A stretch of 36,651 nucleotides of DNA from assembly GCF_001194135.2 (NCBI RefSeq), contig NC_068987.1, positions 96,088,126-96,124,776 on the forward strand, given 5' to 3'. The DNA is from Octopus bimaculoides (lineage: Eukaryota). The notes beneath the pieces were generated by a model. That model worked only from the letters and a program-made list of their open reading frames with translations, made no database searches and was not told the DNA's origin. The position numbers were made by a program, and so were the translations under genes. Of the stretch, positions 1 to 36,651 are shown piece by piece (within the stretch, counting starts at the first letter, position 1; each line of letters opens with the position of its first letter).

Positions 1-220
1 ATATATATATATATATATATACATAATCTCCTTGTCAATACTGAGATGGTTGTAGCATCCATTTTTGGAGGTTTGACTTCTTTGGACACCACTTTGTTCG
101 TCAATGCATTCACATGCAAAGAGTGAATGAAATCATGTATATAAACAGGTAGAGTGGGAGAAAGAGTGTGTTTGTGTGTGTGTACTGTAGATAATTAGTG
201 AAATAGTAAGATAAAATAAT

Positions 221-452
221 CAAGGCGGTGAGATGGCAGAAACGTTAGCACGCTGAACGAAATGCTTAACGGTATTTCGTCTGCTGTTACGTTCTGAGTT
301 CAAATACCGCCGAGGTCGACTTTGCCTTTCATCCTTTCTGGGTCGATAAATTAAGTACCAGTCACGCACTGGGGTCGATCTAATCAACTTAAACCCTTTG
401 TCTGTCCTTGTTTGTCCCCTCTTTGTTTAGCCCCTTGTGGACAATAAAGAAA
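221..452 (+). mobile_element. tRNA-derived SINE, family A (AAGGCGGTGAGCTGGCAG head)
   Basis: A-box-like head and B-box-like GAGTTCAAATACC; body recurs at 15476-15709 (-) and 28262-28500 (+); near-TSD TAAGATAAAATAAT (207-220) / TAAGATAAAAATAAT (453-467). Confidence 0.85.
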
Positions 453-859
453 TAAGATAAAATAATTAAACTGAGACCAATAGCTACATTGAGGCACTGT
501 TTCTATTTGATCTGCTTGCAGTATGTATAAGCGTGTATGCATATTTTCCACATGACTATGCTATGACTATTTGTGTGCGCGCACGCGCATGTGTGTATGT
601 ATGTGTGATTACATTGTTAAGTGTATTCTTCATGTATAAAGGCTGGATGAAATCTAGTTTTCTTAGGTCAAACAGCTATATTTATATATGTGTTGAAGTG
701 TATGTGTGTGTGGGGCATGTTTGTGTTTCTTAGTGAGTCACTGTTATGCTCTGTCAACTGTAAAATTGTCAACAAATGTCTTTTTTCTTCATTTCTCTAT
801 CATCATTACCATTGGTTGGAATTCATAACCAGCCAACAACAATACTAAGAAACCAGGAT

Positions 860-1105
860 GCATCCTGCTATTTATAGGATTCAAGAGTGTCAGCTCAGAC
901 TGGTTGGTAGTGTTGCTCAGTTTTCTGAGTTGGATCGCATACATTGTGCTCTCCTCTCTGAGGATCTAGCTGGGGGTGATGATTTGTGTTTGTTGGGCAC
1001 ATGCGACATGGTCACAGTGGATGAGGAAGTGTCTTGCAGAGATGGGGACTGACTGGGACACTGCTCAGAGGGCTGCTTGGGATGACCTAAGCAATTACCA
1101 ACAAA
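860..1105 (+). mobile_element. Decayed LINE (RTE-like) ORF C-terminal remnant
   Basis: Frameshifted peptides RIQECQLRLVGSVAQF and WSQWMRKCLAEMGTDWDTAQRAAWD resemble the RTE-type C-terminus (R-Q-L-R-x-x-G-H ... W-x-x-x-V-x-x-D-L). Recognised by eye. Confidence 0.55.
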
Positions 1106-1468
1106 TGCTGGATGTAGCAATGTGCTGTAATGTGCTTGCTTCCCAACCACATGGTTCCAGGTTCGGTCCCTACTCTAGCCTCGGGCCTGACCAGCCTTGT
1201 GAGTGGATTTGGTAGACGGAAACTGGAAAATGCTCATCATGTGTGTCTTTGTATCTGTGTTTGTCCACCACCATCACCACCACCACTTGACAACTGGTGT
1301 TGGTTTGTTTATATCCCCATAATTTAGTGGTTTGGCAAACGATACCAACAGAATAAAGTATCAGGCTTAAGAAAAAAAGCATTGGGATCAATTTGTTTGA
1401 CTAAAAACTCTTCAAGGCAGTACCCCAACATGGCCACAGTCTAATGACTGAAACAAGTAAAAGAGAAG
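1106..1468 (+). mobile_element. tRNA-derived SINE, family C (GTGGATTTGGTAGACGGAAACTG core)
   Basis: B-box-like GGTTCGGTCCC, shared core and GAAACAAGTAAAAGAG tail; further full or partial copies at 4945-5236, 19255-19415, 19735-19946, 21270-21475. Confidence 0.8.
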
Positions 1469-1517
1469 ATATATGTGTGTGTCTGTGTTTGTGTTTGTCC
1501 CCCACTACCCCTTGACA

Positions 1518-1899
1518 CGGTGGAGACACAATGGCCCAGTGGTTAGGGCAGCGGACTCGCGGTCATAGGATCGCAGTTTCGATTCCCAGATCGGGCATTG
1601 TGAGTGTTTATTGGAGTGAAAACACCTAAAGCTCCACGAGGCTCCGGCAGGGGGTGGTGGCGAACCCTGCTGTACTCTTTCACCACAACTTTCTCTCACT
1701 CTTACTTCCTGTTTCTGTTGTGCCTGTAATTCAAAGGATCAACCTTGTCACGCTGAATATCCCCCGAGAACTACGTTAAGGGTACATGTGTCTGTGGAGT
1801 GCTCAGCCACTTGCACGTTAATTTCACAAGCAAGCTGTTCCGTTGATCGGATCAACTGAAACCCTCGACGTTGTAAACGACGGAGTGCCAACACAACAC
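1518..1899 (+). mobile_element. tRNA-derived SINE, family B, nested in a family C copy
   Basis: A box GGCCCAGTGGTTAGG, B box GTTTCGATTCC, short CAA/CA tail; 11-bp TSD ACCCCTTGACA at 1507-1517 and 1900-1910; host SINE sequence resumes after it. Confidence 0.85.
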
Positions 1900-2528
1900 A
1901 CCCCTTGACAACTAGTGTTGGTTTGTTTATATCCCCCATAGCTAAGTTTTTTCAAAAGAAGCTGTTAAAATAGATACCAGACTTTAAGAATATGTATTGA
2001 AGGTGATTTATTTGACTAAACCCTTCGGAGTGGTGTTCTAGCATGATTGCAGTGTAATAACTGAAATAAAAGATAAAAGATGCAAATTCCTATGTCAAAA
2101 CACTATATTTTTTAAGGTAGTGTATTTGATCCAATATATGTGTGTGTGAGTGTATGATTTGTAAAAGAAAATATGTAAAGTCATTAAATCTGTCTCAGGA
2201 GTTCTTGTTTTGCTTATTTTTGTCTGTTATCATATTTATCATATTTTGTCTTTCTGCCCAACCACACTTTATCTTGGCATGGTGACATGACCAGCTTTTT
2301 TCATTGAAACTATGAAGTTTTCTTTTGAATGGAAAGGAATGTCTTATTCAACCCAAATGACTGACATGTTATATTAACAATGTCTTTTCACTGGTTTTTC
2401 CATCATGTCATGTTATGTCTCTTGGAACATTCTGAATCTGTCATTTATTACAGTTTGTATCTTTTTTTTTTTTTAGAAGCAATATTGTTTTAGTATAGAC
2501 TACTACAATATTGCTTTAGTATAGAATA

Positions 2529-2775
2529 TAAGGGTAAGTCAAAACTTATCTGCACTTTTTGTCCAAACTTTCTTTAAGTTGGCCGAACTACCTTCAGCAT
2601 TCTTGTGCTTAAAGATGGTATTTTTGTGGTACATAAGAGGTTTGAGCTTGATCGCTCCAGTTTTCTTTCTTGTGTTACAAAGTAAAAATGGCGTCTCTGC
2701 TGGCAGTGTGCACCCAAGAAGAAGTGAGATCAGTGATCCAGTTTCTCTAGTTTGAAGGTGTGTCAGTGAATAAGA
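2529..2775 (+). mobile_element. Mariner transposon 5' fragment
   Basis: TA followed by TAAGGGTAAGTC (mariner-like terminus); ATG at 2688 reads MASLLAVCTQEEVRSVIQFL*FEGV, matching the mariner N-terminal EEQRSVIxFL motif. Confidence 0.65.
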
Positions 2776-5412
2776 ACTGAACTGGACGCTGATGGCCTAT
2801 CTAACCCATGCCAGCATGGAAATGAGCATAAAATGGTATATAATCTATATCTGTTACTGTAACTTGTCCAGGTCTCAGAACTGTATAGATTAGCCAATAC
2901 ATCACAAGTTGTACTTCCAGTAAAACTAGTTACAAATTTACAGTGGTGGGGCTGAAAAGTTTCTGGCTTCGGGTAAAAGAAAATACAAGAGAATCAGTTA
3001 ATTATGATTTTATTCAACATATTCCCCTCACAAATTCACACACTTATTGCAGTGATCCTTCAGTTTTTCTAAGCCCTGTAATGAGTTGGACCTGGTTGGA
3101 GGTCCAACTCATTAAGGTTGGACCTCTAACCAGGTTTTTCGCAATACCCTTAAAGCCAGAAACTTTTCAGCACCTCTTTGTATATCTTTACATACATTAT
3201 ATTTGTTATTATTATATATGTTCCATACTCAACTGAGCACTCAATCCACTCTGTAGAGTAGTTTGCATTAGGAAGAGTATCCAGCCATAAAAGCCATGCC
3301 AAAACAGACAGTGGAACCTGGTGCAGTCTTCTGGCTTGCCAGCTCCTATCAAACCATCCAGCCCATACCAGTATGGAAAATGGAGACTAAATGATGATGA
3401 TGCTCCATCTTACAAGACTACTGACCTCATTCCGTTACTTGTCTCATACAAAAATAAATTACTTCTTATGCTTATAAATTTCCCATTATTCGTGTTAACC
3501 ATCTGTAATTGTATAATGACTTTTTCAAAGCTATTTCAGACTAATATAGATTTGGTGATAAAATCACTACTAGTATATCTTTCATGTATTAGATTTTTAT
3601 TGAATGGAAAGTAAAGTGAACTGGCTCAAATGATTCTCTCACAGCCATTTAACTTAAACAGAGTAGGATATAAAATCTTTCTCAACAAATGCCTTACATT
3701 TTGTTTCAAGGAGGAAAACCTGATTTGTTTTCTAAGCACCAAAATTTGGAGGGTGGAGACTTGTTATCACCAACGTTTTAAGATAACATGCCCCTACCCT
3801 CCCACCTACTAAAGGATGTTGATCCAGTAGGTGAGGCTCTGTGAAATTCTTTTATTCATGTTAGAAAAAGTAGCCACAACTAACTCAAACCACACTCTAT
3901 TTTCTTACAAAAGGACTTATTGGATAATAATAAAAAAGAAATCTAAGTCCTGTGGTTGGATTTTGAGTCCAGTCCCACAAAATCCTTGAGTAAGTGTTTT
4001 TTGACTATAGCCCTGGGCTGACCAAGGTTTTGTAAGTAAATTTGTTTAATAAAAAGTACGTGGAAACCAGTCGTGTGTGTGTCTGTCTCTTTGCTTTGTA
4101 CTATTTGGCAACTAGTGTTGGTTTGTTTATGTTCCTGTAACTTAGCAGCTTAACAAAGTGACAATAGAATAATTACCTGACTTCAAAGATAAAGTTCTGG
4201 CATTTTATTTTACTTACCTTGGAATATTGAAAGACAAAAGACCTGAGTGAGATTTGAAATCGGCACTCAAAGAGACNNNNNNNNNNCTGTCTCTTTGCTT
4301 TGTACTATTTGGCAACTAGTGTTGGTTTGTTTATGTTCCTGTAACTTAGCAGCTTAACAAAGTGACAATAGAATAATTACCTGACTTCAAAGATAAAGTT
4401 CTGGCATTTTATTTTACTTACCTTGGAATATTGAAAGACAAAAGACCTGAGTGAGATTTGAAATCGGCACTCAAAGAGACAAAACTGGTACTGCTAGTTA
4501 TTTCATTTGACACTCTACCGATTATGCCACTCCCTAAGAAAAGAAGTCACAGAAATGTTCTATAAGAAAACAGGGGATTTGTGTTTTGTTTTGCTTTGTA
4601 TGTGTTTGTGTGTTCAAAATGTAAAAGTTATTTCCTGAATGTCCTAGCTTATTTACATTTCAAAAAGTATAGTTTGCTGCGTTCTTTTTTGGTGACAAAG
4701 AAATTTTGACTTTGTGTTCTTCATTGAGTGAGTATTTGATTAGTAAACCAAGAAAAGTCTGTTCAGAAGGATTTTATTGTTGGGGTTTTTATTTTCTTCC
4801 CCCCTCTCCCCTCTTTTTCGACTGTTTGCTTTTTGCACGTGGACACTACACGTGGCCATCATGATAACTCATCATCAGCAATATCACCATCATCATCATA
4901 AATTAGTTAATATTTTGTTTGTAATATAGTGGAAGAAACACTAATGAGTGGATTTGGTAGACGGAAACTGAAAGAAGCCCATCATATTTATGTATATATA
5001 TATGTATGTGTCTATATGTTTGTGTGTCTGTATTTGCCCCCCCCCCCTCCAACATCGCTTGACAACCGATGCTGATGTGTTTACGTCCCCGTTACTTAGC
5101 GGTTCGGCAAAAGAGATCGATACAATAAGTACTAGGCTTCCAAAGAATAAGTCCTGGGGTCGATTTGCTCGACTAAAGGCGGTGCTCCAGCATGGCCACA
5201 GTCAAATGACTGAAACAAGTAAAAGAGTAAAGAGTAGAACAACAGGTTAAATGCTTCGCAGTTTTTATTTACATTACATACCTTTGTGTTCTGAAATCAA
5301 TCAAATCCTGCCAAGTTCTGTTTCACCTTTCATCTATTTGGAGAAAGAATTACATAACTGTATCCTCCTCCAAAAGTTTTGGATGTGTTCACCATCATCA
5401 TCATCATATATA

Positions 5413-5795
5413 TAAGTAAGATCGTTGCCAGTGCCCCTGGACTGGTTCTTGTGCGGGTGGCACATGAGATGCACCATTTTGAGCGTGGCCGTTGCCAGTA
5501 CCGCCTGACTGGCTCCTGTAGGATTTTCGAGCGAGATCGTTGCCAGTGCCCCTGGACTGGCTTGTGCGGGTGGCACATAAAAGACACCATTTCGAGCGTG
5601 GCCGTTTTCGTGCGGGTGACACGTAAAAGCACCCACTACACTCTCTGAGTGGTTGGCGTTAGGAAGGGCATCCAGCTGTAGAAACTCTGCCAAATTAGAT
5701 TGGAGCCTGGTGTTGCCATCCGGTTTCACCAGTCCTCAGTCAAATCGTCCAACCCATGCTAGCATGGAAAGCGGACGTTAAACGATGATGATGAT
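5413..5795 (+). mobile_element. Young RTE LINE 3' UTR (5'-truncated at the ORF stop)
   Basis: Near-identical to 27268-27647 (-), where it directly follows an RTE ORF end; ends ...CGGACGTTAAAC(GAT)n. Confidence 0.85.
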
Positions 5796-7167
5796 ATACA
5801 CACACACATAAACATTTATACACATGCACACATACACACATATATAAATATACATATATGTATATCATCATTTAGTGTACATATTCCATGCTGGCATGGG
5901 CTGGACAGTTTGACAGGATCTCATGAGTCCAAGGACTGCTTTGGCATGGATTCTATGGCTGGATGCCCTTCATAACCTCTTTTACTGCATTTAGGAATGC
6001 TTTTTGGTGTCACCTGTACTGCTGTGGTTGTCATGCAGCTTACCTGATTATGAACTTTAGGGAACATAGGGTGGGGTCAGTTGCATGCCCAGGGAACAAG
6101 GGGTTAAATTATGAGAGGCGTCAAAAGTCAGACCAAGTTCTTATAGGAGATCTGCATGGCTTCTTACATTTAGTAGGAGAGATTTTGTTGTATATTTAAT
6201 GCACCTAATGCATGCTGCATCCACACACACATACACATCTAAATATTTGCTTGTATATGTGTTTGTATGAATTCATGTATATACATTTAGTAGAATTTTC
6301 CTTTGAACCACTAAGGATAAATTAGTATCATCAGAAATTCAGGATGCAAGTGTCAAATATTGGTGTGGTAATGTAGTATTATAAGCTCTGGGATGGACTT
6401 TTAATGATGGTTCAGGTTAGCAAATGATGATGAGGACGATGATGTGTGTGTGTGTGTGTGCGCGTGCTCACGTGCATGTGTGCATGTGTGTGTATAAAAG
6501 GAGAATGTCACAAATCGTTAGGGAAGAAGTTTGTATATAGTAGTTATTTTGTGTGTAAGTGCTTTCATTGTTCAACTTTACAAAAACACTCTATGAAAAC
6601 TTCCCCAAGAGTTTGTAACATTTTGTTTTTCAAATTTTTTCTTAATATAATTAACTTTAAAAACAAAAAGAAAATCCTTCTTTGAATATTGTGACTGTAT
6701 GAAGTTTTTTTTTTTTGAAAAACTTTTGATATTCCTGACCACATGGTTCTAGGTTCAGCACCACAGCTCTTGTTTTGTTAATATGCAACATTACACTTCA
6801 TATTCAAATATTATGTAATCTTTCCCTCGTTCAGAGAGAGAATACGTTTGTTACCAGCAGAGATAATAGCTTCTTGAACATCATTCTTACTCTAGCTGTG
6901 CAGTAACATTACTCTTGTTCTTTCCTCAATGACCATCAGTACAGCTTCTCATAATGCTAGGTCTATTACATTTTTGTCTTTGTGTAGCAAATGTTATTTC
7001 CTTTTTGCTTGCCCCTACAAAGTATGAAAAATGGCTAATATTTCCTTTAAACTATGCTTTTCTTACATTTATTCAAACCCCAAAGAATCCCTCCCATGCT
7101 AACAATTCTGCCAGTTTGCCGCCTTAGTTGTATTATAAATATTATCATGTAATAATAGTAGAAATAT

Positions 7168-7728
7168 CGGATCTTTTTTAAAACGGGGGCCACATTTTTC
7201 ATTAATGTTTTACGTAGTGTTTTTGGTACGGAAAGACTTTCAAACTTCGTATACTTATCTATTTTGTGTTATAGAACAGAAAAATATTTTTGTATTCGAA
7301 TTTATTTCATGTAAAAAATTGTGTTATTTCGATAATTTCAACCAATCACTGACGTCCATTCAGCCGATATACATTAAGTGCCGACTACATAAACAAACGA
7401 TTCTTCGTTTTATTTGCTTTTTTCATTTTAAATTTGCTTTAACCCTAATCCTAACCCTAACCCTAACCTTAGGGTTAGGGTTAGGGTTAATTGTTTCAGA
7501 ATCGTTTGTTTATGTAGTCGGCACTTAATGTATATCGGCTGAATGGACGTCAGTGATTGGTTGAAATTACAGAAATACGACAACTTTAACATGGAATAAT
7601 TTATGGATTTCTTTTTTTTTAAGAAGACTAAGAGAAAAAGATGTTTTATATGACACATTCTACCAGTGTTCCAAGTTTCAAAGTGTTTCGTTAATGAAAA
7701 ATGTGGCCCCCGTTTTAAAAAAGATCCG
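7168..7728. mobile_element. 561-bp fold-back MITE with telomeric (CCCTAA)/(TTAGGG) core
   Basis: Perfect 38-bp TIRs (7168-7205 / 7691-7728); 6-bp TSD AAATAT (7162-7167 / 7729-7734); perfect 72-bp inner inverted arms (7333-7404 / 7498-7569). Confidence 0.92.
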
Positions 7729-8186
7729 AAATATCATGCATAATATACAACGTAATAATTACATTTGCATTATATATGTAATAATTCAATTGTATGTTAT
7801 GTACTTTATTGTGTTTTGTCATGTGTGTGATCCCCTAGTCTATGGAAAAATTGTCTTGCATGAAAGCAGTTCATGATGCAGAAAAGACTGAGGACCACTG
7901 CAGTATAACATGGAATAGAAATTGTAAAAATGGTGTTGGTCTGGTTTCAAAGCAGTCTATTTTTTATCACTTAATCAGAGCATAAATATCAGTGTCTGAC
8001 TCTTTTCAGAGTCTCCAAGGCTGGTTGAAGGAAGGGAAAAAGTTATCCTCTAACCAGATACTTGTTCTGAATGCTTGTTACATAGATGTTGCAAAAAACA
8101 ACCAGGGGTCAGGTGGGGCTATTAAATTGAGCAATAGACTAATTTTATAGCCAAGCAATTTTTTTTTCTTAAAATATCCCATACGT

Positions 8187-8525
8187 TTGTTTTTTATATG
8201 GAACACAGAACGGAGAATAGGAATCTTGCTAGAACTGACAGTACCATGGGAAGAAAACATCGACAATGCAGAGAAACGAAAGGAGAAGAGATACGATAAA
8301 CTAATCGAAGAGTGCAGAGAACAGGGATGGACTGTCGAGTACTACCATCTGGCAGTGGGGGCTAGAGGCTTCATTGAAAGAAAAATGACAACGCTATTCA
8401 AGAGAAGATTTGCATTTTCAAGCTCGGAACTGTGAAAACTGATAAGGAGGATACAATAGGCGGTCGAAAAAGCCAGCTTCTATATATGGCTGAAGCGGGA
8501 AGACCAAATATGGCTTGAAAGTCAT
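8187..8525 (+). mobile_element. 5'-truncated RLE non-LTR retrotransposon (HERO/NeSL-like), endonuclease C-terminus
   Basis: IW...ILLELTVPWEENIDNAEKRKEKRYDKLIEECREQGW...VGARGF...AVEKASFYIWLKRE matches the PD-(D/E)xK restriction-like endonuclease tail; two in-frame stops. Confidence 0.85.
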
Positions 8526-9225
8526 AACATGCCTAGGTGAGACAGGCTGACACTGAAGTGGCTTCGTGCCCTCCATTGTCAGTTAAAGTTTAGACAGTGT
8601 CATGTGACAACTTGCTGGGGCTACTTGCTGGAGCCTAGCAGCGGGAAGTTTAGACAGTGTCACATGACAACTTGCTGGGGCAGCCTGCTGGAGCCTAACA
8701 GCAGGTATAAAAAGGGAAATTTGACATGACAATCATTCGGACGCTGACACTCGTTGATGCTGCATCAAAGAGGCCAGGGAATAGAAGAAAGAAGACGTGC
8801 ACCCAACACCAGAGCTGAAGACACCTCCGAAAGGAGGGGCCCCGCCACGTCAAAACGGTATAGGAGTAGGGGCCGAAACCGGACGTGGTTCCTCCTGATG
8901 ATGTCTTGAGCTAACTGGATCCTATAAAGGAGCTGTTGTGGTAGCAGACCATGAAACATGGTTGAAATTCCTGNNNNNNNNNNAACCATAGCGAGGGACA
9001 TTCCACAGTTGAATTAGAACAGTCACAAACAGTGAAAGAAGACATGCACCCAACACCAGAGCTGAAGACACCTCCGAAAGGAGGGGCCCCGCCACGTCAA
9101 AACGGTATAGGAGTAGGGGCCGAAACCGGACGTGGTTCCTCCTGATGATGTCTTGAGCTAACTGGATCCTATAAAGGAGCTGTTGTGGTAGCAGACCATG
9201 AAACATGGTTGAAATTCCTGTCTAA
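8526..9225 (+). mobile_element. GC-richer putative 3' UTR of the HERO-like element
   Basis: Follows the RLE stop; contains a 60-bp tandem duplication (8586/8646), several hairpins and a duplicated 187-bp terminal module; composition reverts to AT-rich after ~9225. Confidence 0.55.
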
Positions 9226-10558
9226 TAGAGGTTTACAGTGTTCCTTCATCATTTTACTATACTTTTACATTTGTATACTATTTCCTTCTTTTGTTTTTTT
9301 TAAAACTTTCTATAAACACTCCCCACACAATAAAACTATTTTTTATGCATTCATATTTATTTATTTATTTGTTTATTTTTGTCAACTGTCACACCAAATT
9401 CAACATGCTTATTTTTGTTTGGAAATTTAAAAAATTTCTACTTTCTGTTTTCTGCAAAATAATGAGATGCCAACTGAGTAATTGGATGATTAATTGACCA
9501 AAGTATGCATGACATTAGTCGCTATAATAGGAAGGGAAAACCTTACTAATTAAAAATGTCAACGTAAACTCTGCAAAAGATGATGTCCATAACAGCAGAA
9601 CTAACTTGCAACTGACTGAATAAATTGGCAATTTCGAATTTTGGTCTCGTGTAAGATAATAATTTCTGGGTCTGGCAGGTGAGGTGGCATTAGAATTTAA
9701 TTTTATCTCAATTTATCTTATTATAGTCGTGTTTCTATATTGCCATGCATTATTAATATATCAAAAAACAACGTGCACACATTCACGTTTCAGCTGTCTG
9801 ACTACAGAAATAGAAAATTTTGTAGGCAATGCAAATATGTCTTCTGTATAAAGCTTCAAAGTTTCATTCTTTCTCCATTATGATTTAAAGTTGAGACTCT
9901 GCTAACATACCATTTATGTTACCCATTTGTCAGTAGATAGAGTACAATAAATTTAATTTAATGCCTCCAAATACATTGTGAAAAGAACACACTAGTTATA
10001 GCAATATTACATATGGGTAGTTGGGGACAGTAATAGTAAAAAAATAAATACCCACAACTGTACTTATAATAATTACATCATTGTCATCATCAGCACCATC
10101 AGCGTAGCTTTCTTCATCCACATCAGGCTAACATTATGTTATTGTTTTCTGCTTGTGTTCCCTATTCACATGTACTTGATATGTCTCTTGGATTCTGGCT
10201 GCTTCATGATCTTTTTCTTGTTTCACTATTGTACAGCATCTTACAGTAGGCCATATTACACTCGTCTGTAGCCTTGGACCTGCCCAGCATAGGGACCTAG
10301 TATAGCTCTTAGAGCCATTGAGGCTCACAGGCTAGCATACAACAACAAGGACTGGTCCTTGTGATGGATTGTTAACTATACATATCTATATAAACTAGAT
10401 GTATGGAACAACTCCAGGAAATTATCAACATCCTGCTCATTAAAAGTAGAGATTAAGATTGAGGGGCTAATTACTATAATAGATAATTCTATTCTGAGCA
10501 AGTTAGGTCTTTCTGTATAATCTACAATGGATTTTGAAACCATACATATCATTATATA

Positions 10559-11459
10559 CAAGGTGGTATCCTATAGTTCCCAGACTAGTTCTGTAGAGTG
10601 CCAACAGATGGCAGTACATGCTTGCATACACAGTGAGCACCAGCGTTGACCGTCATGAGGTAGTGTGCCAAGTGATATCACTGTGTTTACTTCACAAGTT
10701 GTGGAATTTGTGTTTATCTGATCATGTGCATGCTGTAGTCTGCAATTTTGTTATAGTCAGGAACAAAGAGCCAGTGTGAAATTTTGCATTAAACTTGGGA
10801 AGTCTGCTACAGGGACATTGATCATGCTTCAGCAAGCTTACAGTGACAAGGCAATGGGTTGTACACAATGTTTCAAGTGGTATGGACACTTCAGAAGCTG
10901 AAAAACATCCCTAGAAGATGAGCGATCAGGAAGACTTGTCACAAGCATCACCCTTGGAAATGTGGTATTGTGCCTCGAGAATTTGTCCTCCTAGGGCCAG
11001 ACTGTCAACTAAGAAAGAGTTCTCCTGTGATGTTTTGAAACATTTGAGGGAGGGCATTCAGTGAAAGTGACTGGATCTGTAGAGTGCAAAGAATCGGATT
11101 TTTTACTGAGCTCTCCTCACCTGTGAGCTTCTTGCCATAAACAACATGGTATCACTTCTACACTCACTCAATTCCCCAGATCTAGCACCTGTAGACTTCC
11201 ATCTCTTCCTCAAGATGAAAATGCAGCTCAAAGGTTACCATCGTAATACCATTGTCGAGATCCAGAGCGAATTGCAGAAGGTCCTTGACTCGCTTACAGA
11301 AAATTACTTTCAGGCTGGATTTCGAAAGTGGCAGGAATGCTGGGACCAGTATATTGCTGCACAAGGTGACTATTTCAAAGGAGATGATTTTGAAACTTAG
11401 GTAAATAAGTTATTTTTTATTAAACATAAGTAGTCTGGGAACCTTTTGATAACACCTTG
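10559..11459 (+). mobile_element. Internally deleted mariner element (901 bp, pseudogenised transposase)
   Basis: TA TSDs (10557-58, 11460-61); imperfect ~30-bp TIRs CAAGGTG...TTCCCAGACTA; EQRASVKFCIKLGKSAT (HTH), RSGR, GIVxxEF..GQTVN and NSPDLAPVDFHLF (YSPDLAPxD) motifs with stops and frameshifts. Confidence 0.9.
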
Positions 11460-11584
11460 TATATAATTATATAGATATATATATACATATATGTATACAT
11501 ATATATGTGTGTGTGTGCGTGTGTATATCATTATATGATATATAGACCCTCATGTGGAGAAAGGGAATTCAGTGTATGTGTGAG

Positions 11585-11589
<5 letters not shown>

Positions 11590-11635
<46 letters not shown>

Positions 11636-12107
11636 NNNNNNNNNNNNNNNNNNNNNNNNNNNNNNNNNNNNNNNNNNNNNNNNNNNNNNNNNNNNNNNNN
11701 NNNNNNNNNNNNNNNNNNNNNNNNNNNNNNNNNNNNNNNNNNNNNNNNNNNNNNNNNNNNNNNNNNNNNNNNNNNNNNNNNNNNNNNNNNNNNNNNNNNN
11801 NNNNNNNNNNNNNNNNNNNNNNNNNNNNNNNNNNNNNNNNNNNNNNNNNNNNNNNNNNNNNNNNNNNNNNNNNNNNNNNNNNNNNNNNNNNNNNNNNNNN
11901 NNNNNNNNNNNNNNNNNNNNNNNNNNNNNNNNNNNNNNNNNNNNNNNNNNNNNNNNNNNNNNNNNNNNNNNNNNNNNNNNNNNNNNNNNNNNNNNNNNNN
12001 NNNNNNNNNNNNNNNNNNNNNNNNNNNNNNNNNNNNNNNNNNNNNNNNNNNNNNNNNNNNNNNNNNNNNNNNNNNNNNNNNNNNNNNNNNNNNNNNNNNN
12101 NNNNNNN

Positions 12108-12152
<45 letters not shown>
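11590..12152. repeat. (TA)n microsatellite spanning an assembly gap
   Basis: TA runs on both sides of a ~470-N gap. Confidence 0.9.
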
Positions 12153-12154
<2 letters not shown>

Positions 12155-12739
12155 TGCCAGTGGCACATAAAAGCACCCATTACACTCTCGGATTGGTTGG
12201 CATTAGGAAGGACATCTAGCTGTAGAAACCATGCCAAATCATACTAGAGTCTGGTGCAGCCCCTCAGCTTATCAGCCCTGGTGAAACTGTCCAACCCAAG
12301 CTAGCATAGACAACAACAGACAGTAAATGATCATGATATATATACATATATATATATATGCAATGAGCTTTTTTTAAGTTTCTGTCTACCAAATCCACTC
12401 ACAAGACTTTTGTTGACCTGGGGCTATATTAGAAGATACTTGCCAAAGGTGCCATGCTGTGGAATGAACCTGAATTTTGAAACATTTTGTTATTCTTTTG
12501 TTGTCATATTGAATATTACACACACACACTCTCTCTCTCTCTCACACACACACACGCACACACACACGCAGTTCATAGTCTCTGTTTATCTCCTTCCTGT
12601 TATCTGACATATTGTCTAGCCTCACTGCTTATTATATTTTCCATTTAAACAACATATACATACACCTACTGACAAACACATATACACACAGTGTATAGCA
12701 ATGAAAATTAAAGTTATCTTTCAGAGTTAACAGTCTGGA

Positions 12740-13432
12740 AGCATTTTGTTAAACTCCCTTCACCTGATTACTGATATTCCACTAGTTCTTCATTAATAGT
12801 ACAAAATCCTGTGGTGTACTCATATAAACTGTTCACTGACATTATATATATATATGTCACTCTACTTAATCATTGACATTGTAATCATTTGCTGAACCCT
12901 TTTAGGGTAGATATATATTAGTGACAGAAGCAGTGTTAATACTGAGCTGAACTATCTATCTCCACTTAAACATGGATGTTCCTTTAGAACAAACTATACT
13001 GAAGTAGTTACCATGAGAGAAACCCCCATATTGGTTTTTGGTGCAGAATGCATGCATGTTTATATCTCTAATGAGGAGATAAATCTCTGCCATCTCCAGC
13101 ACTGAGACCACCAAATCACATGATTTCGACCTTCCCAGGTCTCATCAGTGATGGACACTCGACTGCTAGAGATAGCAGTGACTCATTTCCCCGCACCACC
13201 AATGATATATAGAAAAACAGTGCCAGAACAGTCACTGGTGTCACGATTAGCCAGTGAACTTGTTAAGAAATATATATTAGTGACATGTGCAGTATTAATA
13301 CTGAGTGGTAATATTTATCCCCACTTAAATGTGGTTGTTCTGTTAGAACAAACTATACAGTGGTAGATACCATAAGAGAACCTCTCATATTGGCTTTTGG
13401 TGCAAAAAGTACACTTGCTTATATCGCTATAC
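12740..13432 (-). mobile_element. Diverged ~350-360 bp tandem repeat with hammerhead motifs (candidate non-LTR retrozyme)
   Basis: 12911-13068 aligns with 13270-13430 (offset 359, roughly 75% by eye); hammerhead core at 13142-13148 has a decayed counterpart at 12790-12796 (offset 352). Confidence 0.65.
13087..13178 (-). ncRNA. Type I hammerhead ribozyme
   Basis: Minus strand: CCAUCA-CUGAUGA-GACC(UGGGAA)GGUC-GAAA-UCAUGUGA-U-U/UGGUGG. Stem I 6 bp, stem II 4 bp, invariant core intact; stem I is extended by a 3-bp and a 15-bp helix (13164-13178 with 13087-13101). Confidence 0.88.
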
Positions 13433-13719
13433 TGTATTTTAGGTGGCATTATGTTGTATCTTTTATCATTTATCTTTCACTTGTTTGAAACATTTGACTG
13501 CGACCATGCTCGGGCACCATCTTCAAGAGTTTTAGTCAAACAAATTTACCCCAGGACTTATTTTTTCAAGCCTAGTACTTACTATCAGTTCATTTTGCTG
13601 AACTGCTAGCAATATAAGCAAGTGTGCATTTTGCACTAAAATCCAATACAAGGGTTTTTTTCATGGTATCTACCACAGTATAATTAAACTAATCCGCCTG
13701 TATTTTCTCTTACCCAAAG

Positions 13720-13747
13720 CCAAAAACTTTTCAGCACCCCCTTATAG
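13720..13747 (+). other. Possible 28-nt micro-exon
   Basis: CTAAT branch-like motif, pyrimidine tract and AAG acceptor upstream; strong donor AG|GTAAGC at 13748. Splice signals only. Confidence 0.15.
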
Positions 13748-14149
13748 GTAAGCTGAGTCATTGAGAATCACTATTGTGGCTATGGACATGTGAACATGAA
13801 GGTGAAGTGATCTTTAACCATTATCAAGTTACCTTTTTTTCCTTGAGAGTTGTCTCTGCCAAAGTGTTGCACTATTCATTCCAAATATCAAAAAAAATTA
13901 GTATAAAAAGAAATCAACTGTGGCTTATAACATTGCCTGAACCCATGGCAAGTTAAGCAATCTAAAGTGAGGACTTGGTGCTTGCTCTTCCCACTTTCAG
14001 AAGCTATGAAGGCCTGTCTTACTATTTACTTAAAATATGACACTATTTGATGACATGGATGTTTGTTATTGTAGTCTGTATTATTATTCTTTTTTCACCA
14101 AATATTTATTTTGTATTGTATCATCATTACTAAGGCTGGTGATTATGTT

Positions 14150-14575
14150 GCAATAATGGCGATGGTGTGGTGGTGTTACATGTGATTATGATGCTTGTAA
14201 TTGTAGCCGGTGATGTAGTTAGGGTGTGAAAGTGGTGGTGGTGGTGGTGGTGATGGTGGTGGTAGTGGTGGTGATGGTGGTATTGGTGGTGGTGGTGGTG
14301 GTGGTGGTGGTGGTGGTGGTACTGGTGGTGGTGGCAGTGGTGGTGCTGGTGCTGGTGGTATTGGTGGTGGTGCTGGTGGCGGTGGTGGTGCTGGTGGTAC
14401 TGGTGGTGGTGGCAGTGGTGGTAATAGTAGTGGTGGTGGATTTGAATGTATCTGGTCATTGTGGTGATGATACTAGTGGTACATGTGATCAAAATGATTG
14501 TAAATATAGGAGGTAGTGGTGGTGGGGTTACAGTTGTTATGATAGCCATGGTGATAGTGGTGAAGCTTGTGGTTG
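14150..14575. repeat. (GGT)n-rich degenerate microsatellite
   Basis: Long GGT/GCT/GAT array; source of the poly-V and poly-H ORFs. Confidence 0.9.
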
Positions 14576-14902
14576 TTGCATACATATGAAGGAAGAGAGA
14601 CATTTTGCTTCACATGATGTTCTCACTCCCACCATCAGTTCTCCCCCTTCAGCTCTGAGACTGGTGATTTCTTTGGTCTACTTGCTTCCTTCTTTGGAAT
14701 GTCTCTTTCTGGTCACGTTTCTGGCTGGGATTTTATTGTATGTGGCATTATTCTGTTTTTTCTTCTCCTTCACCACTTCCCCTTCTTTATATGCTTCCCC
14801 CCTTTTTGTCCCTTACTACCTCTGCTTCCTCCTTCTCCTCTTTTTTATCTTCCTCTTCCCCTTCTGTCTTCATTACCATCATGATCATCATTAATAACCA
14901 TT

Positions 14903-14939
14903 ATAGTAGTAGTAGTAGTAGTGATAGTAATAGTTGTAA

Positions 14940-14989
<50 letters not shown>

Positions 14990-15030
14990 TGATAGTGATG
15001 ATGGCAACAACAACAACAACAATAATAATA
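14903..15030. repeat. (AGT)n then (CAA/AAT)n microsatellites
   Basis: Directly visible tandem triplets. Confidence 0.9.
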
Positions 15031-15475
15031 ATACTGTACGACATCTTCAATAATAAGAATAATAATTGTTTGTTTCTTCTGTGGAAACAAAGGATCTTAA
15101 AGGAAGGCAAAACACACACACACACACACCTTGATAAGTGGTCACGTTTTTTAAGAAGTCTGACCATGTGTACAGCAGTTATGACCTTACCTGCCTGTAC
15201 TTGTTTCTTTCATTTATTACCTTTTCCATGACACTTCACTTTACTTTCCTTAAATTTCCCCACCCTAACATGGGAGAAGGGCAAAGATATTGCAAACAAC
15301 TCTAATTTATTTTTTTCTACTCTAGACACAAGGCCCAAAATTTTTGGGGCAGGGGGTCAGTCGATTAGATCGACATCAGCATGCAACTGGTACTCAATTT
15401 ATCGACCCTGAAAGGATGAAAGGCAAAGTCAACCTCGACAGCATTTGAATTCAGAACATAAAGACAGACAAAATA

Positions 15476-15709
15476 CCTATTTCGTTATTGCCCACAAGGG
15501 GCTAAACATAGAGGGAACAAACAAGAACAGACGAACGGATTAAGTCGATTACATCGACCCCAGTGCGTAACTGGTACTTAATTTATCGACCCCGAAAGGA
15601 TGAAAGGCAAAGTCGACCTCGGCGGAATTTGAACTCAGAACGTAACGGCAGACGAAATACCGCTAAGCATTTTGCCCGGCGTGCTAACGATTCTGCCAGC
15701 TCGCCGCCT
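15476..15709 (-). mobile_element. tRNA-derived SINE, family A, young copy
   Basis: Reverse complement of the 221-452 family with CpGs retained (GAGTTCAAATTCCGCCGAGGTCGAC). Confidence 0.88.
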
Positions 15710-15734
15710 CACAACTCTAATTTATTATGATTGT

Positions 15735-16139
15735 TGTTGAGGCAGCAAGTTAGCTGAATCGTTACTGTGCCAGGCTGAATAATTAATGGCATTCTTTCTG
15801 ACTTTGTGTTCTGAGTTTGAATGCTGCCTAGGTTGACTTTGCCCTTCATCCTTTCTGAGTCAATAAAATAAGTACCAGTTGAGTACTGGGGTCAACAGAA
15901 TCAACTTACCTCTCCCCCGAAATTGCTGACCTTGTGCCAAAATTTGTAACCATTATCAAGGCAGTGAATTGGCAGAACCTTTAGCATGCCAGGGAAAATG
16001 CTTAGCAGCATTTCATCCATCTTTACATTCTGAGTTCAAATTCTGCCAAGACCAACTCTGCCTTACATCCTTTCAGGGTTGGTGTAATCAACTAGTCCCC
16101 TCCCCCAAAATTTCAGGCCTTGTGCCTTTAGTAGAAAGG

Positions 16140-16174
<35 letters not shown>

Positions 16175-16390
16175 GGTGACGAGCTGGCAGAATTGTTAAC
16201 ACACTAGATGAAATGCTTTGCAGTATTTAACCTGTCACTACATTCTGAGTTCAAATTCTGCCAAGATCAACTCTGCCTTTCATCCTTTCAGGATCGATAA
16301 ATTAAGTACGAAAGGAACTCTGGGGTCGATGTAATCAACTAGTCCCCCTCCTTCAAAATTTCAGACCTTGTGCCTTTAGTAGAAAGGATT
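15735..16390 (+). mobile_element. Head-to-tail stack of three family A-related SINEs
   Basis: Three repeats of head/GAGTT(C/T)AAAT/CATCCTTTC core and GTGCC tail at ~15735, ~15958, ~16172, with an (ATT)n linker. Confidence 0.75.
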
Positions 16391-16444
16391 ATTTTTATTG
16401 TTATTGTACATTTCTCATCTGAGGGCTCTTTATTTCACTTGCTC

Positions 16445-16700
16445 TTTTTAATTGGCTGATCCTGTAAGAACAGACAAGCTCTTTCCACAACACTTTCCAT
16501 GACACCTAACATGTCTCAAAATCCCAGCTGTCCTCGATAGGGCGGTTTTCAGAGCATATTTTATACTCACGTCAATCCCAATTTCTCCAACTAATTTCTG
16601 ATTGTTAATGTTCCTAATGCCCCAACAACTACTAGGATAACAGTTACTTTCTTCATTGTCCACATTCATGCAATCTCATCTTTTAGGAGCTTGTACTTTT
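16445..16700 (-). mobile_element. R4/Dong-like RLE non-LTR retrotransposon 3' fragment
   Basis: Across frameshifts reads KYK.L..EI..MWTMKKVTVILVVVGALGT and LKTALSRTAGILRHV, matching the R4-clade C-terminal VIPVVVGALG and QKTALLGTARILR motifs. Confidence 0.7.
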
Positions 16701-16750
<50 letters not shown>

Positions 16751-16937
16751 TAAGGTGGCGAGCTGGCAGAATCATTAACATACTGGACAAAATGCTTTGC
16801 GGTATTTCACCCATCGCTATGTTCTGGGTTCAAATTCCGCCGAAGTCAACTTTACCTTTTATCCTTTCAGGGTCAATAAATTAAGTATCAGTGAAACACT
16901 CAGGTCAATGTAATCAACTAGTCCCTGCCCCATAAAT

Positions 16938-17034
16938 ATTAACAATCAGAAATTAGTTGGAGAAATTAGGATTGACGTGAGTATAGAATATGCTCTGAAA
17001 ACTGCTTTATCAAGGACAGCGGGGATTTTGAGAC
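16938..17034 (+). repeat. Inverted copy of part of the R4-like fragment
   Basis: 97-bp reverse complement of 16513-16609, about 90% identical by eye. Confidence 0.85.
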
Positions 17035-17629
17035 TGCTAAATTGAATACTTAATGCAAAACCACCACCTTATGTTTGGTTTTTCATCCTTGGTACTATCT
17101 CTAACATCTTGGGATTTTAGTGATTGATAAAAGAAATAATTATCATTATTAATATTAATAGCATTGTTATGGCGCTGGAAGACAGAATCAGTAGTGAACA
17201 AATAAAAATGGTATTTTATTTAGTTACGCCCCTTTGTGTTCTAAAGTTTAAATCTTGATAGGGGTCAGCTTTCTGTTTTGTTATTCGGGAGTGGATAAAA
17301 TATGTACCAACCTGATACTGGGACCAGTTTAAGCAACTGCCTGTTCCCGCCCTTTGTGTATAAATATGGGATAAATATATATATAAGATAAAAATAATTA
17401 AATGTTAAAAATAGTGCAATTCTTAACTGTTAGAAAATGAAAGTAGGGTCTTGAAGTTTTCATGTAGAAAAGTCTTCAAGATATTTACAGTTTCAAGTAT
17501 TGCAGTGTTTTCAGGAACTGAGTATAATGTTCAAATTACTAAGCAGTATCACAGCTATTAGTCTTCCCTCTGTATTCTTGAAAAAACCAAAAGAGATATT
17601 TTGAATGAAGTAAATCTCTTGCATTGGCA

Positions 17630-17830
17630 AAATTCCAAGTGTTATGTGAACTTAGGAAATTACCAAGCTCTTGGTTTCTCTTTTCAACCAATTTCAGGGT
17701 ATATCTGTTTTGAGATCTGTAATACTTCCAAATTGCCTACAAGCTGGTGTATTTTCTTAATATCTCCATTCTTAAAATGCTCTGTATCCCAACTTATTCT
17801 TAGTATTACGCTAAGCTACTGTGACATATT
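17630..17830 (-). mobile_element. Old LINE C-terminal remnant
   Basis: VILRISWDTEHFKNGDI resembles the LINE post-RT ILRISWxxHxxNxxV motif. Confidence 0.35.
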
Positions 17831-18799
17831 GAAAGTGACAGTTTTTCATAAAATTCTTAAGAACAGAAATCTGATGTTTCAAGCTATTTTTATTTATTTA
17901 TTTTTTTTTTCTAGGAAAGAAGTACAAAAATTTATGAGATTTGTTTTTTTAACTATTTGAATCTTTTTTTTACACAGCAAACTACAAATTTATTCTTCCT
18001 GAATAGTTTTAATTTTCTAAAAATATCAGGGAAAGGTATTTGTGGTTTCCAGGTATATTAAACACATGTAAGCCAATGAGGAAGTATCTATACCATTGTT
18101 TAACCTGTTGAAAATACCAGCCAAATTTTCCTCAAATCAAAACAATTGTCTTGAATTAGAAAGGGCATATTAAATAATGTAGCACTAGATGTCACTAAAA
18201 GAAAAATAGGATGAAATACTTTTGATCGTAGGTTTTCTCAGTCACAGCTGAATTGGAGCTAAGCTGTAACAAAATTAACTGTCAAATATTCATTGGTTTT
18301 ACAAACCAGCAAATGCTCAATACAATCTACTGCTACACCTGAGTCCTGACAAACTTTTAAAAGTTGGTGTTTTGCTTTGATTATATAGTATTAAGCTGAT
18401 GAGGGGAGAATCTCTTGACAGGATGCCCATGCTTGTAAATGACCAGCATATTGTTTAGGAAAAGATTTTTTACTCATCTGCTTAGCACCATGGAATTTCA
18501 ATTCCAGATAGGGCAGGGACTCAGAATCATGGCCAACAGCTTAGGTGGTTGTGTTATAAGTGCTGTATAATCCTGTATCTTTTCTATGAACTTGAGCAGG
18601 TGTCTTCTATAGCTCTGGACATTGTATGGACCTTGAGCAAGTATCTTCTGTAGCTCTGGGCCAACCAAAGACTTTTGAATCAATTTGGTAGTCAAAAACT
18701 GAAAAAAACCTGGGTGTCTTTCTCTGTGTGCGTGTGTATGTGTGTGAGAGAGAGAGAGAGAAATGAGGAAGGCTGCATAAAGAAGTACTAAGCGTTAAT

Positions 18800-19230
18800 T
18801 GTAGAGGAAACATGTGGAAGTTGATAGACCTAGGAAGACGTGGGACAAAGTGGTGAGAAAAGATCTTTGGATGTTGCACCTCACTGAGGAAATGACAAGG
18901 GTCCAGGAGTTGTGGTGATTTGCAGTATTTGAGAAGACGCATCAAGCTAAGTAAATTCACTGATATCCATACAGGCTTTTCCTTTACAGGTGCCGGTGCC
19001 ACATAAGAGGCACTCGTGTCGGTGCTACATGAATGCACTCATGCTAGTGGCATGTAAAAAACACTCAGCACACTCTGCAAAGTGGTTGGTGTTGGGAAGG
19101 GCATCCAGCCATAGAAACCATACCACAACAGACAATTCGAGTCTGGACTGCTCCCCAGCTGGCCCGCTCCTGTCAAACCATCCAACCCGTGCTAGCATGC
19201 AAAACAGACGTTAAATGATGATGATGGTGA
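18800..19230 (+). mobile_element. RTE LINE 3' end (ORF end plus UTR), older copy
   Basis: RPRKTWDKVVRKDLWMLHLTEEMTRVQELW*FAVFEKTHQAK* followed by the RTE tail and (GAT)n. Confidence 0.8.
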
Positions 19231-19413
19231 TGATGATGTTGGTGGTATGTATATAGGCACAGGTGTGGCTGTGTGGTAAGAAGCTTGGTTCCCAACCGCA
19301 TGGTTCTGGGTTCAGTTCCACTGCCTGGCACCTTGACCAAGTGTCTTGTACTATAGCCTTGGGCTAACCAAAGCCTTGTGAGTGGATTTGGTAGACAGAA
19401 CTGAAAGAAGCTC

Positions 19414-19457
<44 letters not shown>

Positions 19458-19479
19458 TATATAATATATTCCTGTGCTG

Positions 19480-19712
19480 GTGGCACGTAAAATACACCAT
19501 TTTGAGTGTGGCCGTTGCCAGTACTGCCTGACTGGCCTTCGTGCCAGTGGCACGTAAAAGCATCCACTATAACTCTCAGAGTGGTTGGTGTTAGGAAGGG
19601 CATCTAGCTGTAGAATCTCTGCCAAATCAGATTGGAGTCTGGTGTAGCCATCTGGTTCACCAGTCCTCAGTCAAATTGTCCAACCCATGCTAACATGGAA
19701 AGCGGACATTAA
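19480..19712 (+). mobile_element. RTE 3' UTR copy
   Basis: Homologous to 5560-5795; (GAT)n tail. Confidence 0.8.
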
Positions 19713-20188
19713 ACGATGATGATGATGATGTATATAGTTGTGTGTTTGTGTCTGTGTTTGTCCCCCCACCATCACTTGACAACCAATGTTGATGTGTTTA
19801 CATCCCCGTAACTTAGTGGTTCGGCATAAGAGATTGATAGAATAAGTACCAGGCTTACAAAAAATAAGTCCAGTGGTCAATTTCTTCGACTAAAAGGCAG
19901 TGCTCCAGCATGACCACAGTCAAAATGATTGAAACAAGTAAAAGAATATATATATGTTAGTGTGTGTGTAATGTACCTTTGCCAAGTCATCACATGATGG
20001 TTGTGAATAAGCAAAATCATACAAGCAAGGTTATTGATTTTCTATTTCCTGTGGAAAATGTGTCTAGCCATGGAGAGATATCAGATAAAGTTGGCAACAG
20101 GAAGGGCATCTGGTCATAGAAAATCTGTGTCAACAAATTCTATGTGACTCATGCAAGCATGGAAAAGTAGGCATTAAATGATAATGAA

Positions 20189-20189
<1 letters not shown>

Positions 20190-20269
<80 letters not shown>

Positions 20270-20295
20270 TCACACACACACACACACACACACAA
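20190..20295. repeat. (CT)n-(CA)n microsatellite
   Basis: Directly visible. Confidence 0.9.
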
Positions 20296-20868
20296 ATTAC
20301 TCTAATGTCATTAATTCTGTAACAACAATCAGGTTGTTACCTGAAGTATAAACTTAAAGAATCCTTAGAACTCACCCAAGGCTTAAATTCTCTCATTTTC
20401 TTTGTTTCTATAAATGCATTTTACAGTTAATTTGGCTTAATTGCAATTCTTAAGCAATTACTTTCACTTCCCACAGTAATCAATAAATTGAGAAATCACA
20501 ATACATTGTTAGTCGGAAGTGAATTGGCTGAATTGATAGAATGCTGGGTAGACTACTTCAGAAGTATGTAGTCCAGCTCTCTCAATTCTGAGTTCCAATT
20601 CTGCTCAGGTCAATTTTTTCTGTCATCTTTTCAGAGTCAATAAAAAAGGTACCTATGCAAGCAGTAGATTAGTGGAACTGTGAGGATGTTGGACCAAATG
20701 CCTTGTAGTATTTGTTCAAGATTTTTTCATTTTGAGTTCAAATCCCACCACAGCCTACTTCAGTGATAGGCTTAATTTGTCACCCGGTTTAACACCACCA
20801 CCTGGTACCTTAGTGTTTTTCAGTAGATCCACTCTCTCAGAAACATTTGGGCCCGGTTTCTGGTTTAA

Positions 20869-21101
20869 CCCTTAAGCATTTTAACTGGCTATGTCCAACC
20901 AAAATGTTTTACTTGCTTTATATTCAAACTGGCTAGATCTGGCCTTCCACACTTACCCCGAATTGTCATTCTAACACAATGTTATTCTAAAGATAAAACA
21001 ATCGCATCAAAATCTCAAAGCTATGAGGTAATGCATGATTGGTTCAAACTATGTGAATAAATAAGCATTACATTTGACAGACTAATCTGAATACCAAATG
21101 C
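20869..21101. mobile_element. piggyBac-type MITE, diverged copy
   Basis: TTAA-CCCTTAAGCATT start; body aligns with 30921-31140; TTAA near the right end. Confidence 0.65.
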
Positions 21102-22389
21102 TTAAGAATATCTTCCCCTTTCCCTCCCTCCACTAGTCTTAGAGGCTCTGCAAAATGTCATGGACTATAAGATAAAAAATAGTAAGGTATTGTACTAATG
21201 TTACGCATGCATGATTATTTAATTAAACAGATTTACATATTGGTCTCAAATTTTGGTACAAGACCAGCAATGTCTGTGTTTGTCCCCCCAACATCACTTG
21301 ACAATCGATGCTGGTGTGTTTATGTCCCCGTAACTTAGTGGTTCGGCAAAAGAAACCGATAGAATAAGTACTAGGCTTCTAAAGAATAAGTCCTGGGGTT
21401 GATTTGCTCAACTAAAGGTGGTGCTCCAGCATGGCCACAGTCAAAAGACTGAAACAAGTAAAAGAGTAAAAAGTAACCCCGAAAGGATGAAAGGGAAAAT
21501 AGACTACATCGAAATTTGAACTTAGAATGTAAAGATGGATGAAATGCCACTAAGCATTTTATCTGGTATGCTAACAATTCTGCCAGCTTGCTACCCTAAA
21601 TATAAAAAGAGTTATATATTAAAAGTGCATTATGTGTACACATAATTCACTTCTGGTTGACCCAGTACGACCTACTTTATCTATCAGTATGGCAAGCATT
21701 TGACTTAACTCCTATGAGGATTTTGAATCCCTTTTATATTTTCTAATTATAATTTCTAATCACTCAAACTTAAGCTAGATTCATATGTTCTGACAATGAC
21801 TTTCATACACTTTGAATTGCACAATGATAACAACTGCTGTGTGTATATATGTAGGTGGGGAGCTGTGTGTTTAGAAAGAAATAATTAGGTTAATTACAGG
21901 TTAATGTACTTCAGTGGTTCTCAACCATTTCTATCACAACAACACGCTCTTTTCGTCCAATGTTGTTTTACAGACACCTTCATGTGTTTTGATTTGGAAA
22001 ATAAATTATCTTAATCAAACAGAGACTAATTTTGTGCAGTGGTTTATTATCTATATTCCCTTATACTTTTCCATCCAGCATGCTCTGCTTTTTAAATATT
22101 TGCTTAGACCAGTGACAATGTTAAATTTTCATAGAAATTGCTAAAGAAGTTAAGGTCTTAGAAAACAAAATTATAAAAGTACCCGGTACATGCTGTAAAG
22201 TGGTTAGCATTAGGAAGGATATCCCACCATACAAACCATACCAAAGCAGACATTGCAGTCCTTAGACTCATCAGATCTTGTCAAAACTGACCAATCCATG
22301 CCAGCATGGAACATAGATGTTAAAAGATAATGATACTGGACCTTGGTGCATCATCAAACATGTTTCTACAACAAGGATTAATTTATTGA

Positions 22390-22730
22390 AGAATTTTATA
22401 AGTATAACTGGCACTCCATTGGTTACGATGACAAGGTTCCAGTTGATACAATCAACAGAACAGCCTGCTTGTGAAATTAAAGTGCAAGTGGCTGAACACT
22501 CCACAGACATGTGTACTCTGAATGTAGTTCTCAGGGAGATTCAGCATGACACAAAGTGTGACAAGGCTGGCCCCTTTGAATTACAGGTACTACTCATTCT
22601 TGCCAGCTGAGTGGTTTGGAGCAATGAGAAGTAAAGTATCTTGCTCAAGGACATAATGTGTTGCCAGGAATTGAACTTATGATCTTATGATCGTGAGCTG
22701 AATACCTCAACCACTAAACCACGCACCTGC
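22390..22730 (-). mobile_element. SINE sharing the family B 3' half with a different tRNA-like head
   Basis: 22390-22590 is the reverse complement of ~1730-1890; the head region (22600-22730) differs from 1531-1700. Confidence 0.65.
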
Positions 22731-23760
22731 ACAATAGAACTACACAGATAAAAATGTAGTGGAATCTGAACTTTGATAATCTTTATATTCATTGGAAAGG
22801 TGATAATAACTTGAGTACATCTGACTCTTGATGTTAATTGTTTGTAAACATGAAATACTGATTGGTGCCATAACAATAGAAGCTCCCAAAATCACTTTAT
22901 TCATATCAAACCAAATAAGTGTTTGATTTCATGCTGAAATTGATATTTGCATATGCATTTAACTAAATTGATATTTGCTGCTGAAATAGTTCACTGTTTT
23001 AAAAAAATAATTATGCAATTTACTGATTATACAATTTTCTACTCTGCAATCAAGCAGAATTGATGGTATTTATAATAGATATTATAGGATTAACTCTTGA
23101 TAGCTGAGTCTATTTAGCTGATAGTAGGAACCACAGCGTTATATTACCTTGTGCTGTAATTTGTAGCAGGTCTGTTGTGTATAAGCTTGCATTAGTGAAT
23201 ACACTACCTCTTGTAAGTGATAGTTTAAAATGATTGTCACTGTCATATTAGCAGTGTCATTCATTTCCAGTATTCTGCAAGAACACATCTGGCCATAGGG
23301 AAATATATTACCTTGCTTGGAAACAGGTGGGGTTGGCAACTGGAAGGGCATCTGATCATAAAGAATCTGCCTCTGTAAACTCTGTTGGACCTATGCAAGC
23401 ATGGAAAAGTGGACGCTAAAATGATGATGATAATAATGGTACAAATAGAGCAATTTTTGCCAGCTGTTCATGCATTTCCAAGGAGCAATTGCAATGCACT
23501 ACATCACAAATCATATTGTAAAACATGATAAGAAAGCATTTATAAACAACATGCTTATAGTACAAAGAATTCCCCACAAAAGTAGATGATCAGTGATGGA
23601 CATAATACTCATAACACTTCACAATACTAAATTAAGTTGGATAACATTCACTATTCACAAACATGTAATTGATGTTGTATTAATCTGATAATTCTAATTC
23701 CAGCATTAATCTAATATCAACACCCATCTCATTTGCTCTGTCTACTGTTTTATAAGGCAG

Positions 23761-23920
23761 TAGCATGCATGCTAACATCACTTCATCTGAAACAGACATG
23801 GACAACCGTTTTCGAGAAGTGGGCTACACGGGTCATCATCAGATGGGCTGCACTACTAAAGAAAATCCATTCATTTGTTGTGCCATTCAGAAAATCCCAC
23901 AGGCTGCAGTTTGCCAATGA
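23761..23920 (+). CDS. Candidate terminal coding exon, unknown protein (SMHANITSSETDMDNRFREVGYTGHHQMGCTTKENPFICCAIQKIPQAAVCQ*)
   Basis: Non-repetitive and CpG-retaining; pyrimidine tract with tandem acceptors TTTTATAAG/GCAG (23756, 23760); open frame to TGA 23918-23920. A second plus frame and one minus frame are also open, so the frame is not proven. Confidence 0.45.
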
Positions 23921-24229
23921 CTGAACTAAAAGATGAGACCTTGAAGGGCTAGAAACATTGATGATGGATTTGGAAATTTTGCTGTTTCAAACAAACTACA
24001 CACATAAAAATATTCACATATCTTGTTTTTTTATCTTCTGAGTTCAAGCTCTACTGGTCAACTTAGCCTTTCAGGGTCAATAAAATAAGCACTGGTCAAG
24101 TGCTGGAGTCAATGCAATTAAGAAACCCCTTCTCCAAAATTTCAGTCCTTGTGCCTATAGAAAAAATACATTTCAAAAGACAAAGTTTTCCTCATGCATG
24201 CAGATACATACTCCCACGCACATGCATAT

Positions 24230-24930
24230 TGGCTTCAAATTTTGGCACAAGGTCAGCAATTTTAGGGGAGGGATAACTCAATTACAATATTACATCAACC
24301 CCAGTGTTTAACTGGTACTTATTTTATCAACCTTGAAAAGATGAAAGGCAAAGTTGACCTCAGCAGAATTTGAACTCACAGCACAAAGACATGAAATGCC
24401 GCTAAGTATTTTTGCTCAGTGTGCTAATGATTCTGCGAGCTTGCTGCGCCTACACACACGTACATATTGGTTTGAAATTCTGGCTCAAGGCCAGCAATGT
24501 CAGGGAGGGGCTAAGTTGATTGCATCAACCCCACTCCTCAACAGGTACTTATTTTATCAACCCGACCCAAAGGATGAAGGGTAAAGTTGACCTCTGTGGA
24601 ATTTTGAACTCACAATATAAAGACGGGTGAAATGCTGGTAAGCATTTTACCTGCTGTCCTAACGATTTTGCCAGCTAACAATTCTGCCAGCTCACCATCT
24701 TACATACACGTACATGTTCTTTTCTACTCTAAGCACAAGGCTGAAATTTTGGAGGAGGGGGCCAGTCGATTAGATCGATCACAGTAAGCAACTGGTACTT
24801 AATCTATTGACTCCGAAAGGATGAAAGGCAAAGTTGACCTCTGCGGAATTTGAACCCAACGTAAAAACAGATGAAATACCACTAAGCATTTCGCCTGGCA
24901 TGCTAACGACTCTACCAGCTTGCCACCTTA
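24230..24930 (-). mobile_element. Head-to-tail stack of three family A-related SINEs
   Basis: Three ~230-bp units, each with GAAAGG(C/T)AAAGTTGACCTC and ending at an ACACACAC/GTACAT linker. Confidence 0.75.
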
Positions 24931-25044
24931 CACACACATACATATTAAAAATGTACAAAGCTTTAATTTCACCTCTCACCTTTATGTTTTTGTTATTGAT
25001 GTTTTTTTGGAGGGGTTTTGTGAAATTCTTCTAACACCTGTCAG

Positions 25045-25174
25045 TACCACTTACCACACTACTCCATCACAGCATTCTCTACCTGACTTATCACACTCAA
25101 GTAATTCCAGACATTTTAGCGGTGATGGTGACAGCCTGGTTGTGGCTGATGGTCGTTACAGTAGTTGTAGTTAA
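25045..25174 (+). CDS. Candidate alternative terminal coding exon (TTYHTTPSQHSLPDLSHSSNSRHFSGDGDSLVVADGRYSSCS*)
   Basis: TTCTAAC branch motif and CTGTCAG acceptor; open Ser/His-rich frame to TAA; followed by low-complexity UTR-like sequence. Confidence 0.3.
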
Positions 25175-26634
25175 ACCCCCCCACCGCCGGGTGATGGTAT
25201 GTTGGCGGTGACAGCGATCGGTCCTAGCGGTGACAGGTGATGATGCTTATAATAATTTCAGTTGTATTGACTGTGGTTATGATGATAACAGTGATTGCTG
25301 TAACGTAACAACAACAACAACAACAACGTAATGGTGGCAGGATGAGGGTGGGATGGGTGCTGATAGAAGTAGGTGAATCTCTCTCTTTCTCCCTCCCTCC
25401 CATCTTTACCCTTATGCGGAAAGGGGTGGCTATTTAATTTTGCTTTTGTTGTAAGAGGGTATGATGCTGACGTGATGGTGGTGGTGGTGGTGGGGAGAGG
25501 GGTTGTTTGTTTTAATATTCCTCCTCCTCCTCCTCTCTTCTCACCACCAAGCACCCTTTACATGCTCCATATTAGCTACTTTGGAATGCATTCTTTCTTG
25601 TTTCCCTTCTTATTTTGTCCGCTCTTTGCTATTTCCGCCTTTACTGGCATCTCAGGTGATGGCAGGGTTTATTATTATTCTTTATTTTTTATTTTCTATT
25701 TTTTTGCCAAGAGACTTCTCTCATTAGTCCTTCCTCTTCTCCCATCTCATTGTCAGGTTAGGGCTCTGCTTGTGTATAAGGCAGTGGAGTGGTGGATAAC
25801 AGTAATGGTGGTGGTGGTGATGGTGGTGTGAAGAGTAGCAAATAATAAGGTGAAGAGACACAATAGCTCTTGTTGATGTTCAAGATGCTGTTCCTGAGCG
25901 TATCATTATGTTCCAACCATCAGTCCACCAGCTAGAAATAGCAGTCAAGTATCCCTTGAATTACACAATGCTTGACTTACAAAAAGGGAAAGCTGCATAG
26001 CGGATTATGTCTGCAATATAATCCTCTATGTATGTCAGAGGTCTGCTCAATTAGGGTTGACCTGAAGCTATACGGCAACAGCAGCCCAAGAATGCTCTTT
26101 GTTATTCCTTAGACACATCTCACTTTCTTTGTCACTTCTCATCCCCATGCCCATCTGTATTCACTCATTCATGCTCTTGCCTCCCTCTCTCTCTTTCTCT
26201 CATTTTCTCTCTCTCTCTCTCTCTCTCTTTATCTCTCTCTCTCTCTCTCTCTCTCTCCTTTGTTTTCTATCTCTCTGTATTTAAAAACCCCATTTTAGTA
26301 ATTTAACTAACTTCTCTGTTCCACTAACAGCTCAGCTGATAATGATTGGGACGGTGAGTGTTGATGCGTGTTCATAGTTGTGATGATGTTAATGGGGTGG
26401 GTCGGGGCAGGTAGTTTTTGTTGGCTAGCCTCAGGTCTACTCTGATCAAGTAAAGCTTTGGTCAAAAGACATTCTAGCTGTGACCATCCTGCTTTTTTTT
26501 CTTCTTTTTTAGACAATGTATTTAGGACTGCATTGTCTACTATGTCTTTCCTTTTTTTTAAAGACAGTACAGTGTAATTTGAGAGAGATTTTACCACTAT
26601 TTCTATCAGATTTAGCTACCATGTTAGGAGTCCC

Positions 26635-27035
26635 TACATCATCATCATTTAACGTCCATTGTCCATACTGGCATGGATTGGATGGTTTGACTGGGCCAGC
26701 ATGCTGGAAGGCTGCACCAGGCTCCAGTCTGATTCGGCATGGTTTTCTACAGCTAGATGCCTTTCCTAACGCCAACCACTCCGAGAGTGTAGTGAGTGCT
26801 TTTACATGCCACCAGCACAGGTTCCATTTGCGTGACGCTGGGATGCATTTATGTGCCAATTTGTGTGACACCAGTATTTTCCACGGTTGTGATTTTGCTC
26901 GGCTTGATGGGTCTTCTTCTCAAGCATAACATAATGCCAAAGGTCTTGAGCATTGCTTCTGTGAGGCCCAACACTCGAAAGGAACTCGGCCACTTTGCCT
27001 CCATGAGGCCTACATGCTTCTTTATTGGTTAATAG
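26635..27035 (-). mobile_element. RTE LINE 3' end, older subfamily
   Basis: VGPHR/LGLTEAM...LWHYVMLEKKTHQAE remnant followed by the RTE UTR and (GAT)n. Confidence 0.7.
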
Positions 27036-27267
27036 CACCTAGGTTTCCTAAATGGTCATACTTTCATCTATGTACTTACTAGGCTCACTGTAACTTAACC
27101 CTTTTACTGTAAAAATGAGGTATGTCCACTCGAAATTTTATTATTCTTAACTGTACTTGTGAGTTGGTTTGGTAGATAGAAACTGAAAGAAGCCTGTCGT
27201 GTATGTGTTTTTATGTACCCTTGTCTAGATATTACATGATAGTTGTAAATGAGCATCATTCATCATC

Positions 27268-27792
27268 ATCATCATCGTTTAACGTCCGCTTTCCATGCTA
27301 GCATGGGTTGGACGATTTGACTGAGGACTGGTGAAACCGGATGGCAACACCAGGCTCCAATCTAATTTGGCAGAGTTTCTACAGCTGGATGCCCTTCCTA
27401 ACGCCAACCACTCAGAGAGTGTAGTGGGTGCTTTTACGTGTCACCCGCACGAAAACGGCCACGCTCGAAATAGTGTCTTTTATGTGCCACCCGCACAAGC
27501 CAGTCCAGGGGCACTGGCAACGATCTCACTCGAAAATCCTACGGGAGCCAGTCAGGCGGTACTGGCAACGGCCACGCTCAAAATGGTGCATCTCATGTGC
27601 CACCCGCACAAGAGCCAGTTCAGGGGCACTGGCAACGATCTTACTTGGCTTGCCGGGTCTTCTCACGCACAGCACATTTCCAAAGGTCTCGGTCAGTAGT
27701 CATCGCCTCGGTGAGGCCCAATGTACGAAGGTCTTGCCTCACCACCTCAGCCCAGGTCTTCCTGGGCCTACCTCTTCCACGGGTTGTCATGG
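27268..27792 (-). mobile_element. Young RTE LINE 3' end with intact ORF terminus
   Basis: TTRGRGRPRKTWAEVVRQDLRTLGLTEAMTTDRDLWKCAVREKTRQAK* (stop 27641-27643), then ~370-bp UTR and (GAT)n. Confidence 0.9.
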
Positions 27793-27820
27793 AAAATTGA
27801 ATGTTAAATAATTATTTTTG

Positions 27821-28190
27821 TTATTACCTCCGCCTTTACTAAGGTGGAGGTAATGTTTTCAGTCATGTGTGTTTGTTTGTCTGTGGACAAGATATCTCAA
27901 GAGTCGCTGGATGGATTTGGATGAAACTTTCAGGGATGTTTGGCCTCGTGACTGGCACAAACTGATTAGATTTTGGGATTGATCCAATATTGAACAAGGA
28001 TTCTGGATTATTTTTCCTGTTTTTTTTTTACTTAATTTTTGAAAGTGGTCGGGTTTATTTTTAGTATTCTTGTTTGTGAGAGCTGTCGAGTTTATTTCAG
28101 ATATTCACATTTTAAAAATCATCTCTGGCTAATCTTTGAGAGGATGTTGGTGTTGCCTTGGCAGAGGTTTGCACTCTCTGAGTGCTCTTG

Positions 28191-28192
<2 letters not shown>
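27821..28192 (+). mobile_element. Helentron-associated non-autonomous element (HINE/DINE-1-like)
   Basis: 5' ATTACCTCCGCC-N-GGTGGAGGTAAT inverted pair, (GTTT/GTCT) tract, 3' GGCAGAGGT sub-TIR and terminal hairpin GCACTC-TCT-GAGTGC, T-rich flanks. Confidence 0.8.
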
Positions 28193-28230
<38 letters not shown>

Positions 28231-28261
28231 GGTGGCGAGCTGGCACAGTAAATCATTAGCA

Positions 28262-28500
28262 CAGTACGGCAGTGAGCTGGCAGAAATGTTAGCATGCTGG
28301 GTGAAATGCTTAGCGGTATTTTGTCTGCCGTTACATTCTGAGTTCAAATTCCGCCGAGGTCGACTTTGCCTTTCATCCTTTCAGGGTCGATTAAATAAGT
28401 ACCAGTTATGCACTGGGGTCAATGTAATCGACTTAATCCGTTTGTCTGTCCTTGTTTGTCCCCTCTATGTTTAGCCCCTTGTGAGCAATAAAGAAATAAG
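28262..28500 (+). mobile_element. tRNA-derived SINE, family A, young copy
   Basis: Full head-to-AATAAAGAAATA copy; preceded by an aborted head at 28230-28262. Confidence 0.88.
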
Positions 28501-29900
28501 AATCATTAGCACACTGGGCAAAATGCTTAGTAGTATTCCATCCATCTTCATGTACTTTTAGTTGAAAGGACCATTATTACTGCTATTATTAGTAAGCAGA
28601 TGACTATGCCATCTGCTTACTAAAAATTATCCAGCCGACATTCATAAAAATGGTACTGATCCTACCTGTCACTTTTGAGGTACAATCAGAGAAACAACTG
28701 ACCATTTCATCTCTGGATGCTCTATGTTAGCTTCAACTGTGTATACTTATGCCATGATAGACTTGGTTGGTATTTATGCTAGATCATATGCCATCAGTTT
28801 GCACTACGAGAAGAATTGGTGGGAACCAAAGTTTGCCATAGTAGTAGAAAATAAAGACATAACTATACTTTGGAGATGGCACAGAAGCGTAAATATGATA
28901 TCAAGGCCAACCGGAGTGTGGTATGGAAGAATGTGCTGGCAGGAATGGTTGAAATGAAGGATTTGTGAATGTTTGTTGGAAAAAAATATAATTAAAAAGT
29001 TCTGATGCTCTGTGAGAACTAGAATGTAAGGAGTGGTGTGCAAAATGAAGGCAGACTGTGTAATAGTCAGTGATGAGTGTTGAGAAGTGGTGAAGAGGGT
29101 CGCAGATAAATATGGAACAGTAATAGGTACTATATTTATGAAAACGAAAAATATGATCATATATATATATATATATGTATGCATACACTCACCCTTCCAC
29201 ACATACACATGCACACACACACACACACACATACACATTTACATATAGTTTGATTATATACACACATATACATTCAAAATACATACATGCACGTACACAC
29301 AAACAAATACATATCTGCATATACACATATACAGAAATTTCTTTCATAAGGACATCCATGTATGTGGTGGTGGGGTATACAGTTCTTAAATTATAAGCTT
29401 CACTGGGAAAAGTAAACAAATGGAAATACATTTTTATATTTCTCTGAACAGAAAAATGCTGGAATTGTTCTTGCTAATTAGTTTCATTTTATTCATCAGA
29501 AAAACAACTATTATCTTCAGTCTACAAAGAGATTGATTGCTGTTAAGCTCGTTATATCAAACACAAACCAAGTCTCAGTTGAATTCATCATCATCGTTTA
29601 ATGTCTAGCTTTCATGCTGATATGGGTAGGACAGTTTGATAGGGTCTGACAATTTGGAGGGCTGCATCATACTTCAATGTCTATTTTGGCATAGTTTCTA
29701 TGGCTGGATGCCCTTCCTCATTCCATCCATTTTTACAGAGTGTACTGGGTCCTTTTTTTCATGATACCAGCATGAGTGATAATTGTCTTCTAACATGCAA
29801 GGCTAAAGGCCTAAAGTGGCCCCTATAACAGAGAGAACAGAAGTGAAAGTAGGTGATGATTCTAAGCAAAGGGCTAAAGGAAGTTCAGTAAGGTGCATGT

Positions 29901-29936
<36 letters not shown>

Positions 29937-30147
29937 CTGCAACACTGTCTCTCCACCTTATAGGATGAACAGAAAGCCAACATATATTTTTTCTTCAGAC
30001 ACAACAAAGCAGGCCCCTCTTGTAATTATTATAATTACTTCCTTATTCATTTACCAGATGCTACTTTAAAGTTCATTAGTGTTTTAATTGAAGGAAAAGG
30101 AAAGGTTTGTATTTTACTCTAAATGGATATTTTGATTATCATCATCA

Positions 30148-30322
30148 TCATCATCGTCGTCGTTTAACGTCCACTTTCCATGCTAGCATGGTTTGGACGA
30201 TTTGACTGAGGACTGGTGAAACCGGATGGTAACACCAGGCTCCAATCTGATTTGGCAGAGTTTCTACAGCTGGATGCCCTTCCTAACGCCAACCACTCAG
30301 AGAGTGTAGTGGGTGCTTTTAC
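30148..30322 (-). mobile_element. Short 5'-truncated young RTE 3' UTR
   Basis: Near-identical to 27268-27435. Confidence 0.85.
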
Positions 30323-30920
30323 TTTGATATGTGATAGAAATTGGAGTGAATTGTGAGGCTGTGGTGGGGTATGTACATTTATTGTTCTTGTTACAGCTAG
30401 GTGAAAAGGAGCTGGCAGAGAGTTAGATGTCTTAGTCGTACACACTGTACAGTGTGTATGTGTTGATGATGTTATATGTTTTCTTCAGGTATCTTATGTA
30501 TGTTTGTAGACACTGTGCAATGCATGTATGTGTACACACACACAGTTTTCATGTAGATAAGCATACACATACACTAGAACACCTTCTGAATTAAGGATTC
30601 TTTCCTTGATAGTCCACTCTATTGATTTGCTTGCATTTACAGCTGTCAATCTCTATGCCATTTGTAGATTATCTTGTCTGTAGGTTCTTCAACACCTCAC
30701 TCAAGCAGAAACTATCTCTGTGAGTTTCAACTGCAGTTTAGGGAAGTTCCAGAAAAGTGAATTGACAGGGATTATATTGTCATCATCTTGTAGGTTCAAG
30801 ATTTTGATGGTGTGAATGTTTATTTTTAAAATCACAATGTAGGGTAGATGTGAGAGGTAAGATCTGGTTCGTTTGAAAAGAAAACAGGTGGATGATTTGG
30901 GCCAGATATAGCTAGTTCAA

Positions 30921-31140
30921 CCCTTTAGCATTTAAACTGGCCATATCCAGCCAAAATAATCTACCTGTTTTATCTTTAAGCTGGCCAGATCTGGTCTCTC
31001 ACACTTCCCTTACAATATTATTCTAAAAATAAACAATCATGTCATTGAAATTTCAAAGCTTTGAGATAAACCATGATCAATTCAAAACAATATGACTATA
31101 TAAGCATTACATTTGACAGAGTAATCTTAATGCTAAAGGG
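30921..31140. mobile_element. 220-bp piggyBac-type MITE
   Basis: TIR CCCTTTAGCATT / AATGCTAAAGGG; flanks TCAA (degenerate) and TTAA. Confidence 0.8.
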
Positions 31141-32262
31141 TTAATCTTTTGTGTAGCTAGTGAGAAGGGAAATGATAGATTTGGTAAGTGCTACTTTTAG
31201 AGTTGGCCACTTAAGTGAAGTAAAGCACCCCAACCACCAATCAAAAGCAGGATCACCGACTTAGTTCACTGGGACCTTACCTTATCTGTAAACACTCCGA
31301 TTCTCATTCACGTGTCTACTCCTACATTATCTTTAATTACCTTCAGTCATGTGAACAACAGAACCTTCCAGTTATCTTGCTGTAACCATGTAACTGAAAT
31401 AAGTTTCTTAATTAGCATAAGTAAACCATGTGACTACCAAGTGTGTTTTATACAAACGAGACAATATAATTTCTTTGAAAAAAAAAAAAAAGTCTTAAAA
31501 TATTTCATAACGATTTGTGTGTATGTGTATGCATGTACACAGGCATAGTGTGTATGCATGTACACTTGTGTGTGTGAGTGTGTGCGTGTAATTGCGTGTG
31601 AATTAAATTAATAATGTTAATTTTGGAATCTTCATCATTTCAAATTTTTCTTTCCTCATGGCTATGTATTCAGTTCAGGACCATTATGTCAGCAATCTGT
31701 TCAACTCGTCTTGCATATTTCTTCTCTGTTAGAATCTTACTTTTGTTGCTGTTTGTTTTCCTTTATTCTTCTCATCCTTTATTTATTTTTGTCGCATTTG
31801 TCGCAATTGTAGCATTACAGTAATTGTATTTAGACGCAGCCAACAGTGAAATGCATAATTGTTTAATTATCACTACAGCGTGCATTACTGTTGTTGCCAT
31901 CTGTTGAATTTTTTGTGTTTTCAGTCCTGGCAGTGTTGATGCTGATGGTGACAGTGGAGAGGATGGTGGTGGTGGTACAGCCTCATGGATACGTTTCTAT
32001 TTTCACACTACTTTCTTACACGTGCTCTTCTTTGTGTATTGGTTTTAGTTATATTGTATTGTATATAGAAAATATAAGCATATGGTATCATATACGAGAA
32101 ATATTGCTGTATTATGTCCATGAAATATTATAGCCTAATGATATTCTGTGCATAAGATATAGACATAGGCGTTTGTGTTTGTCCTGCTTGACAACTACTG
32201 TTGGTGTGTTTAGGTCCATGGAACTTAGTAGCTCAGCAAAAGACACTATTTCTAGTTCCTGC

Positions 32263-32352
32263 TCATAAATCAGTGCAGATTATGAGGGGCTCTGGACCAT
32301 TAGTGTCCGGTAAGGTGTTGTTGTATTGGTGGTTGCTCTCCTTCCCTGGTCC
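32263..32352 (-). CDS. Candidate terminal coding exon of a minus-strand gene (GPGKESNHQYNNTLPDTNGPEPLIICTDL*)
   Basis: Strong acceptor TTTTTATTTTCCTCTCAG|G; exactly 30 codons to TGA; non-repetitive; AATAAA signals downstream near 31760-31790; C-terminus fits a class I PDZ ligand (x-T-x-L). Confidence 0.55.
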   Translation of the reverse strand, partial: GPGKESNHQYNNTLPDTNGPEPLIICTDL

Positions 32353-32474
32353 CTGAGAGGAAAATAAAAACTGGTTTAACTACAGTCTGCTTTTTGATAA
32401 TAAGGCAAATGTATGTTTACTAATATACAGGTTATATACGTATAATGCTTTAACAAATCACTATACACGTGCAC

Positions 32475-32520
<46 letters not shown>

Positions 32521-35500
32521 TTTTCTACAATCATTCTAGTGTAGCTTCATGTGCAGACATCAGTTAATTAACAAGTGAGTGTTGTTTAATAGTGCTGCGT
32601 GCCTTGGTGACTTGGCTTATGTGTGCAGATGACATTAGCTGCAGGGCAGTTTTCTTCTCTCTGAACTGGTATTCTGAATATATGTGTTTATGTATGTGCA
32701 TATGCATATATGTATGTTTATATATATATGTATGTGTTTATGTATGTGTGCGTGTGTGTGTGTATTTATAAATATATATATGTGTGTGTGTATGTATATT
32801 TACACACACACACACATACAAAATAAGAAAGGAAGAGAATGAAAGAAATAGAAGACAGTTTTTAAGTTGAAGAGAGGGATGTTGGGTGAAGTAGAGTGAG
32901 GAGAGATAAGCTTGGAAGATATTATAAAATGGTTGCTAGTTAGAGGAAAGGAGAGAGGTGGAAGATGACCAGGTGAATAAATAGGCATAAAATTATCCAG
33001 ATAGGGAGATATAGGGACTTAGTTACAAAGTAAGAAGGTGATTCAATATATGTAAACTCATATAATTGATATGTATACAGTTATTCTTTCTGTTACTGAA
33101 CTTTTGATTACACACACACACATACATATATATGTACACACACACACACATATATATGCATATGCATTTGTCAACAAACATACATGCACAAACACATTCA
33201 TTTATTGACAAACACATATGCACATGCACACTCACACATACACACATGCACACGTGTACTGTATTAGATGGCATGAAATATGCACTGAAAAACTCTTTTA
33301 CTAGTTTCAGCTTGAGAGCTGCAACCATGCTGGGTCACCACCATTAACACACTCCAATTTCAGCTGCACATATTTTTTTTTGGGTGAGGGGAAGTTTTTA
33401 GGGTATTCATGGACAAAATTAGCTTATGGAAGGTCCAATTTTACATATAAGACCCGGGTTGATTTTGGGGGACATTTTCGGAAAAATAAGTACATCTTAT
33501 ATGCAATCAAACATGGTTACTGAATGCATACATGCACATGTGCTTACAGCTGTATATAAGGATTGTATTTACACATGTTACTCACACATTCATATATGAA
33601 CATAACCACATATTCAAAAGTACAGAGTGCACACACTATCCATTTACGATCACATAGACACATAGTCTTTTTAATGCATATAGCACACAAGTACATAACT
33701 CCACACTTATATATAATGCACACAAGTAATGAACCCCTGTCTAATTGTTCAAGCTGCTAGAAATTGTGACCTAATTATCTTTAAATAACATTCTGCAGTT
33801 TTAAAAACAAGGAAGGCCACATTGAATAATGTTGACCTAGACACACTGTGTCTGTAAGTAAAAGAATGGGTGGTTATGACTGGAAAACATATGATCATAT
33901 GTTTGTTTGATCAGAGTAAATCTGGGGTTAAACAATAGTAATAAAACATAAATAAAACAACAACATCTGCTACTATAGATGAAAATAAATCTCCTTTGGT
34001 TGTAGAACTTGTGTTGATGTGATGGATGAAGAATCCAGGCACCTGAGTGTCTGTGGATAATGCCTTCATAAGACTTTAGAGATTACAATCTCTTCAGAGA
34101 TTGGTGATGATGCAACACACTCAGTGTTCACTTGAATAAATATGACTGTTAGCCAAAAATTTGAGAGTAAAGAATAAACTGAAATGGTTTCCTGCTGAAT
34201 GAAGTTTCAGGACGTCATCTAAGATCAAGGTTGGTTGGGGTAGGGAGTTTTGAATAAGGAGTGGGAGTGCAAGATTGGGGTTGGATGAAAGGCTAGGATT
34301 TCTGGCAGAGGTACAAGCATGGACTAATAACCAGTCTTCTTGTGATAATGTCTCAGGATTGTCCAGCAAATTGACTTGTAGAAAGCCAGAGCTCCTTAAA
34401 GTGTTGGTGTAGTATGGCATGATTCAAAATCGGGCTGTGAATCAAGGTTCTGTCGTATCTGAGTGACTGATCCAGCCTCATGACAATGACTGAAGAAAGA
34501 AATGCAGGTCATGTCATGACTCAGACAACCTGCAACCCTGAAGTGAGTCATATGTCGTTACTGTTGTTGAAAGAAAGTGAGTAAATGGCTGTATGAAAAA
34601 GATGTGACTGCAGGAGCAAGCAAACTGGTGGTGGTGGTGGCGGTGGTGGCGGTGGTGGTTTTGGCAGCAGCAGCAGCCGTTGTCGTTGTCATCGTTATGG
34701 GGATAAGGGTTGTAGCAGTGATTTTAGTAATGATTATTGTTGTGGGATTATTGGTGGTGTTGGTGATTATGGTGACAGGTGATGTTGGATGGGACTTCAA
34801 GACAAGTAATAATGCCTCTTTGTATGTGTGTGTGCTTGCATGCATATTTATGTGTGTGCTTTATGTAATGAAAGTAGTTGTTACTTTTTAAGGTGACTGA
34901 AGGTGATATAATCATTGGGGATTGACTTCTTATTCTCCGTGTTCTACTTGGTCTTCATGATCATGCCTTTCTCATTAACTAACCCTTCTGCTTTCGTACC
35001 TCCCCCCCCCCCGCTATCTTACTTATGCAACTTACATCTTTGACATAATTATGGTTTTGCCGCTCGTGTTGGTTGTATGATAAATCCGTGGTGGACATGG
35101 TATGGTTGATTATGTAGTGGTATTGATGGAATCATAGTCAGTTGTAGTTGTGGTGGTTGTGACATAGACAGTCATGAAATCATGAGAAGTGTTAATGCTG
35201 TGGTTATAGTGGTTTATGCTAATCTGTGATGAGATTAATTATACAGATCTATAAGGCAGTGAGTTGGCTGAGTCGTTAGGATGCCGGGCAAAACGCTTGG
35301 TGACATTTCGCTTGTCTTTACATTCTGAGTTCAAATTCCACTGGGGTCTTACATCCTTTCAGGATCAATAAAATAAGTATCAGTTAAACACTGGGTGGGT
35401 CAATGCAATCAACTTACACCCTCCCCAAAATTGCTGGTCTTGTCCCAAAAATTGAAGCCAATAATGCTGATTTGTTGTTAGTGATGATGATGATGATGGT

Positions 35501-36351
35501 GGTGGTAGACATGAAGATGGGGGGAGATGTAAAGGCTGTATTTGTTTATGGTAATATGGTAGTGGATGGTGATAATGTTATTGATTAGCTTCAATTAGCT
35601 CAAGGTGATCAAAAGTATTCAAGCTATGATGACCCCTCGCTCTTGTTTTTTTTTTTTTGCTTTCCTCCACCCCTGTACCCCAAACTGCATTACCGTATGT
35701 GTCTGTCTTTAAGAGGGTAGTGTGTGGTTGCTATTTCTAGCAGGGTGAGCGACCATGTAGAAGTTCCCTTGTTCACATGAGGTTAATGCTGTAGTAGATA
35801 GTGGTGTCAGTGGTAGTTGGAGTGTTAATAGTGTTGAAAGTGTTGTTGATGTTTTGTTCCAACACAGTCCTGATCAGGGAAGCCTATGGTCAAAAACATT
35901 CCAGCTATGTCTATCCCACCTGATTTTCAGGCATAGTATGTCTTGGAATACATTATTAAATGCATAACCCTTCAAGACTGACTGTTAGGTATGTATTGAG
36001 TAATATTTGGCTGCTGTTTCAAACAGATCAAGTGATCTTTCAGAGGCACCCTCAGTGATGTTACTTTTGTTATTGTTATTGTTGTTGGTGCAGTAGCCTT
36101 GTTCTGGTTCACTTCAGTTAAGCAGATCTTTGATAAAAGTTGCTCTAGCCATAACTATCTCTCATTTCTCCGCCACAGCTNNNNNNNNNNCAGACATACT
36201 GTATTTAAAATTACATTATCCGATGTATCCCTATCAAAGGGAGTTGAATGTGACTCGGGAGAAATTTGGGTACTATTTATAGCATATCTGTCAATCTTGC
36301 AGAGTCAATTTCATTGTTGTTTTTGGTGGAAGTTGAGATGATATTAATCAT

Positions 36352-36651
36352 CATCATCGTTTAACGTCCGCTTTCCATGCTAGCATGGGTTGGACGATTT
36401 GACTGAGGACTGGTGAAACCGGATGGCAACACCAGGCTCCAGTCCGATTTGGCAGAGTTTCTACAGCTGGATGCCCTTCCTAACGCCAACCACTCAGAGA
36501 GTGTAGTGGGTGCTTTTACGTGTCACCCGCACGAAAACGGCCACGCTCGAAATGGTGTCTTTTATGTGCCACCCGCACAAGCCAGTCCAGGGGCACTGGC
36601 AACGATCTCGCTCGAAAATCCTACAGGAGCCAGTCAGGCGGTACTGGCAAC
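36352..36651 (-). mobile_element. Young RTE 3' UTR, runs off the window end
   Basis: Near-identical to 27268-27570 and to the reverse complement of 5495-5795. Confidence 0.88.

Follow-up and report, generated by a model that had tools for sequence, protein, structure and literature searches.

A type I hammerhead ribozyme within a partially tandem 359-bp repeat of Octopus bimaculoides, a likely relic of a non-LTR retrozyme

Is the hammerhead-like sequence on the minus strand of a non-coding stretch of the Octopus bimaculoides genome a genuine ribozyme, what kind of element carries it, and how active is this copy expected to be? We addressed these questions in a window of 36,651 nt, which is the whole stretch of DNA analysed here (contig NC_068987.1, positions 96,088,126 to 96,124,776) and to which all coordinates below refer. 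A first-pass annotation had described a complete type I hammerhead ribozyme (HHR) on the minus strand of apparently intronic or intergenic DNA, and each element that it listed is indeed present at the coordinates claimed. Read on the minus strand from 13178 to 13087, the sequence begins with CUGCUAUCUCUAGCA GUC GAG UGU CCAUCA CUGAUGA GACC UGGGAA GGUC, continues with GAAA UCAUGUGAU U and, beyond the predicted scissile bond, ends with UGGUGG U CUC AG UGCUGGAGAUGGCAG. Its parts are the following:

13108–13154, minus strand: minimal type I HHR, found by reading the sequence, by a structural descriptor, by alignment to the HH9 model and by covariance model R1
13178–13164 / 13101–13087, minus strand: 15-bp helix of CUGCUAUCUCUAGCA and UGCUGGAGAUGGCAG, with two U·G wobbles
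13160–13158 / 13106–13104, minus strand: second helix, GAG/CUC
13157–13155 opposite 13107, minus strand: internal loop of helix I, UGU versus U
13154–13149 / 13113–13108, minus strand: helix I, 6 bp, CCAUCA/UGGUGG
13148–13142, minus strand: core CUGAUGA
13141–13128, minus strand: helix II, GACC/GGUC, with loop UGGGAA
13127–13124, minus strand: core GAAA
13124–13115, minus strand: helix III, AUC/GAU, with loop AUGU
13114, minus strand: U17, with the predicted scissile bond between 13114 and 13113

Canonical HHR cores are defined by CUGANGA, GAAAY and RUH (PMC7229834, legend of Supplementary Fig S1). The octopus sequence carries these elements in the canonical order, as CUGAUGA, GAAAU (13127–13123) and AUU (13116–13114). 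The topology is that of type I, with an open-ended helix I and capped helices II and III. Helix II, which can alternatively be read as 5 bp with a GGGA tetraloop, is closed by G10.1–C11.1, and the 3–4 bp of helix III are closed by A15.1–U16.1.

The chance expectation for such a core was estimated with our own type I descriptor (helix I, CUGANGA, helix II, GAAA, helix III, U, H, helix I). A descriptor search was one of the checks proposed with the first-pass annotation; it found the site at 13108–13154 on the minus strand as the only match in the 36.6-kb window, both strands included. In 400 dinucleotide-preserving shuffles, the descriptor matched 0.0175 times per window in its loose form and 0.0025 times in its strict form. 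At this rate, a multi-gigabase genome would hold about 100 or more chance cores, and the descriptor alone is therefore no proof of a ribozyme.

The second proposed check, an Rfam cmsearch, failed at the curated thresholds: across the whole window, no Rfam family reached its gathering threshold. The best model of the hammerhead clan, Hammerhead_HH9 (RF02275), scored 20.6 bits against a gathering threshold of 52 when given only the 63-nt core, in an alignment that reproduces every helix of the type I architecture. In the E-value mode of Rfam, run on 501 nt, the sole hammerhead match was Hammerhead_3, at 16.6 bits against a threshold of 48.5 (E = 1.1). We also built a covariance model, R1, from four experimentally validated retrozyme HHRs, namely coral Amil224, mussel Mg353 and axolotl Ax353 and Ax330 (PMC7229834, Supplementary Table 2), with the query excluded from training. 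Run over the whole window with filters off, R1 aligned to 13154–13108 of the minus strand from end to end at 36.0 bits (rough E = 2e-8). The runner-up, at 18878–18916 on the plus strand, reached 14.6 bits and has no GAAA. Thus, the octopus sequence matches validated animal retrozyme HHRs well, though it stays below the curated Rfam thresholds.

Several other readings suggested by these searches were rejected. The type III reading behind the Hammerhead_3 match, with GAGUC|A at 13186–13180, requires a bulged G16.2 and leaves 14 nt of its "helix I" unpaired. A miRNA precursor reading rests on MIR2599, which scored 24.6 bits against a gathering threshold of 120 and amounts to a generic hairpin match. 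A candidate second HHR at 23810–23842 on the minus strand contains CTGANGA and CGAAA and failed the descriptor. The R1 runner-up at 18878–18916 consists of ACCUCACUGAGGA followed by UGUGGU, which is identical to the 5' half of axolotl Ax330, and lacks helix II as well as GAAA; it looks like a chance match that seems to lie within the 3' end of a LINE-type ORF.

The pairing extends well beyond the minimal ribozyme, as helix I is prolonged into a rod that bears the ribozyme at its tip:

13069–13198, minus strand: rod of about 130 nt, identified by folding and by its G·U count

Outwards from helix I, the rod comprises the UGU/U internal loop, the GAG/CUC helix, the 15-bp helix and about 16 more pairs that lead to 13198/13069. 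Read as minus-strand RNA, the rod is predicted to fold with −65 kcal/mol (z = −7.2); the value for the plus strand is −42.7 kcal/mol. Seven to eight G·U pairs occur in the rod and helix I together, and A·C mismatches are absent. Decay of a palindrome in DNA would be expected to produce the two in equal numbers, so that deviations consisting of G·U alone have a probability of about 2^-7; their exclusive presence indicates that pairing was kept at the RNA level, on the HHR strand. The first-pass annotation had derived the polarity of the ribozyme from its G·U wobbles, and this argument holds over the longer rod as well.

These observations bear on the view that an HHR-like arrangement arose by chance in an unrelated hairpin, whether of an inverted-repeat transposon or miRNA-like, which we regard as very improbable. 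The absence of a gathering-level Rfam match would be in keeping with such an origin, as would a minimum-energy fold that is a plain hairpin with a weak miRNA precursor match (24.6 of 120 bits) and the number of chance cores that the strict descriptor rate predicts for a large genome. Against it, all core and helix rules are satisfied together, the R1 score of 36.0 bits stands far from the 14.6 bits of the runner-up, and the geometry of helix I, internal loop and helix II is that of validated retrozyme HHRs, including a palindromic helix III. The core lies, moreover, in a low-GC tandem unit of retrozyme size (see below), and the asymmetry between G·U and A·C points to structure at the RNA level on the HHR strand. 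Taken together, the length of the flanking helix, G·U pairs specific to one strand and the R1 score make chance unlikely, and we conclude that 13108–13154 on the minus strand is a genuine, structurally complete type I HHR of the animal retrozyme type.

The first-pass annotation had further invoked docking of loop 2 onto the internal loop of helix I, as in the Schistosoma Sm-alpha ribozyme. The geometry fits this comparison: the UGU/U internal loop follows 6 bp of helix I, and a 4-bp helix II carries a 6-nt loop, so that both topology and docking geometry resemble those of Sm-alpha, newt satellite 2 (Hammerhead_1) and the amniote HH9 ribozyme (RF02275). Loop 2 itself, however, reads UGGGAA, unlike the CAAAUA/CAAAAA of Sm-alpha and HH9, and the Rfam scores of the octopus motif lie far under gathering; the proposed tertiary contact is only a geometric analogy. 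The octopus locus also differs from Sm-alpha in having no tRNA-like SINE head: ARAGORN detected no tRNA-like sequence in the window and hence no head of the Sm-alpha type.

What kind of element carries the ribozyme? Self-alignment of the window placed it in a tandem repeat of about 359 bp accompanied by an inverted partial copy, a context that the first-pass annotation did not mention:

13071–13429, minus strand: full unit of about 359 nt, composed of segment AB, a 71-nt linker and the HHR rod; GC 40%; self-BLAST period 359
13270–13429, minus strand: direct repeat copy 1 of segment AB, 80% identical to 13070–12911 over 160 nt without gaps
12911–13070, minus strand: direct repeat copy 2 of segment AB and start of a truncated second unit, from self-BLAST
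13607–13685, plus strand: partial copy of AB in inverted orientation, covering its first ~79 nt, 82% identical to 13351–13429 reversed
13469–13608, minus strand: unrelated SINE-like repeat between the inverted and direct copies, outside the ribozyme element

The tandem thus extends over about 1.45 units, with a start-to-start distance of 359 and a single HHR. The inverted copy lies head-to-head with copy 1, and the alignment shows that direct and inverted copies begin at one shared point. The intervening SINE-like repeat is 73–77% identical to copies at 1356–1467, 5097–5231, 19819–19945 and 21341–21470. Remnants of the HHR segment were sought after copy 2 and before copy 1, and none rose above the shuffled background. 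No ORF of more than 72 aa overlaps 12900–13450, and the window holds no long ORFs; a six-frame Pfam search of ~12.1–14.2 kb returned no family, including no reverse transcriptase (RT) or GIY-YIG domain. The search for a target-site duplication gave no convincing one, the sole candidate being a 7-mer at chance level.

This layout resembles that of a known class of elements. Animal type I HHRs are mostly found in non-LTR retrozymes (PMC7229834), whose metazoan representatives consist of tandem units of 150–450 bp, from dimers to multimers (about 350–390 bp in mussel), and are non-coding, low in GC (<45–50%) and expressed as highly self-paired linear and circular RNAs (PMC7229834). The octopus unit is likewise non-coding, low in GC and highly self-paired as RNA, with a GC content of 40%, no ORF above 72 aa, no Pfam domain and a rod with z = −7.2. 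Its period of 359 bp lies within the retrozyme range, yet the tandem comprises only about 1.45 units and one HHR, and an alternative reading of the layout is a unique segment flanked by two direct repeats of 160 bp.

The closest known systems are the metazoan non-LTR retrozymes (Cervera & de la Peña, 2020; PMC7229834), especially the ~350–390-bp family of Mytilus galloprovincialis, with which the octopus unit agrees in length, GC content, lack of coding capacity and highly self-paired RNA. At the level of the ribozyme, the octopus and retrozyme HHRs share a helix I of 6 bp before the internal loop, a helix II of 4 bp capped by 5–6 nt and a short palindromic helix III. The proximal part of helix I, UCA/UGG with its U·G wobble, is common to the octopus, mussel and axolotl HHRs, and, as in the mussel HHRs, the archetypal contact nucleotides of loops 1 and 2 are absent (PMC7229834). 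The octopus locus departs from Mytilus and other retrozymes in its ~1.45 units and single HHR, from which no circRNA could be produced; its ribozyme has U at position 17 instead of C or A, and its helix I runs into an unusually long rod of ~40 bp.

A current view holds that retrozymes owe either their mobility or their origin to Penelope-like elements (PLEs), whose pLTRs have been proposed as their source. PLE insertions typically form partial tandems, next to which a 5'-truncated copy in inverted orientation is often found (PMC8557442). A cephalopod genome paper reported 235 Hammerhead_1 loci in giant squid, and PLEs occur in cephalopod genomes; with hundreds of cephalopod Hammerhead_1 matches published, HHRs are to be expected in the octopus lineage. 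By analogy, the 359-bp unit fits a non-LTR retrozyme that would have been inserted by a PLE. In our view, the locus is likely to be what remains of a "non-LTR retrozyme" of the animal type, a non-autonomous retroelement that carries a ribozyme, in the octopus lineage. The absence of an Rfam gathering score, an energy minimum other than the hammerhead fold and the atypical loop 2 count against this assignment, as do the lack of any other retrieved family member and of a convincing target-site duplication.

Following published retrozyme and PLE biology, tandem units of the parent family would be transcribed, and each HHR would cut after position 17 to give unit-length RNAs with a 5'-OH and a 2',3'-cyclic phosphate. 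A tRNA ligase would circularise the released RNAs, and the RT of a PLE would copy the circles back into the genome, which may yield partial-tandem and inverted insertions. The solitary HHR described here could cut a minus-strand read-through transcript once, at 13114|13113; because the locus holds a single HHR, no circle would be released.

The insertion architecture is equally relevant to another origin, in which the locus would be a fragment or solo pseudo-LTR of an autonomous PLE whose coding part was lost or lies outside the preserved segment. A partial tandem with an inverted partial copy is the classic architecture of PLE insertions, and the octopus locus shares with the HHRs of PLE pLTRs (Cervera & de la Peña, 2014; Craig et al, 2021, PMC8557442) this arrangement as well as the type I fold and a probable dependence on dimers. 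PLEs carry HHRs in their pLTRs and are present in cephalopod genomes, and retrozymes themselves may derive from pLTRs. Even so, we find this origin unlikely. No frame of ~12.1–14.2 kb gives an RT or GIY-YIG signal, in a window without long ORFs, so that the RT/GIY-YIG ORF of a PLE is missing nearby. Furthermore, PLE HHRs are usually minimal, without helix III and loop contacts (PMC6155905), whereas the octopus ribozyme is canonical in layout, has all three helices, among them a stable helix I and a helix III of 3–4 bp, and obtains its 36 bits from a model trained on retrozyme HHRs alone.

Assignment to a retrozyme relic leaves the age and the preservation of the copy to be considered. Among the 160 aligned sites of the direct repeat copies, 32 are substituted (18 transitions, 14 transversions; Jukes–Cantor distance 0.116 per lineage), and this 20% divergence of the flanking copies indicates that the insertion is old. 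In a simulation of neutral decay from identical copies, in which a structure counted as intact when it was free of broken pairs and core changes, the 92-nt structure remained intact in 0.2% of cases and the 47-nt core in 3.6%. The picture of a neutral relic may therefore be incomplete, given that the 92-nt structure is intact despite the divergence of its flanks. This survival could reflect ascertainment, divergence between the units that predates their insertion, or constraint acting on the rod.

The last of these would lead to an exapted HHR under purifying selection, which would serve as a self-cleaving or structured host RNA, for example in the processing of an intronic or non-coding transcript. 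In favour of such a role, every pair and the whole core of the 92-nt structure are preserved next to repeats that differ by 20%, the structure would rarely persist under neutrality (0.2%, and 3.6% for the core), all non-Watson–Crick pairs in its helices are G·U, and its best Rfam alignment is to HH9. These arguments are weakened by ascertainment bias, as the site was picked for being intact, and by the fact that the repeat copies need not have been identical at insertion. The HH9 score is far under threshold, and an optimised ribozyme would hardly be expected to have U17, so weak a helix III and an inactive fold of greater stability. We therefore hold exaptation to be quite improbable; if true, a mollusc would have domesticated the ribozyme of a retrozyme, in analogy to the amniote HH9/HH10 ribozymes.

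How active is the retrozyme-type copy itself predicted to be? Its minimum-energy fold, at −48.4 kcal/mol, is not the hammerhead, whose active fold has −39.9 kcal/mol, a gap of 8.5 kcal/mol. In the competing hairpin, UCACUGAU on the CUGAUGA side of the core pairs with AUCAUGUGA in the region of helix III. Within a monomer, helix III is worth little as a hairpin (about −0.6 kcal/mol), and the isolated 10-mer is unfolded. In contrast, AUCAUGUGAU is self-complementary between two molecules, with −14.6 kcal/mol for a self-duplex of the helix III region. The weak hairpin and the strong self-duplex suggest that efficient cleavage probably needs a double-hammerhead dimer. Palindromic helices III are also found in validated HHRs of coral (ACAGUACUGU) and axolotl (ACACGUGU) (PMC7229834). 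The newt and axolotl motifs, which have a similarly weak helix III, are documented as working in dimers.

As a cleavage-site nucleotide, U at position 17 is permitted but ranks as a poor one. The first-pass annotation had called U17 a weak variant, and we agree: the RUH rule allows it, and there is a precedent in which a change from UUC to UUU gave a poor substrate (PMC6908138). On these model-based grounds, the solitary HHR copy is expected to be at most weakly active and dependent on dimers. The further claim that the ribozyme was recently functional is open to doubt, considering the weak helix III, an inactive fold that is more stable by 8.5 kcal/mol, the poor U17 and flanking repeat copies that have diverged by 20%. 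By itself, the solitary copy is probably a relic.

Relatives of the unit were searched for within and beyond the window. The window contains no second HHR copy, exact ORF look-ups for family copies gave no match, and neither did a six-frame pseudo-protein search with the 359-nt unit. A metagenome scan with CTGATGAGACCN6GGTCGAAAT returned four unrelated hammerheads of ~50% GC and no family copy. Compared with the mussel and coral retrozymes, the unit shows no similarity outside the ribozyme core.

The locus adds a cephalopod example to the repertoire of animal retrozymes and type I HHRs, a kind that is already known, and the partial tandem with its inverted copy is in support of a connection, already proposed, between retrozymes and Penelope-type retrotransposition. 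It also illustrates that curated Rfam thresholds miss divergent but structurally complete HHR copies such as 13108–13154 on the minus strand. Expressed arrays of the unit, should octopus possess them, would supply small circRNAs in abundance to a lineage whose RNA biology is known to be unusual.

The window is rich in other repeats. A repeat of ~380 bp is present in three copies that are 98–99% identical, one of them inverted (5414–5795, 27265–27646 and 36347–36651), and this high identity marks it as a recently active element. A chance ORF of this repeat (motif FLQLDALPNANHSESV) is also found inside several unrelated Octopus bimaculoides UniRef gene models, which suggests that the repeat sequence has been incorporated into those annotations. 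Among the named matches, peptides from the high-copy repeats of the window hit only Octopus bimaculoides UniRef entries, with 41–94% identity over short stretches, which points to an octopus or a close relative as the source of the DNA. A family of ~230-bp repeats occurs in both orientations, with up to 91% identity and a cluster at ~15.3–17.0 kb; its copies lie at:

224–457: ~230-bp repeat copy
15478–15709: ~230-bp repeat copy
15741–15908: ~230-bp repeat copy
16175–16408: ~230-bp repeat copy
16754–16987: ~230-bp repeat copy
28268–28501: ~230-bp repeat copy

Two short plus-strand ORFs, at 11146–11400 and 8187–8435, resemble remnants of the C-terminus of a mariner-type transposase and of a retroelement protein, and match only a few anonymous ENA metagenome proteins, at 51–64% identity. 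At 4083–4480, a 204-bp unit with part of a SINE-like repeat forms a perfect (100%) two-copy tandem duplication, which is either very recent or an assembly artefact. The segment 11636–12107 is an N run (assembly gap) with (TA)n microsatellites on both sides; the N and TA runs account for the "perfect inverted repeats" detected in this segment, which are artefactual. Long imperfect (GTG)n and (TAG)n arrays at 14232–14439 and 14904–14989, some 1 kb away from the HHR locus, give rise to long spurious ORFs on both strands. Finally, a short interstitial telomere-like repeat, (TAACCC) × 4.8, is located at 7440–7468.

Follow-up and report, generated by a model that had tools for sequence, protein, structure and literature searches.

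A complete type I hammerhead ribozyme motif lies within a non-coding repeat of 359-bp period in the genome of Octopus bimaculoides, and we hold with high confidence that both the motif and the repeat are real. They were found in a stretch of 36,651 nucleotides of contig NC_068987.1, referred to here as the window. In the sense of the hammerhead, the locus reads R2–S–R1, that is, a 160-bp repeat, a segment that carries the ribozyme and a second copy of the repeat, which together make about 1.45 units with one ribozyme, accompanied by an inverted fragment (R3) of the same repeat (Table 1). Most likely, this partial tandem would derive from a known kind of small circular-RNA retroelement, which it would extend to the octopus; that the locus is a relic of a non-LTR retrozyme family is the reading towards which we lean, with somewhat more confidence than doubt.

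Table 1. Features of the hammerhead locus, in coordinates of the window
Feature	Position	Strand	Basis or remark
Type I hammerhead ribozyme core	13108..13154	-	Descriptor scan, Rfam Hammerhead_HH9 alignment and sequence reading
Long hairpin with the hammerhead at its tip	13054..13223	-	Constrained fold and pair list
Segment S, 199 bp, non-repeated, flanked by R1 and R2; holds the hammerhead and the larger part of the hairpin	13071..13269	-	GC 0.46
Repeat R1, 160 bp, downstream of S in the hammerhead sense	12911..13070	-	
Repeat R2, 160 bp, upstream of S in the hammerhead sense	13270..13429	-	Element ends at 13429
Repeat R3, inverted partial copy, unit positions 1-79 in the hammerhead sense	13607..13685	+	nhmmer E = 1e-22
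SINE-like repeat, 5'-truncated, not part of the element	13455..13611	-	Aligns with four other copies in the window
Putative decayed hammerhead of the first-pass annotation, weak resemblance to the intact one	12759..12803	-	Judged not demonstrably homologous

The hammerhead motif and its hairpin

Read on the minus strand from 13154 to 13108, the sequence CCAUCA-CUGAUGA-GACCUGGGAAGGUC-GAAA-UCAUGUGAU-U-UGGUGG is a complete type I hammerhead. Helix I consists of six base pairs between CCAUCA (13154-13149) and UGGUGG (13113-13108), helix II of 4-5 bp, GACC(U)/(A)GGUC, with the loop GGGA/UGGGAA (13141-13128), and helix III of 3 bp, AUC/GAU (A15.1-U16.1 and two more pairs), with an AUGU loop (13124-13115). 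The CUGAUGA core box occupies 13148→13142 and the GAAA 13127→13124, and H17 is an unpaired U at 13114, with cleavage predicted between 13114 and 13113. The conserved core (C3 U4 G5 A6 N7 G8 A9; G12 A13 A14; A15.1-U16.1; H17 not G) is complete, and three helices are present, of which helix I is open. With G·U pairs counted, we read the AUCAUGUGAU of helix III as self-complementary.

The intact core that the first-pass annotation had reported is confirmed as a type I hammerhead on the minus strand and as the sole match in the window: a structural descriptor of the hammerhead, run on both strands, returned this one site (13154→13108), and the same descriptor found nothing in 2000 first-order Markov replicas of the window, on which count a chance origin was rejected. 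Other matches to CUGANGA…GAAA in the window were discarded for lack of helices. No hammerhead family of Rfam matched anywhere in the window at its gathering threshold. When the motif only was searched, Rfam Hammerhead_HH9 aligned in this type I register too, every one of its pairs being standard; the score of 20.6 bits is below the cut-off of 52. A search of the wider region in E-value mode gave an alignment to the type III hammerhead (16.6 bits vs a cut-off of 48.5), which we rejected, as helix I would not close beside the core; the tight region gave the type I register.

A minus-strand transcript of the locus would, judging from its letters, cleave itself between 13114 and 13113. The cleavage triplet is AUU (H17 = U); the NUH rule admits a U at H17, although such sites are uncommon and cleave slowly in vitro. 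The hammerhead may therefore already be impaired by its AUU site, possibly through C-to-T decay.

In the constrained fold, helix I extends well beyond its six core pairs into a nearly unbroken duplex of ~55 bp, in which 13054-13106 pairs with 13158-13223, giving a hairpin of 170 nt. On the minus strand this hairpin folds at -73.7 kcal/mol (z = -5.9), compared with -48.8 kcal/mol (z = -4.0) on the plus strand, a difference of 25 kcal/mol in favour of the hammerhead strand. The minus-strand RNA folds so much better because about 10 pairs of the extended helix I are G·U, and the structure therefore belongs to the ribozyme-strand RNA and is more than a plain inverted repeat in DNA. The 359-nt unit S+R1, circularly permuted to start at the cleavage site, has a circular fold of -111 kcal/mol (z = -4.4).

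Repeats, edges and surroundings of the locus

The direct repeats 359 bp apart had been noticed in the first pass, and they hold with slightly refined boundaries (R1 and R2 in Table 1): the two copies align without gaps over 160 nt at 80% identity (BLAST E = 6e-37), and the identity is even along their length, with 14-17 matches per 20 nt. We rejected an assembly artefact as the source of this pair, given the 80% identity and the lack of an N run between the copies. The inverted third copy, R3, had been missed. It is 79 nt long, 82% identical to the corresponding part of R2 (13351-13429) and 78% identical to R1, and it stands head to head with R2 in the hammerhead sense, 177 nt away; the interval is made up of ~25 nt of unassigned sequence and the 5'-truncated SINE-like repeat. 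All three copies stop at one and the same nucleotide of the unit (13070, 13429 and 13607). The first 17 nt of R1 in the hammerhead sense form the outer 3' arm of the hairpin, and the common end of the R copies lies 17 nt inside that arm.

Segment S had no match in the window apart from itself, and neither R nor S had a further copy in the remaining 35 kb, so that the three R copies all sit at one locus, within 800 bp. A weak nhmmer match to the R profile at 24357-24422 (E = 0.008, 10.9 bits) is either a very old fourth fragment or chance.

The unit has a GC content of 0.41. It had been described as free of ORFs, terminal inverted repeats and a tRNA head; this stands for coding capacity and for the tRNA, since no ORF longer than 72 aa (the 72-aa ORF being without homologues) and no tRNA were found in the unit, but the extended helix I is itself a long inverted repeat within the unit. 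Similarly, a SINE near 13460 had been said to cut the unit off. A SINE-like repeat is indeed present there, but it does not truncate the unit, as R2 ends ~25 nt before the SINE tail.

A candidate target-site duplication was noted at the edges, with its left copy, TTTTAGGGTAG, at 12901..12910 and its partner, TTTTAGGTGG, at 13438-13447, 8 nt past the end of R2. The 20-nt flanks of 12911 and 13429 have the 7-mer TTTTAGG in common, and a shared word of such length occurs in 2.6% of control flank pairs. From its letters, this 7-mer could be a target-site duplication, in which case the element would have its left edge at 12911.

The neighbourhood is rich in other repeats. The SINE-like repeat next to the locus has its tail on the 13455 side and meets R3, at the truncated end, in a TA overlap. 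It belongs to a family with five copies in 36 kb, the other four being at 1356-1467, 5097-5231, 19819-19945 and 21341-21470; the copies are 73-77% identical and have AAGTAAA-type tails (reported by TRF beside the other copies), and ARAGORN detected a tRNA-like head in none of them. The far side of R3 abuts a fragment (13690-13746) of a MITE-like palindrome found at 2945-3182, whose arms carry AAGCCAGAAACTTTTCAGCAC. A remnant of a mariner/Mos1-type transposase lies on the plus strand at 10722-11397 (HTH_48 E = 1e-5, with a C-terminal DDE-like piece). About 800 bp to the left of the hammerhead locus there is an assembly gap of 472 N at 11636-12107 (region 11591-12152), with (TA)22 on both sides.

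Two further direct repeats surround runs of 10 N, one of 204 bp at 4083-4480 with two 100% identical copies (N run 4277-4286) and one at 8780-9200 with an offset of 247 bp (N run 8974-8983); both look like unmerged contig ends, that is, assembly artefacts. An abundant interspersed repeat with the open frame FLQLDALPNANHSESVVGAFTCHPH… recurs at 5330-5735, 12151-12310, 19470-19700, 26700-26930, 27320-27700, 30210-30350 and 36400-36651, and it is built into Octopus bimaculoides gene models (SRPK-like kinase, PARN, THOC5 and others) at 94-100% identity, where it is probably exonised or mis-annotated repeat sequence. At 7440-7489, 4.8 copies of TAACCC are followed directly by 3.5 copies of TTAGGG, a back-to-back interstitial telomere-like repeat. 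Open frames that resemble transposable element proteins were seen at 8151-8432 (ELTVPWEENIDNAEKRK…), 27644-27811 on the minus strand (RGRPRKTWAEVVRQDL…) and 28679-28954 (ETTDHFISGCSMLA…); Pfam recognises none of the three, and the last two resemble the C-termini of LINE ORF2.

Origin of the locus

Non-LTR retrozymes consist of tandem units that are non-coding, low in GC and 150-450 bp long, those of Mytilus having 350-390 bp (PMC7229834), and the canonical metazoan type I hammerhead, as defined in PMC4209133, is a motif that has been assigned to them (PMC7229834). The octopus hammerhead is of this canonical, non-minimal type, with its helix I of 6 bp that leads into an internal loop, helix II of 4-5 bp and short helix III with a small loop. 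The 359-bp period falls inside the retrozyme size range and near that of the Mytilus units, and the GC content of the unit is below the 45-50% limit given for retrozymes, which, like the unit, have no ORF, LTR, PBS or PPT. The self-pairing that characterises retrozymes was recovered by folding, both for the circular unit (z = -4.4) and for the hairpin (z = -5.9). Of the tandem organisation with one hammerhead per unit, what is seen here is the 359-bp period set by R1 and R2, over ~1.45 units with a single hammerhead. Penelope-like elements, which co-occur with retrozymes, are present at the level of the host genus, as O. vulgaris has 31 recently active families (PMC13282606), and none was found in the window. 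What speaks against a retrozyme is that the element is known from one locus, that this has a single hammerhead which reaches no Rfam gathering score, and that the cleavage triplet is AUU.

After transcription, retrozyme RNA is cut at one site in each unit and closed into circles, which Penelope-like enzymes are believed to copy back (PMC7229834). For the octopus element, tandem units would have been transcribed into multimeric RNA, which the type I hammerhead would cut once per unit; a host ligase would circularise the monomers and a Penelope-like reverse transcriptase would copy the circles back into DNA. The partial tandem and the inverted, head-to-head R3 could then result from reverse transcription of a circular or multimeric template, and a tandem with an inverted copy is an insertion pattern described for Penelope-type machinery (PMC8557442). 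The common end of the R copies could mark where the enzyme stopped or stalled at the base of the 55-bp hairpin; such stalling, which we infer from the position of the ends, may have taken place, but identical ends are equally expected of a plus-sense retroposon whose 3' end is fixed. The locus as it stands has one ribozyme and therefore cannot release a unit-length monomer, and we read it as an offspring copy rather than a source.

The first-pass annotation went further in reading the locus as a relic dimer of a retrozyme family, in which a decayed hammerhead would mark the second unit. A canonical type I hammerhead in a non-coding repeat of 359-bp period agrees with the family assignment, but ~1.45 units with one hammerhead do not make a dimer, and we consider it unlikely that two full 350-360-bp units were present of which the left hammerhead (12803→12759) has decayed beyond function. 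The letters on which this rested do exist, TCATTAA being found at 12790-12796, 352 bp from the intact core. Moreover, 12759-12803 can be aligned with the hammerhead, colinearly and 354-356 bp away, and the best local alignment there scores 13 against a genomic null of 7.7 ± 1.5 (a score reached by 19 of the 1526 null segments, or 1.2%), and the score of a permissive alignment of 12724-12906 with 13076-13267 is reached by 2.3% of the null. However, across the tests applied (local alignment under four scoring schemes, diagonal word counts, nhmmer and folding) the outcomes were weak or negative. A search with S by nhmmer --max over 12700-12910 returned nothing even at E ≤ 10; the 6-mer matches on the expected diagonal to the left of R1 were TATATA only; and the monomer implied by the dimer reading, 12755-13113, is no more stable when folded than its shuffles (z = 0.04). 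The even 80% identity across R drops at once to the background level of 32-42% just left of 12911, and therefore does not fit a single tandem that decayed evenly in place, and the candidate target-site duplication abuts that same position. Homology of the decayed hammerhead is thus not demonstrated by nhmmer, by the diagonal 6-mers or by identity, and we treat both it and a second full unit as unsupported.

The remaining alternatives concern the kind of element rather than the number of units. The terminal repeats of Penelope-like elements themselves contain type I hammerheads, and insertions of these elements take the form of partial tandems accompanied by truncated, inverted copies. Recent Penelope insertions number in the hundreds in Octopus, a relationship between retrozymes and pLTRs is known from Xenopus, and a 472-bp gap lies ~800 bp to the left, so that the locus might be a fragment of the pLTR of an autonomous element whose ORF was lost or lies beyond the gap at 11636-12107. 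We find this improbable: metazoan Penelope hammerheads are minimal, whereas the octopus motif does have a helix III, with 4-5 bp in helix II and 6 bp in helix I; the hammerhead is in the non-repeated segment, outside the repeated arms; and a Pfam scan of six-frame pieces from 12153-18000 gave no RT or GIY-YIG signal, nor did inspection by eye alone reveal one in the ORF pieces from elsewhere in the window, of whose left side the gap hides a part. To much the same degree we doubt that the element was a SINE-like hammerhead retroposon moved by a LINE, which is how Sm-alpha of Schistosoma was first described, or a plus-sense retroposon with its fixed 3' end at the end of R, in which case 5' truncation would have produced R3, and two insertions placed head to tail would account for R1 and, after it, S+R2. 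The identical end of all three R copies would be a signature of target-primed reverse transcription, with variable 5' truncation giving lengths of 79, 160 and 359 nt, and R3 runs straight into the 5'-truncated end of a SINE, as is seen in template-switch chimeras; yet the hammerhead and the G·U-rich hairpin are on the strand opposite to that sense, the shared end has no A-rich or microsatellite tail, there is no tRNA-like head, and inspection revealed no convincing A or B boxes. Slightly less probable again is a local rearrangement, that is, a direct and an inverted duplication of a 160-bp piece around a single-copy hammerhead, either orphan or co-opted by the host like the intronic HH9 and HH10 of amniotes. 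All known R copies do lie within 800 bp, with none elsewhere in the 36 kb, and the best Rfam alignment is to the intronic HH9 model. But that match covers the generic core only, at 20.6 bits vs the cut-off of 52, the R copies are about equally diverged (78-82%) with a sharp common end, which suggests templated copies, and an extension of helix I by 55 bp is what rod-like mobile RNAs typically show.

Under the retrozyme reading that we prefer, relatives were sought beyond the window. The six-frame stop-to-stop translations of the unit, joined as one query, had no match at E ≤ 1 among 5.8 billion proteins, and pattern scans with the hammerhead and the conserved R block gave no relevant match in metagenome, viral and prokaryote contigs, a set without cephalopod genomes. 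Six viral contigs of IMG/VR (L001-L006) match a looser hammerhead pattern, CTGATGAGACC…GGTCGAAAT; these presumably reflect phage hammerheads or chance and have no relation to the octopus unit. In the literature searched, no paper was found that joins a hammerhead ribozyme with Octopus bimaculoides, and cephalopods are absent from the retrozyme papers found.

A bolder proposal, which we offer as speculation and consider rather doubtful, is that Octopus has an undescribed, transcribed hammerhead retrozyme family of ~359 nt, of which this locus is a dead copy and whose ribozyme caps a G·U-rich duplex of ~55 bp. Abundant circular double-stranded RNAs of this kind would be prime substrates or sponges for the exceptionally active ADAR editing of these animals, and the richness in G·U could possibly be a trace of edited RNAs that were copied back into DNA. 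If the family were found genome-wide, it would extend non-LTR retrozymes to cephalopods and supply a probe of 359 nt with which to look for circular RNAs made by ribozymes in animals of interest for their RNA biology, and the structure of the insertion, a partial tandem and an inverted copy that both end at the base of a hairpin, would hint at how a reverse transcriptase handles a structured circular template. The locus itself is non-functional and probably a relic of a class that is on record from molluscs and many further phyla, and by itself it opens no new question.

Comparison with known hammerhead elements

Retrozymes with type I hammerheads occur in cnidarians, molluscs (mussel), arthropods, flatworms, amphibians and fishes (PMC7229834; bioRxiv 10.64898/2026.07.22.740005). 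The first-pass annotation knew of none from octopods, and the novelty is weaker than this assumed, as the giant squid genome has 235 loci matching the Rfam Hammerhead_1 family (PMC6962438). Both cases are type I hammerheads in a cephalopod genome; however, the squid figure is a count from an Rfam scan, without unit structure, and the octopus motif is below every Rfam gathering score.

The minimal hammerheads of Penelope pLTRs (Cervera & de la Peña 2014, PMC4209133) share with the octopus locus the type I topology and the insertion as partial tandems with inverted copies. They differ in being without helix III and in having a helix II of 7-8 bp and a helix I of 4-5 bp, and they are found in both terminal repeats flanking an RT/GIY-YIG ORF, none of which applies to the octopus locus. 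Sm-alpha of Schistosoma resembles it as an element of ~335 nt with a canonical type I hammerhead, both tandem and dispersed, but has tRNA-like pol III boxes, none of which were seen in the octopus unit. In amphibians, newt satellite 2 and the axolotl Rtz_331 and Rtz_353 likewise combine a unit of 330-350 bp with a type I hammerhead whose short helix III bears a tetraloop with a sequence that allows a dimeric form; in contrast to the one octopus locus, arrays of the amphibian retrozymes can run to hundreds of copies, and a genome holds ~10^5 motifs.

The retrozymes of Mytilus galloprovincialis (Cervera & de la Peña 2020, PMC7229834) were compared with the octopus locus by architecture alone, and in this respect the octopus locus differs from them in its ~1.45 units with one ribozyme, its helix I of ~55 bp and its AUU triplet. 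What the two have in common is a canonical type I hammerhead in a non-coding, low-GC unit of ~360 bp in a mollusc, head-to-tail repetition, strongly self-paired RNA of the ribozyme strand and Penelope-like elements in the host genome.
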